From NCBI GenBank assembly GCA_039794085.1, contig JBDIWC010000008.1, forward strand, positions 1-64,000: a stretch of DNA of 64,000 nucleotides, in the 5' to 3' direction. Positions within the stretch are counted from its first letter, which is position 1; the number at the start of each line of letters is the position of its first letter. Shown in pieces: positions 1 to 64,000 of the stretch. The notes under the pieces are model-generated. The model was not told the origin of the DNA and did not search any database. It worked only from the letters and a program-made list of their open reading frames with translations. A program made the position numbers and the translations under genes. The stretch comes from Gemmatimonadales bacterium. Its GTDB lineage: Bacteria; Gemmatimonadota; Gemmatimonadetes; Gemmatimonadales; GWC2-71-9.

Positions 1-43
1 TCAGATCATAGCGCGTGTGCGGACCTGTACGGTAACGTTCCAT
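1..43 (-). CDS. tnpA: IS200/IS605 Y1 transposase TnpA, N-terminus only (runs off the window edge)
   Basis: ATG at 43 reads MERYRTGPHTRYDL, matching the YRxGxHxxYDL start of IS200-type TnpA; lies just inside a terminal hairpin. Confidence 0.7.
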   Translation of the reverse strand, partial: MERYRTGPHTRYDL

Positions 44-125
44 GCGACAGAGTTTAAGGCCATATTGTAAAACCTAAAGGTGTCGCCTGAAGGCGAGGGT
101 TTCAGACCCATCGCAGGGACAATGA
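1..125 (-). mobile_element. Left end of an IS200/IS605-family element
   Basis: Hairpins TCGCCTGAAGGCGA and GGGTTTCAGACCC at about 83-109, upstream of the tnpA start. Confidence 0.6.
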
Positions 126-134
126 TGTGGGACG

Positions 135-560
135 ATGCACTCTACCGTCTCACGATTCAGGCTGAACTTGACGACGCCCGCCGGGGCCCTAGTCCACGCC
201 GCTCTCGACCGTCCCGACGATGCCGTTGACGACACATTACGTTGGGCCTCGTGGTGGGGTGCGGGCTCCACGATCGATCCGATCCCGGGCGGGGGGATCG
301 TCATCCGGTACCCCGGAGGAATCGAGGTTCTCTCGTCACCATCCCGATGCGGCGGCACGGGGGGCTCCTCGATGGAGCCGTGGTGGACGGGGTCCTCTTC
401 CGGGACCGGTTCAGTCTGGTGGAAGGGCGTGCCGATCTCGATCCTCACCTCGCCGCCGTCCACCAGTTCATGCCGGGAATGACCCTCACGCGCCGGGGCG
501 CGGTACGCCATTGCCAGGGGACGGTCCTTGCCGATTGGGTCGCCGCCGGCCCCGGGCGGA
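135..560 (+). pseudogene. Fragmented SRPBCC/AHA1 plus SnoaL-like gene
   Basis: WASWWGAGSTIDPIPGGGIVIRYPGG in one frame and FRDRFSLVEGRADLDPHLAAVHQFMPG...VRHCQGTVLADW in another; no single intact ORF. Confidence 0.35.
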
Positions 561-588
561 GCCCTCCCTACTACCGGCGGCTCCCCCC

Positions 589-663
589 GTAGTTCAGCGC
601 CGGCGGCACGACCATGTTGAGTGCCGTCGCCGAGATCAGCCCGCCCAGGATCATGACGGCCAT
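589..663 (-). pseudogene. Orphan copy of the last TM helix of a CzcA/CusA RND permease
   Basis: Translates MAVMILGGLISATALNMVVPPALNY versus MAIVILGGLISATALNMVVLPALYW at 3996-4067. Confidence 0.75.
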
Positions 664-753
664 CAGGGTGTCGAGCAGGACCCGGCAATCATGCCAAGCT
701 CCGCATCCCCTGCACTGCCATTGTTAGGCGCACCGGACCGGTAGAAATCGCGC

Positions 754-1081
754 CTACTCCTCCCCTTCACCAGGAAGTCGCTGTTCCCATTCCCGCGGGT
801 CCCGCGCGAAGTGCATGCACGCGAGGATCACCACAGCGGAATCGTCGATCTCGTAGATGACCGCATACGGAAAACGCCGAAGTAGCACCCTCCGTGCCTC
901 CGCTTCGACGATCTGGTACAGCAGCGGGTTTTGGCGTGGCGGCGCGGTCGCAACGCGGAAGGCTCGCAGAAACTCCCGTCCGAGCCCGCGTTCGTGACTC
1001 TCATACCATCGGGCGGCTTCCTGAACGTCAACTTCAGCTTCCGGGCCGGATGACGAGCCGATATAGCGCCCGCGAGGTCAA
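754..1081 (-). pseudogene. RelE/ParE-family toxin, frameshifted near the 5' end
   Basis: TTG overlapping the antitoxin stop gives MTSRALYRLVIRP; a shift near 1045 then gives EAEVDVQEAARWYESHERGLGREFL...LRRFPYAVIYEIDDSAVVILACMHFARDPREW. Confidence 0.75.
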
Positions 1082-1314
1082 GGAAGGGTCGACTCGATGC
1101 GTTCGAGTGCTTCGTCGAGAGGAGAGGCTGATGCAGGATTCGCTCGGTGGCCGGCGGAGCGGCGCCGGATCTCCTTGCGCTGCGCTTGGCTGAGCGGAAG
1201 TGACTCAGGGCGAGCCTCCGCCTCCGACGCAATGCTATCCCACAGATCCTCAACGAGCTGTAGGCGCTCTTCAAGGCTTAGGTGAAGGAGGTCAGAGACT
1301 CGGATCGCGTCCAT
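1078..1314 (-). CDS. Addiction module antitoxin (TIGR02574-like)
   Basis: LSLEERLQLVEDLWDSI...LSQAQRKEIRRR motif; coupled to a ParE-like toxin. Confidence 0.85.
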   Translation of the reverse strand: MDAIRVSDLLHLSLEERLQLVEDLWDSIASEAEARPESLPLSQAQRKEIRRRSAGHRANPASASPLDEALERIESTLP

Positions 1315-1398
1315 GCACCAAACCTAGCACCGACGCACCTCGGTATTCAAGGTGGGCAGTGGAGCGCACGGCGCGGCACCTCGAATTCGCGTCGAACT

Positions 1399-2195
1399 TA
1401 TAACTTATCCTAACACATAGTTATGTTTCCATGTCAGGGTAAACTCCCCTCAGGCATGGAGCGGCGGCATGCATTCATGGGAAGTGTCGGATGCGCTATG
1501 GAGGCGGGTGAAACCCTTGCTTCCGAAGCCAAAGGCGTCGTGTCGGAGGTGGGGACGGACGAAGAAACCGGGCGGTGGGCGTCCCCGGATCTCTGATCAG
1601 AGGGTGTTTGCCGGAATCCTCTATGTTCTGCGCACGGGCTGTCAGTGGAAAGCGGCTCCGAAGGAATATGGAAGCGGAAGCACTTTGCACCTTCGCTTCC
1701 AGCAATGGGAGCGGGCAGGGGTCTGGAAACGCCTCTGGAAAGCTGGGCTGGCCGAATATGATGAATTGGCAGGCATTGCCTGGCGTTGGCAGTCGGCGGA
1801 CAGCTCCTCGGGGAAAGCGCCGCTGGGCGGGGAAGCCACGGGGCCCAATCCCACGGATCGGGGGAAAAAAAGGCGTGAAACGTCACGTCCTCACGGACGG
1901 GCGTGGGGTCCCGCTTTCCCTCGTCGTCACCGGAGCCAACGTGCACGACCAGAAGGGGCTTGAGCCGCTGCTGCGCCGGATGGTGATCCGGCGCCCGAAA
2001 CCGGTTCCCGGCCGCCCGCAGACCCTCTGCCTGGACAAAGGATACGACAGTTCTCGATGCCGGAAGCTGTTGTTGCGGAGGGGATACAGGGACGGGATCA
2101 AGTGCCGCGGGGCAGAGAAGGCAGAGAAGCAGAGGGATCCCAGGAAGCGGGCCCGCCGATGGGTGGTGGAGAGAACCCATTCCTGGATAACCAGG
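1399..2195 (+). mobile_element. IS5-family insertion sequence, 3'-truncated
   Basis: Probable IRL near 1399-1414; ILYVLRTGCQWKAAP, GGEATGPNPTDRGK, DKGYD and RWVVERTHSW motifs; similarity stops abruptly near 2190. Confidence 0.8.
1469..2195 (+). pseudogene. IS5 transposase (two frames joined by a -1 frameshift), C-terminally truncated
   Basis: ORFs 1469-1963 and 1575-2291 overlap at GGGGAAAAAAA (1861-1871); the expected LNRFRRL tail is missing. Confidence 0.8.
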
Positions 2196-2265
2196 GCCTC
2201 CCATAAAATGACCACGCTGTTGCGACTCGCTCCGACCCAGGCGAGCGCGCAGCGAACGGAGTTCA

Positions 2266-2328
2266 GGTGCGTCAACTGGCCCGCTTGGTGATCCCCGACC
2301 CCCGGACCGCCGCCGCCACGGCCCGCTG
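2266..2328 (-). pseudogene. Short integron-integrase/tyrosine recombinase fragment
   Basis: QRAVAAAVRGSGITKRAS*RT resembles the intI segment QRAVxxAVRxAGIxKRAxCHT (compare [16 protein letters not shown] at about 31770-31820). Confidence 0.5.
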
Positions 2329-2437
2329 ACCTTCGAGCTGCCGCGGCGTCAACCGCTCCCTGCCGAGCCGGGGCGTGAGCCCGGGACAAGCAACACCCCC
2401 CCGGGCTACGAGCCCACGCGAGCCACCAGTACGCGCC

Positions 2438-2483
2438 GTCAAGATCCCTCGCCGTCGCCTTCCGGCGACGTCTCGGGATGACA
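2438..2483. repeat. REP-like palindromic hairpin
   Basis: GATCCCTCG-CCGTCGCC-TTCC-GGCGACG-TCTCGGGATGAC imperfect inverted repeat downstream of the MFS gene. Confidence 0.4.
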
Positions 2484-2544
2484 CACCGGGATCCTGCCTG
2501 CCATTTCACCGAGCCATTCCAAGCCACTACCGACCGAGCCCGAC

Positions 2545-3741
2545 CTACCGTGGCTCCGTGTCAGAGTCCCGCGGCAGAGCCCAGGCGAGCACTGCCATCA
2601 GCGCAAACATCACGATCAGGAAGAACAGTGCTGTCCTGGCCGTCCCGCCGAGGCTCAAACCGATCGCCAGGAGGGGCGGCCCGAGCGCGGTGGCGCCGTT
2701 GCGGACCGCCGTCACGGTGCCCTTGAGGCGGCCCAGGATCTCCACCCCGAAGTAGTGAGACCAGATCAACCCGTTTGCACCGCTGGCCAGACCGCTCGCG
2801 AACCCGATCGCGCCGCTGAACACTGGCCAGGACAGGTTCGGGAGCAGGGCGCTGCCGATCGCGGCGAGGGCGGCGAGGGCCGCAAGACGGAACCCCCACC
2901 GTGGGCTCCAGCGATCCAGCAACGCACCGGCGACGACCGTGCCAAACACCCCGCCAACGGCGAACACCGCCAGTGCGCCCGGAACGGCGCCTGCCCCCCA
3001 GCCCAATCGCTCGAACAGCGCAATCTGATGAAAGAGCACGCCGGTGATGGCCAGGGGAGGGATCGCCGAGGCGCCGAGCGCCGTCAGGAAGGTCGAGTTG
3101 CGGAGCACGATCCGCATCGTCCAACGCGTGGTGGTGTCACCCGAGGGGGCTCCGGCAGTGCCGGGGACAGCAGCGGGGGGCTCCGGCCGGATCAACCCGC
3201 GCAACCCCAGGAACACCACCGTCACATAGACCACCGCGAGGACTTGCAGCGAGGAGCGCCAGCCCAGCGCAGCGATGCTGGCGGCAAGCAGGACGGGAAA
3301 GATCATCTCGCCCACCGGGTAGCCGAGCGAAGCCACGGCCAGCGCCTTGGCCCGATGGTATGGGTAGAGCCGCGACACCCCGGTAATGGTGGAGAGCCCG
3401 ATCGCGCCCTGGCCGAAGAGGCGCAGGCCAATGAGGGCGACGACAAGCCCCACGGGGCCCGAGACAAGCGACAGCCCGGCAAGCGAAAGGCCCAACAGTG
3501 CGACGGCTCCGGGAATCATCCGCCGGGAGGGCCAGCGGTCCGCAAAGGAGCCGATAACGGGGAGGGCTGCGGCCGCCAGCAGCGTCGCCAGGCCGTACAG
3601 CGCCGACAGCACCGTCCGGGAGACCGGCAGCTCGGCCAGGATCGGCTCGACATAAAAGGCGATCCCGAAGGACTGCCCAGGAGACGACAGAGCGGCCGCG
3701 AGCAGGCCCGCCACCACGAGGCGGTGACGTGGGTCCGTCAC
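2545..3741 (-). CDS. MFS transporter
   Basis: About 12 hydrophobic segments; SSPGQSFGIAFY and GSFADRWPSR MFS motifs; GTG start chosen at 3741. Confidence 0.85.
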   Translation of the reverse strand: MTDPRHRLVVAGLLAAALSSPGQSFGIAFYVEPILAELPVSRTVLSALYGLATLLAAAALPVIGSFADRWPSRRMIPGAVALLGLSLAGLSLVSGPVGLVVALIGLRLFGQGAIGLSTITGVSRLYPYHRAKALAVASLGYPVGEMIFPVLLAASIAALGWRSSLQVLAVVYVTVVFLGLRGLIRPEPPAAVPGTAGAPSGDTTTRWTMRIVLRNSTFLTALGASAIPPLAITGVLFHQIALFERLGWGAGAVPGALAVFAVGGVFGTVVAGALLDRWSPRWGFRLAALAALAAIGSALLPNLSWPVFSGAIGFASGLASGANGLIWSHYFGVEILGRLKGTVTAVRNGATALGPPLLAIGLSLGGTARTALFFLIVMFALMAVLAWALPRDSDTEPR

Positions 3742-3899
3742 GTTCGGCGCGTGCAGCACGCAGGGCCAACCACGGTCAGCTCTTCCTGCCACTCGGCCCG
3801 CGACAGCGCCGTCTCCCGCACCAGCCAGATCAGCGCCATTGCCTCAAAGAGCAGCAACACGCCCAATGTGAGGCGGCACGGCCATGGTCGGTCGGGCCG

Positions 3900-6800
3900 T
3901 CATGCCAGCGTCGACACCCTGGCGCCCGCAGGCTCCAGCCAGTCCGGCGCCTCCCGCTCCTCAGCCGAGAGTACGGTTTGCTCCCCATACAGCCAGTACA
4001 GGGCCGGCAGCACCACCATGTTGAGCGCCGTTGCCGAGATGAGGCCGCCCAGAATCACGATCGCCATCGGCGTCTGAAGCTCATTGCCCGGTTTTCCGCC
4101 ACCGAGTGCGAGCGGAAGCAGCGCGAGTCCGGCGGTGAGTGCCGTCATCAGGATCGGGGAGAGCCGCTCGAGCGATCCCCGGACCACGGCCTCCTGGAAC
4201 GGGACTCCTTCGGCCAGCAGATGCCGGTAATGGGCGACCAGCAGAATGCCGTTCCGGGTCGCGATTCCAAAGAGCGTCACAAAACCGACGAGCGAGGCGA
4301 TGCTCACGACACCTCCCGTCAGCAGCACCGCGACGACACCTCCGATCAACGCCAGCGGCAGGTTTGCCATGACGAGGGCCGCGGTGCGCCCGGAGCGGAA
4401 CTCAGCGTAGAGGATGAGGAAGATCATCACGATCGAGAGCAGGGACAGAGCACCGATGACCCGGGTCGCCTCGTTCTGGCTCTCGAACTGGCCTCCGTAG
4501 ACGATATGGTACCCGGGCGGCAGGGTCACCTGTTCGGCGACGACCTCCTGGATCTCGGCCACCGTACTGCCCAGGTCGCGGCCCGCCACGTTCGCCTGCA
4601 CCACGATCTTGCGCTGCACATTCTCACGGGAAATGATGTTCGGGCCCCGCGTCACCGTCACGGTCGCGAGCTGGGAGAGGGGAACCCGCTGCCCGGTCGG
4701 GGTGTCGAACATGACGCCCGCGATCGTCTCGGCATTCCCTCGCAGCTCCGGAGGGAAGCGGACGACGAGATCGTAGCTCCGTCCCTCCTCCAGCACCTGG
4801 GAGACGACCTCCCCGTTGAATGCCACGTCGATGGCCTCGGCGAGATGCCCCACGGTCATGCCGTAGTGCGCCATGGCGCCTCGGTTCGCAAGGATCTGGA
4901 GTTGCGGCACGTCCATCTGCTGTTCCAGCTGCAGGTCCACCACGCCCGCCACGCCCTGGATCGCGTCCCGCACCCGAGCCCCTACCTGTCGCAGTTCGTA
5001 GAGGTCGGGCCCGAAGATCTTGACCGCGATGTTGGCCCGGGTACCCGAGAGCATGTGGTCGATCCGGTGGCCGATCGGCTGCCCGATGGTCACGTTGGTG
5101 CCTGGAATGGCCGAGAACTCACGCCGGAGCTCCTCGAAGAGTAATTCCTTCCGGATGCCCTCCTTGAGCGTGACGTCGATCTCCGCGGCGTTGACCCCTT
5201 GGGCATGCTCGTCGAGTTCGGCACGGCCCTGGCGTCGGTCGGTGTTCTCCACCGCGGGGTTGGCGAGGAGGATCTGTTCCACCCGTCGCCCGATCGCGCC
5301 GGACTCCGCGAGCGACGTCCCCGGCACGGTGACGACTGACACCGTGAGCGCGCCCTCGTTGAACTCCGGGAGAAAGGACGAGCCGAGCAGCGGGATGGTT
5401 GCCAGGGTCGCGACCAGTACCACGACGGCCGCGGCGAGCACCTGACGGGGCCGATGGAGCACCCGGTCGAGGGTCCGGGCGTACCGTTCCTTGAGCCAGC
5501 GCACCAGCCGGCTCTCCCGCTCCTCCTGCACGGCCCTGGCGTTGGGCAGCAGGTAGGCGCACAGCACCGGCGTCACCGTCACCGCGACGAGCAGCGAAGC
5601 CAGAATCGCCACGACATACGCGAAGCCGAGCGGCTGGAGCAGCCGGCCCTCGACCCCGCTCAGGAAGAACAGCGGCAGGAAGACGACGATGATGATGAGC
5701 GTGGCGTTGACGATCGACGCCCGGATCTCACGGGAGGCCTGGTAGATCACCGGGAGGGCGGGCCGACGCCGGTCGGCAGGCAGGTGGTGGTTCTCCTTGA
5801 GCCGCCGGAACACGTTCTCGACGTCGATGATCGCGTCGTCCACCAGGGCGCCGATCGCGATGGCCATGCCGCCCAGGGTCATGGTGTTGATGGTGATTCC
5901 GAGGAGTTTCATGGCGAAGATCGCGACGACCAGCGAGAGCGGAATCGCCACGACGGAGATCGCGGTGGTGCGGAAACTCCAGAGGAAGAGAAACAGGATC
6001 ACCACCACGAGAATGGCGCCGTCGCGCAGCGCCTCGAGGACGTTCTCGATGGCCACCGTGATGAAGCTCGCCTGACGGAAGAGATCCGACCGGATGACCA
6101 TCCCCTCCGGCAGGGTTCGTTGGACGTCGGCGAGCTCGGCCTCGATCCGCCGGGTAAGCTCCAGGGTGTTCGCTCCCGGCTGCTTCTGCACCGCCAGCAC
6201 CACCCCGGGCTCGGCGTTGACGGACCCTTCACCGAACCTGGGTGCGGCGGCCACGACCACATCCGCCACCTGGCTCAGCAGCACCGGTACCCCGCCCCGG
6301 ACGGCCACCACGGTCCGGGCGATGTCCTCGACGTGCTGCACCCTGCCGATGCCGCGGATCACATACTCCTGGCCACGATCCATGTAGACGCCACCCGACG
6401 CGTTCCGGTTCGAGCCCGCGGCGGCACCGAGCACCTCCTGCAGCGTCACATGCGTGGCGAGCATTCTGGCCGGGTCGGGATGGACCTGGTACTGCTTGAC
6501 CTCCCCCCCGATGGGAATCACCTGCGCCACTCCCGGCACGGCCAGAAGCCGGCGCCGCAGGGTCCAGTCCGCCACCGTCCGGAGCTCCTGTGGTGACTGC
6601 GTCCCGGTGAGGCCGATCATCATGATCTCGCCCATGACCGAGGAGACCGGCGCCAGTACCGGTGGGCTGATTCCGGCCGGCAGGCCTCCGGCCACGGTCT
6701 GGAGCTTTTCGCTCACGATCTGGCGGGCCCGAAAGATGTCGACGCCCCACTCGAATTCCACCCAGACCACCGAGATGCCCTGGGCCGTCGAGGAGCGCAC

Positions 6801-7043
6801 TCGCCGGACGCCGGTGGCACCGTTCACGGTCGTTTCGATCGGGAAGGAGACCAGCGCCTCGATCTCCTCCGGCGCCATGCCATGCGCCTCGGTCAGCACG
6901 GTGACGGTCGGTGCGGTAAGGTCGGGGAAGACGTCCACGGGCATCCGCGACGCCGTCCAGGAGCCCGCCACCAAAAGGATGGCAGCCGCGGCGAGCACCA
7001 GGACACGGTTGCGGAGCGACCACGCGATGAGGTTGTTCAGCAT
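3900..7043 (-). CDS. czcA: CusA/CzcA-family heavy-metal RND efflux permease
   Basis: 1047 aa; PVDVFPDL, IGALVDDAIIDVEN and ERLSPILMTAL motifs. Confidence 0.93.
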   Translation of the reverse strand: MLNNLIAWSLRNRVLVLAAAAILLVAGSWTASRMPVDVFPDLTAPTVTVLTEAHGMAPEEIEALVSFPIETTVNGATGVRRVRSSTAQGISVVWVEFEWGVDIFRARQIVSEKLQTVAGGLPAGISPPVLAPVSSVMGEIMMIGLTGTQSPQELRTVADWTLRRRLLAVPGVAQVIPIGGEVKQYQVHPDPARMLATHVTLQEVLGAAAGSNRNASGGVYMDRGQEYVIRGIGRVQHVEDIARTVVAVRGGVPVLLSQVADVVVAAAPRFGEGSVNAEPGVVLAVQKQPGANTLELTRRIEAELADVQRTLPEGMVIRSDLFRQASFITVAIENVLEALRDGAILVVVILFLFLWSFRTTAISVVAIPLSLVVAIFAMKLLGITINTMTLGGMAIAIGALVDDAIIDVENVFRRLKENHHLPADRRRPALPVIYQASREIRASIVNATLIIIVVFLPLFFLSGVEGRLLQPLGFAYVVAILASLLVAVTVTPVLCAYLLPNARAVQEERESRLVRWLKERYARTLDRVLHRPRQVLAAAVVVLVATLATIPLLGSSFLPEFNEGALTVSVVTVPGTSLAESGAIGRRVEQILLANPAVENTDRRQGRAELDEHAQGVNAAEIDVTLKEGIRKELLFEELRREFSAIPGTNVTIGQPIGHRIDHMLSGTRANIAVKIFGPDLYELRQVGARVRDAIQGVAGVVDLQLEQQMDVPQLQILANRGAMAHYGMTVGHLAEAIDVAFNGEVVSQVLEEGRSYDLVVRFPPELRGNAETIAGVMFDTPTGQRVPLSQLATVTVTRGPNIISRENVQRKIVVQANVAGRDLGSTVAEIQEVVAEQVTLPPGYHIVYGGQFESQNEATRVIGALSLLSIVMIFLILYAEFRSGRTAALVMANLPLALIGGVVAVLLTGGVVSIASLVGFVTLFGIATRNGILLVAHYRHLLAEGVPFQEAVVRGSLERLSPILMTALTAGLALLPLALGGGKPGNELQTPMAIVILGGLISATALNMVVLPALYWLYGEQTVLSAEEREAPDWLEPAGARVSTLA

Positions 7044-7053
7044 GATCGCTCCT

Positions 7054-7340
7054 GGTGCGGTTCCAACCTAATGGCACCAGTTAGGGCCAAGCATGACGCA
7101 AGCCGAGTCCGGAGATCGCGCCCTTTTCCGGGGCTGAAGCCCCGGCTCGGCACCTTCGGCGACAGGTCCTGAAGGACTGGCGGTGGCATCTGCCTTTCAA
7201 GGCCCGTCGGGCGGAGCCCGCCGAGCCCGGCTTTCAAGCCGGGGACCGTGGAGGACTTCTCGTCAGGCGCGCTCAACAGCACGGATGTGTAGTGCACTCG
7301 GCAATACCTCCCTTCGGCGGAAAAAGTTGGAACGCCACCT
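7054..7340. mobile_element. MITE-like insertion carrying REP-type hairpins between czcB and czcA
   Basis: Imperfect terminal IRs 7054-7069 and 7324-7339 (13/16 match); four internal palindromes with TGAA/TTCA loops; removal restores stop-RBS-ATG coupling. Confidence 0.6.
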
Positions 7341-8871
7341 AGTGCTCGTGGCCGTGTTCGGGAACGCTGGTCGACAGCGAGGCGAGACGCACCTGGTACG
7401 CGGCGCCGGTGACGACCCGCTCGCCCGCCACGATGCCCGAGAGCACGAGGGTGCGGGTCCCACTGCTGCCGCCGAGCTGAAGGACGCGCTTTTCGAACAG
7501 TTCCCCCTCCAGTTGTACGTAGGCGATGGATCGCCCGTCCTCGTCGAGCACCGCGGTGGAGGGGATCACCACCCCGTCGACCTGGCGGCCGGTCCCGACG
7601 GCGACCTGCGCGTTCATGCCGACTTTGAGCGCCCGGTCGGGGTTGGGCACCTCGTAGATCACCGGCACGGTGCGCGAGACCGAGTCGATCACGCTCCCGA
7701 CCGACACCGTCCGGCGCACCCGCCATGCCGCGTCACTTCCGGGTATCCGGAAGCTGGCTTCGCCCTCCGCACTCACCCGCGCCGCCTCGGCCGCGGGCAC
7801 GTTGGCCTGGACCCAGAGGACGGACGGGTCCACTACGGTGAACAGTTCCGCGCCGGCCTCGACCCGGCTCCCGAGCGCCACGGTACGTGAGGCCACGACG
7901 CCGCTCAGTGGCGCGCGGATCGCAATCCGACCGTCCTCCCGTGCAACCGCGCTCCCCCCGAATGCCGTGAGGGCCTCGCGGGCCGCTCCCAGCCGGATCG
8001 TGGCCTCGTGGAGCCGTCGCTCCGGGATTGCCTCGACGGCGAAGAGTCGGGTCGCCCGGGCGTGCTCGTCCTCGGCCTCGCGGAGTTCGGCACGAGCCCG
8101 GGAGTATGCGCTCCCCGCTTCACCGAGCGCCGGCGTCAGCACGGCCAGCAGCTGCCCACTGGTCACTCGCTGCCCCGGTGCCGGGGACTGGGCCAGGCCA
8201 CTGGCCTCGACTATCCCTGCCACCGGGGCCGAGATGCGGGCCATGCGGCCGGCGGCGGGGATGATCTGGCCGGACGCCTGGAACGACTCCGTCACCTGGC
8301 CCATGGCGGCGAAGGCTGTGGCGAACCCCGGCGTTTTCCACTGCTGCTCCTTGAGGAAGCTGATGCCACCCGCGTCACCGCCCTCGTCTCTGGGCGCCTC
8401 CTCCACCGTGCGGTACACGATCAGCCCCGGCACCACGAGGACGTCATGCACCTGCGGACTCTCGACGGTGATCGTGAGATCATAGATTCCGGACTGCGTG
8501 AATTCCGGCGAGGGACCATAGATGCCGGGTGAGCGTGGCGCCTCCTGGACGACGACCAGGGGCTCGCCCCCGGCCTTCGGTTCGAACCGCAGCGTGATGC
8601 GACCGGAGCGCAGTGGCGCGAAGTCCGTGAGATCGGTCAGGTGCACGGCGAACTTGTCGGGGGCACCGACGATCAGGGCCGGGTGCTCCATGAAGAGCTC
8701 GGTCGAGTCGGTCCAGAGGGTCACCGCACCACCGGCCGACTCGGCGGCTCCGTCCCCCGCAGCGCCTCCCTCCTGGGAGTCCGGGCCGCAGCCGTTGAGG
8801 AGAGCCGCTCCGAGAAGGAACACCACGAGGGGTCTGGTCCGCTGGGAAATGGATGGCATGGGGTTCCTCAC
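7339..8871 (-). CDS. czcB: RND efflux periplasmic adaptor (CzcB/CusB-like), probable lipoprotein
   Basis: Lipobox LNGC; IRAPLSGVV and IPSTAVLDEDG MFP motifs; C-terminal HGHEH. Confidence 0.9.
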   Translation of the reverse strand: MRNPMPSISQRTRPLVVFLLGAALLNGCGPDSQEGGAAGDGAAESAGGAVTLWTDSTELFMEHPALIVGAPDKFAVHLTDLTDFAPLRSGRITLRFEPKAGGEPLVVVQEAPRSPGIYGPSPEFTQSGIYDLTITVESPQVHDVLVVPGLIVYRTVEEAPRDEGGDAGGISFLKEQQWKTPGFATAFAAMGQVTESFQASGQIIPAAGRMARISAPVAGIVEASGLAQSPAPGQRVTSGQLLAVLTPALGEAGSAYSRARAELREAEDEHARATRLFAVEAIPERRLHEATIRLGAAREALTAFGGSAVAREDGRIAIRAPLSGVVASRTVALGSRVEAGAELFTVVDPSVLWVQANVPAAEAARVSAEGEASFRIPGSDAAWRVRRTVSVGSVIDSVSRTVPVIYEVPNPDRALKVGMNAQVAVGTGRQVDGVVIPSTAVLDEDGRSIAYVQLEGELFEKRVLQLGGSSGTRTLVLSGIVAGERVVTGAAYQVRLASLSTSVPEHGHEH

Positions 8872-10151
8872 AAGAGCGGGGCGCCGGTGGCGCGTTCGAG
8901 CGCGGCGCGGCGCGCGATGTATTCCGCCCGGAGGGCGGCGTAGGTTGTTTCAGCTTCCTGATAGGCACGCACCGAATCGAGCCACTCGAGTTGGGAGATT
9001 TCGCCTTCGGCGTAGGCGGCCGCGGCGGCCTCCTGGGCCTTTACCGCTTCGTCCCCCAGCTGCTCCTGCAACTCGGCCAGTTGCCCGGCAAGGGCCTGGT
9101 GTGAGGCGTAGAGGTCCTGGACCTCGCGCACCGCCTGCCGGCGGGCCAGCTCAACCTGCGCGTCGTAGCGGGCCGCCTCCGCCCGTGCCTCGGTGACGGC
9201 CCCACCCCGGCGGTCCCAGAGCGGGAGCGGCAGGCTCACCCCGGCGACAAAGCCGCGCAACGACTCCCCCGTGGCGGGATGCTCGCCCTTGTAACCGCCG
9301 ATCAGGACCGGCGTGGGAGTGCGTCCCGCACCGGCCACCCGAATGTTCGCCGCGGCCGACCGGGCTTCGAGTTGGGTCACCCGGAGGTCGGTCCGGCTGC
9401 GGAGTGCCATGGCGACGAGGGAATCGACGGACAGGTCGAGCGGAGCCGGCGTCACCGTGTCGACCAGCAGGAACTCCCCGAGGGCGTCGTACCGGCCCGA
9501 ACCACCAACCAGGAGCGAGAGGGCGCGGAGTGCGCTGTCCCGGGCGATCATGGCCTCCGATCGGAGCGTTGCGTAACGGGCGGCTTCCAGCAGGAGCCGC
9601 CGATGCTGGTAGCCTGAGACGTCGCCGTCGGCGAGCCGAGCCTGGCTGACCCGGCGGGCCGATTCAAACGCAAGCGCAGCCCCTTCGGCGAGGGTGGCAC
9701 GTCGTTGGCCCGCCACCGCGGCGGCGTAGGTTCGAGCCACCTCGTAGTCCACTCGGGCCCTCGTCGCGGCCAGCCTGGCCTCGGCTGCCTCGCGTTCCAG
9801 GCCGGCCACTCGGCGACGGGCCCCGCGCTGGCCACCGATCTCGAACGGCTGCTCCAGCGTCACGATGTCCTGCGCGTTGGTCTCATTCGACCGGGAAGTC
9901 TGCTCGCGGGCATAGGAGAGGGTGGGATTGGGCCAGGCACCGGCCTGGCGCTCGCGTCCGACCGAGGCGGCGACGGCCTGACGCGCGGCGACCAGCTCCG
10001 GACTGGCCTGGCGGGCTCGGGCTCGCGCTTCGGCCAGGGTGAGCGGCCGGGCGGGCGCGTTCGCCGGGATTTGGGCCGCGAGGGGGTGGCCCACCATCAC
10101 GATCATGGCGGCCGCCCACAGAGGCATGCGGTTCGGTAGAGTCATACCCAT
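8868..10151 (-). CDS. czcC: TolC-family outer membrane efflux protein (CzcC-like)
   Basis: Signal peptide; WPNPTL, SLPLPLWDR and YAEGEISQLEWLD OEP motifs; operon context. Confidence 0.88.
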   Translation of the reverse strand: MGMTLPNRMPLWAAAMIVMVGHPLAAQIPANAPARPLTLAEARARARQASPELVAARQAVAASVGRERQAGAWPNPTLSYAREQTSRSNETNAQDIVTLEQPFEIGGQRGARRRVAGLEREAAEARLAATRARVDYEVARTYAAAVAGQRRATLAEGAALAFESARRVSQARLADGDVSGYQHRRLLLEAARYATLRSEAMIARDSALRALSLLVGGSGRYDALGEFLLVDTVTPAPLDLSVDSLVAMALRSRTDLRVTQLEARSAAANIRVAGAGRTPTPVLIGGYKGEHPATGESLRGFVAGVSLPLPLWDRRGGAVTEARAEAARYDAQVELARRQAVREVQDLYASHQALAGQLAELQEQLGDEAVKAQEAAAAAYAEGEISQLEWLDSVRAYQEAETTYAALRAEYIARRAALERATGAPLL

Positions 10152-10284
10152 TTCTTTCCCTGACAAAAGGTGGCTGGCGGGCGGTGGCCCGCGACACCGA
10201 AACGCCCGGACATTCACCGGAGAGACGGTGTGGCCGTGGTGCGTTCGAAGTCATCGGACACTCGTGCGGAGTGCCCGACGCGTG

Positions 10285-10728
10285 TCAGGAGAGGGGGGGA
10301 GCTCGGCTGGGAAGTGGGGGTCCGTGACTTCGGAGGATCAGCACGGGCCGACTCCGGGAAAGCGCCACCGGCGATGCAGGTTCCGTCGCGTCCAGGAGGA
10401 ACTCGGCCACGGTCCCGGCGGCGAGGGCGAGGAGAAGCGAAGGCTTGGTGGGGGCTATCGGGTGGAGCTCGAAGTGCGGGTGGACCGCCACAGTCTGCGT
10501 ACCGACGGCCAGCATGTCTGGTTGGCCGTGGACCTCATCGGCTTCCGGGCCGTCGTGATGGTGGCCGTGACCACCGTGGCCGTCCCCCCCCGGGGCTTGG
10601 AGGTGGGCCTCCGAATGGCGATGCGCCAGACTGTGCCCGATCTCCGGCAGGAGAACACCGAAGCCGAGAACCAGCAGGAGTATCGCGCCGGGGAGGCGGG
10701 ACCGGCGGAGGCGATGCATGGCAGGCAA
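10285..10728 (-). CDS. Small His-rich protein, CzcI-like position
   Basis: N-terminal hydrophobic helix, HGGHGHHHDG tract and C-terminal SRAPP; first gene of the efflux operon. Confidence 0.6.
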   Translation of the reverse strand: MPAMHRLRRSRLPGAILLLVLGFGVLLPEIGHSLAHRHSEAHLQAPGGDGHGGHGHHHDGPEADEVHGQPDMLAVGTQTVAVHPHFELHPIAPTKPSLLLALAAGTVAEFLLDATEPASPVALSRSRPVLILRSHGPPLPSRAPPLS

Positions 10729-10851
10729 GGTAACACGGGTCTCGACAGGATGTCCACACGAACACCCCGAGGGGCCGGGGGTGGGGCCGGGGGTGAGGGC
10801 CCCTACGAACCGATGTACGAAGGGATCCGCCGGGAACCGAAGGGAATGCAG

Positions 10852-10925
10852 TGGGCGATGAGGGGCTCGAACCCCCGACCTCGCGCATGTGAGGCGCGCG
10901 CTCTAACCAGCTGAGCTAATCGCCC
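10852..10925 (-). tRNA. tRNA-Val(CAC)
   Basis: GGGCGATTAGCTCAGCTGGTTAGAGC...CGCGC-CTCACAT-GCGCG...GGTTCGAGCCCC...TCGCCCA cloverleaf; CCA not encoded. Confidence 0.95.
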
Positions 10926-11015
10926 GGCGGGACCTATCTTAATCCGGTTCCGGGCGTCCGACAAGCTCCCGGCCCTTCCCATCGGGTTCCCTTTCTGCCC
11001 AGCGAAGCCACTGGT

Positions 11016-12761
11016 TTACTTGCCCTTCACCTCGAAGATCTCGAAGGGACGCACGGTGCGGGCGGTGAACCCGTTGGAGAGCTTCGCCTCGACCACCAGC
11101 TGGTAGCGGCCCTTGGCGAGCCGGGAGAGGTCGACCCCGAGGGAGGACGCTTCGATGTCCCCCCACCGTTCCCGGTTGTCGGTCCAGTCGATTCGGAGCG
11201 GGGTCTTCCCCTCCGGCATCTCCCGGACCGCTCCCAGGTGCGAGTCCACCGGCTTCCCCGCCTCGACCGCCAGCAACGAGAGGGTGACGGGCCCCGCTCC
11301 GAACCCGTACATCTCCCAAAAGATTGAGATGTTGGCTCCCACGGGGACACGGGTCGTGGTGAGGGCCACATCCACCGCCTCCTCCAACCGGGTTGGCAAG
11401 GTGTCGGCTTCGAGAAAGAGAATGTCACTCATCCCGAAGGCGAGCCGTCCCATCTTGTCCCGCAGGGGTTCAACGAGGTAACGATCCCGGGCCAGGGCAT
11501 CGGCGAGACTGTCGCGGACCGCCACATCCACCAGGAGGGGGCGCCAGGGAGCGGCGCCGATCAGACGCGCGATTCCATTTCGAAGCGGAGCGCGGTGGAC
11601 GATGGGGGCGGTGTTGGGATCCCGGGCCAGTGCCAGGACCGCCAGGCTTCCGGGACCAAACCAGGGAGGTCCGGGGGAGGGGTAGACGGCTGCCACCAGG
11701 GTGGAATCCCCCCGTTCGAAGAGGGCGGCCTGGGTCTCCTTCGGAGTGACCATCCGGTGGATCCAGGTCGGGGCGTAGCGAAGGTGCGGTCGCCCGGCAT
11801 CGAGATCCCAGAACGGGCCGAGAGGGGGTGGAGGACCATTGGGCTCCCACCACCACTCCTCAGGAGCGACCGTGTAGGCGGGACGCGGCTCGTATCCCTG
11901 GACCTGGGTCCGGTTTCCGCTCCCCGTTTTCGTGAACCGGATGGACCACCCGTACCGGAGGATCATGTCTCCCTCGCCCTGGGAAAAGGGCGCCCCATAG
12001 GCGGTGGCCGCATTCTCGAGAAGGCGGTTCATGACCTGCCGGGACCGGATCTCGGTTTCCAGGTCGTTGACCGTGTCGCCCAGAAACGGATCGGCGAGCC
12101 AGAGAAACTGCCGGTTCATGGCCCGCCGCTGGGTGCAGTCCATGTTGAGGTAGCGGCTGTTCTCACCCTGCCGGTAGAGCGGGCTGAAGTCCTCCCAGAT
12201 GCACCGGCCTGCCGGGGTCATCCGCCGATATGCCCGATCATAGAACGCGGCCGAGGCGGCGTACCGGCCGGCCGCGTGGTGGGCCAGGCCGCGCAGCGCC
12301 TCGCACCACCAGGAGGGTGTCCTGCACGCCTCGGCCACGCGGGTCGCTTCCTCGGGATCCCCCGCTTCCACGAGATACCGCACCCGCTGGCCGGCGATCC
12401 AATCGTCCCCCGGGAGGCGTTCGGCATATTCGGCCAACCGTTCGAGCAGGGTCCGGCGGGCGGCGTTGACCGCGGGGGGTTCCTCGGGGAGAGGGGCATC
12501 ATGCCCCTCGTACCAGTAGCAGAACCCTCCGAAATTCTCGTCGCACTTCCCGCCGTTCCCCTTTCCAGGGGGCAGCATGCTGCGTCGTCTCAACTCGAAG
12601 GAGGCCTGAGCCTGGCGGGCCTCGTCGTGGATATTGGCGGAGTCCCGAGCCGTACTCTGCGCCTGAAGGAGGGGCGACGACGGGGTGACCAGTGCCCCAG
12701 CCACCACGAGACACGCCCATGAGCGACAGAGGGAGACGGATCGGGCGGGAATCAGCATCAT
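11016..12761 (-). CDS. Secreted hypothetical protein with TPR-like helices and paired Cys
   Basis: Long ORF with host-like codon use, signal-like N-terminus and GGAG RBS; start uncertain. Confidence 0.7.
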   Translation of the reverse strand: MMLIPARSVSLCRSWACLVVAGALVTPSSPLLQAQSTARDSANIHDEARQAQASFELRRRSMLPPGKGNGGKCDENFGGFCYWYEGHDAPLPEEPPAVNAARRTLLERLAEYAERLPGDDWIAGQRVRYLVEAGDPEEATRVAEACRTPSWWCEALRGLAHHAAGRYAASAAFYDRAYRRMTPAGRCIWEDFSPLYRQGENSRYLNMDCTQRRAMNRQFLWLADPFLGDTVNDLETEIRSRQVMNRLLENAATAYGAPFSQGEGDMILRYGWSIRFTKTGSGNRTQVQGYEPRPAYTVAPEEWWWEPNGPPPPLGPFWDLDAGRPHLRYAPTWIHRMVTPKETQAALFERGDSTLVAAVYPSPGPPWFGPGSLAVLALARDPNTAPIVHRAPLRNGIARLIGAAPWRPLLVDVAVRDSLADALARDRYLVEPLRDKMGRLAFGMSDILFLEADTLPTRLEEAVDVALTTTRVPVGANISIFWEMYGFGAGPVTLSLLAVEAGKPVDSHLGAVREMPEGKTPLRIDWTDNRERWGDIEASSLGVDLSRLAKGRYQLVVEAKLSNGFTARTVRPFEIFEVKGK

Positions 12762-12964
12762 ACTCCACGAAGAAGGTGGCGTTGAGGGGCTTGCACTGGT
12801 GGTGGAGACGAATCGTGGGTCGGCCGCATGCACAGTTTGGCCGACGGCGACTCCACTGAGGGACCCTGGAATACACGAGCCGGGAAGCCCGCTGGATGGG
12901 ATGACACGACTCCCGCCCCGGCGCCGACAGGAACCGGGGCGAGAGTGCGTCTTCGACGGAGGCC

Positions 12965-13477
12965 CTACTTCTTCCGACTCGTCGCCTTCTTCTTCTTGGC
13001 GAGCTTCTTCGCGGCCTTCTTTTTCACAACCTTTTTGGTCGTCTTCTTCGGAGCCGTTCCGGCTGTTCCCTTGTACATGCCGGCCTCGAGCTCAGCCCGG
13101 ATCCGCTTCGCCTCCTCCATGGTCTTGCGGTACCCGAGGTCCTTGCCGGAGATGTAGACCCGCTTGACCGGGCCCCCCTTCTTCGGCACATAAGCCACGG
13201 TGGCGGACTTGCGCTCGGCGTCCCACGCCACTCCGAGGATGCCGTGCTTGTTCCGGGCCTTGGAGACCACCATGCGGTCGGTGGCCGGCTTGCCGATGCG
13301 CGCCTCGGTCTCGTCCCGCCACTTGGCAGCCTCCTTCAGGGCAGCCTGCTTGCCCCGCTTGCCATCGGCGAACCACTTGCTGTGCAACCGCCCCTTCCAG
13401 GCGATCCGCACGAACCACCCGTAGTTGTTTTTCGACGGCTGGTCGATCCGGCTGATACCCTTCCATCGGAAAGCCAA
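12965..13477 (-). CDS. AP2-like DNA-binding protein with Lys/Ala-rich histone H1-like tail
   Basis: AGGAGG 6 nt before TTG at 13477; KGISRID...GWFVRI...SKWFAD...AALKEAAKWRD AP2-like repeat plus a weaker second one; tail PKKTTKKVVKKKAAKKLAKKKKATSRKK. Confidence 0.75.
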   Translation of the reverse strand: MAFRWKGISRIDQPSKNNYGWFVRIAWKGRLHSKWFADGKRGKQAALKEAAKWRDETEARIGKPATDRMVVSKARNKHGILGVAWDAERKSATVAYVPKKGGPVKRVYISGKDLGYRKTMEEAKRIRAELEAGMYKGTAGTAPKKTTKKVVKKKAAKKLAKKKKATSRKK

Positions 13478-13591
13478 GGACAACCTCCTGTGGGAGACTG
13501 AACGGAATGAAGGAAACCTGTGCGGAACAATATAACGCAAAGCCTGCTAGGTACCAAGCGTTGGAGATCTCCAGTACTGAGATTCCACCAA

Positions 13592-13665
<74 letters not shown>

Positions 13666-13731
13666 GCACTTCACGAAGTATAGCCTCCTTCCCCCCCCCC
13701 GTCCGCACCTGACCAAGCCTGACTCCGGGAT

Positions 13732-14823
13732 TCACTCCTCGCGCGGGGGTTTCGGGGATTCCACAACTTCTGAGTAGAGGGCAATGTGCCGTCGGGCCAT
13801 TTGCTCCCGGCTGAACTGTTCCCGCACCCGGGTGCGCCCTCCGCGACCCAGCCGTTCCCGCAGAGACGGGTCTCCGGCCAGGCGTTGCATCGCGGTGGCC
13901 AACCCCTCCACGTCACGAACGGCCACCTCGAACCCGGTCTGGTCCGGCACGTTCACCTCCCGCACTCCGCTCGGCACCGCGGTGGTGATGACCGGCCGGC
14001 CGGCGGCCATCGCTTCGAGAACCACCAGGCCAAACTTCTCGTCCACGGTCGTGGAGGGAAGCACGAGGAAGTCCGCGTCGGCCATCCGGCGCGGCAGGTC
14101 CTCATCGGGATACTCGCCGAACCACCGCACCCGGTCCTGAACCGCCAGGGCCTGGCTGAGGGTGCGCACGCGGTTGAGGTCCGGTCCGGAGCCGACAACA
14201 TCCAGGTGGAGACCCGGTGTCCGCTCCAGCGCGCGCAGAAGAATGTCCACTCCCTTCCATCGAACAATGGGGCCGATGAAGATCGCCCGGGGCGGATTTC
14301 CCGGAACCGGAGCCGGGACCACTTCCCAGCGCCGGGTGTCGATGCCAAAGGGGATGACGCTCACCTTGGATTCCGACCTGTCCAACTCGCAGCACATGGC
14401 GATATGAGCCCGGCTGGGGACGACGATGGCGCGTGCTCTCCGAAGCACCAGGCGGGCCAATGGCCTCTGGATGGGGTGGGGATTGTCGGCGTGTTGGGTG
14501 ACCACCACCGGGGTTCGTCCGAAGGACAGCAGCGACACCACATCGGCGAGAGCGTGCGGGTGGTGCACATGAATGAGATCGGCGCTTCGCCAGGCGGCCC
14601 GCAGGTAGCCCGGGGCGATCTCCGCACCCACCGCACCGAAGGAGTAGGCCCGGGTGACCCGAATCGCGCTCCGGGGTCCGGTATGCCGATCGAGGAAGCG
14701 CTCGACCGCCACCACCTCGACATGATGTCCCAGCTCACCGACCGCTTCGGCGAGATCTTGAACCACGCGGGCCATGCCGCCCGACCGGGGCCAATAGTAC
14801 TTGGCCAAGTGAAGGATGCGCAT
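13732..14823 (-). CDS. Glycosyltransferase family 4
   Basis: MRILHLAKYY start; EKFGLVVLEAMAAGRPV motif. Confidence 0.9.
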   Translation of the reverse strand: MRILHLAKYYWPRSGGMARVVQDLAEAVGELGHHVEVVAVERFLDRHTGPRSAIRVTRAYSFGAVGAEIAPGYLRAAWRSADLIHVHHPHALADVVSLLSFGRTPVVVTQHADNPHPIQRPLARLVLRRARAIVVPSRAHIAMCCELDRSESKVSVIPFGIDTRRWEVVPAPVPGNPPRAIFIGPIVRWKGVDILLRALERTPGLHLDVVGSGPDLNRVRTLSQALAVQDRVRWFGEYPDEDLPRRMADADFLVLPSTTVDEKFGLVVLEAMAAGRPVITTAVPSGVREVNVPDQTGFEVAVRDVEGLATAMQRLAGDPSLRERLGRGGRTRVREQFSREQMARRHIALYSEVVESPKPPREE

Positions 14824-14865
14824 TTGCGCTTGGAACTTAACCTCAAGGGTGCGATAATACCGCCC

Positions 14866-15945
14866 GTGCGCGTTGCCGTCCTTTCCCACACCTTCCTCGA
14901 CCCGGTCGGCCGAAGCAAGCTTCGGGCCCTCGCCGGCCTCGGGGTCCACGTGACCGCCCTCCTTCCGGGAGGGATGGCTTCCACGGACGGCCATGTCCGG
15001 TTGGCCCCCGTCGACGTTGATGGCGACCCTACCCTCCCCGACTCGATCCGGTGGAGTGGTCGCAGTCTCCGGCGCCTTCTGTCCGACCTCCGCCCCGACC
15101 TGTTGCAGATCGAGGAGGCGCCGGATTCCCCGGGTGCCACCGTGGCCGCCGCCGAGGCCCGCCGTCTGGGCATACCGTACACGCTGTTCACGTGGGACAG
15201 CGTTCCCCGCAAGCGGTCACTCCTGGAGAATCGTCGCTATCGCAAGGTGACCCTGGGGGCAGTCGGCCTCATCGGCGGGAATCAGCTCGCCGCCGCCCTC
15301 CTCCAGGCCGAGGCCCCCCACACACCCGTGGTGGTTCTTCCCCAGACCGGCGTGACTTTCCCAGGCCACGCGGACCGGCGGCGTTCCTCCGCGGACGCAA
15401 CACTCCGGATCGGTTTCGTGGGCCGGCTCGTCCCCGAGCGCGGCGCCGACCTCCTCCTCCGGGCCGTGGCCCAGGTCATGGGGCCCTGGCGCCTGGACGT
15501 CGTGGGAACCGGCCCGGCTCTGGAGGAACTGGAGACCTTGGCCCAACGACTGGGCCTGGCCTCCCGCCTCGTGTGGCATGGTGCCATGGACCGGGACTCG
15601 GTCGATCGCCTCTGGGGGGAGTTTGACTGCCTGGTCGTCCCCTCCCGGAGCACCACGACCTGGACCGAGACTTTCTCGCCGATGCTCGTACGGGCCATGG
15701 CCTCCGGTGTGGCCCCCATCGTCACCCGGACCGGCGCCCTCCCGGAGATCGTGGACACGGCGGGAGCCGTCGTGACGGGGGAGGAGGATCTGGCTCTGGT
15801 TCTCCAGACCTGGCTGGCGGAGCCCTCTCGTCACCGCCAGGCGGGAGAAGCCGCCCGGAGCCGTGTCCTCGCCGAGTATTCCGATTCCGTCATCGCGGAA
15901 CGAACCCTGGGCTTCTGGGACTGCCTGCTCGGAGACGGGGCCTGA
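14866..15945 (+). CDS. Glycosyltransferase family 4
   Basis: GTG at 14866; IGFVGRLVPERG and ETFSPMLVRAMASGV motifs. Confidence 0.85.
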   Translation: MRVAVLSHTFLDPVGRSKLRALAGLGVHVTALLPGGMASTDGHVRLAPVDVDGDPTLPDSIRWSGRSLRRLLSDLRPDLLQIEEAPDSPGATVAAAEARRLGIPYTLFTWDSVPRKRSLLENRRYRKVTLGAVGLIGGNQLAAALLQAEAPHTPVVVLPQTGVTFPGHADRRRSSADATLRIGFVGRLVPERGADLLLRAVAQVMGPWRLDVVGTGPALEELETLAQRLGLASRLVWHGAMDRDSVDRLWGEFDCLVVPSRSTTTWTETFSPMLVRAMASGVAPIVTRTGALPEIVDTAGAVVTGEEDLALVLQTWLAEPSRHRQAGEAARSRVLAEYSDSVIAERTLGFWDCLLGDGA

Positions 15946-15972
15946 CCCTCACCGGGTTCACTGCGGGGGCCG

Positions 15973-17280
15973 TCATACCCTCACTCTCTCCCCGTCCTCG
16001 TCCTGGTGCCCGATCACCTCCACGGGCGTGCCCTTGTCCCGCAGTCTCTGGACCTGCCAGAGCGCGAGCCGAACGGTGATCCGAATGCTCTCCTCCTCAT
16101 CCACCCGCGCCACCACGTCTCCGAGGCGGTAAAGCTCCGCCAGCCCCGCTCCGTCGCCGGGAGCCAGCGTCACGACCACGGTGGGAACCCCGCGCCGAGC
16201 CTGCTCGCGCAGCCGGCGCTTCAACGTCAGCAGCCCGTCGGTTCGGACCGTCGTCGTGAACACCGCGTCGGGAAACCCATGCTGCACCGAGTCGGCCAGA
16301 CCCCGCGCATCCGGCACCGCATCCATCTTGTTGAACAGGTGCCAGCATTCCACGTCCTGGACACCCAATTCCGCCAGGACCCCGTCCACCACCTCCACCT
16401 GTTCCCGCCAGTCGGGAGAACTCGCGTCGACCACATGCAGGAGCAGGTCGGCCTCCCGCACCTCCTCCAGGGTCGCCCGGAAGCTGGCCACGAGGTGGTG
16501 CGGCAACTTCCGGATGAAGCCGACCGTGTCGGTCAGGCGAGCCCGTATCCCGTCCCCCAGGTCCACTTCGCGGGTCAGCGTATCGAGCGTCGCAAAGAGG
16601 CGATCTTCCACCACGATCTCATGCACCCCGCTCAGGGCCCGCAGCAGGCTTGACTTGCCCGCGTTCGTGTAGCCGACCAGGGCGGCCGAAAGCATCGACC
16701 GGCGCCCGGATCGCACCGTTTCCCGGTGCCGCTCCACTCCCCGGAGTTTCTCCCGGAGCGAGGCGATCTTCTTCCGGATCATTCGGCGATCGGTTTCCAG
16801 CTGGGTTTCGCCGGGACCACGCAATCCGATCCCGCCGCGAATGCGGGACAAGTGGGTCCACATGCGGGTGAGACGGGGCAGGAGGTATTCCAACTGAGCC
16901 AGCTCCACCTGGAGTCTCGCCTCGTGACTCTGAGCCCGGGTGGAGAAGATGTCGAGGATCACCTCGGCCCGGTCCATGACCCGGATACCCAGTTCCCGTT
17001 CGAGGTTGGCGCCCTGGACCGGCGTCAGTTCCTCATCAAAAATGGCCAGCGTGGCTCCCCATTCCCCTATCCGTTCCCGTACCTCGGCGACCTTCCCTTC
17101 CCCGATCAGCGTCGCGGGACTCGGCGACACCACCTGCTGCGTAACCTCGCCGACGACCTCCGCCCCGGCGGTGTCCACCAGGCGGGTCAGTTCGTCCAGA
17201 TGTTCCCGCATGTCGGCCACGTCCCGGCTCCCTTTCCTCGGGGCTGCCACCAGAACGGCGCGCTCAACCGGAGGCTTCAC
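15973..17280 (-). CDS. hflX: GTPase HflX
   Basis: GPGETQLETDRR, GYTNAGKS, LFATLD and DTVGFI motifs. Confidence 0.95.
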   Translation of the reverse strand: MKPPVERAVLVAAPRKGSRDVADMREHLDELTRLVDTAGAEVVGEVTQQVVSPSPATLIGEGKVAEVRERIGEWGATLAIFDEELTPVQGANLERELGIRVMDRAEVILDIFSTRAQSHEARLQVELAQLEYLLPRLTRMWTHLSRIRGGIGLRGPGETQLETDRRMIRKKIASLREKLRGVERHRETVRSGRRSMLSAALVGYTNAGKSSLLRALSGVHEIVVEDRLFATLDTLTREVDLGDGIRARLTDTVGFIRKLPHHLVASFRATLEEVREADLLLHVVDASSPDWREQVEVVDGVLAELGVQDVECWHLFNKMDAVPDARGLADSVQHGFPDAVFTTTVRTDGLLTLKRRLREQARRGVPTVVVTLAPGDGAGLAELYRLGDVVARVDEEESIRITVRLALWQVQRLRDKGTPVEVIGHQDEDGERVRV

Positions 17281-17285
17281 ATCAA

Positions 17286-18656
17286 TCAGATCTCGGATGG
17301 GTCCCCCTTGTCCGTCGAGTTCATGGTGTTGCTCTGCTCGCCCGCTTCCTCACCGGCCCCGGTGGAGTGCATCGTGCTCCGAGCCCGCCACGCCGCCAGG
17401 CGCTCGGCGATCTTCCGTTCGACCCCTCGATCGCCGGGAACATACAGGGGCGGGGACACCTCCTTTGGGAGGTACGACTGGTCGGCCACACCGCCGGGGA
17501 GGTCGTGGGGATACTGGTATTCCACGCCGTACCCGAGCGACTCCATCAGGGCGGTCGGGGCGTTGCGCAGGTGGAGGGGCACCTCGGCCGCGGGCGTGGT
17601 GCGCGCCGCGTCCCGGGCGGCGTGGAGGGCACGCACCACGCTGTTGGACTTGGGTGCCCCGGCCAGATAAATGGTCAATTCCGTGAGCGGGAGGTACCCC
17701 TCGGGAGGCCCGAGATGCTGCCACGCCTCGCGGGCGGCCACGGCAAGGAGAAGGGCATTCGGGTCGGCCAGGCCGATGTCCTCCGCGGCCATGGCGGTGG
17801 CCCGCCGCAGGATGACCAGAGGATCCTCCCCCCCCTCGATCAGCCGGGCCATCCAGTAGAGCGCGCCATCGGGGTCGCTCCCCCGCAAGGATTTGTGATA
17901 GGCCGACAACAGGTTGAAGTGCCCCTCCCCGGCCCGGTCGTGACGGGCGGGACGATGCGCCCGGCCGGCCCGCACGGTGTCGAGGTCGAGATGCCCGCCT
18001 CGACCCACATGCCCCGCGGCCGCCTCCAGGCCGGTGAGGGCCCGTCGAGCGTCTCCGTCGCTCTCCACGGCCAGCCAGCGCAACGCATCGTCCTCCGCCG
18101 TGAGTGCCGCGTCGCCAAGCCCCCGATCCCGATCGGCAAGGGCTGTCCGCATGAGGTCGACGAGCTGATCCACCGTCAGCGGAGCCAGGACCCACACCCG
18201 GGTCCGGGAGAGGAGGGCCCCGTTCAGGGCAAAACTCGGATTCTCGGTCGTGGCCCCGACCAGAGTGAGGAGTCCGTTTTCCACGTGAGGGAGGAACGCG
18301 TCCTGCTGGCTCTTGTTGAAACGGTGGATCTCGTCACAGAAGAGTAGTGTTCCCTGGCCCAGTCGGCGCCGTTCCTCCGCCTCCTTCACCACCTCCCTCA
18401 CGCGCGCCACGCCATCGGTCACAGCGCTGAAGGGGACAAAGTGCCGGGACGTGTGACGGGCAACGAGATGCCCGAGCGTGGTCTTTCCGGATCCCGGAGG
18501 TCCCCAGAGGATCATCGACCCGGCATCGCCGCGACGAATCGAGTCGCCGAGCGCCTTCCCGGGCCCCAGGAGCTCGGCCTGCCCCACCATCTCCTCAAGG
18601 GTCCGGGGTCGCATCCGTGCCGCAAGGGGGGCGGGAGGATCGAAGAGCCCGCTCAC
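17286..18656 (-). CDS. rarA: Replication-associated recombination protein A (RarA/MgsA)
   Basis: [28 protein letters not shown] and [11 protein letters not shown] motifs. Confidence 0.93.
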
Positions 18657-19855
18657 TCGGGGGTGACCCACGACTGTGCCATCGCCAGCAGGGTCTCACG
18701 GGTGTTGAGTTGCGGATCGTCCAGAACGGCTTCGAGAAGGCGGGCGAGGATATTCCCCATCGCCGGCCCTGACCCGACGCCCGCTTCCCCTAAGTCGCGG
18801 CCGGTCACTGCGAGATCGGACCGGGACACCGGGTCGCCCCGCTCCCGGACCTCCGCGACGGTGTTCACCCAGATCGGGGGCTCCCCCTCGCGGAGAGTGG
18901 CGAGCGCCACCAGGTCATCGGCCGCCTCCAGGACCTCAGCGAGCCAGCGTCGCACACTTCGGACGGTGGCATCCCCCGGCGCAGCCGGTCCGCGGGACAT
19001 CGCCTCGGCCCGGGAAATCTCCTGACCCGACCCCTTGAGGCGGCGAATCACGGCCCCCGGCTGATCACACAGTGCCGCGGTCAGGATCACGGGATCCCGC
19101 CCCCTCACCACCGGATTCACCTCGAGGGCGGCATCGCCCCGGAGTTCCGGGAGCCAGATCGCCGCCGCTCCCGAATCGCGCCAGAGTTGGACCAGGTCCG
19201 GTATCCGGCGAGCCGTGAGCAGTCCCTTGAACCACTCGTCCCGTACCCGTTCGGCCGAGAGGTGCCGGAGACCATCCACAGCCGCACACGCGGCGCTCCA
19301 GGTGTCGGGCTCGAGGGTGAAGCCGAAGCGGGCGGCGAACCGAAGGCCCCGGAGGATCCGGAGATAGTCCTCCTGGAATCGGCGCGACGGTTCCCCCACG
19401 GCGCGGATCGTCCCGGCGACCAGATCGGAGTACCCGCCGAAAGGATCCTTCCATTCGGAGGTGAGCGGATGGCAGGCCAGCGCATTGAGGGTGAAGTCGC
19501 GCCGAGCGAGATCGTCCTCGAGTGACACGCCAAAGACCACCTGGGCGTGGCGTCCATCGGTCACCACGTCGGCCCGGAACGTCGTGACCTCGTGCAACCT
19601 CCCCTCGGAATCCAGGACCCCCACGGTTCCGAACCGGATCCCGACCGGTACCGTGCGACGGAAGAGGCGCTGCACCACATCGGGGGTGGCGGAGGTGGCC
19701 AGATCGACGTCGGACGCTTCCTCCCCGAGCAGGTGATCCCGCAGCGCCCCTCCCACGCACCAGGTCTCCTGTCCGGCCTCGATGAGCCGCGTGGCGATGC
19801 TCCGAACCGGCTCCGACAGCGGCAGGGGTCCGAGGGGCCTCACCGTGGTTGTCAT
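18653..19855 (-). CDS. cca: CCA tRNA nucleotidyltransferase / poly(A) polymerase family
   Basis: VGGALRD, DVDLAT, RRDFTLNA and EDYLRILR motifs. Confidence 0.9.
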   Translation of the reverse strand: MTTTVRPLGPLPLSEPVRSIATRLIEAGQETWCVGGALRDHLLGEEASDVDLATSATPDVVQRLFRRTVPVGIRFGTVGVLDSEGRLHEVTTFRADVVTDGRHAQVVFGVSLEDDLARRDFTLNALACHPLTSEWKDPFGGYSDLVAGTIRAVGEPSRRFQEDYLRILRGLRFAARFGFTLEPDTWSAACAAVDGLRHLSAERVRDEWFKGLLTARRIPDLVQLWRDSGAAAIWLPELRGDAALEVNPVVRGRDPVILTAALCDQPGAVIRRLKGSGQEISRAEAMSRGPAAPGDATVRSVRRWLAEVLEAADDLVALATLREGEPPIWVNTVAEVRERGDPVSRSDLAVTGRDLGEAGVGSGPAMGNILARLLEAVLDDPQLNTRETLLAMAQSWVTPE

Positions 19856-20820
19856 CCCGCGGTTCCCGTTCCATAGGGCACGCCCGCCGACAGGCACAGG
19901 GCGAGCTCCAGCCGGGCCTGGGCCGCTGTCCGCGGTCCGGCCGGGATCACTCCAAGCGCCAGCAGTTGCCGGCCGCCTCCCTCGAACGCATAGTCCGGAC
20001 CCACCGTGCCCTTCGGGCATTGGCTCGCGAGCACCACCGGTTTGCCCTCGGCCAGCCATCGGGTGATGGCCGGCACGGCGGTCGGCGGGATGTTGCCCCG
20101 GCCGTATCCCGCGACCACAAGGCCGGAACTCCGGGGCCGGACCAGATCGAGGAGGGTCCCATCGTCTCCCAGGGCCATGACCATGAGGGCCACCGGAGCA
20201 TCGCATCCCTGCGCGGGGATCGTTCCTTTCGGGCGGGGCGGCCCGTGAAAGACCACTTCGGCCTCCGTCACGGTCCCCATGACCTGCCCATGAGGCGCCT
20301 GGAAGGTGTCGAGCGCCTCGGTGTGGCCTTTCACGACTTCGGCCCCATCGAAGATCTCTCCCGCCATCGCAACCATGGTTCCTCGTCCCCGACTCGCGTC
20401 GGCCTCGGCCACCCTGACAGCTCCGCGCAGGTTACCCGCGCCATCCGATCCTTCGGCGGATGCGGAACGCATCGCTCCGGTCAGGACGATGGGAATCCCG
20501 GCGTCCACCGTCCGCCGGAGAAGGTAGGCCATCTCGGCCAGGGTATCGGTCCCGTGGGTCACGACGATCCCCGCCACGGCGGGGTCCGAAGCCAGTTGGG
20601 CGATCCGGGTCCGGAGGGCCCACATGCCGGTCGGGCCGTGGTGAACGGACGGCACTCGCTCCCATTCCTCCAGGCGGATGGGGAGGGTGGACGGGAGCGG
20701 ACCGACACTCTCCAGGAGTTCGCTCCCATTCAGGGCGGGGAGATTCCCCCCCGCCGTCGCATCGTACCGCATGGCGATCGTCCCCCCGGTGGTCAGCACC
20801 ACCACGGTGCGAGGGATCAT
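19852..20820 (-). CDS. L-asparaginase
   Basis: TGGTIA and HGTDT catalytic motifs. Confidence 0.92.
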   Translation of the reverse strand: MIPRTVVVLTTGGTIAMRYDATAGGNLPALNGSELLESVGPLPSTLPIRLEEWERVPSVHHGPTGMWALRTRIAQLASDPAVAGIVVTHGTDTLAEMAYLLRRTVDAGIPIVLTGAMRSASAEGSDGAGNLRGAVRVAEADASRGRGTMVAMAGEIFDGAEVVKGHTEALDTFQAPHGQVMGTVTEAEVVFHGPPRPKGTIPAQGCDAPVALMVMALGDDGTLLDLVRPRSSGLVVAGYGRGNIPPTAVPAITRWLAEGKPVVLASQCPKGTVGPDYAFEGGGRQLLALGVIPAGPRTAAQARLELALCLSAGVPYGTGTAG

Positions 20821-21572
20821 CCCGCCAGCACGCTCCCTCCATTGACGCTGACCACCGAGCCGGTCATGTGCCGGGCCAGGTCGCTGGCCAGGAAGACAAT
20901 CGGACCGGCGATATCCTCGGGCGTGGCGATCCGGCCGAGAGGAATTCCAACAAGGGCACGGGTTCTCTCCGGACCGGTGAGCGCCTCGGTGGTCATCTCG
21001 GTGTCGACCCATCCCGGGGCCACGCAGTTCACGGTCAGGTCAGGGGCACATTCGACGGCCAGCGACCGGGTCAGGGCGAGGAGGGCGCCTTTGGTGGCGG
21101 CGTAGTCGGCGTGGCCTCCCTCCCCCCGCTGTCCCGCGGTGCTCCCCACGAGGATGATCCGACCGGTTCCCGGACGGAGCACAGGGAGAGCCGCCCGAAC
21201 CGTGTGAAACACCGCATCGAGGTTGGACCGGCAGGTGGACGCCCACTGCTCAGGGTGCATTTCACGCAAGGGGACAGCCCTCGGGGGCCAGACCCCCGCG
21301 TTGACCACCAGAATGTCGAGTCCCCCGAACGCGGTGGTCACTTCCCGGATCACCCGCGGCATGGTGTCCGGGTCTCCATGGTCTCCCATTCCCACGAAGG
21401 CCCTGCGGCCACGCCCCCGAATCTCCTGGGCGACCGCTTCGGCATCCGCCCTCCGGCTGCGACAGGTGACTCCCACGTCCGCACCCGCCTCGGCCAACAT
21501 CAGCGCCGTGGCCCGCCCGATCCCCCGCGAGCCCCCCGTGACCAGCGCGGTCCGGCCCTCAAGCACGATCAT
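20817..21572 (-). CDS. Short-chain dehydrogenase/reductase (FabG-like)
   Basis: TGGSRGIG, VNAG and YAATK motifs. Confidence 0.9.
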   Translation of the reverse strand: MIVLEGRTALVTGGSRGIGRATALMLAEAGADVGVTCRSRRADAEAVAQEIRGRGRRAFVGMGDHGDPDTMPRVIREVTTAFGGLDILVVNAGVWPPRAVPLREMHPEQWASTCRSNLDAVFHTVRAALPVLRPGTGRIILVGSTAGQRGEGGHADYAATKGALLALTRSLAVECAPDLTVNCVAPGWVDTEMTTEALTGPERTRALVGIPLGRIATPEDIAGPIVFLASDLARHMTGSVVSVNGGSVLAG

Positions 21573-22176
21573 CGAGACTCCTCGCGGAAGGGTCAGTGAC
21601 CAAGGCACTCTCCAGATATTCCGCAATGGCATGCTGGACAGCGAGGTGCAGCTCCTGGATGCGTCCGGGCGAGCTTCCCGGCACCTTCACGGTCAGATCG
21701 GCAAGATCGCCCAGGGGGCCTCCCTCGCCACCCAGGAAGGCGATCACCGTCAGGCCCGATTCCCGAGCCACCCGGGCGGCGTGGAGCAGGTTGGGACTCT
21801 TCCCGGAGGTGCTGTGGAGAATCAGGACATCTCCCGATCGTCCGAGAGCCTCCACCTGACGGGCAAAGACCTGGTCGAAGCCGAGATCGTTCGCGGCCGC
21901 GGTGAGCAGAGAGGAGTCCGTCGTCAGGGCCACCGCCCGCATCGGGGGTCGGTGACGGGCGTACCGCACCACGTACTCCGCCGCCAGATGCTGGGCATCC
22001 GCGGCGCTCCCGCCATTCCCCGCAAACCAGAGCGTGGCCCCCGAGGCGAGCGCCATGTGGTACCGCTCGGCGACTTCGCCGCACGTCTCCGGCATCCCGG
22101 CCAGGGTCATCGCGTTCTCCGCCAGGGAGCGAAGGGCGGCCGCCACGTGGGCTGCGGGACCGGCACGAGGGGACAT
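21559..22176 (-). CDS. gmhA: Sedoheptulose-7-phosphate isomerase
   Basis: GNGGSAADAQH, STSGKSPN and IQELH motifs. Confidence 0.9.
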   Translation of the reverse strand: MSPRAGPAAHVAAALRSLAENAMTLAGMPETCGEVAERYHMALASGATLWFAGNGGSAADAQHLAAEYVVRYARHRPPMRAVALTTDSSLLTAAANDLGFDQVFARQVEALGRSGDVLILHSTSGKSPNLLHAARVARESGLTVIAFLGGEGGPLGDLADLTVKVPGSSPGRIQELHLAVQHAIAEYLESALVTDPSARSLDDRA

Positions 22177-22180
22177 GGGG

Positions 22181-22942
22181 TCAGCCGTCCTCATCCAGCA
22201 GGGTGCGAACGCGGGTGAGAATCGAGGTGCGGATCGACACGGGGGGAACGGGGTCCACCGTCTGATCGGCCAGGATGGCGGCGGGGTTCCGGATGAGCAG
22301 GAGGTCCGCTTCCGCTCCCGCGCGCTGGGCATCGAGCCGATCGCGGGCGGATCCCAGCGTGCGGTCATCGCCATGATTGTCGGCGGCGAGAACATCCACG
22401 ACACCGGCGGCCAGCAGGGCCCGGGCCCGGGCTCCACGCCCGGTGGGGCGCCAGGGGGTTGTGGCATCCACCTGCATCAGCGCTCCCAGACCGCGCCAGT
22501 GGGTGACCGCAGCCACACTGCATCCGGTGTAGCGCTCCGGATGGGCGACCAGAGGGACACATCCCAACTTGACCACATGGGCCACGGCGCTCGCCACGGT
22601 TGTGGCGGATGCGAGACGGGTGAATTCGATGAGCAGGTATCGGGTGCCACCCAACCGCAGTGACGGGTTCGCCGCGCCCCCCGGAGTCAGAGGACGATCC
22701 ATCATCAGCTCGACTCCCCGGGAAAGGGTGGCCTCCGCCGGTGCCCGCGCGCGCAAGGCTTCAAACGCGGTGTCGTGGGCCTCGGGGATGCCCTTCTCGG
22801 CACGGCTGGCACTCAGGTGCGGGGTGAGGCAGACTCCGGTCACCCCTTCGGACACCATGCGGGTGAGGACCCTCACGGACTGTTCCACTGACCGTGAGCC
22901 GTCATCCACGCCGGGGAGGAGATGGCAATGAAGGTCGATCAT
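22181..22942 (-). CDS. CpsB/CapC-family PHP tyrosine phosphatase
   Basis: MIDLHCHLLPGVDDG, TPH and AHPERY motifs. Confidence 0.9.
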   Translation of the reverse strand: MIDLHCHLLPGVDDGSRSVEQSVRVLTRMVSEGVTGVCLTPHLSASRAEKGIPEAHDTAFEALRARAPAEATLSRGVELMMDRPLTPGGAANPSLRLGGTRYLLIEFTRLASATTVASAVAHVVKLGCVPLVAHPERYTGCSVAAVTHWRGLGALMQVDATTPWRPTGRGARARALLAAGVVDVLAADNHGDDRTLGSARDRLDAQRAGAEADLLLIRNPAAILADQTVDPVPPVSIRTSILTRVRTLLDEDG

Positions 22943-23256
22943 CCCGGCTCCGCGGGACGTCGCGTGGTGCGGGCGAACCGGGCGAGCGACCCCGGAGAGA
23001 GCTCGGCGCACGCCTCCATCGCAAAGGTGACGAGAGCATCCGCGGCCAGCAGGTCGAGAGCCACGGGGCGGTTCCCCTCCGAGGCCGTCACATGGTCGAG
23101 GGCAACCCGCCCAGCCCGGGCCAGGACCTCGGGAACCGTCCCATCCTCGCCGTCCTCTCCGCAGTCCACTCTGTCCAGCCACAACCGCACCCGGCTGAAC
23201 AAGTCGGGGGGGGCTCCGTCCCGGCGCTGTTCGAGCCACTCCGCCGCGGCCCTCAT
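22939..23256 (-). CDS. Hypothetical protein
   Basis: ATGA overlaps with both neighbours; ALDLLAADALVTFAME. Confidence 0.7.
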   Translation of the reverse strand: MRAAAEWLEQRRDGAPPDLFSRVRLWLDRVDCGEDGEDGTVPEVLARAGRVALDHVTASEGNRPVALDLLAADALVTFAMEACAELSPGSLARFARTTRRPAEPG

Positions 23257-25874
23257 GGAGTTGCCAACCACTCCGTCACGAGGTCCGGAATGGATGCTTC
23301 CACCGCGCCCAGGGCCGTCGGGTTCCCGGCACCCGCCGACGCGAAGGTGGGACGTCCCCCCCCCTTCCCCCCACTGATGGCCGCCAATCGGGACACCAGG
23401 TCCCCCGCCTTCCACCCGCGCTGGACCAGATCATCGGTCACGGCCACGTGAATGGCGCCCCGCTCGGCACGGTTGAGAAGAATCAGCACTCCCTTGGAAC
23501 GACCGTTGCGGAACCGATCTGCCACCGCGCCGAGTTCATTGCGGTCCTCGAGGTCGGTGGCGCCGTGCTGCACCTCGATTCCCGAGATGGACAGCGTGTT
23601 GAGGGAGACCGGCCCCGCCCCATCGCGCCGGGCCTCCGCCTGACGCTTCGCGAGCCGGTCCCGCTCGGCGATGAGGTGCTCAATCCGGGGCACGACCTGT
23701 TCGGGCCGAGTCCGCAGCAACTCTGCCGCGGTGGCGATCCGGTGGTCCATCTCCTGCACGAGATCCCAGGCTCGCGGACCGGTCACCGCCTCGATCCGGC
23801 GCACTCCCGCGGCGACACCGCCCTGGGACGAGAAGCGGAAGACACCCAACGCTCCCGTGCTGCTCACGTGGGTTCCCCCGCAGAGCTCGATCGAATCCCC
23901 CATCTGCACCACGCGCACGACGTCCCCATACTTGTCCGCAAAGAATGCCATGGCCCCGAGCCTCAGCGCATCCGGATAGGGCATTTCCCGGGTCACCACG
24001 GGATCGTTGGCCCAGACGCGCTCGTTCACCTCGTGCTCGATCTCGGCCAGCTGCTCACCGGCCACCGGCTCATGATGGGAAAAGTCGAAGCGGAGGCGGT
24101 CCGGCTCCACCAACGATCCCTGTTGACGGACATGGTCCCCGAGGCGTGCGCGGAGCACCCGGTGGACCAGATGCGTGGCACTGTGATTTCGCTCGATGTT
24201 CCGGCGCCGCCCCTCGTCCACCAGCGCCACCACGGGAGTGGGTTCGAAGGCCCCGTTCCAGGGGCCGCTCACCGCGGTCCCGCGCTCGGTGCGCGTCACC
24301 CGATCCACCACCAACCGCCATCCCTCCCCCTCGATCACACCGGTGTCGCTCACCTGTCCCCCCGACTCAAGGTAGAACGGGTTGTGATGCAGCACGAGCT
24401 CGAGACGGCCCTCCTCGTGCCGGTGGGCCAGGAGGTCGGTTTCGGCCCGGACATCGGTGTAGCCCACGAATCGTTGCCGAGCCCGGGATCTCTTGATCCA
24501 GGTGACGGAAGACGTCGCGGTGGGCCGCCGGGGGGACCCCGCCGCCGTGAGCCGGGCGGACCGGGAGCGGGAACGCTGGGACTCGAGGGCCGCTTCGAAC
24601 CCCTCGAGGTCGACCCCGACCCCGCGTTCGCCGGCAATCAGTTGGGTCAGGTCGACGGGGAAGCCGAAGGTGTCATACAAACGGAAGGTCTCCTCTCCCG
24701 GGATGGTCGGAAGGCCCGAGGCGATGAGGTCATCGAGCCGGGTGAGTCCTCCCTCGATGGTGTCGAGAAACCGTTGCTCCTCGGTGGCCACCACGTCATG
24801 AATGAACGATCGCTTCTCAACAATCTCTGGATAGGTGGGCCCCAGAAGGTCCACCACCACCGCGGTGAGGGGCGCCAGGGTGGCCTCGCGGCGGCCCAGC
24901 AACCATGCGTGACGCACGGCACGGCGCAGAATCCGCCGAAGGACGTATCCCCGGCCCTCATTCCCGGGATAGACCCCGTCCGCCAGCAGGAAGGTCACCG
25001 CCCGGGCGTGATCGGCCAGCACCCGGAAGGAGGCTCCCTCCCCCGCCATCGACCGCGGGTAGGGACGGCCAATCAGGCGCGAGACCTCCTCCAGCAGGGG
25101 CAGGAAGAGGTCGGTGTGGAAGTTGTCATCCTCCCCCTGCATGACGGCCGCGATCCGTTCCAATCCGGCGCCCGTGTCCACCGATGGCCGGGGGAGCGGT
25201 GTCAACACCCCGTTGGCACTCCGGTCGAACTGCATGAAGACCAGGTTCCAGATCTCCAGGAACCGTCCCCCCTCGGCGAGGGCCTCGAACTCCTCTCGGG
25301 TATGGGTCACGGACGGGGATCCGGGCGACCATTCGAGATCGACGAAGATCTCCGAACAGGGCCCGCACGGTCCCGTGTCCCCCATCTGCCAGAAGTTATC
25401 GGCGTCGCCCAGGCCATAAATCCGGTCCAGGGGAAGTCCCGTCACCTCGTGCCAGAGCCGGCGGGCCTCGTCGTCCTCCTGGTGCACGGTCACCCGGAGC
25501 CGGTCGGGAGGAAGGTTCAGCCACTCCGCGCCGGTCACGAATTCCCAGGCGTACTCGATCGCCTCGCGCTTGAAGTAGTCGCCGAAGGAGAAGTTCCCCA
25601 GCATCTCGAAAAAGGTGTGATGCCGTCGCGTGAGGCCAACCTGTTCCAGGTCGTTGTGCTTTCCCCCGGCTCGCACGCACTTCTGGCAGGAGACGGCTCG
25701 GCGATAGGGGCGCTGGTCCTGTCCCAGGAAGGTGCGTTTGAACTGCACCATCCCCGCGTTGGTGAAGAGAAGCGTCGGATCATCGGCGGGAACGAGGGGC
25801 GCACTGGGAACATCGGTGTGACCCCGCTCCCGGAAAAACTCGGCAAAGCGGCGGCGAATGGTGGCAGAATCCAT
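23253..25874 (-). CDS. alaS: Alanine--tRNA ligase
   Basis: LLFTNAGM, HHTFFEMLGNFSFGDYFK, HSATHL, ELCGGTH and GGKGGG motifs. Confidence 0.97.
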   Translation of the reverse strand: MDSATIRRRFAEFFRERGHTDVPSAPLVPADDPTLLFTNAGMVQFKRTFLGQDQRPYRRAVSCQKCVRAGGKHNDLEQVGLTRRHHTFFEMLGNFSFGDYFKREAIEYAWEFVTGAEWLNLPPDRLRVTVHQEDDEARRLWHEVTGLPLDRIYGLGDADNFWQMGDTGPCGPCSEIFVDLEWSPGSPSVTHTREEFEALAEGGRFLEIWNLVFMQFDRSANGVLTPLPRPSVDTGAGLERIAAVMQGEDDNFHTDLFLPLLEEVSRLIGRPYPRSMAGEGASFRVLADHARAVTFLLADGVYPGNEGRGYVLRRILRRAVRHAWLLGRREATLAPLTAVVVDLLGPTYPEIVEKRSFIHDVVATEEQRFLDTIEGGLTRLDDLIASGLPTIPGEETFRLYDTFGFPVDLTQLIAGERGVGVDLEGFEAALESQRSRSRSARLTAAGSPRRPTATSSVTWIKRSRARQRFVGYTDVRAETDLLAHRHEEGRLELVLHHNPFYLESGGQVSDTGVIEGEGWRLVVDRVTRTERGTAVSGPWNGAFEPTPVVALVDEGRRRNIERNHSATHLVHRVLRARLGDHVRQQGSLVEPDRLRFDFSHHEPVAGEQLAEIEHEVNERVWANDPVVTREMPYPDALRLGAMAFFADKYGDVVRVVQMGDSIELCGGTHVSSTGALGVFRFSSQGGVAAGVRRIEAVTGPRAWDLVQEMDHRIATAAELLRTRPEQVVPRIEHLIAERDRLAKRQAEARRDGAGPVSLNTLSISGIEVQHGATDLEDRNELGAVADRFRNGRSKGVLILLNRAERGAIHVAVTDDLVQRGWKAGDLVSRLAAISGGKGGGRPTFASAGAGNPTALGAVEASIPDLVTEWLATP

Positions 25875-26000
25875 GGCCTGAATATAGGGGGAACCGGGCG
25901 TCATGTACCATCCGGCACGGGGGAAGTTTTGAAGTTCGAAGTTGCGGGTTCAGGGGACCGACTGAACGCAAGGTCGCGGGAGCACCGGGGCCAACAGAGG

Positions 26001-26084
26001 AACCACGAAAACCACGAAAACCACGAAAGGCACGAACGGAAGCCCTGCCCACCCCTTTCGTGTCCTTTCGTGACTTTCGTGGTT
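26001..26084. repeat. Hairpin built from 9-bp periodic CACGAA / TTCGTG repeats
   Basis: Four CACGAA units at 9-bp spacing, then three TTTCGTG units; intergenic between recX and alaS. Confidence 0.75.
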
Positions 26085-26121
26085 GAATCTCTTCGTCCGA
26101 TGGACTGCCTCCCGGAGGGAA

Positions 26122-26763
26122 CTACGGCTGCAACACCTCCCGCACCACCTTCCCCACCTGAGTTCCGGAGTACCCCCGGCGAGCCAGGTAGGCCGTGAGG
26201 CGCCGGATCTGAGTGCGGCGGGGGAGTCCCCGTACCTGACCCGCCCGGCGGGATGCCAACTCCCGGAGCTTCTCGCCCTCGACCTCCTCCGGGGGTGCAT
26301 CCATCCTCAGCGCGCGCTCCACCAGGCCCGGATCGACCCCCCGGGCCAGGAGATCCCTGCGAAGGCGAGCAGGACCGTGACCCCGCTCCCGCCGGACCCG
26401 CACATACGTTTCCGCGAACTCCTGATCATCGAGGAGCCCCAGGGAGGCGGCCCTGGCCACCGCCTCCTCGGAGGCCTCGGGGGGGTGCCCCCGATGGACC
26501 AGGCGGCGGCAGAGCTCCTCCATGGCGTAGGGCCGACGCGCCAGAGCACGCAGAGCCGCCCGGAGTGCCGCCTCCGCATCCGCGGCCCGGCAGAGCCGCG
26601 CGTGCAGGGGGTCGGTCAGCACCATCCCTTCGGTCAGCCCCTCCTCCCTCACCACGGTCGCCGCCACGGTCAACAAGGGTCTGCCCTCCACACAGAGCTG
26701 GACGCTCCCCGCCCGGCGCGGATCCGGTACCAGACCGGTCAGAACCGGTTCATCACTCTCCAT
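26122..26763 (-). CDS. recX: Regulatory protein RecX
   Basis: Directly downstream of rec[25 protein letters not shown] and YLARRGY motifs. Confidence 0.9.
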
Positions 26764-27811
26764 CACCCTCGTCACCACCCGGGACGGCCTTGATGCCCAG
26801 GAATTCCTTCACCCGCACCTCGATCTCGGCCATCATGTCGGGGTTGTCTTTCAGGAACATTTTGGCATTCTCCCGCCCCTGGCCAATGCGCTGGTCGCCA
26901 TAGGAGTACCACGCTCCGGATTTCTGCACGATATTGGCCTCGGCCGCGAGGTCGACCAGGAGCGAGGCATGGCTGATTCCCTCGTCGAACATGATGTCGA
27001 ATTCGGCCTGCCGGAAGGGGGGCGCGACCTTGTTCTTGACCACCTTCACCCGCACATGATTGCCCACCACGGTTTCCCGGTCCTTGACCGGTCCGATCCG
27101 CCGGATGTCGAGCCGAAGCGAGGCGTAGAACTTGAGGGCCTTCCCACCGGTGGTCGTTTCGGGGCTCCCGAACATCACGCCGATCTTTTCCCGGAGCTGG
27201 TTGATGAACACCACCGCACAGCGGGAACGGTTGATCGAACCGGCCAGCTTCCGGAGCGCCTGGCTCATGAGGCGCGCCTGGAGACCCACATGGCTGTCCC
27301 CCATCTCCCCCTCGATCTCCGCCTTCGGCACCAGGGCCGCGACCGAGTCGATCACCACGAGGTCCACCGCCCCGGACCGGACCAGGATGTCGACGATCTC
27401 CAGTCCCTGTTCCCCCGTGTCCGGCTGCGACACGAGCAGATTGTCCACGTCCACCCCGAGCTTTCGGGCATAGTCCACGTCGAGGGCATGCTCCGCGTCG
27501 ACATAGGCCGCCACACCCCCCGCCTTCTGCACGTTGGCCGCCAGATGGAGGGTGAGGGTGGTCTTGCCCGACGACTCCGGCCCGTAGATCTCGGTGATCC
27601 GCCCCCGAGGGACTCCGCCCACTCCGGTGGCGGCATCGAGGTTGATGGCCCCGGTCGGGATTGCAGCCACCTTTTCGCGAGGACTGTCCGACCCCATCCG
27701 CATGATGGCTCCCTTCCCCAGGGTCTTCTCGATCTGGGCGATGGCAAGGCCCAGCGCCTTCTTGCGAGCCGGGTCCGTGGTTACCTGGGTTACCGTGGTT
27801 TCGTCCGCCAT
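26753..27811 (-). CDS. recA: Recombinase RecA
   Basis: [21 protein letters not shown] and [10 protein letters not shown] motifs. Confidence 0.98.
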
Positions 27812-27879
27812 GGGGTGGTTCCTTCTGATAAAATGTGACCGATTTTGCTTCACTCGAAGACGCAATACAATCTACTACC

Positions 27880-27894
27880 GAACATTATCCGAAA
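27880..27894 (-). promoter_or_regulatory. Possible LexA box (GTTC-N7-GTTC type, one mismatch) overlapping the recA -10 element
   Basis: Minus strand TTTC-GGATAAT-GTTC about 70 bp upstream of recA. Confidence 0.4.
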
Positions 27895-27918
27895 CAAGGG
27901 GGCATTTTGACACCGCCC

Positions 27919-28323
27919 CTACCACTCGCCCAGCCGCCAGGCATCGGGAACGTGCTCCACCTCCATCCCCCCGCTCCGGGTGGGTGTCACGCCTACCAGG
28001 TCGAACCGGTAGCTGTCCCCCGGTCGGCCGAACCGAAGGCACCAGAGGGCGGCCACTCGGCCCAGGCGTTCCCGTTTCTGCCGGCCCACCGCCTCGAGCG
28101 GGGTTCCGCAGGTGTCCGTTCGGCGGGTCTTGACCTCCACGAACGCCACCTGGCTCCCCTTTCGCACCACCAGATCGAGGTCATACCGGCCGAGCTTGAA
28201 CCGGTGAGCCTCGATGGACCAGCCATTGGCGGTGAACCAGGCGAGGGCCTCCTGCTCTCCGGCGAGGCCGAGCTTCTGGCGTTCGTCTTCCCATTCGGCC
28301 TGGGGGGTGAACTTGCGTGTCAT
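27919..28323 (-). CDS. yraN: YraN family (UPF0102) nuclease
   Basis: GLAGEQEA, DLDLV, FVEVKTR and YRFDLV motifs. Confidence 0.9.
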   Translation of the reverse strand: MTRKFTPQAEWEDERQKLGLAGEQEALAWFTANGWSIEAHRFKLGRYDLDLVVRKGSQVAFVEVKTRRTDTCGTPLEAVGRQKRERLGRVAALWCLRFGRPGDSYRFDLVGVTPTRSGGMEVEHVPDAWRLGEW

Positions 28324-28651
28324 GGGAACAACTTCGCACCCTGACACGCGGCGCGCGGATCGAAGTACGGCGAGCCGGGTCCAGAAGACGCGAGACCGAC
28401 CCGGCCGATTGTCGCGTCGACCGATCGTGTCGATATGACACACAATTGAGCCTTTCGACACGTGTCGCTTCGACACCTCGACGAACCGACAGGACTCCTT
28501 CTGCTCCAGAAGGATTTACCCGACTTGCAGTTCGCGTTCCGGTGGCTCGTTTCTTTCATGGTACCGATCATGCAGAGGTGCAGTCTGAAGCATGTGAAGT
28601 CTTGCGGACCATGCCGTTGGTGGCAGTCGTCCCTACGGAACGGAGGTGTCG

Positions 28652-29074
28652 ATGCGATTTCACCCTCTCCTGGCCGCCTTGCTTTCCAGTACAACGATCT
28701 TCGCGTGTTCGAGCGACCCACAGGGGCCGACGCTGTCACCGCCCGATTTCTCGACGAGGCCGGTCAGGCCGGGTGTCGATCCGATCCCGGCATTGCGCGC
28801 CGCCGGCGAAGTGGGGACGATCGTCGTGGAGGGCGCCATGAATACACCGGAGCCTTGCTATGATTTCCGTGCGTCGGTGGATTCACGGGCCGGTCGAGTC
28901 TCTCTCGAAATAGTCGCCGCCCGGCAGCCGGTCTTGTGCCCCGCCGTGATCGCAGCCTTCGCCTATGAAACCATTCTCCGCCGCGTCGCTCCGGGCTCCT
29001 ACTCTGTTCTCGTCACCCACGTCCTTGACGGCCGCCGCAGCCAGGTACTGGAATCCGTGGTCACGGTCCGTTGA
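28652..29074 (+). CDS. Hypothetical lipoprotein
   Basis: GGAGG RBS, signal peptide ending IFAC; TPEPCY and CPAVI Cys pair. Confidence 0.65.
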   Translation: MRFHPLLAALLSSTTIFACSSDPQGPTLSPPDFSTRPVRPGVDPIPALRAAGEVGTIVVEGAMNTPEPCYDFRASVDSRAGRVSLEIVAARQPVLCPAVIAAFAYETILRRVAPGSYSVLVTHVLDGRRSQVLESVVTVR

Positions 29075-29168
29075 GTGTCCTCCAATACGACCGTGGCTTG
29101 CGGCGTAGGATTGAACCGCGAAGAGCGCCAAGGACGCGAAGCCTTCGAACTTCGAACTTCGAACTTCC

Positions 29169-29409
29169 CTGCTGCTGCGGACGGTGCAGCAGAACCTCCG
29201 GTTGCGGCACTGTTCGCCCCGAACGGAGGAGAGCTATCTCCAGCGGGCTCGGCGATTCATCCGGTTCCGTGGCGGTGTGATCCGCGTGACCTGGGCAGTG
29301 CCGAGAGGCGGGCGTTCCTGACCTATCTGGCGGTGGAAGGGAGGATGGCGGGGGCCACGGCGGCCCAGGCCCGTTCCGCGCTCTCGTTCCTTCCCCGGCG
29401 GACCTGCTG
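29169..29409 (+). pseudogene. intI: Integron integrase remnant A (N-terminal domain, frameshifted, joined to a probable extreme C-terminus)
   Basis: LLRTVQQNLRLRHCSPRTEESYLQRARRFIRFRG, then DPRDLGSAERRAFLTYLAVEGRMAGATAAQARSALSFL, then PADLL. Confidence 0.85.
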
Positions 29410-29430
29410 GATCTGCCGCCCGCTGCAGGC

Positions 29431-29459
29431 TTTACAGATTACGTTGTGAGCGGTACACT
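29431..29459 (+). promoter_or_regulatory. Putative cassette promoter Pc-A
   Basis: TTTACA-N17-TACACT, 40 bp upstream of the crossover. Confidence 0.55.
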
Positions 29460-29469
29460 CTTCGGGGAT

Positions 29470-29506
29470 TCGGAGGTGCAGCGGGAGACCGATAAACAGG
29501 TTCGGC
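29470..29506 (+). other. attI-like site A (crossover GTTCGGC at 29500)
   Basis: Cassette begins GTTCGGCGG and ends CCACCGAAC (8/9 complementary); no attC upstream. Confidence 0.65.
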
Positions 29507-29561
29507 GGACAAGGGAGCAGGATGGTGAAGGTGGTTGGAGGTCAGGGCAAAGGAGCAAGGC

Positions 29562-29813
29562 GTGACTCGAGTTCAGATTCGTTCGTGCGCTCACTGAGTG
29601 ACTCGCCTGCATGCCGTCCGTGTGGCGGCGCGAGTGCGGCGCGAACTCAGAGTTGAGGTAGACGTGGTCGGTGGCCCGTACGGGCAGTTCGGAGTGGAGG
29701 TCGACGGGAGGACGGTGCTTGAGGGCAGCCGGCTGGCGATGCTGGGCATCCTTCCGTCTGCGGACCAGGTGCTCGCTGCGGTACGACAGGAATTGGCGAA
29801 GGAGTCTTCGTGA
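29562..29813 (+). CDS. SelW/Rdx-family selenoprotein (CxxU), cassette-borne
   Basis: AGGAG RBS and GTG 29562; MTRVQIRSCAH-UGA(29595)-VTRLHAVRVAARVRREL...GGPYGQFGVEVDG; hairpin 29601-29635. Confidence 0.75.
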
Positions 29814-29902
29814 TCACCGACCGAGTCCATCTGTCGACTGCGTCGCCGATCCAAGGCATGGCCTTGGCAAGCCGATCCGGTTGTGCGCCTTGCATGTTCA
29901 CC

Positions 29903-30004
29903 ACCGAACAAGCCGCTTCAGCTGCCGGACGCCGCGCGACGGTTTGAGAAAGCTCGAGAGGTGGGCGCTTGCGGCGCTTGCAGCTGAACGGCAGGGCGTT
30001 CGGC
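29903..30004 (+). other. attC site
   Basis: R'' ACCGAAC; GCCGCTTCAGCTGC pairs with GCAGCTGAACGGC leaving one extrahelical base; R' GTTCGGC. Confidence 0.85.
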
Positions 30005-30029
30005 TGCGGCTCGTCGAAGGAGTTAGAGC

Positions 30030-30596
30030 ATGACTGGTATCGTCGCGTCAATCAGCGCCGAGTTCCTGCGCTACAAAGCCTACGCCGAGGGCGCCCTGGG
30101 CCAAGTGGACGACCGTGAGCTGACCACACGGGCGCCCGGTGGCGGCAACTCCATCGCGATCATCTGCTGGCACGTCGGCGGCAACCTCCGCTCGCGATTC
30201 ACGGAGTTCCTGTCCACCGATGGCGAGAAACCTTGGCGCAACCGGGAGGAGGAGTTCGGCGAGCGGTCGGTGACCCGCACGGAGGTTGTGGCGCACTGGG
30301 AGGAGGGGTGGGCGGTCCTCCTCTCGACCCTCGCGGCGCTTACGGACGCAGACCTGGCCAGGACGGTCACGATTCGCAATCAGCCGCTGCAGGTGTCCGA
30401 GGCCTTGCACCGCTCACTGGCCCATTTGGCCTATCACGTTGGTCAAGTCGTCTTGCGGGCACGGGAGCTCCGTGGGGATGCCTGGCAGTTCCTGAGCATT
30501 CCCCCGGGCCAGTCGGCCGCGTACAATGCGACGCCGGTCTTCGAGAAGGCGGCTGCCCATGCAGCCCAGTTGCGCGGGCGCGCCTCGCCTCGCTGA
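30030..30596 (+). CDS. DinB-like / DUF1572 family protein (cassette)
   Basis: NSIAIICWHVGGNLRSRFTEFLSTDGEKPWRNREEEF and HLAYHVGQ motifs; followed by R'' GCCTAAC at 30608 with the rest of the attC lost. Confidence 0.85.
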   Translation: MTGIVASISAEFLRYKAYAEGALGQVDDRELTTRAPGGGNSIAIICWHVGGNLRSRFTEFLSTDGEKPWRNREEEFGERSVTRTEVVAHWEEGWAVLLSTLAALTDADLARTVTIRNQPLQVSEALHRSLAHLAYHVGQVVLRARELRGDAWQFLSIPPGQSAAYNATPVFEKAAAHAAQLRGRASPR

Positions 30597-30772
30597 GGGT
30601 CGCAGCAGCCTAACATGCGGCCGGGGTCCGAGCCGACCTCGGCGACGCTCCGGTACCGGGGCTGCATAACATGTGCTTCCTGCTGCCGCGGGCAGAGGCG
30701 ACCTTTGAGGAGCCACCGCGGCTCCTCCCGGTGCCTCGCCGACCTCTCGCCGTGCGGGCGATGGCGGCACGC

Positions 30773-31171
30773 TCACCGGAGTGAGTCGAGATACCGGGCG
30801 GGAGTCAGCACCCGCACACCGAGAACCTCCCGGCCCAGGAACGGTCCGAAGTCCCGCAGGTCCCCCGTGATCAGGTGGGTGGCGCTCGCGGCGACCGCCC
30901 CCGCCAGAATCGGCCAGTCCTTTTCCCGGAGCTCAATGGTCTTTCGAAGCGCCGAGTCCAGGGTCAGGGCCCGCTTCACCGTCATGGCCTTGAGGAGACC
31001 GTCGAGTCGCGCGAGCTGGTCCGCCGTGGTGAGGTTGCGTCGAGCCTCTGCCACCGCGTAGTCCGACGTGAGCAAGGTGACCCCGGGAAGATCCCAGAGC
31101 CGCCGGACGCCGGCATCCGGACGCCAGGCAGCAGAGAACAGGACGTTGGCGTCCAGAAACAGCCGATCCAA
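30773..31171 (-). CDS. PIN-domain (VapC-like) toxin
   Basis: LFLDANVLFSA, EARRNL, KDWPILAGA and LITGD motifs. Confidence 0.88.
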   Translation of the reverse strand: MDRLFLDANVLFSAAWRPDAGVRRLWDLPGVTLLTSDYAVAEARRNLTTADQLARLDGLLKAMTVKRALTLDSALRKTIELREKDWPILAGAVAASATHLITGDLRDFGPFLGREVLGVRVLTPARYLDSLR

Positions 31172-31174
31172 GGG

Positions 31175-31474
31175 TCAGGCGTTCTCGGGACGTTCATGGG
31201 GAATGGCGTCGGGGTCGAGGCCCAGCGCCCGAACTTCGGCCACGGCGCGAGCATAGTCCCCGGCGTCAACGGCGTTGGAGAGGAGAAATTCCGCCTTCCG
31301 CTCGGGACCGTATATCTCCAGTGCGACCGTCATCGCGGGCCGCAGGAGAATGCCCTCCGGGGTCTCCTCGGCGATGATCTCGGATCCCTCTTCAATCCCA
31401 AAGAGCCGCCGAAGCTCGGCCGGAATGACCAGGGTGCCGCGCTTTCCGACGCGTCCATGTTCTCTGACTGGCAT
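31175..31474 (-). CDS. AbrB/MazE/SpoVT-family antitoxin
   Basis: VGKRGTLVIPAELRRLFGIEEG...EGILLRP. Confidence 0.9.
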   Translation of the reverse strand: MPVREHGRVGKRGTLVIPAELRRLFGIEEGSEIIAEETPEGILLRPAMTVALEIYGPERKAEFLLSNAVDAGDYARAVAEVRALGLDPDAIPHERPENA

Positions 31475-31483
31475 ACCGTTCTC

Positions 31484-31510
31484 CTGATACTCTGAATGTA
31501 AGAATATCAG
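31484..31510. promoter_or_regulatory. Inverted-repeat operator of the TA operon
   Basis: CTGATACTCT-N7-AGAATATCAG (9/10) just upstream of the antitoxin start. Confidence 0.55.
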
Positions 31511-31613
31511 TCGATGTGGTCAAGGCCTCAGTGGGCACCCTCCACCTCGTCGGTGGAACCGTCCGGTGTCCACGCTGTTCAGGTGGACTCGCGGACATCG
31601 CGAGAGTTCAAGT

Positions 31614-31996
<383 letters not shown>

Positions 31997-32008
<12 letters not shown>

Positions 32009-32083
32009 GTTGCGGATCGTACATTCTCTCACGACTGGGCTGTCGGGGGGCACGTTCCCCTGCAGCTCCAATACTTGTTAGGC
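31997..32083 (+). promoter_or_regulatory. Pc-like promoter plus attI-like site B (crossover GTTAGGC at 32077)
   Basis: TTGCGG-N17-TACATT; GCAGCTCCAATACTTGTTAGG shared with copies C and D. Confidence 0.75.
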
Positions 32084-32101
32084 ATCATACCGAGGTAGCG
32101 T

Positions 32102-32773
32102 GTGACGACCACCTCCCCCTTCCCTAGAGCCGTTGAGGCCGCACAGAGCTACCGCCGTCGAGTTGGGCCGCGGCTTCGACAGAGTCAGACGGCTGCTCTT
32201 GACGAAGTGGATGCGCGGCTCCAGCGTCTAGACGCGGAATACGCGGAGCTGGTGTCCCTGAATAGTCTGCTGCTAGCTCAGGATGGGCAGGGACTCGTGA
32301 TGCACCGCAATCCCGTCAGCGGAGAGGTCACAGTCAGGTTCGGCAGTGCGGGGCCGGGATTCACGCTCCAGCCTGCAGATCCAGCCGTACCAATCGAACT
32401 TGACAGCCACTCACGAGTTGGCGGGTATTTGCCGGGAAGCTCTTCTGCGGACGGTGCCGAGACCCCAGGTTACAAAAGGCGAATGGAGGAGTTGCTAGAG
32501 GCTTTTTACAGCGGTGCCCATAGGATTCAGAAATTGATGCGGGAGGTTCTGGGTAAGCCGCATAAAGGATCGATGGGCATAACGACAGTTCGGAACCATC
32601 TCGTCGAGCATCCCTCCACAGGCTCGTTGTATTCCTTTGGCTACTCCACTAATGGGCCCGTCGTGAAGCCTATCCAGCGCGGCCAGCCGGAATGGATCGA
32701 CGCTGGCCTGTTCGCAAACGCCGAGGAATTTGTTACTTCGCTCGAGACTGCTTTTGGTGGAGCGATGCACTGA
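32102..32773 (+). CDS. Hypothetical cassette protein, possibly HEPN-like
   Basis: GAGGT RBS; RNHLVEH motif; cassette GTTAGGCATCA...TGATGCCTAC. Confidence 0.75.
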   Translation: MTTTSPFPRAVEAAQSYRRRVGPRLRQSQTAALDEVDARLQRLDAEYAELVSLNSLLLAQDGQGLVMHRNPVSGEVTVRFGSAGPGFTLQPADPAVPIELDSHSRVGGYLPGSSSADGAETPGYKRRMEELLEAFYSGAHRIQKLMREVLGKPHKGSMGITTVRNHLVEHPSTGSLYSFGYSTNGPVVKPIQRGQPEWIDAGLFANAEEFVTSLETAFGGAMH

Positions 32774-32774
32774 T

Positions 32775-32870
32775 GCCTACCCCGCGCTTCCTGCCGACGG
32801 CGCGGTCAGGTTCAGCCCGTTGGCATTAGAATCCAGTGGCGCGCCGCAGCAGAAGCGCGCTGCGTTAGAG
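32775..32870 (+). other. attC site
   Basis: R'' GCCTACC (variant); GCGCTTCCTGC pairs with GCAGAAGCGC; R' GTTAGAG. Confidence 0.8.
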
Positions 32871-32904
32871 AGCGCCACAGCAACCGACAGTGTGGGCGAG
32901 GGCA

Positions 32905-33966
32905 ATGAAGACGATCCTCGATATCGTGCAGGAGTTCCGGGAGTCTGACCCGCCGCTGACCTATTTGGGCCAGGACGAGTCAGTGGCCTACGGCAAGTTC
33001 CTTGAGTTCGAGGTGCTGGACTGGAACGGAACGACGCGGATCGTCCCGAGCGAGGCCCTGAATCTCCCAGGGCGCCCTGGCAACCGCTCCTTCATGTACA
33101 GAGGCCAAACGACTCGTTACCCGACTTGTCAGGCATCCCTGCTTCGAGGTGCACCGGACGACGAGTGGCAGGTCAAGGCGCTTTTGACCCTTGAGCGTTT
33201 CCGTGTGGCGGAACTTGAGCTTGTTCTTCGCGAACACCCCTTCAAGGCGGTAGTGGACAAGCGCGGATTCCACGTCGACTACCACGGTCTCGCTCAGCAC
33301 TACGGCATCCCCACGTCATTGTTGGACCTGACTTCGAACGTGGAAGTTGCGGCCTTCTTCGCCGTCGCGAGGTGGGATCGCGAGGCGGGGTCCTTCCGTC
33401 CGATGGAGAGCGGAACCGGTGTCATGTATCGCTTCGACTGGGCTGCGTTCGGCCCGGAGTACGCGAAGTTCTTCGAGCCAGTCGGGTTCGGACCAGGACT
33501 GAGACCCGCCCGCCAGCACGCATGGACGTTTCGGCTGCGGCACGGCGTCGACTTTCAGAATGTCCCCCACGTGTCGGCGTTCGAATTCAGCCATTCCAAG
33601 GCAGCGTCTCTCGAGATGTTCGAGAGGTTCGACGGCGGCGCATGGCTGTACCCGCCGAATTGTCTGGCCTCGCTCGTCGAGAAGCTTCGGGACTTGCCAT
33701 TCGTGACGATGCACGCGATCCGACACGCCGCGAAGCAGGACGGCCAGAGGTCGGAAGACATAGAGACGGGCGCGGAAAGAGCGGCCCACTTCCTCAACGC
33801 CAAGCTGGGCCTGGACATCGTGGACGGGTACGAGCTTCAACCCGAGGAGGAAGATCTTGCGGTCGCCCAGCAGCAAGCATCCGCGCTGGACGAGTCGCTT
33901 GGAACGTTACGCTTCGGGTGGCGGCTTGTTCGGACGGCGGGCAGCGACGACGAGCCGGCGCGGTGA
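32905..33966 (+). CDS. FRG-domain protein (cassette)
   Basis: MYRGQ...LAQHYGIPTSLLDLTSNVEVAAFFA FRG signature. Confidence 0.9.
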   Translation: MKTILDIVQEFRESDPPLTYLGQDESVAYGKFLEFEVLDWNGTTRIVPSEALNLPGRPGNRSFMYRGQTTRYPTCQASLLRGAPDDEWQVKALLTLERFRVAELELVLREHPFKAVVDKRGFHVDYHGLAQHYGIPTSLLDLTSNVEVAAFFAVARWDREAGSFRPMESGTGVMYRFDWAAFGPEYAKFFEPVGFGPGLRPARQHAWTFRLRHGVDFQNVPHVSAFEFSHSKAASLEMFERFDGGAWLYPPNCLASLVEKLRDLPFVTMHAIRHAAKQDGQRSEDIETGAERAAHFLNAKLGLDIVDGYELQPEEEDLAVAQQQASALDESLGTLRFGWRLVRTAGSDDEPAR

Positions 33967-33972
33967 GGCGCT

Positions 33973-34036
33973 ATCTAACACACTGTTGCAGCGGACAGTC
34001 CGCTGCACGGCCCGCCGCTGACTCGGCGCGTTAGTC
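33973..34036 (+). other. attC site
   Basis: R'' ATCTAAC; CAGCGG/CCGCTG arms; R' GTTAGTC; GGCGCTATCTAAC complements the cassette start GTTAGAGAGCGCC (12/13). Confidence 0.8.
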
Positions 34037-34060
34037 GTCAGCACTTGCCTGGAAGCAGCT

Positions 34061-35098
34061 ATGGTCCTTGATCCCGAGACAATCATCGCGACTGCAGCCC
34101 TAAGCGAAGTGGGTAAGGGGGTCGTCAAGGGGCTCTCCCAGCTCGGTCGCAAGTGGATAACGGACCTGTTCGGAGACACCAAGGGCCCGGCCGTGGCGAA
34201 AGCCGAGAGCAACATGGCCGCGTTCCTCATTCAGCTTGCAACCAGGATTGGCCGTCTCGAGCAAGCAGCTGCTGATTCGGCTGCCCTCGAGGCCCGCCTA
34301 CGTGACGCCCAAGCGGACCCGGACGTTCTCGTCACCACCAAACTGGCTGTCCTCGCTGCGGCCCGGTCCTCCGATTCTACCAAGCGTGATCTGCTCGTTG
34401 AAGTCGTCACCCGACGCATTGCCTCGGCATCGGAATCAGCAGAGGCTATTGCCGCGAACGTAGCGGCAGAAGCTGTTCCAAGAATGAACGCAGCCGACCT
34501 CGACACGGTTGGCCTCCTCGCCCTCGTAGCAGGGGTCCGACCGAGCATCCTGCCCCCCGATTCTCCCCCGCCCGATAAGCCTGACAACGCGCCTCTTGTG
34601 GGAATTGGCCGGTGGTACTGGGCAGCGACGCAGGAGCTAATCGCTGACCTTTGGTCCGGTCACGATCGACTCCTGCACTTGGCATCGATTGGTCTTTGCT
34701 CTATCCACCTTGGTCTCAGGCGCGATCTATTCGATGAACTGCGACGCGGAATACCTTCATGCCAAGGCCTTGCCGAGGGCCACCACATTGTTGACATCAA
34801 TCGGTTCCTCACGTTCTTTGACGCAGGCAGGAATCTGAGGCGTGCATGGCTTCAAGGAATGCAGGAAGCGCTGTTGACCCCCGCTGGCATTCTCATTGGC
34901 AGGACTGTCGTTGACATCCGGCTGCCAACAGACGTTCCCAACCGGAGGTGGGTATCGGACGCGAGCGCGCTACGGGAAGCCCTAGCCAGGTCATCGCCCT
35001 GGGATGGCCATACCCTAAATAGGCGTTTTGTGGAACTCCTTGATCAGGAGCTTGCAAGGCGGGTCACCGAGGCGAAGCGCGCGCAAGGGCGGCTCTGA
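34061..35098 (+). CDS. Hypothetical cassette protein, LPO_1073/Vpar_1526-like
   Basis: DPDVLVTTKLAVLAAARSSDSTKRDLLVEVVTRRI pattern; sits between attC sites. Confidence 0.7.
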   Translation: MVLDPETIIATAALSEVGKGVVKGLSQLGRKWITDLFGDTKGPAVAKAESNMAAFLIQLATRIGRLEQAAADSAALEARLRDAQADPDVLVTTKLAVLAAARSSDSTKRDLLVEVVTRRIASASESAEAIAANVAAEAVPRMNAADLDTVGLLALVAGVRPSILPPDSPPPDKPDNAPLVGIGRWYWAATQELIADLWSGHDRLLHLASIGLCSIHLGLRRDLFDELRRGIPSCQGLAEGHHIVDINRFLTFFDAGRNLRRAWLQGMQEALLTPAGILIGRTVVDIRLPTDVPNRRWVSDASALREALARSSPWDGHTLNRRFVELLDQELARRVTEAKRAQGRL

Positions 35099-35143
35099 CG
35101 GCTGCCGCCACACCCCCCGCAGCTCAAATCCAGCTCGTTACGT
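35095..35143 (+). other. Degenerate attC (left arm largely deleted)
   Basis: CTGACGGCT echoes the cassette start GTTAGTCGTCAG; right arm CCGCAGCTCAAATCCAGCTC-GTTACGT remains. Confidence 0.55.
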
Positions 35144-35163
35144 TGCATCCCGAGGTGCCTAGA

Positions 35164-35775
35164 ATGACCTACTACGATATCGATCGCCTTCGTCGCCTAC
35201 CTCTGACAACAGGTCTGCTGCTACTGACCTGGTCTGCGGCAGCTGTGAGTATCGTGGCGCCCGCGAACGTGCAAATCCTCGGCCTGCCATTCTCGATTGG
35301 CCGCCCGGAACTCCTTCCGATTGGCCTGGCCGTCGCGGCAGTCTACGGCGGGCTCCGCTACTACTACTATGCGATGATGCTCGAGCTGAGTCCCTATCGC
35401 CGCCGCCGCGACCTCCTTGATGGGCTTTGGGCAAAGGGGACAAAGAAGCCCGGCCTGAGTGGAACCTACTGGGGGCCAATAGCCTTCGAGGGATCGAGGT
35501 CGTTCGGGAAGTCTTCTGAGGCAGAAGCATACGGGAAAGAAGTAGCCTTGGCATTTCCGAAGTTTGCAGGTGCGCGAGTTACGTCACGAGCTGAGTATCG
35601 CCCAGGCGTTGACCAAGATGGGGATGAGTACACGAGTTTCGAGGTCTTTCTGAACATTCCCGTGCGTTGTCGCGCGGCCGCCCTTCTTCAAGATCTAGAC
35701 TACTCCTCGCCAGCATGGCTGCCGTTGTCTAGCGTGCTGCTGTACGTCCTACGTTCTCTGCCGAACGCCACCTAG
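35164..35775 (+). CDS. Hypothetical membrane protein (cassette)
   Basis: GAGGT RBS; two N-terminal and one C-terminal hydrophobic helices. Confidence 0.75.
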   Translation: MTYYDIDRLRRLPLTTGLLLLTWSAAAVSIVAPANVQILGLPFSIGRPELLPIGLAVAAVYGGLRYYYYAMMLELSPYRRRRDLLDGLWAKGTKKPGLSGTYWGPIAFEGSRSFGKSSEAEAYGKEVALAFPKFAGARVTSRAEYRPGVDQDGDEYTSFEVFLNIPVRCRAAALLQDLDYSSPAWLPLSSVLLYVLRSLPNAT

Positions 35776-35906
35776 CAGAGGGTGACAGTCTGGCAGCCGG
35801 GAGGCGCTCCTCTTCCGGCGTCGCGGCCGTGCCCACATGTTGATTGGTGGATGGCGCGGCCGCTCAGTTCCCAGACGGCTGCCGCTGAAACCCAAAGTCG
35901 TTAGCA
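35770..35906 (+). other. attC site (long, partly degenerate)
   Basis: R'' ACCTAGC (variant); GGCAGCCG/CGGCTGCC and GCGGCCG arms; R' GTTAGCA at 35900. Confidence 0.65.
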
Positions 35907-36340
35907 GCCCGGAGTGCCAGCGCGGGGCAGCATCGAAGCCTGGGGATCGCCGGTCAGGTGATCCCGGATCATCCGCCGCAACAGCTTTCCTGAGGGTCCC
36001 CGAGGCAGCATCGGCGCAAAGAGAACCCGGCGCGGAACCTTGTAGGGCGCGAGACGCCCCCGGCAGTGGGCAATAAGGGACTCGGCTCCGGCCTCCACGC
36101 CGGGACCAAGGACCACAACCGCCACCACCTCCTCATCGAGCCGGTGATCGGGCACGCCCACCACGGCCACATCGGCCACGGCGGGATGGCCCAGCAGCGC
36201 CTCCTCCACCTCCCGCGGCGACACATTGAATCCGCCATGGAGGATGAGATCCTTCTTCCGGTCCACGATGAAATAGTCCCCGTCCTCATCCCGCGTCGCG
36301 ATGTCCCCGGTCCGGAGCCATCCATCATGAAGCGCCTCGG
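35901..36340 (-). pseudogene. Diverged duplicate of the 3' 440 bp of the acyl-CoA ligase gene
   Basis: Colinear with 39536-39975, no indels, scattered substitutions. Confidence 0.92.
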
Positions 36341-36690
36341 ATGTTCGTGCGTTTCTGGGATGGTTGGCGGAGCAGCGCCGGGTGGCGGCCTCGATTCAGA
36401 ACCAGGCTGGGGGTATAGCGGAGCTCCGAACGAAGTATCCGGCGGCGGGCCGGTCGTGGTCCGGGCAGTGGCTCTTTCCGGCGAGAAACGACGTCGCGTC
36501 AATCCTTCGCCACCCACCTTCTCGAACGAGGCTACGATATCCGGACGATCCAGGCACTGCTGGGTTATCGGGATCTGTCCAGCACGATGATCTACACTCA
36601 CGTCCTGAACCGGGGAGGCCAAGGAGTCCGGAGTCCGGTGGACGACCTGGCGGAGGGGTCCGGTCCGGCCGTCTTGCGGAACCAGGCTGC
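36340..36690 (+). pseudogene. intI: Integron integrase remnant C (internally deleted)
   Basis: DVRAFLGWLAEQRRVAASIQNQA / [20 protein letters not shown] / [49 protein letters not shown]. Confidence 0.9.
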
Positions 36691-36761
36691 GGACCGTACA
36701 ATCTCTCACGAATGGGCTGTTCGAGGGCATGTTCCCCCGGCAGCTCCAATACTTGTTAGGC
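36674..36761 (+). promoter_or_regulatory. Pc-like promoter plus attI-like site C (crossover GTTAGGC at 36755)
   Basis: TTGCGG-N17-TACAAT; invariant 21-mer ending in the crossover core. Confidence 0.75.
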
Positions 36762-36806
36762 GTGTTCGATCGGCTGCTCGACAACCCGGCCTCAAGGGGA
36801 TAATCA

Positions 36807-37034
36807 ATGACGTACAAAGTGGTTCCGTTCAATGCAGCTCTCGGAAACTTGGAGGATGCCTCCCACCTTGCCGCACACATCGAGGGGATCATTACCAGCC
36901 ATGCGGCCGACGGGTGGGAATACGTTGGCGTTCATCAGCTCCAGACGTTCAAGGCAGGGTCGGGTGGGTGCTTCGGTCTTGGGGCTACTCCACCGACGAC
37001 CGTCGCGACGGAGTTCGTTGTGTTCAGGAAATGA
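36807..37034 (+). CDS. Small hypothetical protein (DUF4177-like), cassette gene 1
   Basis: YKVVPF...ADGWEYV...FVVFRK; ATGA-coupled to the next gene. Confidence 0.7.
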
Positions 37035-37360
37035 GGCATCTTTTTCTCCTCCTGATTCGTGCGTACTGGGCCTTCTGGCCACACGGACTCAGGCGGCAGT
37101 GTCTCTATCGCGAGTCCTGCTCGCGACATGTGTACCGTGTCGCGAACGAGGTAGGAGCGTCTGCTGGTTTTCGAGCCCTGCTCTACCGCGTCCGGAAATG
37201 CCGACCTGGTTACACCATGTCCGCCAGTGAGACCGGAATGGGCCTTCTTCTGCGAGACGGGTCGTTCCTACCAGGGCACATGGTCGCCCCTGGTGTGATC
37301 ACGAGAGTGCCCAGTCCTCGGCGCGGGGCCGACTGGCGCACTCACGGACGAAACGCTTAA
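37031..37360 (+). CDS. YidD/haemolytic-domain-like protein, cassette gene 2
   Basis: LLLIRAYW...[12 protein letters not shown]...RVRKCRPG three-Cys pattern. Confidence 0.75.
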
Positions 37361-37418
37361 CTTCCAAATGGAGCCGACGAGCGCTGGCTCATAGACGCGC
37401 GCAGCTCATTTTTGCACG
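37355..37418 (+). other. attC site lacking an intact R'
   Basis: R'' GCTTAAC complements the cassette start GTTAGGCGT; AAATGGAGC/GCTCATTT L boxes. Confidence 0.65.
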
Positions 37419-37536
37419 CCCTATGTCGCAGTAGCCGACAGCGGCGGCTAGAACCTCAATGAACCAGACCACCGGTTCAACGATCCGCCTGTGCACGCGT
37501 TAGCGGGCGCCTTCTTGCTCACCTAACCACTGTTTG

Positions 37537-37679
37537 GGACGATCCTGGAATTCCTGGGTCATCGGGATGTGTCCACGACGATGATCTACCCGCACGTCCT
37601 GAACCGGGGAGGCCGAGGGGTCCGGAGTCCGGTGGACAACCTGGCGGAGGGGTCCGGCTCGGCCGTCTTGCGGAATTAG
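37537..37679 (+). pseudogene. intI: Integron integrase remnant D (last ~45 codons)
   Basis: [50 protein letters not shown]. Confidence 0.9.
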
Positions 37680-37755
37680 GCTGCGGACCGTACAATCTCT
37701 CACAAATGGGCTGTTCGAAGGGCATGTTCCCCTGCAGCTCCAATACTTGTTAGGT
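37668..37755 (+). promoter_or_regulatory. Pc-like promoter plus attI-like site D (crossover GTTAGGT at 37749)
   Basis: TTGCGG-N17-TACAAT; invariant 21-mer ending in the crossover core. Confidence 0.75.
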
Positions 37756-37797
37756 GGACAGTCTGACATGACCCCCAGCACGCGATGAGGAGACGAG

Positions 37798-38796
37798 ATG
37801 AAGGTATTCATCAGCTGGAGTGGTGAGCGGAGCCACCTTCTTGCGCAGGCGCTGCACGGCTGGCTGCCCCTCGTCTTGCACTATGCCAAGCCTTGGCTGT
37901 CCGAGGCGGACGTCTCGGCGGGCGACCGATGGGCCCAGGCCGTGGCGAAGGAGCTTGAGTCCTCGAATTTCGGCATCATCTGTGTGACCCCGGAGAATCT
38001 CGGCTCTCCATGGGTTCTCTTTGAGGCCGGAGCCCTTGCGAAGTCTATGCAAGGCGCCAAAGTCATCCCGCTGCTCTTCAACTTGGAGTTCAGCGATATC
38101 AGCGGCCCGTTAGCCCAGTTTCAGGCCAAGAAGGTCGAGCGAGGTGGTTTGGCTGAGGTCATCAACTCCCTCAACCAATCAGCGGAACAAGGCGTGCCTG
38201 AGGATCGGGCGAAGCAGCTCTTCGGTGCATTGTGGCCAGAGCTTGAGAAGCAACTGGAATCGATCCCGGACGAGGCGCCTACCGAGAAGCACATGAGGCC
38301 GCAGCACGAGATCATGGAAGAGCTTGTGACCGGTGTCCGAGGACTCGACGTGCGATTTCGAGACCTCGAAGCCTCCGTTTCAGAGCCGAGCCTCCGGTCG
38401 CGTCGCCGCCGATTCCGCCACTTCCATCCAATGATGTTTGACGAAATGGCGATGATGGTCTCCGAGGAAGGGGACGACCCCATCTCGCTTCTCATGTTTG
38501 GTGGACTCCTCCGAGACGATTTCCCTTGGCTGTACGAGATTATCGTTGAGGCCTACCGTGAGGTCCGAGATGGGGACGAGAAGGCGGCACAGAAGGCAAT
38601 CGACCGCCTTCGTCGCGTCATGAAGGCCGTTGGCCGCGGTCAGTTTATGGAGGAGTTCGCCGGGTCGAAGGAAGGACACATGATGATGATGGAGATGCCA
38701 ATGATGCTGGACCACTTTCTACATCGCTTCGAGTCTCGCCGGCTCAAAGGTAAGCCCGACACGGACGCGGGCGCGGCGGATGATTCCAAGGAGTAA
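37798..38796 (+). CDS. TIR-domain protein (cassette)
   Basis: MKVFISWSG...GDRW...FGIICVTPENLGSPWVLFEAGAL, with the catalytic-position Glu. Confidence 0.92.
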   Translation: MKVFISWSGERSHLLAQALHGWLPLVLHYAKPWLSEADVSAGDRWAQAVAKELESSNFGIICVTPENLGSPWVLFEAGALAKSMQGAKVIPLLFNLEFSDISGPLAQFQAKKVERGGLAEVINSLNQSAEQGVPEDRAKQLFGALWPELEKQLESIPDEAPTEKHMRPQHEIMEELVTGVRGLDVRFRDLEASVSEPSLRSRRRRFRHFHPMMFDEMAMMVSEEGDDPISLLMFGGLLRDDFPWLYEIIVEAYREVRDGDEKAAQKAIDRLRRVMKAVGRGQFMEEFAGSKEGHMMMMEMPMMLDHFLHRFESRRLKGKPDTDAGAADDSKE

Positions 38797-38798
38797 CC

Positions 38799-38859
38799 GC
38801 CTAACAGCAGCATGAGGAGGCCGGGCGCCGCGCGCCGCCGCTGATGCTGAGCGTTACGT
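38799..38859 (+). other. attC site
   Basis: R'' GCCTAAC; CAGCAT/ATGCTG L boxes; R' GTTACGT. Confidence 0.8.
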
Positions 38860-38887
38860 AGCAACAACCTTCGGCGGACGGCAGCGC

Positions 38888-39415
38888 ATGGCGACAATAC
38901 TAGAACGCCAGAAAGCGGCTCAGATGCGCGCCGCCGAACGCGCCACGAAACGGGCGCTGTCGCTCTCAATTGCGCTACTTCGTGCCGACGCTCTCTACGA
39001 AGCGTTCACGACCGCAGCCAAAGACGTCGATGCGGCGGATGCCGGCGCGCGCGCAGAAGCGAGTGATGCAGCGCTCAAGCTGCGCAACACCGCATTCTCT
39101 CGCGCCGACGCAATGGCAACGGTGCATTTCGGTGCCCTCTACGCTGTCGCCGATAAATGGCAGGAATGGAAGTTCAGCGACCCAACGGTCGACAAACTCC
39201 TCGCCGATCCAAACCTCACGTTGCTAAAACAACATCGCCACGCGGTGTTTCACGCTGATCACTACGACCACGGGAGCTTCAAAGCTCTCGGAGAAAAGCC
39301 CGGCGCCTTTGAGTGGGCCGCGCGCACCGCCGCCGCCATCCGGGCGTACCTGAAGCGGTTTCACGCCGATCCGGCCAAGCATGTCATCGACCACATCAAG
39401 CGCACCGGCTGGTAG
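38888..39415 (+). CDS. Hypothetical cassette protein, possibly HEPN-like
   Basis: Helical ORF bounded by attC sites; RHAVFH motif. Confidence 0.75.
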   Translation: MATILERQKAAQMRAAERATKRALSLSIALLRADALYEAFTTAAKDVDAADAGARAEASDAALKLRNTAFSRADAMATVHFGALYAVADKWQEWKFSDPTVDKLLADPNLTLLKQHRHAVFHADHYDHGSFKALGEKPGAFEWAARTAAAIRAYLKRFHADPAKHVIDHIKRTGW

Positions 39416-39436
39416 TGCGCGGTGCCGCGCGCCGCT

Positions 39437-39541
39437 TCCTAACAGGCGTTGATGCTGACCAACGCGGGTCTGTCGGAAGCGGTGGCTTGCGTTGCCGCAT
39501 TTTGTTGATAAGCGTTGGCAGCATAACACTATTCGTTAGCA
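39437..39541 (+). other. attC site (terminal)
   Basis: R'' TCCTAAC; TTGATGCTGACCAACGC pairs with GCGTTGGCAGCATAA; R' GTTAGCA overlaps the fadD stop. Confidence 0.85.
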
Positions 39542-41110
39542 GCCCGGAGTGCCGGCGCGGGGCAGCATCGAAGCCTGGGGGTCGCCGGCCAGTTGATCCC
39601 TGATCATCCGCCGCCTCAGCTTTCCCGAGGGACCCCGCGGTAGTACCGACACAAACAGAACCCGGCGCGGAACCTTGTAGGGCGCGAGACGACCCCGGCA
39701 GTGGGCAATTAAGGACTCGGCTCCGACTTCCACCCCGGGACAAAGGACCACGACCGCCACCACCTCCTCGTCGAGCCGGTGATCGGGCACACCCACCACG
39801 GCCGCATCGGCCACGGCGGGATGCGCGAGCAACACTTCCTCCACCTCCCGCGGCGACACGTTGAATCCGCCGTGGAGGATGAGATCCTTCTTCCGGTCCA
39901 CGATGAAGTAGTCCCCGTCCTCATCCCGTGTCGCGATGTCCCCGGTGCGGAGCCATCCATCATGAAGCGCCTCGGCCGTGGCCTGGAGCTGGTTCCAGTA
40001 TCCCTTCATGAGCAGAGGTCCGCGGATTTCGATCTCCCCCCGCACTCCACACTCGCCGAGCACCTGTCCCCCGTCATCCACCAACCGGAACTCCACGCCG
40101 TCGAGCGGGATCCCGATGCTCCCCGCCTTGCGCGGCCGACCGATCCGGTTCTGCGACGCCACCGGTGACGTTTCGCTCAGGCCGTACCCCTCCAGCACGG
40201 CCACTCCGAAGCAAGCCTCGAAGGCGCGCATGACCTCCGCCGGCATCGGGGCCGCCCCCGAGATACACTGCCGAAGGGAGACGGGTACCGGAAGCCTAAG
40301 TTCCTCCACATAGCGGTACAGCGAGAGGTACATGACCGGCACGGCGGCGAGGAACGTGACCGCGTGACGATGTATCGCCTCCATCGCCGCGGCCGGAGTG
40401 AAGCGCGGCAGGAGCACGGAGGTGCCCCCCGCCAGGAGAACCGCATGCTGGATGACCGTGTGTCCAAAGCTGTGGAAGAGCGGGAGCACGCCGAGTGCCA
40501 CCGTGGCCGGGCCATCCGGCAGGAAACCCGCTGCCACGGCACGCGCATTCCAGAGGAGGCTCCCGTGGGAGAGTTCCACTCCCTTGGGGCGCCCGGTGGT
40601 ACCGGAGGTGTAGAGAATGAGCGCGGTGTCCTCCGGGCCCGCGTCGTGTCCCGTCACCACAGGTTCAGCGGCACAGGCCTCATCCCAGCGAGTCACACCT
40701 GGATCAGGACCCGAGGGGACGGCTCCCACCGCGATCACGGGCACCGCCACTCCCATCCGATCAAGAGCGCCACGCGCCGCTCCGAGAGACTCGACCGACG
40801 CGACGACCAAACGCACTCCCGCGTCGGAAAACTGCCACCCCAGCTCGTCGGCCGTGAGCTGCGGGTTGAGAGGGACGAGTATGCACCCCGCCTCGTGTCC
40901 GGCGAAACAGGCCACCGTGAACTCAGCACAGTTGGGAAGAAGAATCGCGAGTCGATCCCCGGGGTGCAGCCCGATCTGACGAAGATGGGCCGCGAGACCC
41001 ACCGCCGTTTCGTGAAGCCGCCGGGCGGTCCAAATCTCGTTCCGGACGATGAGGGCAGGATGGTCGGGGGACGTGCGAACCCGATCCCGGAGGATGGAGG
41101 CGAGGGTCAT
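39536..41110 (-). CDS. Long-chain-fatty-acid--CoA ligase (FadD-like)
   Basis: YTSGTTGRPKG, EGYGLSE, TGD, DRKKD and PSGK motifs. Confidence 0.92.
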   Translation of the reverse strand: MTLASILRDRVRTSPDHPALIVRNEIWTARRLHETAVGLAAHLRQIGLHPGDRLAILLPNCAEFTVACFAGHEAGCILVPLNPQLTADELGWQFSDAGVRLVVASVESLGAARGALDRMGVAVPVIAVGAVPSGPDPGVTRWDEACAAEPVVTGHDAGPEDTALILYTSGTTGRPKGVELSHGSLLWNARAVAAGFLPDGPATVALGVLPLFHSFGHTVIQHAVLLAGGTSVLLPRFTPAAAMEAIHRHAVTFLAAVPVMYLSLYRYVEELRLPVPVSLRQCISGAAPMPAEVMRAFEACFGVAVLEGYGLSETSPVASQNRIGRPRKAGSIGIPLDGVEFRLVDDGGQVLGECGVRGEIEIRGPLLMKGYWNQLQATAEALHDGWLRTGDIATRDEDGDYFIVDRKKDLILHGGFNVSPREVEEVLLAHPAVADAAVVGVPDHRLDEEVVAVVVLCPGVEVGAESLIAHCRGRLAPYKVPRRVLFVSVLPRGPSGKLRRRMIRDQLAGDPQASMLPRAGTPGC

Positions 41111-41134
41111 GCGGGGGACGGGTGGAGCGGCGGG

Positions 41135-43426
41135 TCAGCCGCAGTATTCGTCGAGCTGTTCAAATCCGATCAACGTCTCGCGCGGCTTGCTTCCATCGGG
41201 CGGGCCGAGAATGCCGGCCGCGTGGAGCTGGTCGATGATCCGGGCGGCCCGGCCATACCCGATCCGCATCTTGCGCTGCAGGAGAGAGGTCGAGCCCCCC
41301 TGCTGCTGCAGGCAGATCTCGGCCGCCTCCCGGAACAGGGGATCGCGTTCCTCACCCGAGCCACCGTCCGCCGGCCCCCCCCCCTCCCGTTCCGCCTCCT
41401 GGGCCCGGATGAACTCCAGGATGTCGACCTCGGCCGCGGCACCCGCCTCCGCCTCCGCCACCCGGGCATCGCGCCGGGTCTCGAACCAGTCCATCACCCG
41501 CTCGGTCTCCTCGGTGGCGATGTAGGCCCCCTGCAGACGCATCGGCTCGCTCTTGCCCGGCGGGAGGAAGAGCATGTCCCCGTTGCCGAGCAGCGCCTCG
41601 GCGCCGTTCTGGTCGAGGATGGTCCGACTGTCCACCTTCGAGGCCACGCGGAAGGCGATCCGGCTCGGGAAGTTGGCCTTGATGAGTCCGGTCAGCACGT
41701 TCACGGAGGGGCGCTGAGTGGCGAGAATCAGGTGGATGCCGATGGCGCGCGCCTTCTGGGCCAGCATGGCGAGGGGAGTCTCGACCTCGCCCTGGACCGT
41801 CATCATCAGGTCGGCGAGCTCATCCACGATCACCACAACGAAAGGGAGCACTCCGTCGGAGTACTCGACCGGAACCGTCTCGGGAGGCGGGGTATCCGGA
41901 GCCTCCGCCGCGATCGTTTCGAGTGTGATCCGGGGCGGTTCGGGATGCCGGAGCGGCTTCCCCTCCACCACCTTGCGGTTGAAGTCTCCGATGTTCCGGG
42001 CCCCGTTGGCATGGAGCAACTCGTAGCGCCGGTTCATCTCGTGAACCGCCCATTTGAGAACCCGGGCGGCGTCGTGGTTGTTGGTCACCACCCGATGCCG
42101 GAGGTGCGGGAGGGCGTTGTACATCGACAGTTCGACCATCTTCGGGTCGACCATCAGGAACCGCAACTCGGCGGGCGTATACTGATAGACCAGGCTGGTG
42201 ATGATCGTGTTGATCGCCACCGACTTCCCCGCCCCGGTGGCGCCGGCGATCAGCAGGTGGGGCATCTTGGAGAGGTCGGCGATGACCGGCTTCCCCTCCA
42301 GGTCCCGGCCCAGCGCGAGGGGAAGCGTGGCGCGGGTCCGTTGCCACTCCGGGGTGTCGAGCAGTTCCCGCAGGGAGACCATGCGCGGCGTCGGGTTGGG
42401 AACCTCCACACCCACGGCGCCCTTGCCGGGGATCGGTGCCACCCGGATGCTCGGCGCCCGCATCTTGATGGCCAGGTCGTCGGAGAGCCCCATGATCCGG
42501 TTGACCTTCACCCCGGCGGCGGGGATCACCTCGAACTGGGTCACCACCGGACCGCTGGTGCGCCCGGCGATCTCCCCGTCCACCTTGAAGGTGCGCAGAG
42601 TGTCCAGCAGCAGCACCCCGAGCCGGTCGAGCTGCGCGCTGTCTTCGGCCACGTTGGTGACGGGGGGAAGTTCGAGAAGTTCCAGCGGGGGGAGTTCCGT
42701 CTCGTCGTCCTCCACGCCCTTCCGGAGCGCGGGCGGTGCGGGTGCCCGCTTCGCCGCACGGGGGTGCGGCTCGGTCTCCGGGAGTACCGTCAGCGGCGCC
42801 CCCAGTGCCTCCACGGCGAAGGAGGCCGGAATCACCCCATTCCCCTCCTCTTCCAGGGTTACTTCGGTCGCCTCGACCGCAGGCGCTTTCCGGGCCCGGC
42901 GCCGCGGCACGGGCTCCGGATCGGGGTCGGGGTCGGCCTTTCGTTCCAGGCGGTGGAGGGGATGCCAGGCGATCGTCATCAGGGTCAGCGCCGAGAGGGC
43001 CAGAAATCCCACCAGGATTCCCCCGGGCTCCCCCACCACCTGCACCATTCCCCGGGCCACGAAGCCGGGGAGAATGCCGGTCAAGCGCGCGGCGAGGGAC
43101 CATTCAGCCCAGGGTCCCAGAAAGGCTTCCGCATCGACCCCGGTCAACACTCCGGCCAGGAAGGGAACGAGCAGGCTCAGACCGAGACCGAGCGCTGCCG
43201 CCCGCTTCATGTCGAGGCGCGGGAGCCGATCGAACCCGGCGAGGCCCAGCCCCAGGCCCAGCAGGGGAACCCCCACGGCGCCGATACCGATTCCCTGCCA
43301 GAGGGTCCCGCCCAGGAGGGCCCCGAGCGGGCCGGTCGGGATGGCGGGTATCAAGGCAAGGCCGGCGAACACGCCGAGCACCAGGGCGGTGATCGCGCCG
43401 AGCCGCCGGCGATCCTCCGGTCTCAT
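41135..43426 (-). CDS. ftsK: DNA translocase FtsK
   Basis: TM N-terminus; PHLLIAGATGAGKS, DELADLMM and TQRPS motifs; gamma domain GYGRAARIIDQL. Confidence 0.95.
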   Translation of the reverse strand: MRPEDRRRLGAITALVLGVFAGLALIPAIPTGPLGALLGGTLWQGIGIGAVGVPLLGLGLGLAGFDRLPRLDMKRAAALGLGLSLLVPFLAGVLTGVDAEAFLGPWAEWSLAARLTGILPGFVARGMVQVVGEPGGILVGFLALSALTLMTIAWHPLHRLERKADPDPDPEPVPRRRARKAPAVEATEVTLEEEGNGVIPASFAVEALGAPLTVLPETEPHPRAAKRAPAPPALRKGVEDDETELPPLELLELPPVTNVAEDSAQLDRLGVLLLDTLRTFKVDGEIAGRTSGPVVTQFEVIPAAGVKVNRIMGLSDDLAIKMRAPSIRVAPIPGKGAVGVEVPNPTPRMVSLRELLDTPEWQRTRATLPLALGRDLEGKPVIADLSKMPHLLIAGATGAGKSVAINTIITSLVYQYTPAELRFLMVDPKMVELSMYNALPHLRHRVVTNNHDAARVLKWAVHEMNRRYELLHANGARNIGDFNRKVVEGKPLRHPEPPRITLETIAAEAPDTPPPETVPVEYSDGVLPFVVVIVDELADLMMTVQGEVETPLAMLAQKARAIGIHLILATQRPSVNVLTGLIKANFPSRIAFRVASKVDSRTILDQNGAEALLGNGDMLFLPPGKSEPMRLQGAYIATEETERVMDWFETRRDARVAEAEAGAAAEVDILEFIRAQEAEREGGGPADGGSGEERDPLFREAAEICLQQQGGSTSLLQRKMRIGYGRAARIIDQLHAAGILGPPDGSKPRETLIGFEQLDEYCG

Positions 43427-44181
43427 CCGGCCGCCGCCGTACCTGGGGACACCGGCAGGGTGACCCGGCGTTCCATGAACAGGGGAAGCACCGACAGGGT
43501 GCTCTCGGCCGCCACGGCCACGAGGTCCTCTCCCAATCCGTTTCTCATCAGGTCCCGGCCGGCCCGGGAGCGTTCGAGGGGTCGTGTCCAGTTGTGCCCG
43601 TAACGGCGGACCAGATCGAGGCCGACCTGCGCGGCATCATTCAGGCCCCGGCGGATCCACCGACGGCCCAACGCCTCGAACAGCAGGCGCCCCGCGGTGT
43701 AGGCATCCTCCAAGGCAAAGGCGGATTCCCGGCCGGCACAGAGGATGAGCAGGGACCGGGTGTCGGCGATCAGTTCCCGGGCCCGGCGGGCCGCGGTCTC
43801 GAGGTTGAGTGGAGAGGCGACGAGAACCACCGAGGCGCCCTGGGTGGCGAGCAGCGCCCCGGTCCCGTTCGTGGTGCACATGACGAGTGTCTTCCCCGCC
43901 ACGACATCCGGGGTCATCTCGCGCGGGCTGTTTCCGAGAGCGAACCCCTCGATGCGAACCGTATTCCTCTCGCCGGCGAGGAGGACGTCCGCGTTCTCGA
44001 GGTTTTGCGCGATCCGGATCGCATCTTCGGTGGAGGCGGCGGGAATGACCGCCCGAGCCCCCGCCGCGAGGGCCGCGCAGATGGTGCTCGTGGCGCGAAG
44101 GGTGTCGATGACGACGACCGGTCGCCCATGCACGTCGTTGGCGGCCAGACCGTGCGGAGTGAAGGCGACGTCGAGTCTCAT
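43423..44181 (-). CDS. comB: 2-phosphosulfolactate phosphatase (ComB family)
   Basis: [17 protein letters not shown] and TTNGT motifs. Confidence 0.9.
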
Positions 44182-45533
44182 TCCTCGGGGCGGAGCAACT
44201 GGGACTCCCGCTCCAGGAACCGGGTGTCCACGCTCCCCGCGACAAAATCGGGGTGACGGATCACCCGCGCCAGGAACGGGATGGTGGTCATCACGCCTTC
44301 CAGGATGAAGCTGTCCAGGGCCTGCCCCATCCGGGCGAGCGCCTCCGGCCGGTCCCGGCCGTGTACGATGACCTTGGCCAGCAGCGAATCGTAATGGGGA
44401 GGCACCGTGTACCCGGCATACACATGGGTGTCCACTCGCACCCCGGGCCCCCCGGGAGGATGATAGGCCGTGATCACTCCCGGACAGGGCTGGAAGTTCC
44501 GGTAGGGGTCCTCCGCATTCACCCGGCACTCGATGGCGTGACCGCGCAGGCCATTCGGTTCCTGGATGCTGAGCGGTTCTCCCGCCGCCACCCGGATCTG
44601 TTCCTTCACGATGTCGCACCCGGTGACCATTTCGGTCACCGGATGCTCCACCTGGATACGGGTGTTCATCTCCATGAAGTAGAAGCTGCCGTCGGTGTCG
44701 AGCAGAAACTCGATCGTGCCGGCACCGACGTACCCGATGGCGGAGGCGAGCCGAACGGCGGCGTCCCCCATGTCGCGGCGGAGAGTGTCCGTGAGCGCGG
44801 GGCTCGGGCTCTCCTCGATCAGTTTCTGGTGGCGTCGCTGGACGGAACAATCGCGCTCGCCGAGGTGAATCACCGTCCCATGCTGATCCCCGAGGATCTG
44901 GATCTCGACATGCCGGGGACGCTGCAGGTACTTCTCGACGTAGACATCGCCGTTGCCGAAGGCGCTGAGGGCCTCGTTCTGCGCCAGGCCGAAGAGCTGC
45001 AGGAAGTTGTCCTCGGACGAAGCGATCCGCATCCCCTTCCCTCCCCCTCCCGCCGTGGCCTTGATGATGACGGGGAAGCCGATGTCCCGGGCCACGGCGA
45101 GCGCGTCCTCCGGATCCTGCATCACTCCGGGGGATCCCGGCACGGTCGGGACGCCCGCCTCGGCGGCCAGGCGCCGCGCCGAAGCCTTGTCGCCCATCTG
45201 GCGGATCTGCTCTCCGGTCGGGCCGATGAACGTGATGTTCGATGCGGCACAGGTATCGGCGAATTCGGCGTTCTCGGCGAGGAAACCATACCCCGGGTGA
45301 ATGGCGTCGGCACCCGTGATTTCCGCGGCCGCGATGAGCCGGGGGATCTTCAGGTAGGACAAGCGCGCCGGTGCCGGTCCGATGCACACGTCATCGTCCG
45401 CGAAGCGGACGTGCAACGATTCGCGGTCGGCCTCGGAATACACGGCCACGGTCTGGATTCCCAGTTCCCGGCATGCGCGAATGACCCGCAGCGCGATTTC
45501 ACCGCGGTTGGCGACGAGCACCTTCCGGAACAT
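44178..45533 (-). CDS. accC: Acetyl-CoA carboxylase biotin carboxylase subunit
   Basis: [25 protein letters not shown] and [14 protein letters not shown] motifs. Confidence 0.96.
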
Positions 45534-45535
45534 GG

Positions 45536-46708
45536 TCAGCGCGCGGGGTCGGAGGTTCGCTGCACCTCGCCGAGTCCATCACGGTCGGCCGAGGAGGCGG
45601 AATGGATGCCGGAGGCGCGGAGCGCGAACTCACTCGGATTGGTGGAGTAGAACATGGCGCTTTCGTAGGTGATGACTCCGGTATTGTACCAGTTCATCAG
45701 GGATTGATCGAACGATTGCATCTGGTAGGAGACCATTCCCTCGGCGATCAGGTCGGGAATGCTGAGCGTCTTCTGTACGTCCCGCAGGCTCTCCGAAACC
45801 GCCGCGGTGTTGATGAGTACCTCGGCTGCGGGGACCCGTCCGGTCCCGTCGGACCGAGGAACCAGCCGGAGACTGACGATGGCCGCCAGCGCGGTGGAGA
45901 GCAGCATCCGGATTTCCTGATGCTGGTGAGGCGGGTAGAAGGACAGCACGCGGTTGATGGTCTGGGTGGCGTCGGTGGTGTGCAGGGTCGAGAACACGAG
46001 GTGCCCGGTATCGGCCGCCTTGAGAGCCGTGTCCAGGGTGTCGAGATCGCGGATCTCGCCCAGAAGGATCACATCGGGATCCTGCCGCAGCACGTGGCGA
46101 AGCGCCATGCTGAAGGACATGGTGTCGCTTCCCACTTCGCGTTGCGAAATGTTGGACAGCTGGTCCCGGTGCAGAAACTCGATCGGATCCTCGATGGTGA
46201 TGACGTTGACCCGGCGATGCCGGTTCAGGTGATTGATCATCGCGGCCAGCGCCGTCGACTTCCCGCTGCCGGTCACCCCGGTGACCAGCACGAGGCCGCG
46301 GGGCTTGAGGGCGATCGTCTCCAGCACCTCGGGCAGATTCAGTTCGTGGATGGCCTTCACCTCATAGGGGATCGCCCGAAAGGCGAAGGCCAGGGTTCCG
46401 CGCTGCTGATAGATGTTGGTCCGGAACCGGCCGACCCCGGGGACACCGATCGCGAAGTCCGCCTCCTTCTTCTCGGAGAACTCCTTGATCTGCCGGGGCG
46501 TCATGATCTGCTCGGCGAGGGTCTTCAACTCCTCGGGACGCACCGGCGCCATGTCGAGGGAGCCAAGTTCCCCGTTAACGCGGACCGTGGGCGGACGGCC
46601 TACCTTGAGCAGGAGATCGCTTCCGCCCTGCTGCACCATCTGGGCGATCGCGCGCTTGAAGCTGAACGGGGGGAGTTCCAGTCCTTCGTCCGCGGGGAGG
46701 TCAGCCAT
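45536..46708 (-). CDS. pilT: Type IV pilus retraction ATPase PilT/PilU family
   Basis: [31 protein letters not shown] and [10 protein letters not shown] motifs. Confidence 0.92.
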
Positions 46709-47222
46709 GGGGATCCACCCGATAGAGGACCTGGCCGAATTCGACGGGTTGGGAATTCTCCACGCAGATCTCCCGGACCACCCCCCCGAGTTCGGCCTCG
46801 ATCTCGTTCATGATCTTCATTGCCTCGATGATGCACACGGTCTGGCCCGGCGCGATGCGATGGCCGATCCGGACATAAGGATCCGCCCCCGGTTCCGGGG
46901 CCGAGTAGAACGTTCCCACCATCGGGGAGCGGATCTCCTTCAGGGGGGAGGGAGCCGGAGCGGTCTCCGCAGGCGCAGGCACCGGTGCGGTCGAGGCGGC
47001 CGGAGACACCGGTGGCGTTGGCAGCGGCGAGGCGAACGGTGTCGCCGCGGTGCGGGTGATGGTCACCCCCGTTCCGAACAACCCCTTCAACTCGATCGAG
47101 CCGATCTCCGGGGAATCCCGAAGCAGTTGGGCCAACCGGCGGACGTCCTTGATGTCGATCCCCTTCGCCCCGGGAAGTCCCCGGAGGAGGTCGGCGAGTT
47201 GCTGCGTGTCCTCAGGCGTCAT
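46701..47222 (-). CDS. accB: Biotin carboxyl carrier protein
   Basis: SPMVGTFY and EAMKIMNEI motifs. Confidence 0.95.
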   Translation of the reverse strand: MTPEDTQQLADLLRGLPGAKGIDIKDVRRLAQLLRDSPEIGSIELKGLFGTGVTITRTAATPFASPLPTPPVSPAASTAPVPAPAETAPAPSPLKEIRSPMVGTFYSAPEPGADPYVRIGHRIAPGQTVCIIEAMKIMNEIEAELGGVVREICVENSQPVEFGQVLYRVDPHG

Positions 47223-47307
47223 GCGCAGTCAATTTCCGGGCGATGGCGTGCCTCACGAGACGTTGCCCTTGAGGCGCGCACAAGGTTGCAGGTGGGGTGC
47301 CCCGGCG

Positions 47308-48396
47308 TCAGTCCAGGACCATGAGGTCCGGGGCACCACGGGAGAGGCATCGGGGCCCCTCGGGGGTGAGGAAGATGTCGTCCTCCAATCTGACACCTCC
47401 CCAGCCCGGAAGATAGACCCCCGGCTCGATCGTCACCACTGCCCCCGCCGGGATCACCCCCGGGGCGGTCGGGGCCAGCCGCGGCGACTCATGCACTTCC
47501 AGCCCGATCCCATGGCCCAGGGCATGTCCGAAGGCATCGCCGAACCCGGCCGATTCGAGCACTCCGCGCGCCAGGGCGTCGGCCTCCCGGCCGGTCATCC
47601 CGGGCCGGAGCCGGGTGCGGGCCGTGGCCTGGGCTTCCCGCACCGCGCCGTAGACTTCCCGTTGCCGATCGTCGGGCGGAGCCCCGACCACGACGGTGCG
47701 GGTCAGATCGGCACAATACCCACGGCATCGGCTTCCAAAGTCCATCAGGACCAATTCTCCCGTCCCGATGACCCGGTCGGTCGTGCCGGCATGGGGGAGC
47801 GCACTCCGAGGTCCGGAGGCCACAATAGTCGGAAAGGGATGCCACTCGCTTCCCCGTTCCCGGAGGGCCATTTCCAGGCGCGCCGCGACCGAGCGCTCGG
47901 TCTGGCCGGCATGAATCCCGGGGAGCACCGAGTCCAGCGCCGACTCGGCGATCGTGATGGCCTCGGTGATGGCGGCCACCTCGCCGGGATCCTTGACCAC
48001 GCGCATGGTTTCCACGAGATCCTGCACCGGTTCCAGAACGCACCCGCTCAGGGGAGCCAGCCGACGCCGGTCCCGCAGGGAGAGGCTCTCCTCCTCGATT
48101 CCGACCCGACCACCCTCGGGCACGACCGTCTGAATGAGGGAGAGGAGCCGATCCCACACGTTGCGACGCTCCACCACCACCTCGACGCCCGGACCCGTTT
48201 CCGCGGGGGCCTGTTCAGCATAGCGAAAATCGGTGATCAGCAGGGAGGTTTCGGGAGTGATCAGGCCGAGCCCCGCAGTTCCGGAAAAGCCGAGCAGGTA
48301 GCGGATATTGGGAAGGGAGGTGACGAGGAATCCCGCCAACCCGGTGCCGACGAGGTGGTCCTGGCAGGCGCGCAGTCGTGCCGCGTCAGCCGCCAC
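47308..48396 (-). CDS. Xaa-Pro aminopeptidase (M24B)
   Basis: [22 protein letters not shown] and GVRLED motifs; start approximate. Confidence 0.9.
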
Positions 48397-48823
48397 CGAA
48401 CCGCCGGTGGAGGGCGTGAAGTGCCGCCACGTAGCCATCGGCTCCGAGGCCCGAGACCACACCCACCGCCAGATCGGCCATCAGAGACCGGTGCCGCATC
48501 GGCTCCCGGGCGAAGACGTTGGACAAGTGGACTTCCACGAAAGGAATGCGCACGGCCAGGAGGGCATCCCGGATCGCCATGCTGGTGTGGGTGTACGCCC
48601 CCGCATTCAGGATCAGGGCATCGGCCGAGCCGGACAGCGCCTGGATCCGATCCACCAACTCTCCTTCATGGTTCGACTGGCTGCAGGAGAGGGTGATTCC
48701 CAGAGGCTGGGCGGCCGCCCGGATTCCCGCCTCCAGATCCGCCAGGGTGGCCGCGCCGTACACCTCGGGTTCACGCACCCCGAGAAGATTGAGGTTGGGC
48801 CCGTGGATGACGGCGATGCGCAC
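48386..48823 (-). CDS. aroQ: Type II 3-dehydroquinate dehydratase
   Basis: [17 protein letters not shown] and EVHLSN motifs. Confidence 0.95.
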
Positions 48824-50793
48824 TATCGCTTGAGTCCCTTGAGCCAGTCGTTGAAATGCTGGAGATCTTCGCTGTCGGAGGCGGAAGGGGTGCCGGAGGG
48901 GGGGGCGACCACCGGCGGCCGGTCGCTGAAGAATTCATCGAAGGAGGGAGAGGTGCCTTCCCCCTCGTCCTGGGCGGCCGCAGGAGCGTTGGCATCCGAG
49001 GGGTCATCCCCAAAGACGGAATCGAGGCCGAAGTGTTTGTCCGCGGGCCGAGTCGGTTCTCCCTCCTTCGGCCGGTCCATGGCCGGGGGAGTGATGGCCA
49101 AGGGGGAGGTCGGTTCCCTCACGGCGAGAACACCGGCGAGAAAATCGCCCAACGATTCCCCCCCCGTGCTGGATGCCGCGAACCGGGCCGGAGCGGGTTC
49201 GGCGGACGGAGTGTCATCCTCCGCGGCGGGGGGCGGAGTGAGGCGGCCGATGGCCTCCTGCAGCCGGGCATTCTCGGGATCACGGCGGGCCAGCTCGGTG
49301 TACACCGCCAGGGCAAGTTCGTCGTGGCCCTGCCGCAGGAAGATCTCCGCCATGCTCTCGGTGACGACCAGCGCGTCCTCATCATCCTGGTCCTGGTCCG
49401 ATGCCTCATCGCCGGGTTCCTCGAGCTCCTCGGCTGACATCTCCATCAGGGCCAGTTCCGGGGTCTCCCCTCCCTCGGCATTTCCCTCCACCGTCCGGTC
49501 ATGTGATTCCTCCGGCGGCTCCGCCGCCGCGAAGGACCGATCGCGCTCGGTGTCACTCGGGAGGGAGGTCTCGCTCACGGCGGGCGGGCCCTCGGGCCAG
49601 GTTTCCGGCCCCACTTCCTCCCGATGTTCGGGGAACCCGGTGTCGGTCGGATCCGGCAAGGGCAGTGCCGCGTCGACAACGCTGGCGGGGGTGTCGGGAT
49701 CGTCAGGGATCCTCCCCGTCAACGGTTCGCCGTCCTCGGCCGGGACGTCCGACTCCCCCGTTTCCGGGGGCAGCTCCGCCGGCGTCCAGGGATTGGCGGA
49801 CAGATCGTCCTCCGCGTCCAGAAGCCGCAGAGTCCCCTCGTGCAGGTCGTCGGCATCCGGGGCCGGGACCTCTCCCGGTTCTGACTCGGCCACCAGGTCC
49901 ACCCGAACCCCTGGCACCTCGGAGTCATCCTCGGAATCGGGAATCGCCGACTCCGTCCGGGAGACCCACCCCGATTCGGCATTGGGCTCCGTCGTGTCGG
50001 CCTCCATCTCCGTCAGATCCTTCAAGGTGGGCACCACGTCGATGTCCATCGACGGGAGGGAGAGGCCATCCCCTTCCGAATCCGTTTCCCCATCCGGCGC
50101 GCCGGCCTCCTCGGCCGGTGCGGAGAGCGTCTCGCTGTCATTGGCGAGGGCGAATTCGTTCCTGGCGCCGGGGGAGGACCACTGCTCGTCGATGTGCAGG
50201 TCGAGGGGGTCGGTCTCGGTGTCCACCTCGACCAGCGGGAAGCGGTCGTCAGGGATCTCCCGGTCGACCTCGGATTCGATGAGGTTCACCAGGGGAAAGG
50301 CCGATTCCCCGAGTGTGGAGTCACTCGGAGAAGATGGCGGCCCCATGTCCGAAACCGGAGGGGCATAGTCCGTGGCCGGAGCGGGCGGTGCCTTCGCCTG
50401 CAGTTCTGCGAGTCGTGCCGTTGCCTCATCGTCGGTCGGATCGGCCTCGAGGAGACGTCGCAAATGGAGGACGGCTTCCTGCGGTCGCCCGGACCGGAGG
50501 GAAATCTCGGCCAGACCCCGAAGGGCAATCAGGTTGAGGGAGTCGAAGGAGAGGACCAGAGCAAAGGCGGAGGCCGCCATCGTGTCGTCTCCGGCGGCCA
50601 GAGCGCACCGGCCGCGAACAATGTGCGCCGGGACATAATCCGGGTGATGGGCAAGACCCAGTTCGAGGGTCTGGAATGCCTCATCCAGCCGCCCGGCCTT
50701 GCGATATGCCTCGGCCAGAGGAGCAAAGGTAAGCCCCTGCATGTTCTCGAGCCACCGTCGTTCGAGCTTCTCGATTTCGCCTGGACTTGCCAT
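48823..50793 (-). CDS. TPR protein with long acidic low-complexity linker
   Basis: [16 protein letters not shown]-terminus, D/E/P-rich middle, [16 protein letters not shown]-terminal FNDWLKGLK. Confidence 0.85.
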
Positions 50794-50950
50794 CCGCCGG
50801 TTTCCGTAAGTTGTTGTCAGTGCGACACTCAGACTAGCCCGATCGCCGGGCGGTGTCAACGGGTGTGGACCAGGGATCCTTGAGGAAAGTCCCGGCCCTG
50901 CTTAAACTTATCGCCTTCATCTGCCACCGGATCAGGAGTGTCCGCCGATC

Positions 50951-52786
50951 ATGATGCAAGCGTTTCGAAACAGTGCCAAACCCATCGTGCTGATCCTGAC
51001 CGTCTCGTTCTTCGGCTGGCTCGTTTTTGACCTGAGCGGCCTCAGTGGAGGGACAGGCCTGCTGACTCAGACCTCGGTCGGCAAGATCAATGGACGCACG
51101 ATTGATGCCCGGCTCTTCCAGGAGGCCGTCCAGCAGGCCACGGAGGTGCAGCAACGTCAATCCCCAACACCACTTGGGGTATCTGACCAAGCCCAGATCC
51201 GGGACCAGGTGTGGGAGCAGTTCATTCAATCCACCATCCTGGATGAGGAGTACCGCCGGAGGGGACTGCAAGTTTCGGCAAACGAGATCGCCGATGCAAT
51301 ACGAAACGTTCCCCCCCAGGAGATCCGAGCCGTCCCGACCTTTCAGACCGACGGCCAGTTCGACATGTCCAAGTACCAGGCCTGGCTCGGAACGACCGAG
51401 GGAATGAGTTATGTCCCGGTCCTGGAAGCCCGGTATCGCGACGAGATCCTCCGATCCAAACTGGTCCAGGACCTCATTTCCACGCTCTACGTGTCGGACG
51501 CTCAACTGTGGCAGCAGTACCGGGATGCCAACGACTCGATCTCCGTGGAGCTTGCCACCATCGACCCTCTCTCGGTCATCCCCGATACCGAGGCGCCGGT
51601 GACGGATAGCGAGGTCGAGAACTGGTTCCGCTCCCACCGGGATGACTTCCGGCGCCAGAGAACGGCCTTTCTCAGCTTCATTGCCGTCGACAAGCAGGTC
51701 AACGCGTCCGACTCCGCCGCTGCATTGGCCAGGGCGGAGGCCCTCCGGGCGGAGATCCAGGGTGGAGCCCCGTTCGCGGAAGTCGCCCAGCGGGAATCGT
51801 CCGACACCGTTTCCGGCAGCCGCGGAGGTGATCTCGGCGAGTGGACCCGGAACACCTTCGACCCCGCCTTCGAGGCGGCCGCCTTCCGGCTCCCGCTCAA
51901 CACGGTTTCGGAGCCGGTCCTGACGCCGTTCGGCTATCACCTCATCGAGATCACGAGCCGGAAGGGTGACACCATCTCCGGCCGGCACATTCTGGTCCCG
52001 ATCGAGCTCGCCGGCTCCCACCGCGACCTGGTGGACGCTCGCGCCGACAGCCTGGAGTTGCTGGCCGCCGACCGGCTGGACCGGGCAGCACTCGATACCG
52101 CCTCCCGGGCTCTCGGGCTTCCCATCGTCGAAAGCGGGCCGGTCGTGGAGGGTGGCTTCGCTCCGGTGCACATCGACGCGACGATCTGGGCCTTCCAGGC
52201 CAAGCGGCATGAGCATAGCCCGGTTTTCGAGGCCCCCGCATCGTACCTGGTCTACCGGGTAGACAGCCTCTGGCCGGCTGGCGTTCCCGCGCTGGGGGCC
52301 ATCCGCGGGGAGGTGATTGCGGCGGTTCGAGCGGACAAGAAGAGGGCCCAGGCCCGGCGGTTGGCCGACTCCCTCGCAGCACGGGTTCGAGCAGGCACGA
52401 CTCTCCGGGAGGCGGCAGCGGGACTCGGCGTTCCGGTCGAACCCCTGGGCCCCTTCACTCGGTACACCGCCCCGCTCCAGAGCGGACTGACCCTGGGAAC
52501 GGCCTTCGGGTTGGAACCGGGGCAGACGAGTGGCACCATCGAAGAGAATGACCGTTTCTACCTGGTTCACGTCCGGGAACGATGGGCCGCCGACAGCAGC
52601 GCCTTTGCCAACTCCCTGGACAGCCTCCGCACCTCGACGTTGCAGACAGTTCGGCAGAATTATGTGCAGCGCTATTTTGCGGCCCTGCGATCCCAGGCCA
52701 AGCTCGCTGACTATCGGTCAGAGCTCTATCGGACGGCGGCTCAGAACGAGGCTCTCGCGCCCCCCGTTCCTCCTCCGGCCTATTGA
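50951..52786 (+). CDS. SurA/PpiD-like parvulin peptidyl-prolyl isomerase
   Basis: N-terminal TM plus SurA_N domain; FAEVAQRESSD..SGSRGGDLG and TPFGYHLI motifs. Confidence 0.9.
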   Translation: MMQAFRNSAKPIVLILTVSFFGWLVFDLSGLSGGTGLLTQTSVGKINGRTIDARLFQEAVQQATEVQQRQSPTPLGVSDQAQIRDQVWEQFIQSTILDEEYRRRGLQVSANEIADAIRNVPPQEIRAVPTFQTDGQFDMSKYQAWLGTTEGMSYVPVLEARYRDEILRSKLVQDLISTLYVSDAQLWQQYRDANDSISVELATIDPLSVIPDTEAPVTDSEVENWFRSHRDDFRRQRTAFLSFIAVDKQVNASDSAAALARAEALRAEIQGGAPFAEVAQRESSDTVSGSRGGDLGEWTRNTFDPAFEAAAFRLPLNTVSEPVLTPFGYHLIEITSRKGDTISGRHILVPIELAGSHRDLVDARADSLELLAADRLDRAALDTASRALGLPIVESGPVVEGGFAPVHIDATIWAFQAKRHEHSPVFEAPASYLVYRVDSLWPAGVPALGAIRGEVIAAVRADKKRAQARRLADSLAARVRAGTTLREAAAGLGVPVEPLGPFTRYTAPLQSGLTLGTAFGLEPGQTSGTIEENDRFYLVHVRERWAADSSAFANSLDSLRTSTLQTVRQNYVQRYFAALRSQAKLADYRSELYRTAAQNEALAPPVPPPAY

Positions 52787-52811
52787 CGCCGGGCCGTCGG
52801 CCACCCATGCG

Positions 52812-52846
52812 AAACGCGGTGCCTGCAGGCACCGCGTTTTCTTTTC
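52812..52846 (+). terminator. Intrinsic terminator, possibly bidirectional
   Basis: AAACGCGGTGCC-TGCA-GGCACCGCGTTT followed by TCTTTT, between convergent genes. Confidence 0.85.
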
Positions 52847-52863
52847 ACCCCTCTCCCACCGAC

Positions 52864-53121
52864 CTATTGGGAGAGGCGCTTCGGCTCCCCGGAGGATGCG
52901 GGAGGCTGCTGCGAGGCGGCATCCATTTGCCTGCCCGGGGGAAGGTTTCGTTCCTCTCCCGTGCCGGTCACGGCGTTTTCCACGTCGCTGAAGCTCCTCT
53001 TGAACTCACGGATTCCCTTCCCGAACGACGCCCCGATCTCTGGAAGTCGCTTGGCCCCGAACACGAGCAACACGACCAGCAGGATGATCATGATCTCGCC
53101 GAAACCCAGATTTCCCAACAT
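52864..53121 (-). CDS. tatA: Twin-arginine translocase TatA/E
   Basis: LLVFGAKRLPEIGASFGKGIREFK. Confidence 0.93.
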   Translation of the reverse strand: MLGNLGFGEIMIILLVVLLVFGAKRLPEIGASFGKGIREFKRSFSDVENAVTGTGEERNLPPGRQMDAASQQPPASSGEPKRLSQ

Positions 53122-53138
53122 GGTGTCCTCCTGCAAGC

Positions 53139-53411
53139 TTAGAACAGCGATTTGGCGATCAGGTAGGCCAGAACCACCCCGATCAGGCTCAGCAGTGACA
53201 CATCGACACCAGCCGGCCCCAGAGTGAAGTGTACCACAAGGAGATCGACCGGAACAGGCCCGACTCCGAAGGTCACTCCGTAGGTAAAGAAATCCCGGGT
53301 GGGACTTTCCGGGAGGAATCGCCGGAGAAAGGCCGTCAGGAAGCCCCCCAGGACGAAGCCGGCCAGGAGGACCGACAGGTAGAATCGGGGTCGGCGGGGT
53401 CCGACAGCCAT
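53139..53411 (-). CDS. Small membrane protein, DUF4321-like
   Basis: Hydrophobic helices, VDLLVVHFTLG motif, operon coupling. Confidence 0.7.
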   Translation of the reverse strand: MAVGPRRPRFYLSVLLAGFVLGGFLTAFLRRFLPESPTRDFFTYGVTFGVGPVPVDLLVVHFTLGPAGVDVSLLSLIGVVLAYLIAKSLF

Positions 53412-54403
53412 CAGCTCCTCCGTTCGAGAATGTAGCAGAGACTCGCCCGGAGCGTCTCCCGCGCGGGAGAGGGTGGCAGGACGGCCAATTCCGCCTCCGC
53501 CTCTTCCAGGAGGGCCTGGGCGCGGTCGCGTGCGTAGGCCAGCCCGCCGCGGTCGGCGACAATGCCAATCACCGCGCTCACCTGGTCGCCACGGGGATCG
53601 GGATTGGCGAAGAGTTCGTCGACCACCGCGCGCTCGCCCCGGGACAGCCGGGGAAGGACATGGATGAGGGGGAGGGTGATCTTGTGCTCCCGAAGATCCA
53701 GGCCGGCGGGTTTCCCCGTGATGGTCGCATCGGAGGTGAAGTCGAGCAGGTCATCGACGATCTGGAAGGCACGGCCGAGCCGGTCCCCGAAGCGAGCCAT
53801 GGCCTCGCGCCGCCCCGCGGGCGCGCCGAGCGCACCCACCTCACAGGCACCGGAGACGAGGGAGGCCGTCTTCGACCGAATGAGGAGGTTGTAGTCCTCC
53901 TCGGTGAAGGCGAGAGGGTCGACGGCCAGGAGCTGCCGCATCTCCCCCACGGTCATCTCATTGGTCACCCGGGCCAGGACCTGGAGGGGGACAAGGTCGT
54001 CCAGGCGAACCAGTTCAATCACGGCCCGGGAGTAGAGATAGTCTCCCATGATCACCGAGACCTGGTGACTGAAGAGGGAGTTGATCGTGGGCATTCCGCG
54101 ACGAAGCACGGAATGATCCACCGCATCGTCATGGACCAGCGTGGCCAGGTGAATCAGTTCCACCACCGCGGCAAGCCGCACGGCCGTGGCCGGATCGGTT
54201 CCCTCGCTCGCATCCCGTGAGAGGAGCACCAGGGTGGGGCGGAACATCTTGCCCTGCATGCGGAGGAGGTGAGCATTGACTTCCACGATCAACCCGAAAT
54301 CGGCCACGATGAGCTGGGAGAGCCTGTCCCGCACCTCATCGAGACGCGATTCCAGTCCGGCCTGGATGTCACCGAGGGTGACCGGCGAGGTTCCGCTCGT
54401 CAT
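53411..54403 (-). CDS. Polyprenyl diphosphate synthase (IspB-like)
   Basis: GKMFRP, LVHDDAVD..RRG and FQIVDDLLD motifs. Confidence 0.93.
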   Translation of the reverse strand: MTSGTSPVTLGDIQAGLESRLDEVRDRLSQLIVADFGLIVEVNAHLLRMQGKMFRPTLVLLSRDASEGTDPATAVRLAAVVELIHLATLVHDDAVDHSVLRRGMPTINSLFSHQVSVIMGDYLYSRAVIELVRLDDLVPLQVLARVTNEMTVGEMRQLLAVDPLAFTEEDYNLLIRSKTASLVSGACEVGALGAPAGRREAMARFGDRLGRAFQIVDDLLDFTSDATITGKPAGLDLREHKITLPLIHVLPRLSRGERAVVDELFANPDPRGDQVSAVIGIVADRGGLAYARDRAQALLEEAEAELAVLPPSPARETLRASLCYILERRS

Positions 54404-56748
54404 CGTCCCCCTCCCAGGGCGTGGACCCGGGGCCCCAGATCGAGAAACCGGATGTCCACCGCCAGGGCTCGTTCGTACCAGGGCAACGCCTCCCCGCCGC
54501 GTTCCAGGGCCTCAAGGGACCGCCCCAGCCAATAGATCAGCCCGATCTTCTCGTCATCCGATCCCGGCACGGACTCGATCGCCCGGCGCAGTACCGCCTC
54601 CGCAATGGCGTATCGCCCCTTCTCGTAGAAGGAGATCCCCAAGGCCTCCGAGGCCCGGAGGCGTCCTTCGGGAGAACGGAGAGCCTTCTGAAACTGGGCG
54701 ATCGCCTCATCGAGCAGGCCCATCTCCTTGAAGGCGATTCCGAGGTCGTACTGGGCCTGGAAGTCCTCACTGTCGAGGTTCTCCTCGATTCCTCTCTTGA
54801 ACTGGCTCAAGGTTTCGAGGAAGTCCTTGTCCTCATCGCCAACGGGTTCCTCCGCATCGACCCGCATCCGGGTATCCCGGGCCGGGACCGGATCCATGAT
54901 GAGGGCGCCCAGGTCCACGAAATCGTTTCCGCCCGTCGGCTCGGCCGGTGCCAGGGGCGCCGCGGCCGGAGGAATGGGGCCGGAGGTGTCCGGAGAACGG
55001 GACGGGGAAGGCGCCTGCAGGGTGAGAATGGCTGCCTGGGCCACGGCGTTCCCCGGATCGAGCTCCTCCACGCGCCGATAGACGGCCAACGCGTTCTCCG
55101 CCGCACCGATGCGCAGAAGGGCGTCGGCCAGACCGAGGTAGCTCCGCACCAGGAGAACGGGGTCACCGGAGTGATAGGCCAGCTCCACCCGCTTCTGGAA
55201 TCGGGGGAGGTTGTCGGGTTCGAGAGTAATCAGGTCCCCCGCCACCACCAGCGCCTCCTCCCACCGGGACGCCACCTCGTGCAGCCGGAGCAGGTCTTCC
55301 AGCACCTCGATTCCGCCCGGGTGGTTTCCCCGCTCCAGGAGGGCGGAGGCCTCTCGCCGCAGGGCGACCGGGTCGGATCGATCGAGGGCGGCTTCCACGA
55401 GGTCGGCGGCATCGAGGGACTCGAAGAGCGCCTCGTCGGTCCCGGGAACCGGCTCCCGCTCGACCGATGCCGTCTCCCGTCCCGAAATCTCCGGAGCCTC
55501 CGTCAACTCGAAATCATCACGGCCGGTGTCCGCGGCCCCGTCCCATTCCCCGCCCACCTCGGACCACTCCTCCCCGGAGGGGGGAAGGATCACTTCCACT
55601 CCCCCCAGGTCACCGTCCACTTCCGAGACCCCGGGGAGATCGACATCCAGGGCCTCCGCGGCCAGCTCCACCGCAAGATCAGGCAGGGAGGAATCGGGCG
55701 CCCCCTCAAACTCAAGGAGTGGCTCGGGTTCGACCTGGTCGAGTTCGAGGGAGGGGAGATCCTGCGCATCGTGCGAGGGAGCAAAGTCGTGGTTGGTGAC
55801 GAAATCCAGGGGCGCCGTGTCGACGACCTGTATCTCCTCGGCGGGCACCTCCCACTCGGGTCCCCGGGAGGTGGGGTCCTCCAGGGTCGTGGCATCGGGA
55901 TCCTGGATGATCTCCACCTCATCGCCCGAGCCATCCCACCGCAGATCACGCGAACCATCCAGATCGATTCCGGAATCCTCCGCGGCCCCCTCCCCGGACT
56001 CCACCACCTCTGTCGCCTCATTCTCGGGACCAACCTCCGCCCTCCGCGTCGGTACGATTCCTGGCACCCCCGACCCGGTATCGAGGAACACCAGCCCCGA
56101 TCCCGCCAAACTCGGTGGGATGTCCTGCATTCCCCCGGTTTCGATGGCCTCGGCCCGTTCCCGGGTTCGGCGGGCCCCCCGCACGTCACCCTGGACCTCG
56201 AGATGGGAGGCGAGCTTCTCCAACTGTTCCCTGGCCTCGTCGGTCCGGGAGGCCGCCCGGAGGAGCTCGCTCAGCATCAGTCGAATGTCGGGATTGCCCG
56301 AGAAGGTGTCGGCAAAGGCCTTCACCGACTGGAAGGCATCCTCGAGACGTCCCACCGAGTGCATCCGCTCCACATATTCGAGGAGGTTCCTCTTCGCCTC
56401 CGGAATGACATTCTTGCGGGAATGGAGCTGGGCGAGGCGGAGATAGGTTTCGGTACGACCCGGGTTGACCCGGAGGATCTTGCCACAGAGAGCGATCGCG
56501 TTGTTGTAGAATCCCTGGTCCGCGTAGAGCTCCGCGGCCTGCTCATAACCCCGGAGGGCGGCCGCCGAGTCCCCCGCCTTCATCTCGAGATCGCCCACCT
56601 TGTTGTACAGGCTCGGGTCCACGCTCTCGGACCCGGTGCCGAGTCCCTGGATGGCCCTGTGGTAGACCTCGATGGCTCGACGCCACTCCTCCCGTTGCTC
56701 AAACCGGCGGGCCTGTTCCTTGAGCTTGTCGAGATTCATCCGGGCCAC
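54400..56748 (-). CDS. Multi-TPR protein with acidic linker (SgmX/FimV-like C-terminus)
   Basis: N-terminal TPRs, D/E-rich middle, C-terminal YDLGIAFKEMGLLDEAI TPRs. Confidence 0.85.
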   Translation of the reverse strand: MARMNLDKLKEQARRFEQREEWRRAIEVYHRAIQGLGTGSESVDPSLYNKVGDLEMKAGDSAAALRGYEQAAELYADQGFYNNAIALCGKILRVNPGRTETYLRLAQLHSRKNVIPEAKRNLLEYVERMHSVGRLEDAFQSVKAFADTFSGNPDIRLMLSELLRAASRTDEAREQLEKLASHLEVQGDVRGARRTRERAEAIETGGMQDIPPSLAGSGLVFLDTGSGVPGIVPTRRAEVGPENEATEVVESGEGAAEDSGIDLDGSRDLRWDGSGDEVEIIQDPDATTLEDPTSRGPEWEVPAEEIQVVDTAPLDFVTNHDFAPSHDAQDLPSLELDQVEPEPLLEFEGAPDSSLPDLAVELAAEALDVDLPGVSEVDGDLGGVEVILPPSGEEWSEVGGEWDGAADTGRDDFELTEAPEISGRETASVEREPVPGTDEALFESLDAADLVEAALDRSDPVALRREASALLERGNHPGGIEVLEDLLRLHEVASRWEEALVVAGDLITLEPDNLPRFQKRVELAYHSGDPVLLVRSYLGLADALLRIGAAENALAVYRRVEELDPGNAVAQAAILTLQAPSPSRSPDTSGPIPPAAAPLAPAEPTGGNDFVDLGALIMDPVPARDTRMRVDAEEPVGDEDKDFLETLSQFKRGIEENLDSEDFQAQYDLGIAFKEMGLLDEAIAQFQKALRSPEGRLRASEALGISFYEKGRYAIAEAVLRRAIESVPGSDDEKIGLIYWLGRSLEALERGGEALPWYERALAVDIRFLDLGPRVHALGGGR

Positions 56749-56823
56749 GGGTCAGAGACGAAGGATGTGGTGAACCTGTTGCAACCTCGCAAGATAGATC
56801 CCCTCTCCGGGCCGGGCAAGCAA

Positions 56824-58356
56824 TTACCCCGCCGTCCGGGCCGGATCCAGACGTCCCTCGGCAACCAGGGCCGCCAGCCGCTCCAGATCCACCCCGGGTG
56901 GCCGGTCCACCGTCAGCGGGGCTACACCACCAGGTCCTCGGACAAGGTCGAAGAGCCGGCGCACGCCGCGACCGGGCTGGAGCGGGCGCAGGATCTCCAA
57001 CCCTTGGGCGCCGCAGAGAAACTCGGCCGCCACCACCAGCTGGGCGTTCGCCAGAACTCGGCGGGCCTTGAATGCGGCGGCCATTCCCATGGGCACAAAG
57101 TCCTCCTGGTTGGCATCGGTGGGGATCGAGCCGATGCTGGCCGGATAGGACAAGGTTCTCGATTCGGCCACCAGGGAGGCCGCCGTGATCTGCACCATCA
57201 TGAATCCCGAGGAGAGGCCGGCCGACGAGGTCAGGAAGGCGGGGAGCCCCTGACTCAGATCGGGGTTGACCAGCCGCTCGATGCGCCGCTCACTGATAGT
57301 CTGCAGGGTGGTCAGCGCGATGGTGACGAAGTCCATAGCCTGGGCCACCGGCTGGCCGTGGAAGTTGCCCCCCGACAGCACCTCGGACCCGAACACCAGG
57401 GGATTGTCGGTCGAGGCGTTGAGCTCGACCGACGCCACGCGGCGCGCGAACGTGATCGCATCCCACACGGCACCCAGCACCTGAGGAGTGCACCGGAGGC
57501 TGTAGGCATCCTGGACCCGGGAGTCGCCCTGACGATGGGACTCCCGGATGGGGCTGTCGTGGAGGAGGTCGCGCATCAGGCGGGCGGCGATCCCCTGCCC
57601 CTGGTGGGGGCGGGCCTCATGAATCCGGGGATCGAGCGGGGTCGGGGTCCCTCGCAGCGCCTCCAGGCTCATCGCCGCCGCCCCGATCGCGGAGCGCCAC
57701 AGAACCTCCGCGTCGTGCACCAGGAGGGTGAGGACGGCGGTCTGGGCCTGAGTTCCGTTGATGAAGGCCAGACCCTCCTTGGGGCCGAACGTGAAGGGCT
57801 CCAGCCCGCATTCCTTCAGGACGAGGTGCGATGCGTCAACGGTGCCATCCGGCCGGGCGAGGGTGCCCTCCCCCATCAATGCCAGCGCCAGGTGGCTGAG
57901 AGGTGCCAGATCCCCGCTCGCCCCCACGCTGCCCTGTTCCGGCACGACTGGGATCGCCCCGCTGTTGAGCAGCGCCACCAGCGCTTGCGCCAGCGCCGGG
58001 CGCACGCCACTGGTGGGTCGGAGCAGCACATTGGCGCGGAGGCACATCATGGCCCGTACCACGTCCCGCGGGAGGGGAGTCCCCACGCCCGCCGCGTGAC
58101 TGCGGATCAGGTTGGCCTGCAGCGCGGTCAGGTCGTCCGGACCGATGCGGACATCCGCCAGCTTGCCGAATCCGGTGTTGATGCCGTACATGGTGTCGCC
58201 CCGGGCCACGGCTCGCTCCACGACGGCACGGGTGCCGGCCATGGCGTCGAGGGCCCGGGGGTCGATGTCGATCCGGAGATCCGGATTCCGGGCAATGCGG
58301 GTCAGGTCCTCAATGGACAGCGACAGGCCGGTCAGGCGAAGGGGGGTGTCGGTCAT
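56824..58356 (-). CDS. hutH: Histidine ammonia-lyase
   Basis: YGINTGFG, GSVGASGDLAPL (MIO), QDAYSLRC and GNFHG motifs. Confidence 0.95.
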   Translation of the reverse strand: MTDTPLRLTGLSLSIEDLTRIARNPDLRIDIDPRALDAMAGTRAVVERAVARGDTMYGINTGFGKLADVRIGPDDLTALQANLIRSHAAGVGTPLPRDVVRAMMCLRANVLLRPTSGVRPALAQALVALLNSGAIPVVPEQGSVGASGDLAPLSHLALALMGEGTLARPDGTVDASHLVLKECGLEPFTFGPKEGLAFINGTQAQTAVLTLLVHDAEVLWRSAIGAAAMSLEALRGTPTPLDPRIHEARPHQGQGIAARLMRDLLHDSPIRESHRQGDSRVQDAYSLRCTPQVLGAVWDAITFARRVASVELNASTDNPLVFGSEVLSGGNFHGQPVAQAMDFVTIALTTLQTISERRIERLVNPDLSQGLPAFLTSSAGLSSGFMMVQITAASLVAESRTLSYPASIGSIPTDANQEDFVPMGMAAAFKARRVLANAQLVVAAEFLCGAQGLEILRPLQPGRGVRRLFDLVRGPGGVAPLTVDRPPGVDLERLAALVAEGRLDPARTAG

Positions 58357-58443
58357 GGGCGGAAAGTGCGGGGCCCCGGGACCGGGGGCAAGGTCGGGGT
58401 CCTCCCCGGAGCGATGGCGCATGTGGCGATGTGTCAGGCGTCG

Positions 58444-61400
58444 CTACCGGACGGAGGTCTGGTTGTAGTCGAACTTGATGTCGGGAAGGTCGATCAGGTG
58501 GATCGAGAAGAAGAAGGAGAAATTGCCGTTGGCGTTCTGCGCGAAATTGAACGCGGCCTGCCAGTCGTGAAGATCCCGCTGGAGCCGGAAGATGTGGCTC
58601 TCGAACTTTCCGTCCGTCGCGTTGTAGTTGGTGTCCCAGGCCACGGCCCAGAACGCGGTGGGGCTGAAGGTGGTGTTGAAACGGATGTTGCTCTTGGTGG
58701 GCTGACGAACCGACAGGGTGTCCCCCTTGAGTGGGGGGCGGCTTCGGTTGATGGTGACGTTGATCGTGGAGGAGAACCCCCGGCCGCTCGGGAACCGCCC
58801 GAAGTCGCGGGCGCTGGTGATGGGCGCCTGGAACGGGGCTCCGGCGTTCGGGCTCATCCCCGGCGGGACCGTGGGGCGGTTGGCGTCGGGGGCATCCCGG
58901 TCCGCGATACCGAACAGGGAGCCGATCCCGCGTAGAGTGCGCCCGGTGAGGGTGAAACTCGCGTTCACGCTCTGGAGGAACGGTTCGAAGCGCGAGCTGT
59001 CGAACCCGGCCACTCCACGCCAGAGGTCGTGTCCCAGAGTGAGGTCAAATCCGGGCAGCAGATCCGAGTCGAACCGGTTGGTGATGAACTGGGTGACCCA
59101 CCCGTTCCGCCCCGGCTTCTTGGCCTGCTCGAAGTCGAACGTGATTCCCGACGTGGAAATGCCGAGGAGCCGGAACTTCCGCTGGGTACGACTCGTGGTA
59201 TCCCCGGGAGCGGGCCGTTCCTTCGCCTCGAAGTTCTGGGACAGGGAGAGCGTGAGGGTCGTGACCGCGGGACTCTCGCGCGTCACCACCTGCCCGGGGT
59301 TCGCGACCGCTTCGGCGAACTCCTGGGACACGGTGGCCGTGGGCGAATGATTGAACGAGAGAGAGGGCGCAATGCTGTGCCGGATCCGCTCAATCGGTCC
59401 AAACCCGGGAAAGAACCCGAAGAAGGTCGGGGCCGCGGCCAGACTGAAGGAGAGCCGCTTCCCCTGCACCAGGTAGGCCCCTCCGGTCCGCTCGTTTCGG
59501 ATGACGAAGGGTTGTCCCGCCAACTTGTTCGCGATCCCGACGGACGGGGTGACCTTCCACGAGCTCCGGAGGAGGAGCGGGAGGTTGATCCCGGTGTCCC
59601 AGTTCAGGGTGGTCGCGAAGGTCCCGGTGGTCACTTGCTGGACGCTGATCGAGTCATCCGGCTCCGGGGTGGAGAGATCGGGGACCTTCCGAGTGACGGT
59701 GCGGGGGCTCCGTTCCTCCCGGTCCGCAATGTTGACCGCGTTCCGCCAATCAAAGGTTCCGATGCGGAGCGGTGTCATGATGTTGATCGTTGTGTTGCGG
59801 GTCGTGGCGCGAAACGTCAGGGAGTCCAGTTCTCCCACCGGGGTCGCCAGGGAGACGATTCCATCCCGCCGTGTCGTCGCATTGCTCAACCGGAACGTGG
59901 GAGACCAGGTCACCGACCCCCCGAGATCGATCGGATTGGGGTTGAGGGACAGTTCCGGAAAGTTGGTCCGCACCTCGCTGTCGTTCGGGCTCTGGCTCCG
60001 GGTGCCCCCGAGGGAGGCCGTCCCCCACCGGAATCGGCGATCGAGATTCATCGAGGAGCGGATGTTCTGGGTGTTGACGATCGGGTCGATGGCGTTGTTG
60101 TTCAGGACTCGGGTGTTGCTCGCGACATCGAGGTTGAGCGTCAAGCGCGTGGCCACCCCGAAGCTCTGCCGGTGGTTCCAGGCGATGCGCGTGTTTGACT
60201 CCCCGCTGCCGTCGATCTGTTTCAGCCGTGACCAGGAAAGGTTTCCCTCCAGAAACCGGTCGAGCCACCGGTACTGCCCCGCGACCTCGATTCGCGTGCT
60301 CCGGTTGGCCAGCCAATCGAAGGTCCCCACAAAATCGAAGTAGTCGCTGGCGGCCCAGTAATACCCCATGTTGGTGACCTGGCGATTGAAGTTCCGGGTG
60401 GGGCGCACGATGTCGTTGAAGCCGAACCGCGGCACCAGAATGCCGGAGCGACGTCCCTGCTTGGTATCCTGGAAGATGAAGGGGAGCCAGAGCACCGGCA
60501 CATCCCGGATGTAGAGCACCGCGGGGCGCGCCACCATCGTGGACTGCGAGACCCATTTCACCTCTTTCGCGGCGAAATGATAGTGCGATTCGGGGAGGTC
60601 GCAGCTGGTGATCTCCTTGGCGGCGGCATACAGGCGGCTCGAGACCGAGTCGACGGCCAGGTTGCCCCGGATGAACCAGTTGGCGCCCTGCTGGTTGAAG
60701 GAGGTGAGGGCGTCGGACAAGACCCCGCGCTCGACACAGGTGTCGTAGCGCACCGTGTCCCCGATGGCCACCTGGTTGTTCTGGAAGAGTCGCGGTCCCC
60801 CGGTGGCGGTGAAGCGGCAGGCCGGGTCGTCGTACTCGATGATCTCCGCCTCCAGGATCGCTCCGCTTCGTTCCGTCATGGCCTGGCCCTGCAGCCGCAG
60901 CAGGCGGGTCCCGGCGTTCACCGACGCCGAATCGGCCATGTAGCGCGTCACCGCGAAGCCGGGCCGGGTAAGGAGACGTTGGAGAATGGAATCCCCGGGT
61001 CCGAAGCTCTTGCTCGGGCCGGTCGGGAGCCCCATGCGCTGGGCCGCGGCGGAATCCCGGGCCACCTGCGCCGCCCGGATGGAGTCCTGGGCGGTCATCG
61101 AATCGGGCACCACCCGGGTGGTGTCCTGTTGTGCTGTGGCGGATCCGGAGGGGACCCCCATCAGGAGCACCAGGGCTCCCACCGCGGCCGCCACCCGCCG
61201 GCGCCGGTGAATCACCATCGCCCCGGCCACCCCGACCTCGTAGAGCAACAGCAGCGGGAGGGTCATGATCAACATGGAGAAGACATCGGGACCCGGAGAG
61301 AAGAAGGCCCCCCCCACGAAGGCGAGCACCATCCAGTAGCGCCGGAACCGGTGGAGAATCACCGGGGTCACCACGCCGAGCGCCGCCAGCGTGATGATGA

Positions 61401-61968
61401 TGAGCGGCAGCTCGAAGGAGAGTCCCATGCCGAGCATGATCCGGATGACGAAGCCGAAGTACTTGTCATACGTGATCATGGTGGTGAACGATCCCGCCTC
61501 GATGCTGAGGAGGACGCTGATGGCCTTGGGTACCACCAGCAGGAACGAGAGCACCGCCCCGGTCAGAAAGAGCAGCAGCCCCGCAAAGAGACTGGGGACG
61601 ATCGCCTTCTTTTCCTTCTCGTAGAGGGCCGGAGAGAGAAACGCCCACACCTGCCAGAGGATGACCGGAGACGCCAGCACCAGGCCGGTGATGAATCCCA
61701 GCTTGAGCACGATCATGACCGGTTCGGTCGGGCTCAGGACGGTCAGTTTCCCGTCGGGAAGGAACGGGGCGATCGGCCCCTTGAGAACGTCGATCAGATG
61801 CAACTGGTCGACGAGAAGGAGGCCCAGGCCAAACCCCGCCACCACGGCCAGCAGCACCCTCAGAATGCGGGTGCGCAACTCCTCGAGGTGGTCGAGGAAC
61901 GGCATCTCACCCTCGACAGCGGGAGGTCGGGACATGGCAGGCTCAGGCGCGCGGCCGGCCTCGGGCAC
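58444..61968 (-). CDS. tatC: TatC fused in frame to an LptD-like outer membrane protein
   Basis: MPFLDHLEELRTR...SFELP...FSPGPD...LLYEVG (TatC), then a signal-like segment, TSCDLPESHYHF, PVLWLPF..RRSGILVP and a beta-barrel ending LQRDLHDW...; start could be ATG 61935. Confidence 0.88.
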   Translation of the reverse strand: MPEAGRAPEPAMSRPPAVEGEMPFLDHLEELRTRILRVLLAVVAGFGLGLLLVDQLHLIDVLKGPIAPFLPDGKLTVLSPTEPVMIVLKLGFITGLVLASPVILWQVWAFLSPALYEKEKKAIVPSLFAGLLLFLTGAVLSFLLVVPKAISVLLSIEAGSFTTMITYDKYFGFVIRIMLGMGLSFELPLIIITLAALGVVTPVILHRFRRYWMVLAFVGGAFFSPGPDVFSMLIMTLPLLLLYEVGVAGAMVIHRRRRVAAAVGALVLLMGVPSGSATAQQDTTRVVPDSMTAQDSIRAAQVARDSAAAQRMGLPTGPSKSFGPGDSILQRLLTRPGFAVTRYMADSASVNAGTRLLRLQGQAMTERSGAILEAEIIEYDDPACRFTATGGPRLFQNNQVAIGDTVRYDTCVERGVLSDALTSFNQQGANWFIRGNLAVDSVSSRLYAAAKEITSCDLPESHYHFAAKEVKWVSQSTMVARPAVLYIRDVPVLWLPFIFQDTKQGRRSGILVPRFGFNDIVRPTRNFNRQVTNMGYYWAASDYFDFVGTFDWLANRSTRIEVAGQYRWLDRFLEGNLSWSRLKQIDGSGESNTRIAWNHRQSFGVATRLTLNLDVASNTRVLNNNAIDPIVNTQNIRSSMNLDRRFRWGTASLGGTRSQSPNDSEVRTNFPELSLNPNPIDLGGSVTWSPTFRLSNATTRRDGIVSLATPVGELDSLTFRATTRNTTINIMTPLRIGTFDWRNAVNIADREERSPRTVTRKVPDLSTPEPDDSISVQQVTTGTFATTLNWDTGINLPLLLRSSWKVTPSVGIANKLAGQPFVIRNERTGGAYLVQGKRLSFSLAAAPTFFGFFPGFGPIERIRHSIAPSLSFNHSPTATVSQEFAEAVANPGQVVTRESPAVTTLTLSLSQNFEAKERPAPGDTTSRTQRKFRLLGISTSGITFDFEQAKKPGRNGWVTQFITNRFDSDLLPGFDLTLGHDLWRGVAGFDSSRFEPFLQSVNASFTLTGRTLRGIGSLFGIADRDAPDANRPTVPPGMSPNAGAPFQAPITSARDFGRFPSGRGFSSTINVTINRSRPPLKGDTLSVRQPTKSNIRFNTTFSPTAFWAVAWDTNYNATDGKFESHIFRLQRDLHDWQAAFNFAQNANGNFSFFFSIHLIDLPDIKFDYNQTSVR

Positions 61969-61974
61969 CGCCGG

Positions 61975-62760
61975 TCAGGGCCGGAGAGCCGAGAGCCGGT
62001 CGCGGGCGAGGTTGGCTTCCGGTGCCCGGGGATAATTGCGAACAACCGTCTGGTAGGCATCGCGGGCGGCCTCCAGGTCCTGCCTCAGTTCGGCGAGTTG
62101 GCCGATCTTGTACCACGCCGTGGGGGCTCGCTCCGAGGACGCATACCGCGTCGTGACCTCGCGGAAGTAATGGGCCGCGGAGTCGGGGTTCTCCACGGCG
62201 AAGGTTTCCCCCAGGGAGAGGAGCGCGAAGGGAACCTGTTCGCTGGTGGGCCAGGCCCGGAGGAAGTCGCGGAAGGCGGCACGGGCCGTCCCGAGGCTCC
62301 CGCGGAGGTGCATGGCCCGGGCGGCCTGGAACATTTCGTCCGCCGACGGGGTGGGGGCCGGGGCCAGACTGTCCCCGAGCAGCGAATCGGGTGTGGCCGG
62401 AGCCTGCAGTTGCTGCCCCCGGGTGTCCAGTTGCACCTTGAGCTCGGACAGGCGCCGCTGGCTCTGGCCGGTGAGCTCCTGGATCTGCAGCAGCTGCTGC
62501 TGGATGTTGAAGAGATCCTCCGCGAGCTCCCCCTTCGAGATGCGCACCGATTCCCGCACCGACCGCAGGGAGTCCATCACCGCCTCCTGGGTCCGGAGGA
62601 TGGCGCCGATGTCAGCCGCATGCGCACTGTCGCGCCGCGCGGCCTCGGTGCGGAGGACGAGAACCTGGGTCTCGACCTTCCGCACCGCGCCGTTGGTGGC
62701 GCACCCGCCCAGCAGCAGGGCGCAGGCGCCACCGACCAGCAACCGACGTCCGCTCATCAC
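61975..62760 (-). CDS. cpoB: Tol-Pal protein CpoB/YbgF
   Basis: Lipobox LGGC, coiled coil and C-terminal TPRs; downstream of pal. Confidence 0.85.
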   Translation of the reverse strand: MMSGRRLLVGGACALLLGGCATNGAVRKVETQVLVLRTEAARRDSAHAADIGAILRTQEAVMDSLRSVRESVRISKGELAEDLFNIQQQLLQIQELTGQSQRRLSELKVQLDTRGQQLQAPATPDSLLGDSLAPAPTPSADEMFQAARAMHLRGSLGTARAAFRDFLRAWPTSEQVPFALLSLGETFAVENPDSAAHYFREVTTRYASSERAPTAWYKIGQLAELRQDLEAARDAYQTVVRNYPRAPEANLARDRLSALRP

Positions 62761-63317
62761 GGGGTGGGCCGGATGCTTTCCCGCCCGGCGAGGATCTCGA
62801 ACTCCCCGCGACGGTTCATGGCCCAGGCCGATTCGTTCTGCCCCCGGTCGAGGGGCCGCTCCTCGCCAAAGGAGATGATGGTGATCCGGTCCTCGGCGAT
62901 CCCCTTGGCCACGAGGTACCGCTTGGCCGAGGCCGCGCGCCGGTTCCCCAGCGCCAGGTTGTACTCATCCGATCCCCGGTCATCGGCGTGTCCGGCGATC
63001 CGGATCCGCAACTGGGGATAGGTCCGGAGCAGATCGGCCTTCCGGTCCAGCACCGCCTGATCCGCGGGACGAATGTCCGAGCGGTCGTAGTCGAAGTGCA
63101 CCATCGCCGCAAGATCGTTGACCACCCGGGTCCGGAACGCTTCCAGTTCCGCCGCACTGTTGTCCGGGGCCGGGGGGGGCGGCGGCGGGGGGGGCGGCGG
63201 GGGGGGAGGGGGCGGGGGGGGAGGGGCCGGGGCGGGAACCACCTCGGGCTGCTTCTTGCCGCACGCTCCCGCTGTCAGTGCCATCAGGCCGAGCAGCAGT
63301 ATCGTCCGCATCCGCAT
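62757..63317 (-). CDS. pal: Peptidoglycan-associated lipoprotein Pal
   Basis: AGAC lipobox; HFDYDRS, GHADDRGSDEYNLALGNRRA and NRR motifs; poly-Pro linker. Confidence 0.93.
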   Translation of the reverse strand: MRMRTILLLGLMALTAGACGKKQPEVVPAPAPPPPPPPPPPPPPPPPPPAPDNSAAELEAFRTRVVNDLAAMVHFDYDRSDIRPADQAVLDRKADLLRTYPQLRIRIAGHADDRGSDEYNLALGNRRAASAKRYLVAKGIAEDRITIISFGEERPLDRGQNESAWAMNRRGEFEILAGRESIRPTP

Positions 63318-63341
63318 TGCAAACTCCTCGTTGAAGTCATC

Positions 63342-64000
63342 CTACCGTGGGCTCAAATATCGCGACCAGGACGGCAGCCGCGCCACTCCGGGTGTCGGGA
63401 TCTGCCGCACCCGAAAAGTATCCAGATCGATCACATGCAACTGTCCCCGACCGGTCCGATCGGACACGAACACCAGATGCCGCCCGTCGGGCGCCCAACT
63501 CGGATCCTCGTTCCGCCCGCTGGACGAGAGCTGCCTCGCCTGCCGCCGGGCGATATCGAAGACCCAGATCTGCGGAGTCCGGGCGGTTTCCCGGTGAAAT
63601 GCGACCGTGGTACCGTCCGGTGACCACTCGGGGGCATTGGAACTCCCCGTCCGTCCGAAATCGAACGGGACGAGCAACTCCTGCTGAGTGCCGTCGCTCG
63701 CCATGGCATAGATCTGCTGCCCCCCGGCACGCGTCGACACGAACCCGATCCGGCGTCCGTCAGGAGAATACGCAGGCGAGAGATTATCCGCAAACGGTCC
63801 CGAGGTGAGGCGCTCGACGCAGCACATCTCACCCACATTGACCCGCACGAGGTTGGTGCCGCGTTCTCCCGACTGGGCAAACACCACGAAGCGACCGTCC
63901 GGGGAAAAAACCGGAGTGATGTTGGTCTGGCTGTCGGTGGTGGGCAGGGTGGCCCGGGACCCCGTGGCCAGGCGCTGCAGCACCACAGACCACCCGGACT
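63342..64000 (-). CDS. tolB: TolB (C-terminal PD40 propeller; 5' part outside the window)
   Basis: Repeated PxFSPDG/PxWSPDG motifs; upstream of pal. Confidence 0.9.
   Translation of the reverse strand, partial: SGWSVVLQRLATGSRATLPTTDSQTNITPVFSPDGRFVVFAQSGERGTNLVRVNVGEMCCVERLTSGPFADNLSPAYSPDGRRIGFVSTRAGGQQIYAMASDGTQQELLVPFDFGRTGSSNAPEWSPDGTTVAFHRETARTPQIWVFDIARRQARQLSSSGRNEDPSWAPDGRHLVFVSDRTGRGQLHVIDLDTFRVRQIPTPGVARLPSWSRYLSPR

Follow-up and report, generated by a model that had tools for sequence, protein, structure and literature searches.

How several dead integrase genes, each followed by its own gene cassettes, came to stand in tandem at one chromosomal place is the question raised by a locus of a Gemmatimonadales bacterium (Bacteria; Gemmatimonadota; Gemmatimonadetes; Gemmatimonadales; GWC2-71-9). 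The sequence analyzed, hereafter the window, was a stretch of 64,000 nt (assembly GCA_039794085.1, metagenome-derived and 94.7% complete; contig JBDIWC010000008.1, positions 1–64,000, forward strand), and the locus occupies 29169–39541.

Integrase remnants and their families

The locus consisted of a tandem row of four platforms, in each of which an intI remnant was followed by a GTT crossover and then by an array; the arrays had two, four, one, and two cassettes. An earlier sequence-only reading had described four tandem dead-integrase platforms, each heading its own array, with crossovers at 29500, 32077, 36755, and 37749; remnants, crossovers, and arrays were all found again, and the crossover G of platforms A, B, C, and D, respectively, lay at these same positions. 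Its count of about two, four, one, and two cassettes was right, array C having in addition a 38-bp stub with a broken R''. All remnants were on the cassette strand as it had stated, but platform B began at 31588 and not at 31614.

Codons of the remnants were numbered on the intact 335-aa IntI of a congener, G001. Remnant A (29169–29412, plus strand, as are the others), which began directly after genome-wide short repeats (29108–29169), consisted of codons ~10–82 fused to the last few codons. Platform B (31588–32083) retained a frameshifted intI from codon 194 to the end, platform C (36338–36761) retained codons 53–76, 210–230, and 272 to the end, and platform D (37537–37755) codon 289 to the end. 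The 5' breakpoints were all different (codons ~10, 194, 53, and 289 in A, B, C, and D), and since the copies share no 5' ends, a miniature (MITE-like) element with fixed ends was ruled out. The remnants fell into two integrase families, A (like the C11 and C14 copies) in one and B, C, and D in the other. The DNA of B, C, and D was 87–93% identical to an intI passing the TIGR02249 cut-off, which indicated an origin from IntI and not from Xer-type recombinases; remnant A showed 44–56% amino-acid identity with the same IntI. B and C were sisters (92/96, with seven shared sites) and D was separate, the monophyly of B, C, and D (42/69) being neither shown nor rejected.

The sequence-only reading had noted no intact intI in the window, which was true, and the genome search that it had proposed found none in the whole assembly, 94.7% complete, with only remnants at the locus. 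The best copy in the assembly, C22:55900–56765, carried a deletion and a frameshift. The intact integrase that accompanies the array of a complete integron was thus missing; a CALIN is defined by at least two attC sites with no intI nearby, and here intact intI was absent, yet a recognizable intI pseudogene headed every array. Genome-wide, there were 11 clear platform copies, among them a second stack on C14, whose two copies were 92.6% alike with the same form of junction as in the main stack; the GTT was gone in two of the 11 (C45 and C18:58751). No qacE/sul1 or transposase family was found among the 17 ORFs scanned, and an Rfam scan of the window gave two tRNAs only, both outside the stacked region.

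Attachment sites, promoter-like motifs, and cassettes

The attI of platform A was located at 29483–29506, and a Pc-like motif (TTTACA-17-TACACT), predicted only by a consensus scan, at 29431–29459; this motif recurred in the C11, C14, and C45 platforms. The corresponding motifs of B, C, and D were at 31997–32025, 36674–36702, and 37668–37696, so that a predicted promoter-like -35/-10 pair with 17-bp spacing stood at the intI stop in all four platforms. The promoter hexamers showed no significant excess of conservation over neighboring sequence (p = 0.08), and of 27 intI loci put through a generic promoter scan only 3 gave a significant result. In the attI core of B, C, and D, there were 0 changes in 54, compared with 54 in 474 in neighboring sequence (p = 0.002), the boundary of the 18-bp core having been set after the alignment was viewed; part of this conservation may predate integron decay. 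The four platform sites did not fold like attC (z from -1.9 to 0.5), which fits attI. Comparison of the sequences supported the assignment of the platform sites as putative reverse-integron attI sites. The alternative that intI and the site form a cassette ending in attC was ruled out, as the sites had neither an R'' nor the fold.

In all four platforms, attI and cassettes followed intI on its own strand, as in a reverse integron. Among the intI loci of relatives in the order, directional attC motifs were downstream on the same strand in 13 of 26, and none of the other three layouts occurred at any of the 26; the reverse layout is the usual one in this order. Orientation was counted with a strict directional motif, which finds only two of the window's attC sites, because a looser search for attC overlooked decayed sites and produced spurious matches in coding sequence.

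The cassettes, all on the plus strand, were bounded by attC in one orientation, with R''/R' pairs at their ends. Cassette A1 (29500–29998) carried a SelT/SelW/SelH-like ORF (29562–29813) with an in-frame TGA at a CxxU position and a well-folded attC (29903–30004), and A2 (29998–30618) a DinB/DUF1572 ORF and an attC broken just past R''. Array B (32077–35906) contained four cassettes, encoding an unknown product, an FRG domain, an LPO_1073/Vpar_1526-like protein, and a further unknown product, with attC sites at 32775–32870, 33973–34036, ~35093–35143 (left arm lost), and 35770–35906. Array C (36755–37536) was a single two-ORF cassette (DUF4177 and YidD-like) with an interrupted attC (37355–37505), followed by the stub. 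Array D (37749–39541) contained a TIR-domain cassette (attC 38799–38859) and a cassette with an unknown ORF (attC 39437–39541). When eight attC candidates were folded, the R box was paired in the minimum-energy structure of three (A1, D1, and D2); the B2 attC folded strongly (z -3.75) with an unpaired R box, and the attC sites of B1, B3, B4, and C1 were decayed. Each first cassette had been said to begin with the near reverse complement of its own R'' end, as a signature of insertion at that point. The match was present in all four first cassettes (six of seven core bases), but also in two of the five internal ones (A2 and B2; the others matched at 4, 5, and 5 of 7), so it shows the GTT to be the boundary of a cassette and is not special to first cassettes.

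Junctions and related loci

In three of the four platforms (B, C, and D), an array end or a scrap of a flanking gene was joined to an internal codon of intI, a different one in each. Upstream of B there was a PIN and AbrB/MazE toxin-antitoxin pair (30773–31474, minus strand), 86% identical to the pair that ends the C22 integron, and then a 43-bp flank scrap (31545–31587, plus strand) joined to intI. The scrap showed 88% identity with C22:62045–62086, and its source gene sits downstream of the C22 integron (best non-self match in the genome, E 1.6e-6). Upstream of C, the 3' end of an acyl-CoA synthetase gene recurred as a 443-bp duplicate (35898–36340, minus strand; 91% identical to 39533–39975) that was joined to intI across a 3-bp CGG microhomology, the full gene lying in the right flank (39536–41110, minus strand). 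Platform D and the second C14 copy started 8–11 bp past a broken attC R''. These joints look like recombination scars. The duplicate, the toxin-antitoxin pair with the scrap, and the promoter-like motifs had all been overlooked by the sequence-only reading.

Between the duplicate, whose frame was intact, and the full synthetase gene, 24 of 38 differences were at third positions, and 6 of the 10 changes on the duplicate's own branch were synonymous, compared with 27% expected (p = 0.03); this excess, in a test resting on 10 changes, suggested that the duplicate diverged as a working allele and not as a pseudogene. The divergence of the full gene from G001 was only slightly above that of the flanks, and the duplicate was similarly diverged; which copy is foreign is therefore only weakly fixed, by one indel pair in X5, a run of another study.

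In G001, the toxin-antitoxin pair was followed by a remnant sharing the internal deletion of C; remnant A was absent, and promoter and attI had been lost to an apparent insertion sequence. The C22 integrase was intact in this congener. Platform C keeps codons 53–76, which are absent in B and G001, and B lacks the deletion common to C and G001. One X5 contig, known as a table of matching pieces and not as sequence, contained the toxin-antitoxin pair, a C-type remnant, 1326 other letters, cassettes B3–B4, and the synthetase gene, with a single platform between pair and synthetase; the match started 4 bp past the R'' of A2. The foreign stretch ran from the attI crossover to the attC crossover at 34030, and such a replacement reads as cassette-precise turnover behind a dead intI. 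In the comparison of first cassettes across strains that the sequence-only reading had called for, the same dead platform was thus followed by other cassettes in X5. In G002, other genes stood between recA-YraN and the synthetase gene, with no intI there. In G213, of another genus, a remnant of codons 307–322, 75% like its intact intI, kept the promoter motif with its 17-bp spacing. At least two intI-tail motifs were present in 26 of 250 other genomes and a same-strand pair within 20 kb in one; stacking was rare among the genomes searched. When metagenomes were scanned for an 18-base attI pattern, 120 loci were obtained, apparently chance matches, and no orthologous locus; one of them had a tyrosine-recombinase-like match at 34% identity, and one matched 49 bp of attI.

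Origin of the stack and comparison with known integrons

Two families, different breakpoints, scrap junctions, and the 443-bp duplicate together point to additive recombination followed by decay. We consider it reasonably probable that four dead reverse integrons piled up at the locus by additive recombination, were edited in trans, and were worn down. The stack likely grew as an existing integron was repeatedly copied or taken up. (A comEC-family gene was present, as it was in 10 of 14 non-competent control bacteria.) Since the 3' end of intI is where attI is found in this order, a copied array that keeps promoter and attI breaks inside or before intI on its left. In the proposed sequence of events, a circularly permuted C22-type integron, comprising the toxin-antitoxin pair, the flank scrap, the intI tail, and attI, would have inserted, in an ancestor that this bacterium shares with G001, into the interval separating the recA-YraN region from the synthetase gene. 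A second allele of the locus, from C to the synthetase gene, would then have arrived from a related lineage, its right end by homology and its left joined illegitimately inside the resident synthetase, leaving the duplicate. D and A would have been added separately, and deletions would have eroded the integrase genes while promoter and attI were mostly retained, we propose because the cassettes depend on both. Until it broke recently, the C22 integrase would have acted on the sites. Editing of the arrays by an integrase encoded at a different locus likely went on in the already dead stack, and the earlier suggestion of service in trans gained support from the conserved attI core, the persisting promoter-like motif, and the cassette change in X5. 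An old tandem duplication or re-insertion of a circle would give identical junctions. The conflict between codons 53–76 and the deletion patterns of B, C, and G001 requires extra steps, and neither donor strain nor intermediate was seen among the genomes and the four of six listed runs that were compared.

A wider reading, which we consider less likely than not, is that the last ~150–220 bp of a reverse integron, with the intI tip, promoter, and attI, is a self-sufficient, non-autonomous capture-and-expression unit, of which at least 11 were seeded in this lineage at about seven places, stacked, and kept under selection, with one integrase in trans for all; if true, the units would make up an integron network distributed over the genome, from which cassette clusters without an integrase could arise directly. 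It appears unlikely that the stack is a selected multi-entry architecture of minimal intI-tip, promoter, and attI units kept on purpose, for parallel expression and exchange of several groups of cassettes, and served in trans. The attI core, the 17-bp spacing in the four platforms and in the G213 remnant, the X5 turnover, and the 11 copies with a second stack would agree with it; however, the units lack common ends, X5 has one platform here and that of G001 is destroyed, the GTT is lost in two copies, the 250 genomes yielded a single close pair and 26 with repeated tails, five of the eight attC sites have an unpaired R box, and the genome has no intact integrase. Of the multi-attI architecture in the sequence-only reading, the attI-like sites with promoter-like motifs stood, but purpose-built miniaturized platforms were not supported, given unrelated breakpoints, two families, scar-like junctions, the single X5 platform, and the destroyed G001 platform.

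That the integrase itself made the stack is quite improbable. Super-cassettes of intI tail, promoter, attI, and cassettes would have been excised via a secondary site in intI and re-inserted at att, as the starts of D and the second C14 copy shortly past a broken R'', and of the X5 match past the R'' of A2, might suggest; aberrant attI x attC R'' crossovers have been proposed for delta-attI cassettes (PMC12901181). No remnant, however, starts at the G|TT crossover behind an intact attC, and at B and C the joints fall within ordinary genes and show microhomology. Hairpin-forming attC sites are also expected to be deletion hot spots.

An assembly chimera of strain variants, which the sequence-only reading had named as what could overturn it, is very improbable: although the genome is metagenomic, no unitig among those listed spans the entire region (they break at 33–35-bp exact repeats), and the fully covering runs are one sample, perhaps the assembly's own source, each of the four platform junctions was contained in one X1 unitig that matched with 0 differences, the depth of these unitigs was flat (7.0–8.65, equal to the flanks), no exact repeat exceeded 35 bp (the length of those at 36022–36056 and 36238–36272), which is shorter than ordinary reads, and the region joining toxin-antitoxin pair and remnant was independently present in G001 and X5.

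The sequence-only reading had not recognized the multi-attI layout as a described arrangement, yet it has a precedent. In In104, the complex class 1 integron of SGI1 in Salmonella, both of the attI1 sites are functional, and a truncated groEL-intI1 fusion precedes the second of them (PMC3285670); there, too, tandem attI sites each have their own cassette (PMC3285670, PMC2297512). The groEL-intI1 fusion has the same form as the synthetase|intI and flank|intI junctions here, where later attI sites lie behind truncated intI fused to foreign sequence at 31588, 36338, and 37537. In104 differs in the number of its sites (two), in having intI1 intact in cis, in its canonical orientation, and in carrying cassettes for resistance on a mobile island. 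The present locus has four sites and integrases of two families, is reversed in orientation, and sits at a fixed place in the chromosome; its copies are 10–18% diverged, and the assembly has no intact intI. A class 1 integrase intact in cis was thus absent, and the 17 ORFs scanned gave no sign of the 3' conserved segment or of transposon ends. By analogy, the stack may be regarded as a four-platform, integrase-dead relative of the two-platform Salmonella layout, and this precedent limits its surprise.

The stack shares attI at the 3' end of intI, and intI transcribed towards attI and cassettes, with the reverse integrons of Treponema (PMC3607928), the inverted-integrase group (PMC4889954), and archaea (PMC9668308), described with a single attI each (PMC3607928). 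Decayed chromosomal integrons and CALINs, for which service in trans has been proposed, likewise have intI deletions or frameshifts and persisting arrays (Xanthomonas, 10.1101/2025.06.18.660453; PMC4889954; PMC8618304), but the arrays here have each kept their attI together with a promoter-like motif, and several platforms occur at a single locus. In the T6SS immunity arrays of Vibrio cholerae, alleles of different lineages similarly stack at one locus, with homology at one end and an illegitimate join at the other (homology-facilitated illegitimate recombination, a proposed model; PMC5361080), although the cargo is different and there is no integrase platform. In delta-attI-type cassettes (PMC12901181), attI-derived sites within arrays still recombine; these replace the cassette attC and move with the cassette, whereas here the site heads the array together with intI sequence.

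A literature search on this lineage found no paper on integron orientation or stacks, and the comparison provides a definition of attI and a candidate promoter for this reverse-integron clade. The intact integrase of the congener permits direct testing. Besides gain cassette by cassette, arrays can grow by stacking whole platforms, and this may be one possible origin of integrase-less clusters that stay expressed and editable.

Setting and order of the four platforms

The window (G000:C8:1-64000) came from G000, a 4.16-Mb genome in 115 contigs (94.7% complete), and most of it was contained in runs labelled as hot-spring metagenome. The stack was flanked by a recA-YraN-lipoprotein block, whose recA we take to be such from its sequence, and an acyl-CoA synthetase-ftsK block. 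The four crossovers reported in the sequence-only reading were confirmed at 29500 (platform A, two cassettes), 32077 (B, four cassettes), 36755 (C, one cassette and additionally a stub), and 37749 (D, two cassettes). That reading had also taken the match of each first cassette to its own R'' box as the signature of insertion at that point. All four first cassettes matched at 6/7 core bases, but two of five internal cassettes matched equally; the match therefore indicates only where a cassette boundary lies. On folding of eight attC candidates, three paired the R box, one further gave a strong fold, and four were decayed; the platform sites lacked an attC-like fold. Two short repeat families with other copies elsewhere in the genome adjoined platform A (window 29108-29169), one of them consisting of tandem TTCGAAC units in many copies.

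Four of the six listed runs were compared with the window; X1 was possibly the source of the assembly, and X3 and X4, being from the same sample, were not independent. X1 unitigs covering 28500-29885, 29897-31751, and 36238-37668 covered every one of the four platform junctions without any difference, and depth in these and other long X1 unitigs (7.0-8.65) was similar to that of the flanks. No single piece spanned the whole region, and the breaks coincided with exact repeats (longest, 35 bp); because the unitigs break there, they do not prove phasing across the repeats, which ordinary reads would resolve. We regard the four-deep stack of dead reverse-integron platforms as real.

intI remnants and formation of the stack

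The lack of an intact intI, first noted for the window, extended to the whole G000 assembly, in which the best copy, on contig C22, was broken by loss of 73 bp and gain of one base relative to the intact gene of the congener G001; the two genes had their upstream region in common. Against the same G001 gene, remnant A kept codons ~10-82 and the tip, B codons 194-end, C codons 53-76, 210-230, and 272-end, and D codons 289-end. With such differing breakpoints the four remnants are not one element, and the architecture of "miniaturised platforms" proposed earlier gave way to recombination accidents as the most likely origin. A profile search of G000 found 11 clear platform copies, two of which had lost the GTT, and two weak matches. 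Remnant A grouped with the copies on C11, C14, and C45, and B, C, and D with C22; B and C were sisters (support 92/96; 7 shared sites), a grouping of D with them was neither supported nor rejected in the same analysis. C14 carried another stack (G000:C14:23298-27132), in which the two dead platforms were 92.6% alike and the cassettes resembled toxin-antitoxin pairs. A REP-associated-transposase-like ORF and an additional decayed intI 3' scrap immediately preceded the broken intI on C22 (G000:C22:55074-55705). Two further intI pieces, one 5' and one from the middle of the gene, lay 4-13 kb from the C11 platform (G000:C11:35416-40303) and had neither promoter nor attI; their codons overlap, so more than one copy was involved.

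In B, C, D, and the second C14 copy, an array end or downstream flank was fused to the intI interior. Before C, the 3' end of the synthetase was present as a 443-bp copy, 91% identical to the full gene and joined at intI codon 53 over CGG. Before B were a PIN/AbrB toxin-antitoxin pair, 86% like the one at the end of the C22 integron, and a 43-bp piece of the gene that follows this integron (E 1.6e-6), and B itself was 86% like the C22 intI; since pair, flank, and intI all resemble the C22 locus, B appears to be a C22-type locus copied in circular permutation. Both D and the second C14 copy started a few bases past a broken attC R'', and no remnant started at G|TT behind an intact attC. Unlike the others, A started near the intI start, directly after short genome-wide repeats, and had lost its middle. 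The start of a remnant in G213, a relative of another genus, likewise directly followed a repeat.

The synthetase fragment kept its frame, with 24 of 38 differences from the full gene at third positions. Its branch (126 codons, G001 as outgroup) carried 6 synonymous and 4 non-synonymous changes, where 27% synonymous was expected (p = 0.03), and was shorter than that of the full synthetase (20 changes); the synonymous excess and shorter branch favour, on small numbers, a working allele that was truncated recently rather than a duplicate that has long been decaying.

In G001, the toxin-antitoxin pair was followed by a remnant that shared the internal deletion of C and was cut by a putative insertion sequence; platform A was absent. 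In run X5, from another study, a single 7919-base contig carried, in order, the toxin-antitoxin pair with 37 differences over 928 bases, 107 letters of other sequence, a C-type remnant and its attI with 38 over 339, 1326 further letters of other sequence, cassettes B3-B4 with 87 over 1911, and the synthetase with 213 over 1906. A relative therefore had one platform between the pair and the synthetase; the contig pieces were uninformative on platform A. Duplication or re-insertion of a circle would leave the same scars as an additive stack, for which the stacking by a homology anchor and an illegitimate joint proposed for Vibrio immunity arrays (PMC5361080) offers a parallel. Two points weigh against stacking of alleles: no donor was seen, and the deletions in B, C, and G001 require extra steps.

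Possible use of the dead platforms, and cassette contents

The 1326 foreign letters of X5 began at the attI crossover and ended at an attC crossover (34030). Because X5 appears to share the dead allele of C, its cassettes were exchanged when the integrase was already broken, which suggests an integrase acting in trans. The last 18 bases of attI carried 0/54 changes in B, C, and D versus 54/474 nearby (p = 0.002, with the boundary set after the fact). The earlier proposal of platforms "served in trans" thus gained this conserved core and the turnover behind a dead allele, but homologous exchange may also explain the turnover. A TTGCGG-17-TACA(A/T)T motif was located at the intI stop of B, C, and D, and TTTACA-17-TACACT in A; related motifs occurred in a G213 remnant and in the intact integrons of G001 and G213. 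Conservation of the hexamers versus neighbours did not reach significance (p = 0.08), and generic promoter scanning gave significance at 3/27 loci; the cassette promoter at the platforms is predicted only. Published work discusses internal cassette promoters (PMC8876359), describes integrase loss with array retention as common in Xanthomonas (10.1101/2025.06.18.660453), and explains such loss by integrase cost (PMC3510236).

The first cassette of array A (29562-29813, +) encoded a SelT/SelW/SelH-like protein, and a TGA lay in frame at a CxxU position. Read-through moved the family E-value from 4e-4 to 1.5e-6, still far below the cut-off, and selA was present in G000; this integron cassette is a candidate selenoprotein gene. 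Two cassettes appear defence-like by their matches: a TIR protein (37798-38796, +) to PADLOC TIR-TM (E 3e-62) and an FRG protein (32890-33966, +) to PDC-S15. The attC of the TIR cassette (38824-38856) recurred in numerous other contigs of the same sample (bin depth 45-60, with loose ends that differed), which suggests that this attC type is frequent in the community.

Orientation and stacking among relatives and known systems

An intI above the family cut-off was found in 24 of 41 genomes searched. At 13/26 intI loci of relatives, several with short flanks, the directional attC motif followed intI on the same strand, against 0/26 for each of three other layouts; reverse orientation is the family norm. 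Reverse integrons have been described in Treponema (PMC3607928) and Archaea (PMC9668308) and as a paraphyletic group (PMC4889954).

Of the order's 251 genomes, 142 contained the intI-tail pattern (the unpublished G096 figuring in this tally only), and G000 had the most matches (6). At least two matches occurred in 26 other genomes, and when the places of all 26 were examined, only G213 had a same-strand pair within 20 kb: an intact intI with its array and, 13.9 kb on, a remnant of codons 307-322 that was accompanied by a promoter motif, an attI, and cassettes. Behind the intact intI, the first cassette was present as an exact 460-bp tandem duplicate (L210 of G213, oriented 1276-2190). The pattern misses decayed copies (5/11 in G000, A and B among them) and most genomes are fragmented, so the stack frequency is a lower bound.

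The view that the arrangement was undescribed did not hold: In104 of Salmonella genomic island 1 (PMC3285670) has the same layout with two platforms, compared with four here. The delta-attI cassettes likewise place attI-derived sites within arrays (PMC12901181), and two papers consider how CALINs arise (PMC4889954, PMC8618304). A literature search, with supplements and most subscription papers outside its scope, returned no report of four stacked platforms or of stacks in chromosomal reverse integrons. The four-deep stack is a variant of an already known multi-platform layout that most likely arose through recombination accidents and probably stayed functional in part.

What the first reader, a model, noticed from the sequence alone, without database searches (positions are those of the whole stretch)
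29562..29813. Probable selenoprotein carried on an integron cassette
Seen: RBS AGGAG, GTG 29562, C-A-H-TGA in frame with the 71-aa ORF, and a GxxGxFxVxVDG motif. A hairpin begins 4 nt after the TGA (ACTCGC/GCGAGT, GCCGTC/GGCGGC, loop CGTGT starting 21 nt after the TGA with G in position 2). Established: SelW/Rdx proteins have an N-terminal CxxU/CxxC, and bacterial SECIS elements have this geometry. Inference: a mobile first-position cassette that works only in Sec-decoding hosts; gene callers would truncate it.
Basis: partly seen in the sequence, partly recalled or inferred. Interest (0 to 1): 0.8.

Follow-up and report, generated by a model that had tools for sequence, protein, structure and literature searches.

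The report
Selenoprotein gene in an integron cassette
A small gene whose internal TGA 'stop' very likely encodes selenocysteine belongs to an offshoot of the known SelW-like redox proteins and sits as the first cassette of an integron array whose integrase is broken; relatives show that this gene type travels as a cassette and is routinely cut short by gene callers.

Summary
Confirmed. GTG29562–TGA29813 reads through to 83 aa with C9-x-x-U12. All 146 scorable homologous loci have TGA at that column, and 135 of 136 distinct ones have CxxU. The host has selA, selB, selD and tRNA-Sec. The predicted fold is SelW/Rdx, but this is a divergent branch: below the TIGR02174 cut-off, with a hydrophobic segment in place of the usual SK..GRFP. 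The gene lies in a 498-bp cassette between an attI-like site behind a promoter-like sequence and an attC. A lake contig holds the same cassette (96%) from the exact crossover point with other DNA in front, and 21 of 135 other loci have an adjacent attC. Limits: every intI copy found in this assembly is broken, most relatives are not in cassettes, and Sec insertion and function are untested. My paper searches found no selenoprotein-on-cassette report, but this scan noted such cases before on other DNA, including a SelW-like one. New variant of a known kind; interest 0.4.

The parts
29165..29415 (+). Integron-integrase remnant: frameshifted N-terminal (SAM-like) piece running directly into the last codons of intI; the catalytic domain is missing. 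Same strand as the cassettes (inverted-integrase layout).
   Evidence: PF13495 29.2 bits over cut-off 27 and TIGR02249 E 0.0012 on ORF 29075-29449; 29395 onward aligns with intI 3' ends on C11 and C14; limits approximate
29431..29459 (+). Promoter-like site TTTACA-17-TACACT, predicted cassette promoter (Pc)
   Evidence: Only hit in 29000-30100, shuffle mean 0.1; lies in a block conserved behind intI 3' ends on C11 and C14. Activity not tested.
29485..29506 (+). attI-like site; predicted crossover between G29500 and T29501
   Evidence: Homology with C11 and two C14 copies ends a few bases after GTT; the C45 and C18 copies are more degenerate. Pattern occurs 3 times in the genome, each behind an intI end, reversed control 0. 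Contig of run X6 matches from exactly 29500.
29501..29998 (+). The gene cassette, 498 bp, first position in the array
   Evidence: Core GTTCGGCGG against reverse complement of its own inverse core GTTCGGTGG, 8 of 9; 8 two-sided cassettes in relatives are 394-502 bp
29550..29555 (+). Ribosome-binding site AAGGAG, 6 nt before GTG
   Evidence: Sequence; RBS-like 4-mer at the same place in 112 of 136 homologues
29562..29813 (+). 83-aa SelW/Rdx-fold selenoprotein gene (C9-A-H-U12)
   Evidence: start codon 11 codons before the TGA in 127 of 136 homologues
29595..29597 (+). In-frame TGA, predicted selenocysteine codon
   Evidence: TGA in 146 of 146 scorable loci; no other letter listed in four same-sample runs or in the 96% identical contigs of X6, X7, X8
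29613..29629 (+). Predicted SECIS: 6-bp stem, 5-nt loop with G at position 2, inside codons A18-V19-R20-V21-A22-A23
   Evidence: 812 of 816 cells pair; 133 of 136 keep all six pairs against 17% under synonymous recoding
29724..29756 (+). Codons 55-65: hydrophobic segment ending in the invariant G62 and P65, in place of the basic SK..GRFP segment of canonical bacterial SelW-like proteins
   Evidence: hhalign shows a 3-residue insertion here; mean hydropathy +1.43 (135 homologues, 11 residues) against -1.35 (13 canonical proteins, 9 residues); short helix 56-59 in the model
29903..30004 (+). attC site, 102 bp (R'' 29903-29909, R' 29998-30004)
   Evidence: L box 7 of 7 and R box 6 of 7, best combination on the + strand of the window; bottom strand folds into one long hairpin, -28.5 kcal/mol, z -1.97
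30030..30596 (+). Next cassette gene, DUF1572/DinB-like; its attC looks truncated
   Evidence: PF07609 E 1.4e-53; core matches inverse core near 30605-30614 but the attC model finds no full site there

Best explanation
This is a 498-bp integron cassette, first in its array behind a broken integrase gene, carrying an 83-residue SelW/Rdx-fold protein whose codon 12 (TGA) is very likely read as selenocysteine and which likely acts as a small thiol/selenol redox protein. Shown here: reading frame, conserved TGA and Cys9, synonymous-site constraint on the hairpin, host selA/selB/selD/tRNA-Sec, att-site anatomy, the same cassette in another context, and the broken integrase. Predicted: the fold. Inferred steps: (1) the promoter-like site at 29431-29459 transcribes the cassette; (2) SelB with Sec-tRNA binds the hairpin at +16 to +32 and inserts Sec, whereas without selenium or Sec machinery translation would stop after 11 residues; (3) the Cys9-Sec12 pair cycles between a selenenylsulfide and the reduced form and reduces or isomerises disulfides of a partner, with the hydrophobic segment 55-65 as the likely partner- or membrane-contacting surface; (4) an IntI inserted the cassette at attI in the past, and it is now stranded unless an integrase is supplied from outside. 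It is an accessory second SelW-like protein, because the host also has a canonical one on contig C4.
For: TGA in 146 of 146 scorable loci, CxxU in 135 of 136 distinct loci. Searches of whole genomes by profile, not tied to the hairpin peptide: 9 of 401 and 7 of 401 genomes had strong hits, all with one TGA. Hairpin codons are nearly fixed: GCC 131, GTC 131, CGT/CGG 133, GTG 135, GCG 132 of 136, against 19-36% use of these codons elsewhere in the gene; C-G to T-A compensation in 3. All four bSECIS criteria quoted in PMC13188914 are met. selA, selB, selD over cut-off, selD with its own in-frame TGA, and tRNA-SeC(TCA). AlphaFold2 pLDDT 86.5; Foldseek 2fa8 E 6.7e-6, TM 0.75; VIA Z 10.8, rmsd 3.0 over 80 residues; hhalign to canonical SelW-like selenoproteins 99.1%. 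Cassette; X6 contig matches 29500-29835 with 14 other letters and 1 gap and has unrelated DNA before 29500; attC adjacent in 21 of 135 other loci, both sides in 8. Canonical paralogue at G000:C4:48219.
Against: No direct evidence of Sec insertion, of promoter activity or of any redox activity. This copy scores below the cut-offs of PF10262 (17.1 against 22.6 bits) and NF041051 (28.4 against 88) and does not hit TIGR02174. It has His at position 11 where 132 of 136 homologues have Tyr or Phe, and a long end branch (0.6), so this allele may be under relaxed selection. No intact intI was found. 114 of 135 other loci show no adjacent attC. Neighbours of relatives show no recurring partner, so the substrate step has no support from context. 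The 140-locus sample was seeded on the hairpin-coding peptide and is biased against Cys forms. The X6 evidence is one contig at depth 2.7.
Confidence: 0.85

Rival explanations
1. Real selenoprotein cassette, but the Cys-Sec pair binds or hands on a soft metal or metalloid (Hg, As, Cu) rather than exchanging disulfides with proteins.
For: No conserved redox partner among 210 neighbouring ORFs scanned; the canonical C-terminal segment is replaced; PMC13188914 notes possible metal-ligand roles for Sec in other families (passages).
Against: Fold and CxxU position match SelW/Rdx proteins; metal-related neighbours are isolated cases (one MerR, one CopD among 210).
Confidence: 0.07
2. The UGA is recoded through the same hairpin but as cysteine, by a special SelC*-type tRNA, so the product is a CxxC protein.
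For: Such tRNAs are described in PMC13582414 (passages); one full-length relative on record reads CPYC (P0031).
Against: ARAGORN finds one tRNA with TCA anticodon, called SeC, and one tRNA-Cys(GCA); selA and selD are present. The DNA behind P0031 was not seen, so its C may be a true Cys codon or a converted U.
Confidence: 0.03
3. The TGA is a true stop: the gene is a pseudogene, or the real product is the 71-aa ORF from GTG 29598 that databases list.
For: 27 of 28 database relatives begin after the TGA column; the surrounding integron platform is decayed.
Against: The 11 upstream codons, the start and the RBS are conserved; the codon after TGA is GTG in only 38 of 136 homologues and mostly not a start codon. 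The Rdx match appears only with the N-terminal piece. The TGA is kept across five phyla.
Confidence: 0.03
4. The host uses a code in which TGA is Trp or Gly throughout.
For: Database protein P0003 reads CAYW at this column.
Against: This ORF itself ends in TGA and 84 of 136 homologues use TGA as their true stop; the only TCA-anticodon tRNA is tRNA-Sec.
Confidence: 0.01

Closest known systems
Bacterial SelW-like (SELENOW-like) selenoproteins: Pfam PF10262 Rdx, NCBIfam TIGR02174 and NF041051; solved Cys homologues 2fa8, 3dex, 2ojl, 2p0g
   Same: Size about 80 aa, N-terminal CxxU, same fold, SECIS in the codons of the helix after Sec (same spacing in the host's canonical paralogue), function not established. 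Listed as a predicted CxxU family in PMC13188914 and PMC9312934.
   Different: Separate branch (profile scores 133-140 bits against at most 41 for the next tier), below TIGR02174; NYEPRA and SK..GRFP motifs replaced by V(S/T)GLHAVRVAA and a hydrophobic GGALAALGVLP-type segment; no genomic Cys form seen in 802 genomes; cassette-borne in a minority of loci.
Integrons with inverted integrase, and arrays next to intI pseudogenes (CALIN; Cury et al. 2016, PMC4889954)
   Same: intI on the same strand as the attC sites, attI-like site and promoter-like site before the first cassette, attC-bounded cassettes.
   Different: Here intI is reduced to remnants, and intI 3' ends with attI-like sites recur several times inside one array; PMC4889954 found intI pseudogenes near only 15 of 279 CALIN.
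Selenoprotein cassettes noted earlier by this scan (unchecked AI notes e1-2072813, e1-9724365, e1-4737405, e1-9904233, e1-4417566)
   Same: UGA-Sec gene with its SECIS inside an attC-bounded cassette; e1-2072813 is also SelW-like.
   Different: Other genomes and mostly other protein families; here the same cassette is seen in a second context and the share of cassette-borne copies in the branch was counted.

Membership tests
SelW-like / Rdx (PF10262, TIGR02174) | N-terminal CxxU or CxxC after the first strand | tested here: met
   C9-x-x-TGA; 135 of 136 homologues
SelW-like / Rdx (PF10262, TIGR02174) | Rdx thioredoxin-like fold | tested here: met
   Predicted model; best matches are SelW-related structures, TM 0.75-0.80, Z 10.8
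SelW-like / Rdx (PF10262) | Score over the Pfam gathering cut-off (22.6 bits) | tested here: inconclusive
   This protein 17.1 bits, not met; 5 of 7 other members of the branch pass (25.0-27.5); all 60 aligned members match at E up to 0.1; hhalign 99.1%
TIGR02174 CXXU_selWTH / NF041051 | Score over the curated cut-offs (34.2 and 88 bits) | tested here: not met
   No TIGR02174 hit for this protein; best of 60 members E 8e-4; NF041051 28.4 bits. Eight canonical controls pass both
SelW-like / Rdx | Basic C-terminal segment SK..GRFP after the last strand (as in alignment A5) | tested here: not met
   Replaced by a hydrophobic segment three residues longer
Bacterial selenoprotein gene | bSECIS: 3-9 nt loop, 4-16 bp stem, G in first two loop positions, 16-37 nt spacing, MFE at most -7.5 kcal/mol | tested here: met
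   5-nt loop, 6 bp, G at position 2, 21 nt, -8.2; 127 of 136 homologues reach -7.5 against 5% under synonymous recoding. bSECISearch itself was not available.
Bacterial selenoprotein gene | Host has selA, selB, selC, selD | tested here: met
Bacterial selenoprotein gene | Cys-containing homologues at the same column | tested here: inconclusive
   Solved Rdx proteins align Cys there; within the branch only P0031 (CPYC), DNA not seen
Bacterial selenoprotein gene | Sec detected in the protein | not testable with these tools
   Needs 75Se labelling or mass spectrometry
Integron gene cassette | attC with R''/L''/L'/R' boxes, foldable bottom strand, extrahelical base (definition recalled, not from a call) | tested here: met
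   29903-30004; L 7 of 7 with one unpaired base, R 6 of 7. The model hit is circular because the site was in the training set.
Integron gene cassette | Core at the cassette start complementary to its own inverse core | tested here: met
   8 of 9
Integron gene cassette | Same unit found in another context with the break at the GTT | tested here: met
   One contig of run X6, depth 2.7
Complete integron | Intact intI next to attI | tested here: not met
   Adjacent copy is a deletion remnant; all intI-like copies inspected are broken, intact hits on C16 and C21 read as XerD/XerC; assembly 94.7% complete
Complete integron | Recombination of this attC by an IntI | not testable with these tools
   Needs an excision or integration assay

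The most novel reading that the evidence does not exclude
A nearly Sec-only branch of SelW-like proteins with its own hydrophobic substrate surface circulates as integron cassettes among Gemmatimonadota, Acidobacteriota, Chloroflexota and other soil and sediment bacteria, entered or left arrays more than once, and stands for a hidden class of cassettes whose expression is gated by the host's genetic code and selenium supply; integrons would then be an unreported route by which selenoproteomes grow, missed because cassette catalogues cut these genes at the UGA.
Probability: 0.5. Interest if true: 0.6.

Novelty: new variant of a known kind. Interest (0 to 1): 0.4.

Why it matters
Cassette catalogues rest on standard gene calling, which cuts this gene: 27 of 28 close database proteins and 57 of the 62 best profile hits start after the Sec column, and the cut product gets no Pfam match. 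A recoding-dependent gene on a unit that moves between phyla gives a concrete route for horizontal spread of selenoproteins and a cargo whose expression would depend on host decoding and selenium. The branch also offers a small, testable protein for the open question of what bacterial SelW-like proteins act on. The protein type and the integron layout are each known, and the scan has noted the combination before, so the surprise is moderate.

Tried and rejected
Folding energy against shuffles did not single out the SECIS in longer windows (z -0.89 to +1.05). A loose genome-wide attC motif scan gave 223 mostly spurious hits and was dropped. A stricter heuristic found 9 of 13 curated sites and 15 of 485 control positions, and gave downstream attC in 14 of 122 loci (own locus included) and upstream in 16 of 119; the covariance model was used for the final count. 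The window's own model hit is circular. tblastn with an intI C-terminal piece printed no match in the 136 loci; many are short and no positive control was included, so this shows little. No homologue in 72,556 plasmids or in viral contigs. Sequence search of solved structures gave only E 0.1-0.5. The tree is a quick tree on 81 columns with 6 of 123 branches well supported; the careful search did not finish, so repeated gains are suggested (13 changes needed, at least 2 forced), not shown. Contigs of two soil RNA libraries cover 29550-29745 at 96% with the TGA kept, but they are identical to each other, contigs cannot show strand, and DNA carry-over is possible: not taken as proof of expression. 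The selA association is weak because the baseline is about 80%; the Fisher p of 0.013 mixes phyla and kin and is not relied on. Weak hits L015 and L016 were left out of the counts; the L015 place later read as a truncated homologue with CxxTGA. In alignment A6 the L014 row was mis-placed, and A6 was not used. No complex prediction was run, since no binding partner is claimed.

Full report
Observation. The window reads AAGGAG at 29550-29555, GTG at 29562 and an open frame to TGA 29811-29813 broken only by TGA 29595-29597. With TGA read as Sec the product is 83 aa with C9-A-H-U12 and the GxxGxFxVxVDG motif at 38-49. The hairpin GCCGTC-CGTGT-GGCGGC lies at 29613-29629 and folds at -8.2 kcal/mol, z -2.19. 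Longer windows fold no better than shuffles. The geometry meets the four bacterial SECIS criteria quoted in PMC13188914 (passages seen).

Homologues. A search of 251 genomes of the host's phylum gave six clear homologues besides the window, all CxxTGA, and two weak hits that I set aside. An alignment of the part after the TGA fetched 60 genome loci and the best 80 of 265 metagenome loci. Of these 147 loci, own included, one was cut before the column; 146 of 146 have TGA. After removing duplicates and one short locus, 135 of 136 have Cys three codons before, 127 have a start codon exactly 11 codons before and 112 have an RBS-like word; the codon after TGA is GTG in only 38, so the 71-aa ORF is not a conserved gene. 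That sample was seeded on the peptide encoded by the hairpin, which biases it against Cys forms. Whole-genome profile searches avoid this seed: 9 of 401 genomes in the host's phylum and 7 of 401 in the phylum of G401 had strong hits, each with one TGA. Record titles place carriers in Acidobacteriota, Gemmatimonadota, Chloroflexota, Planctomycetota and Bacillota. Loci shared between G handles of the same order and titled records point to Gemmatimonadales for the host (inference). One database protein of the branch reads CPYC (P0031); its DNA was not seen.

The hairpin is under selection beyond the protein. The codons for A-V-R-V-A are GCC in 131, GTC in 131, CGT or CGG in 133, GTG in 135 and GCG in 132 of 136, while these codons have 19-36% use elsewhere in the gene; three sequences show a C-G to T-A compensation. 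The six pairs hold in 812 of 816 cells against 270-355 when slid; 133 of 136 keep all six, against 17% under random synonymous recoding. The sequences are related, so these counts are not independent events.

Host. selA, selB and selD pass their cut-offs, selD has an in-frame TGA, and ARAGORN finds tRNA-SeC(TCA). selA was found in 9 of 9 carriers in the host's phylum and 52 of 55 carrier genomes from the other scan, against 320 of 401 and 163 of 201 in phylum samples (the two baselines include one unpublished genome each, G156 and G479). TGA is also the true stop in 84 of 136 homologues, which rules out a general code change. The host has a second, canonical SelW-like selenoprotein on C4 with a hairpin at the same spacing.

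Protein. The model (pLDDT 86.5) has strand-CxxU-helix-three strands-short helix-helix. Its best matches are SelW-related structures: 2fa8 at E 6.7e-6, TM 0.75 and Z 10.8, rmsd 3.0 over 80 residues. By sequence it is marginal: PF10262 17.1 bits against 22.6, NF041051 28.4 against 88, no TIGR02174 hit, and no Pfam hit without the N-terminal piece. Five of seven other members pass PF10262; eight canonical controls pass all three models. Profile comparison with canonical selenoproteins gives 99.1% over 75 columns. The branch is discrete (133-140 bits against at most 41) and has a hydrophobic segment at 55-65 where canonical proteins have SK..GRFP. This copy has His11, seen in 1 of 136. Databases cut the gene: 27 of 28 hits and 57 of the 62 best begin after the Sec column.

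Cassette. An attC at 29903-30004 has L boxes 7 of 7 and R boxes 6 of 7 and folds as one hairpin on the bottom strand. Upstream, 29395-29505 is homologous to the 3' ends of intI genes and their downstream DNA on contigs C11 and C14, and homology ends a few bases after GTT 29500-29502; that block holds a promoter-like TTTACA-17-TACACT. The core at 29500 matches the cassette's own inverse core in 8 of 9 bases. The unit is 29501-29998, first behind an attI-like site, with intI on the same strand, a layout described in PMC4889954 and bioRxiv 2025.02.12.637893 (passages seen). The adjacent intI is a frameshifted N-terminal piece running into the last codons, and every other intI-like copy inspected is broken; intact hits on C16 and C21 read as XerD and XerC. 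So the cassette cannot be shown to be mobile now.

It has moved. A contig of lake run X6, from another study, matches 29500-29835 with 14 other letters and one gap, keeps the TGA and hairpin, and has 24 different bases before 29500 that by eye resemble the right arm of an attC (one contig, depth 2.7). With a model built from 13 attC sites of G000, 21 of 135 other distinct loci have an attC of at least 20 bits within 200 nt upstream or 150 nt downstream (4 of 64 genome loci, 17 of 71 metagenome loci), 8 on both sides, 394-502 bp long. Many loci are short and the model is narrow, so this is likely a lower bound; still, most copies are not cassettes. On a weakly resolved tree the cassette label needs 13 changes, at least 2 forced by well-supported branches. 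Among 210 neighbouring ORFs called by a crude codon model there is no recurring partner. Four runs of the likely source sample show no variant.

Mechanism. Most likely the promoter-like site transcribes the first cassette, SelB binds the hairpin and Sec is inserted at codon 12; without Sec decoding only an 11-residue peptide would be made. The Cys9-Sec12 pair would act as a redox centre, with the hydrophobic segment as contact surface. These steps are inferred from family knowledge; no substrate is known. Rivals: metal binding (0.07), Cys recoding (0.03), pseudogene or short ORF (0.03), other code (0.01).

Known and new. SelW-like CxxU proteins are a listed family of unknown function (PMC13188914, PMC9312934, PMC1794560, passages seen). 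It works like one and shares the fold, but fails TIGR02174 and NF041051, so I file it as a divergent branch of the Rdx group. Searches for selenoprotein + integron + gene cassette (6 papers), selenocysteine + attC + cassette + in-frame UGA (27 papers, 20 listed), selenoprotein genes with mobile-element terms (2 papers) and SelW-like + integron (0 papers) showed no report of a selenoprotein cassette in the listings; passages read in PMC2709254, PMC1382264 and PMC7370490 concern other things. The library lacks most subscription papers, and I did not read supplements, where such cassettes could be listed. This scan's own unchecked notes record selenoprotein cassettes on other DNA, one of them SelW-like, and a mis-annotated soil branch of this family; none matched this sequence.

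Verdict. Observation confirmed, interpretation supported with the limits above. New variant of a known kind, interest 0.4.

Noticed in passing
window 31566-32095, 36340-36761, 37494-37754; G000:C22:55900-56900: Three further intI 3' remnants of a second sequence type, 86-90% identical to the broken intI on C22, each followed by the same attI-like end and a new cassette, lie inside this one array. G000 holds many intI remnants and no intact copy was found.
   Followed up: partly
window 35900-36266 and 39535-41110: The array ends with an attC whose R' box overlaps the stop codon of a 524-aa minus-strand gene that looks like an acyl-CoA ligase (read by eye, not scanned), and the 3' end of that gene is duplicated at 35900-36266 behind another attC right arm; suggests insertion at a secondary site followed by duplication.
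   Followed up: no
window 32890-33966 and 37798-38796: Cassettes with an FRG domain and a TIR domain, each followed by an attC; candidates for anti-phage defence.
   Followed up: no
window 30773-31474, minus strand: PIN-domain toxin and AbrB/MazE-type antitoxin pair inside the array, opposite to the cassettes.
   Followed up: no
window 29143-29170: Short tandem run of the heptamer CTTCGAA at the start of the intI remnant; the same run occurs on more than 25 other contigs of G000.
   Followed up: no
G000:C4:48219-48425 (L228): Canonical SelW-like selenoprotein gene (CxxU-NYEPRA) with its own SECIS-like hairpin.
   Followed up: partly
L205-L227: Other divergent CxxU Rdx branches in the phylum of G401, some also below TIGR02174, for example L206 with its own hydrophobic insertion.
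   Followed up: partly
L031 and L041: One Chloroflexia genome carries two copies of this selenoprotein cassette about 8.5 kb apart in a long attC array.
   Followed up: partly
P0003, P0033, P0046, P0106: Database relatives with Trp or Arg at the Sec column, one base from TGA; may be inactivated alleles, errors or translations under another code.
   Followed up: no

Follow-up and report, generated by a model that had tools for sequence, protein, structure and literature searches.

Bacterial polyproteins are, to our knowledge, rarely described. A close parallel to the locus reported here is the cytochrome b-c1 precursor FbcH of Bradyrhizobium japonicum, for which Thony-Meyer, James and Hennecke reportedly showed cleavage in 1991: a polytopic inner-membrane protein is said to be followed by an internal signal bearing an Ala-X-Ala site, and the product of a single gene is cut into two proteins, both of them inner-membrane subunits of one complex. 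The tatC-lptD locus of a Gemmatimonadales bacterium is not homologous to fbcH but has the same plan, with one ORF for a polytopic membrane protein, an internal signal and a second exported protein. Unlike the FbcH products, TatC and LptD serve unrelated machines, LptD is a beta-barrel destined for the outer membrane, and cleavage is predicted from the sequence. The other point of comparison is the tatC-lptD pair that is split in other Gemmatimonadota (L023-L025, L027, L029, L198-L205, L213-L216, L219 and L220 are examples), which shares the gene order, both proteins, a basic TatC tail and an LptD signal that usually ends in Ala followed by Gln. In the split pair TatC ends at a stop, LptD begins from a start of its own with a separate n-region, and the stop and start often overlap.

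The DNA examined, hereafter the window, comprises positions 1-64,000 (64,000 nucleotides) of contig JBDIWC010000008.1 in assembly GCA_039794085.1 (Gemmatimonadales bacterium). The fused gene and its parts are arranged as follows.

58444..61968, minus strand: tatC-lptD fused ORF, 1174 aa from GTG 61968 (1153 aa from the likelier start, ATG 61905)
61207..61905, minus strand: TatC six-helix core, aa 22-254, from profile and model matches
61195..61206, minus strand: Arg run R255-R258, the TatC basic tail after helix 6
61153..61194, minus strand: h-region, VAAAVGALVLLMGV, the seventh hydrophobic segment, hydropathy peak 2.33
61132..61152, minus strand: c-region PSGSATA with alanines at -1 and -3; signal peptidase I is predicted to cut after A279
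61129..61131, minus strand: Q280, predicted first residue of mature LptD
61057..61131, minus strand: unconserved linker (aa 280-304) with which mature LptD begins, disordered, pLDDT below 50
60466..60948, minus strand: LptD N-terminal all-beta domain, about aa 341-501, a run of short strands in the model
58444..60381, minus strand: LptD outer-membrane beta-barrel and stop codon, about aa 530-1172, from profile and model

The fusion of tatC and lptD is natural and in frame, and both halves are complete, single-copy and conserved in the family. An earlier note had described a single 1174-aa ORF holding TatC and an LptD-like protein with no separating stop; translation of the minus strand, free of internal stops across all 1174 codons, and profile matches to both halves confirm this. 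The only tatC locus and the only lptD (LptD_2) locus of the genome are this fused gene, and neither half has a second copy. A rough gene caller picked ATG 61905 (MPFL...) as its start, which alone among three candidates has a 4-base Shine-Dalgarno-like match and is likelier than GTG 61968.

In the TatC half, TIGR00945 scores 195.9 bits (cut-off 132.7) and PF00902 matches aa 26-238 (E 4e-60, 203.5 bits against a cut-off of 25.1). The model has the six-helix fold and matches 4b4a (E 4e-11), 9e01 and 9dzz. Residues H27, E30, R32, F110, P113 and E119 are retained in 131 of 131 aligned fused proteins, and F110 and E119 presumably correspond to F94 and E103 of E. coli TatC, a mapping by motif. PMC5102672 gives F94 and E103 as signal-binding residues of the E. 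coli protein. Helix number, fold and the signal-binding and polar residues are those of the TatC family (PF00902, TIGR00945; Aquifex 4b4a, E. coli 9dzz/9e01), to which the fused protein adds a C-terminal signal-like seventh segment and an entire LptD precursor. AlphaFold renders helix 6 and the signal as one continuous helix without a hairpin (model residues 209-250), with confidence dropping beyond the Arg run, and is uninformative on where helix 7 packs. A putative Tat partner lies downstream.

52864..53121, minus strand: tatA, the sole TatA/B/E-family match found in the genome (95% complete)

The genome encodes eleven Tat-motif proteins as well as TatA; both halves of the fusion look functional, and the fused TatC could support Tat transport together with TatA.

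The LptD half is matched by PF19838 (LptD_2) over aa 479-680 (E 1e-35, 123.7 bits against a cut-off of 22.5), and the model of aa 280-1174 (mean pLDDT 84.2) matches the solved LptD 8h1s at E 4e-24. The best 30 matches listed by Foldseek are all LptD entries, with full-length LptD chains ranked at the top. The predicted structure has an N-terminal beta domain, taken to be the periplasmic jellyroll, and a large outer-membrane barrel, as in the LptD family (PF19838; 8h1s, 7omm, 9kn3, 5iv9), and genes for LptC and LptE are present in the genome. It differs from that family in its internal signal peptide, in an identity of only 11-13% to solved LptDs and in scores far under the proteobacterial NCBIfam equivalog cut-offs (PRK03761, 28.8 against 683 bits; PRK04423, 23.3 against 944); its place is with LptD_2.

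The joint between the halves was placed by the earlier note in the segment MVIHRRRRVAAAVGALVLLMGVPSGSATA-QQD at 61218-61132. These coordinates are right, but the first four residues, MVIH (61218-61207), still belong to TatC as the last part of helix 6, so the signal proper begins at the Arg run, at 61206. The run appears to serve the internal signal as its n-region as well: this position holds 2-9 basic residues in 135 of 135 fused joints, and split TatCs end in the same basic run. The best 8-mer of the h-region has a KD mean of 3.19, the minimum across the 135 joints being 2.42. Before the first Gln after the h-region, the -1/-3 rule (A/G/S at -1, small or aliphatic at -3, anchored on Gln) is obeyed in 124 of 135 distinct fused joints, compared with 72 of 314 Gln residues further along those linkers and 22% in shuffled sequences; on visual inspection, 10 of the 11 exceptions obey the rule once the next Gln is taken instead. 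These scores come from in-house heuristics rather than SignalP, applied to 150 distinct joints from 196 loci (duplicates were dropped, as were loci that lacked a half or had a short TatC match), and related joints among them are not independent. The joint thus combines the basic n-region, hydrophobic h-region and small -3/-1 residues of a Sec/signal peptidase I signal, a pattern retained at roughly 45-55% overall identity while the flanking linker is barely conserved. Q280 does not vary among the untrimmed full-length proteins (17 of 17); the higher count, 131 of 131, is partly circular since those sequences were trimmed at Q and the rule also picks the site by Q. The same signal stands at the LptD N-terminus in 13 of 15 split orthologues, and on sequence grounds the joint is LptD's own Sec-type signal. 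Twin-arginine and lipoprotein signals were rejected because their motifs are absent among the 135 fused joints: for the Tat motif (S/T-R-R-x-F-L-K), RRxF occurs in none and RR is missing in 15, and a lipobox with Cys for signal peptidase II occurs in none, although one split orthologue matches the pattern. The genome has one signal peptidase I gene (PF10502).

A Gln at +1 is, judging by the predicted N-termini, an ordinary mark of signal peptidase sites in this genome. Of 188 signal-like N-termini, 126 (67%) have it, compared with 11% that have Gln at +2 and a background of 2.8%; the hydrophilicity filter used for this count includes +1 and slightly favours Gln. A glutaminyl cyclase gene (PF05096) is also encoded, and Q280 is likely cyclised to pyroglutamate. 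This resembles the Q-rule, in which a glutaminyl cyclase is likewise encoded and Gln comes next after most predicted signal peptidase I sites. PMC5837995 and PMC10653852 present the rule as specific to Bacteroidetes, and 'Gemmatimona' does not occur in either main text. In contrast to the Bacteroidetes case, the mark here also falls on an internal site.

Taken together, cutting of a polyprotein by signal peptidase I between ATA and QQD, as the earlier note had proposed, is the best-supported reading given the conserved -1/-3 pattern. We consider it probable that the basic TatC tail acts as the n-region, that Sec exports LptD and that signal peptidase I frees it. The six TatC helices would insert co-translationally into the inner membrane; the Arg run would be kept in the cytoplasm as n-region, and the next hydrophobic segment would act as an internal signal and open the Sec channel, letting LptD reach the periplasm unfolded. 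Signal peptidase I would then cleave after Ala279 (A-T-A before Q), the new N-terminal Gln would likely be capped as pyroglutamate by the glutaminyl cyclase, and LptD would proceed to the outer membrane with LptE. The signal would stay on TatC as a seventh helix or be trimmed by a membrane protease. It is plausible from known topology that TatC and LptD could not both function if permanently joined. The fusion likely arose when an overlapping tatC-lptD pair lost its stop; since the old LptD signal remains functional it would be tolerated, and it is probably nearly neutral.

The relatives that carry the fusion are Gemmatimonadales. A single uninterrupted fused match is present in 119 of 151 genomes of the uncultured family, the conservation that the earlier note had asked about, and 63 of 65 sampled genomes outside the family have no fused match. 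Seven changes between fused and split states are needed on the tree (7-8 across bootstraps), and a single clade of the ten split family members is rejected (p-AU 3e-65). These changes are best read as three fusions and four re-splits, all at the same joint. The three separate fusions rest on supported branches of a careful tree of 65 chosen rows (the first tree without L061, later ones without L079); the family itself may hold one or two of them because the branch uniting it has support of only 89/62. Stops between tatC and lptD in relatives had been named as grounds for refutation: some relatives do have them, and the fusion stands nonetheless, because each such relative is either an outgroup or a re-split placed within the fused clade. 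The repeated fusions and re-splits indicate that TatC and LptD work apart and that the joined and split states are interchangeable.

An adaptive fusion is compatible with cleavage rather than an alternative to it. Such a fusion might fix TatC and LptD at 1:1, or helix 7 might serve a Tat system with one TatA as a subunit occupying the TatA/TatB site or mimicking a signal. Three origins with retention through most of a large family speak for it, as do the single TatA-family match and the TatA/TatB site on helix 6 of E. coli TatC, whose role PMC10197872 leaves unclear. Yet helix 7 is conserved only as generic hydrophobicity, most sampled genomes outside the family show no fused match, four family lineages lost the fusion, and the survey PMC3827258 gives its one split-type Gemmatimonadetes genome as having TatC and TatA only. 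Since stop and start overlap in split relatives, fusion is also an easy mutation, and we regard an adaptive role as unlikely.

Still less likely is that LptD is made mainly from an internal start in the tatC frame, at ATG 61218 or a nearby GTG, the long product being minor or degraded. An ATG GTG lies shortly ahead of the Arg run in this genome, some ATG, GTG or TTG lies nearby in 98 of 135 fused joints, and a 4-base Shine-Dalgarno-like match accompanies 20 of the 135, above the 5% per codon of the TatC body. Such matches can, however, stem from helix 6, whose conserved Glu-Val codons read GAG GT; 37 of the 135 joints have no ATG, GTG or TTG, and GTG makes up 53% of Val codons against 52% in the TatC body, no excess. 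ATG 61218, which the earlier note had offered as a possible LptD start, has no Shine-Dalgarno match and is rejected as a general start on conservation: Met251 is not conserved among fused proteins (Trp is commonest, 40 of 131) and an ATG lies nearby in only 16 of 135. Moreover, as no stop intervenes, the long form is the only one in which TatC can be produced, and that form still has to undergo processing.

That the protein stays whole, helix 7 and the linker tying an outer-membrane LptD to TatC as a trans-envelope Tat-Lpt link, is highly improbable. In its favour, no LptA family match (PF03968 or PF13100) was found in the 95% complete genome; against it, a 499-aa exported gene lies between lptC and an lptB-like gene, LptA-like by position rather than family match. 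The -1/-3 and Gln pattern kept at most joints would be superfluous in a tether, the fused linker (22-55 aa, median 39) is no longer than the split one (30-45 aa), and four lineages have re-split. Finally, deletion of a stop between the genes by a sequencing or assembly error is next to impossible and, frameshift included, can be set aside: of four runs compared (X1, X5, X6, X8), contigs of a second study (X5 and X6) each cover 60400-62100 unbroken with 65 substitutions and no gaps, X1 (possibly the source sample) spans the joint with no differences and X8 is fragmented over the region, while the stop-free match recurs across the family and both PF00902 and PF19838 occur in 119 of the best 120 long TatC relatives.

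With cleavage by signal peptidase I as the preferred reading, the Tat receptor and the LPS insertase, which work in different membranes, would both come from a single chain. Confirmed cleavage would mean that a barrel precursor of 900 residues can be exported by Sec, and freed by signal peptidase I, from behind six membrane helices, that TatC tolerates an extra helix beside helix 6, and that an outer-membrane barrel is releasable from the tail of a polytopic inner-membrane protein. The natural fused and re-split alleles are ready comparisons. Ordinary machinery and a possibly neutral fusion limit the significance. Outside subscription journals and supplements, the titles and abstract openings listed by literature searches, those on bacterial polyproteins included, contained nothing about a TatC-LptD fusion; the words 'fusion' and 'fused' do not occur in the TatC survey PMC3827258. 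LptD is hidden in the family's annotations because the proteins of about 1170 aa, where named, are called TatC or hypothetical.

The neighbours of the fused gene are the following.

63342..64000, minus strand, continuing to contig position 64637: TolB-like protein by sequence appearance, upstream
62757..63317, minus strand: Pal-like OmpA-domain lipoprotein (PF00691, E 9e-22), upstream
61975..62760, minus strand: TPR lipoprotein (TPR_6, TPR_16), upstream
56824..58356, minus strand: aromatic amino acid lyase, HutH-like (PF00221, E 2e-183), downstream

By place and anatomy we take the TPR lipoprotein to be CpoB/YbgF-like. Promoter-like sites in 56500-64000 (0, against 0.4 by chance) and terminator-like ones (5 against 3.2) are uninformative. 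A strict genome-wide scan for internal signals gave four candidates, two of them signal-like by eye, and a looser one gave 36 sites, of which three had Gln at +1, not enough to claim enrichment. It is conceivable, at somewhat less than an even chance, that the family routinely uses signal peptidase I for polyprotein processing and that neighbouring envelope genes fuse via the downstream signal peptide, their products being separated again by the enzyme, as in TatC-LptD and BatB-like/TPR. In that case polyproteins would form a recurring class in bacteria that has been overlooked, findable by an internal mark of basic run, hydrophobic stretch and AxA before Gln. The BatB-like/TPR fusion, the second family-wide one, lies in the bat operon and has A-x-A/G followed by Q in 20 of 20 family genomes examined.

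The frame at window 58444-61968 on the minus strand stays open for 1174 codons with no stop between TatC and LptD, just as the earlier note had read it, and by family tests its product is TatC joined to LptD_2. Its parts are as follows:

58444-61968 (-): fused tatC-lptD frame
Residues 26-238: TatC (Pfam scan)
Residues 258-277: one hydrophobic segment beyond those of TatC, after an Arg run and before PSGSATA/QQ
Residues 479-680: LptD_2 (Pfam scan)

The TatC half exceeds the TIGR00945 cut-off and its model matches 4b4a, 9e01 and 9dzz, while the LptD half (residues 280-1174; mean pLDDT 84, built on 101 sequences) has solved LptD chains as its first hits in a structure search (8h1s, E 4e-24). MVIH, formerly taken for the start of the signal, closes TatC helix 6. 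No further tatC or lptD was found in the source genome (G000), searched at 95% completeness. The tatA gene lies apart from tatC, in the region 52864-54403 (-) of the window, behind polyprenyl synthetase and DUF4321 genes and flanked by a pair of TPR proteins whose middle regions are long, acidic and of low complexity (48823-50859, 54400-56748 (-)); a profile search of the genome found no second TatA/B-family match.

The TatC-LptD fusion is real and family-wide. Both runs of a second study cross 60400-62100, each in a single contig, without gaps and with 65 substitutions; as for the other two of the four runs, one, possibly from the source sample, is identical across the joint and one is fragmented at 60400-62100. 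In the GWC2-71-9 family of the Gemmatimonadales, 120 of 151 genomes have a single match over TatC, joint and LptD start, 119 of these 120 without a stop, and several two-match genomes are also fused on inspection (L062, L063, L064, L074, L080); 5 of the 151 have no match. The lone stop (locus L061, G067:C173:4100-8300) is an in-frame TAA within the LptD N-terminal domain, with the joint intact, and is either an assembly error or a broken lptD. PF00902 and PF19838 co-occur in 119 of the best 120 long TatC relatives, among which the named entries are called TatC or hypothetical. The relatives are Gemmatimonadales, and outside the family a fused match was found, and checked, in 2 of the 65 genomes sampled from the phylum (G035, G212). 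Four non-family genomes with long frames were split when examined. At L079 (G135:C303:3900-8400) tatC loses its frame ahead of helix 5, but the stretch from helix 6 through the signal to LptD is still one frame; a different fusion, with PF01121 ahead of PF00902, occurs in a close TatC encoded on a contig of 1.8 kb (P0074, 457 aa). No published account of a TatC-LptD fusion was found in the literature searched, which left out most subscription journals.

Trees on TatC and the LptD N-part, joint left out, need 5 fused/split changes with 149 rows, 6 with 57 and 7 with 65 including outgroups (bootstrap range 7-8). With split outgroups as the root, the history is best read as a single fusion at or close to the base of the family (branch 89/62), a further two, separate from each other, in a second family (L078 and L212, both with split sisters, at 100/100) and four re-splits (L028/L067; L026/L068; L065/L069/L070/L072/L186; L071). 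A single clade of the ten split family members was rejected (p-AU 3e-65). A stop between tatC and lptD in relatives, which the earlier note would have counted against the fusion, does occur in split relatives, and these are read as outgroups or re-splits. In re-split lineages TatC stops a few residues after the basic run and the lptD start overlaps or closely follows the stop; stop and start often overlap in split outgroups too, which makes fusion an easy step. Some family genomes have lptD without neighbouring tatC and a stand-alone tatC elsewhere, the sole tatC match found there (L208, G014:C11; L209, G009:C169), and a second, stand-alone tatC occurs in fused genomes (L206, G035:C2; L217, G103:C1).

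The joint was compared in 150 distinct joints (135 fused, 15 split), drawn from 196 loci and skewed towards best matches. All 135 fused joints have 2-9 basic residues, an h-region and a Gln 2-13 residues later, and all 17 untrimmed full-length proteins compared have Q280. A, G or S at -1 with a small or aliphatic residue at -3 precedes this Gln in 124 of 135, against 72 of 314 later Gln and 22% of shuffles; this rule takes Q as its anchor and uses heuristics of our own, and the relatives are not independent. The rule also fits 13 of 15 split LptDs, and the Arg run likewise terminates split TatCs. RRxF occurs in none of the 135 and RR is missing in 15 of 135, so the signal is predicted to be Sec-type, not Tat. 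Spacing from basic run to h-region is flexible, given 15-40 extra polar residues at four loci (L062, G081:C6; L063, G049:C6; L081, G154:C11; L078, G035:C6). The linker has diverged, yet -3, -1 and +1 are retained, which is the pattern predicted by continued cleavage.

Both TatC termini are cytoplasmic, outer-membrane barrels pass the inner membrane unfolded via Sec, and signal peptidase I acts at the periplasmic face, where it cleaves behind small residues at -3 and -1. The source genome encodes TatA, 11 Tat-motif proteins, signal peptidase I, LptC, LptE and M50 proteases. Judging from sequence, the fused product is probably a signal-peptidase-processed polyprotein. It is quite likely that the hydrophobic segment of the joint (helix 7) acts as an internal signal, whereby LptD would be exported and then released by a cut at A279/Q280, its new N-terminal Gln cyclised, and the remnant helix kept on TatC or lost. 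TatC-LptD would work like the non-homologous FbcH of Bradyrhizobium japonicum, but here the partner is unrelated and would go to the outer membrane. Helix 7 might have a role of its own in TatC: in E. coli TatC a TatA/TatB site is on neighbouring helix 6 (PMC10197872), but helix 7 is unconserved and lost repeatedly, and a structure model of TatC plus signal did not place it. An uncut tether, with TatC and LptD remaining joined, would suit a genome in which no LptA family match (PF03968, PF13100) was found; it is unlikely because the linker is no longer in fused than in split forms and an LptA-placed gene exists. This gene (G000:C16:9833-11332 (-)) has lptC on one side and an lptB-like gene on the other; its product, an exported protein of 499 aa, is a candidate LptA by position, though long and missed by both profiles. 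The internal start at ATG 61218, which the earlier note gave as an alternative, is unlikely: Met251 is not conserved and the ATG lacks a Shine-Dalgarno match. An ATG lies close to the joint in 16 of 135 fused joints, 37 of 135 have no start codon at all, and the GTG share at Val is flat near joints; starts with a 4-base Shine-Dalgarno-like match (20 of 135) exceed the TatC-body rate, an excess that can stem from the Glu-Val codons in helix 6. Internal start or not, TatC lacks its own stop.

In the source genome at large, Gln is a mark of predicted signals: it directly follows 126 of 188 N-terminal ones (heuristic picks; 11% at +2, 2.8% background), and a glutaminyl cyclase is encoded (PF05096; L197, G000:C39:19775-20455). 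Together these resemble the Q-rule of Bacteroidetes, with Gln after signals (PMC5837995, PMC10653852), and by these predictions the genome has a Q-rule outside Bacteroidetes. A 380-aa rough gene call (G000:C5:40583-41725 (-)) has a signal-like segment ending LLSA/Q at residue 127 and may have a miscalled start.

The rough gene set was scanned for internal signals ending in Gln, which returned the tatC-lptD gene and a VWA (BatB-like)-TPR gene (G000:C12:30624-32264; L227:4625-6265) joined by a basic/hydrophobic/AEA/Q segment. Among the best 30 of 38 matches, in all 20 family loci the last helix of the VWA part leads into a brief basic patch, then an h-region and A-x-A/G before Q; five loci of a second family are also long, with varied joints, and five more distant loci end after the helix, before the joint mark. 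The gene is a possible second polyprotein; since VWA-TPR fusions are common elsewhere and may be uncut, it is a lead, not proof. The adjoining BatD-like gene (L227:6262-8592; G000:C12:32261-34591) runs via a signal-like segment ending SLAG/Q into a TPR part, and may be a similar fusion of BatD and BatE.
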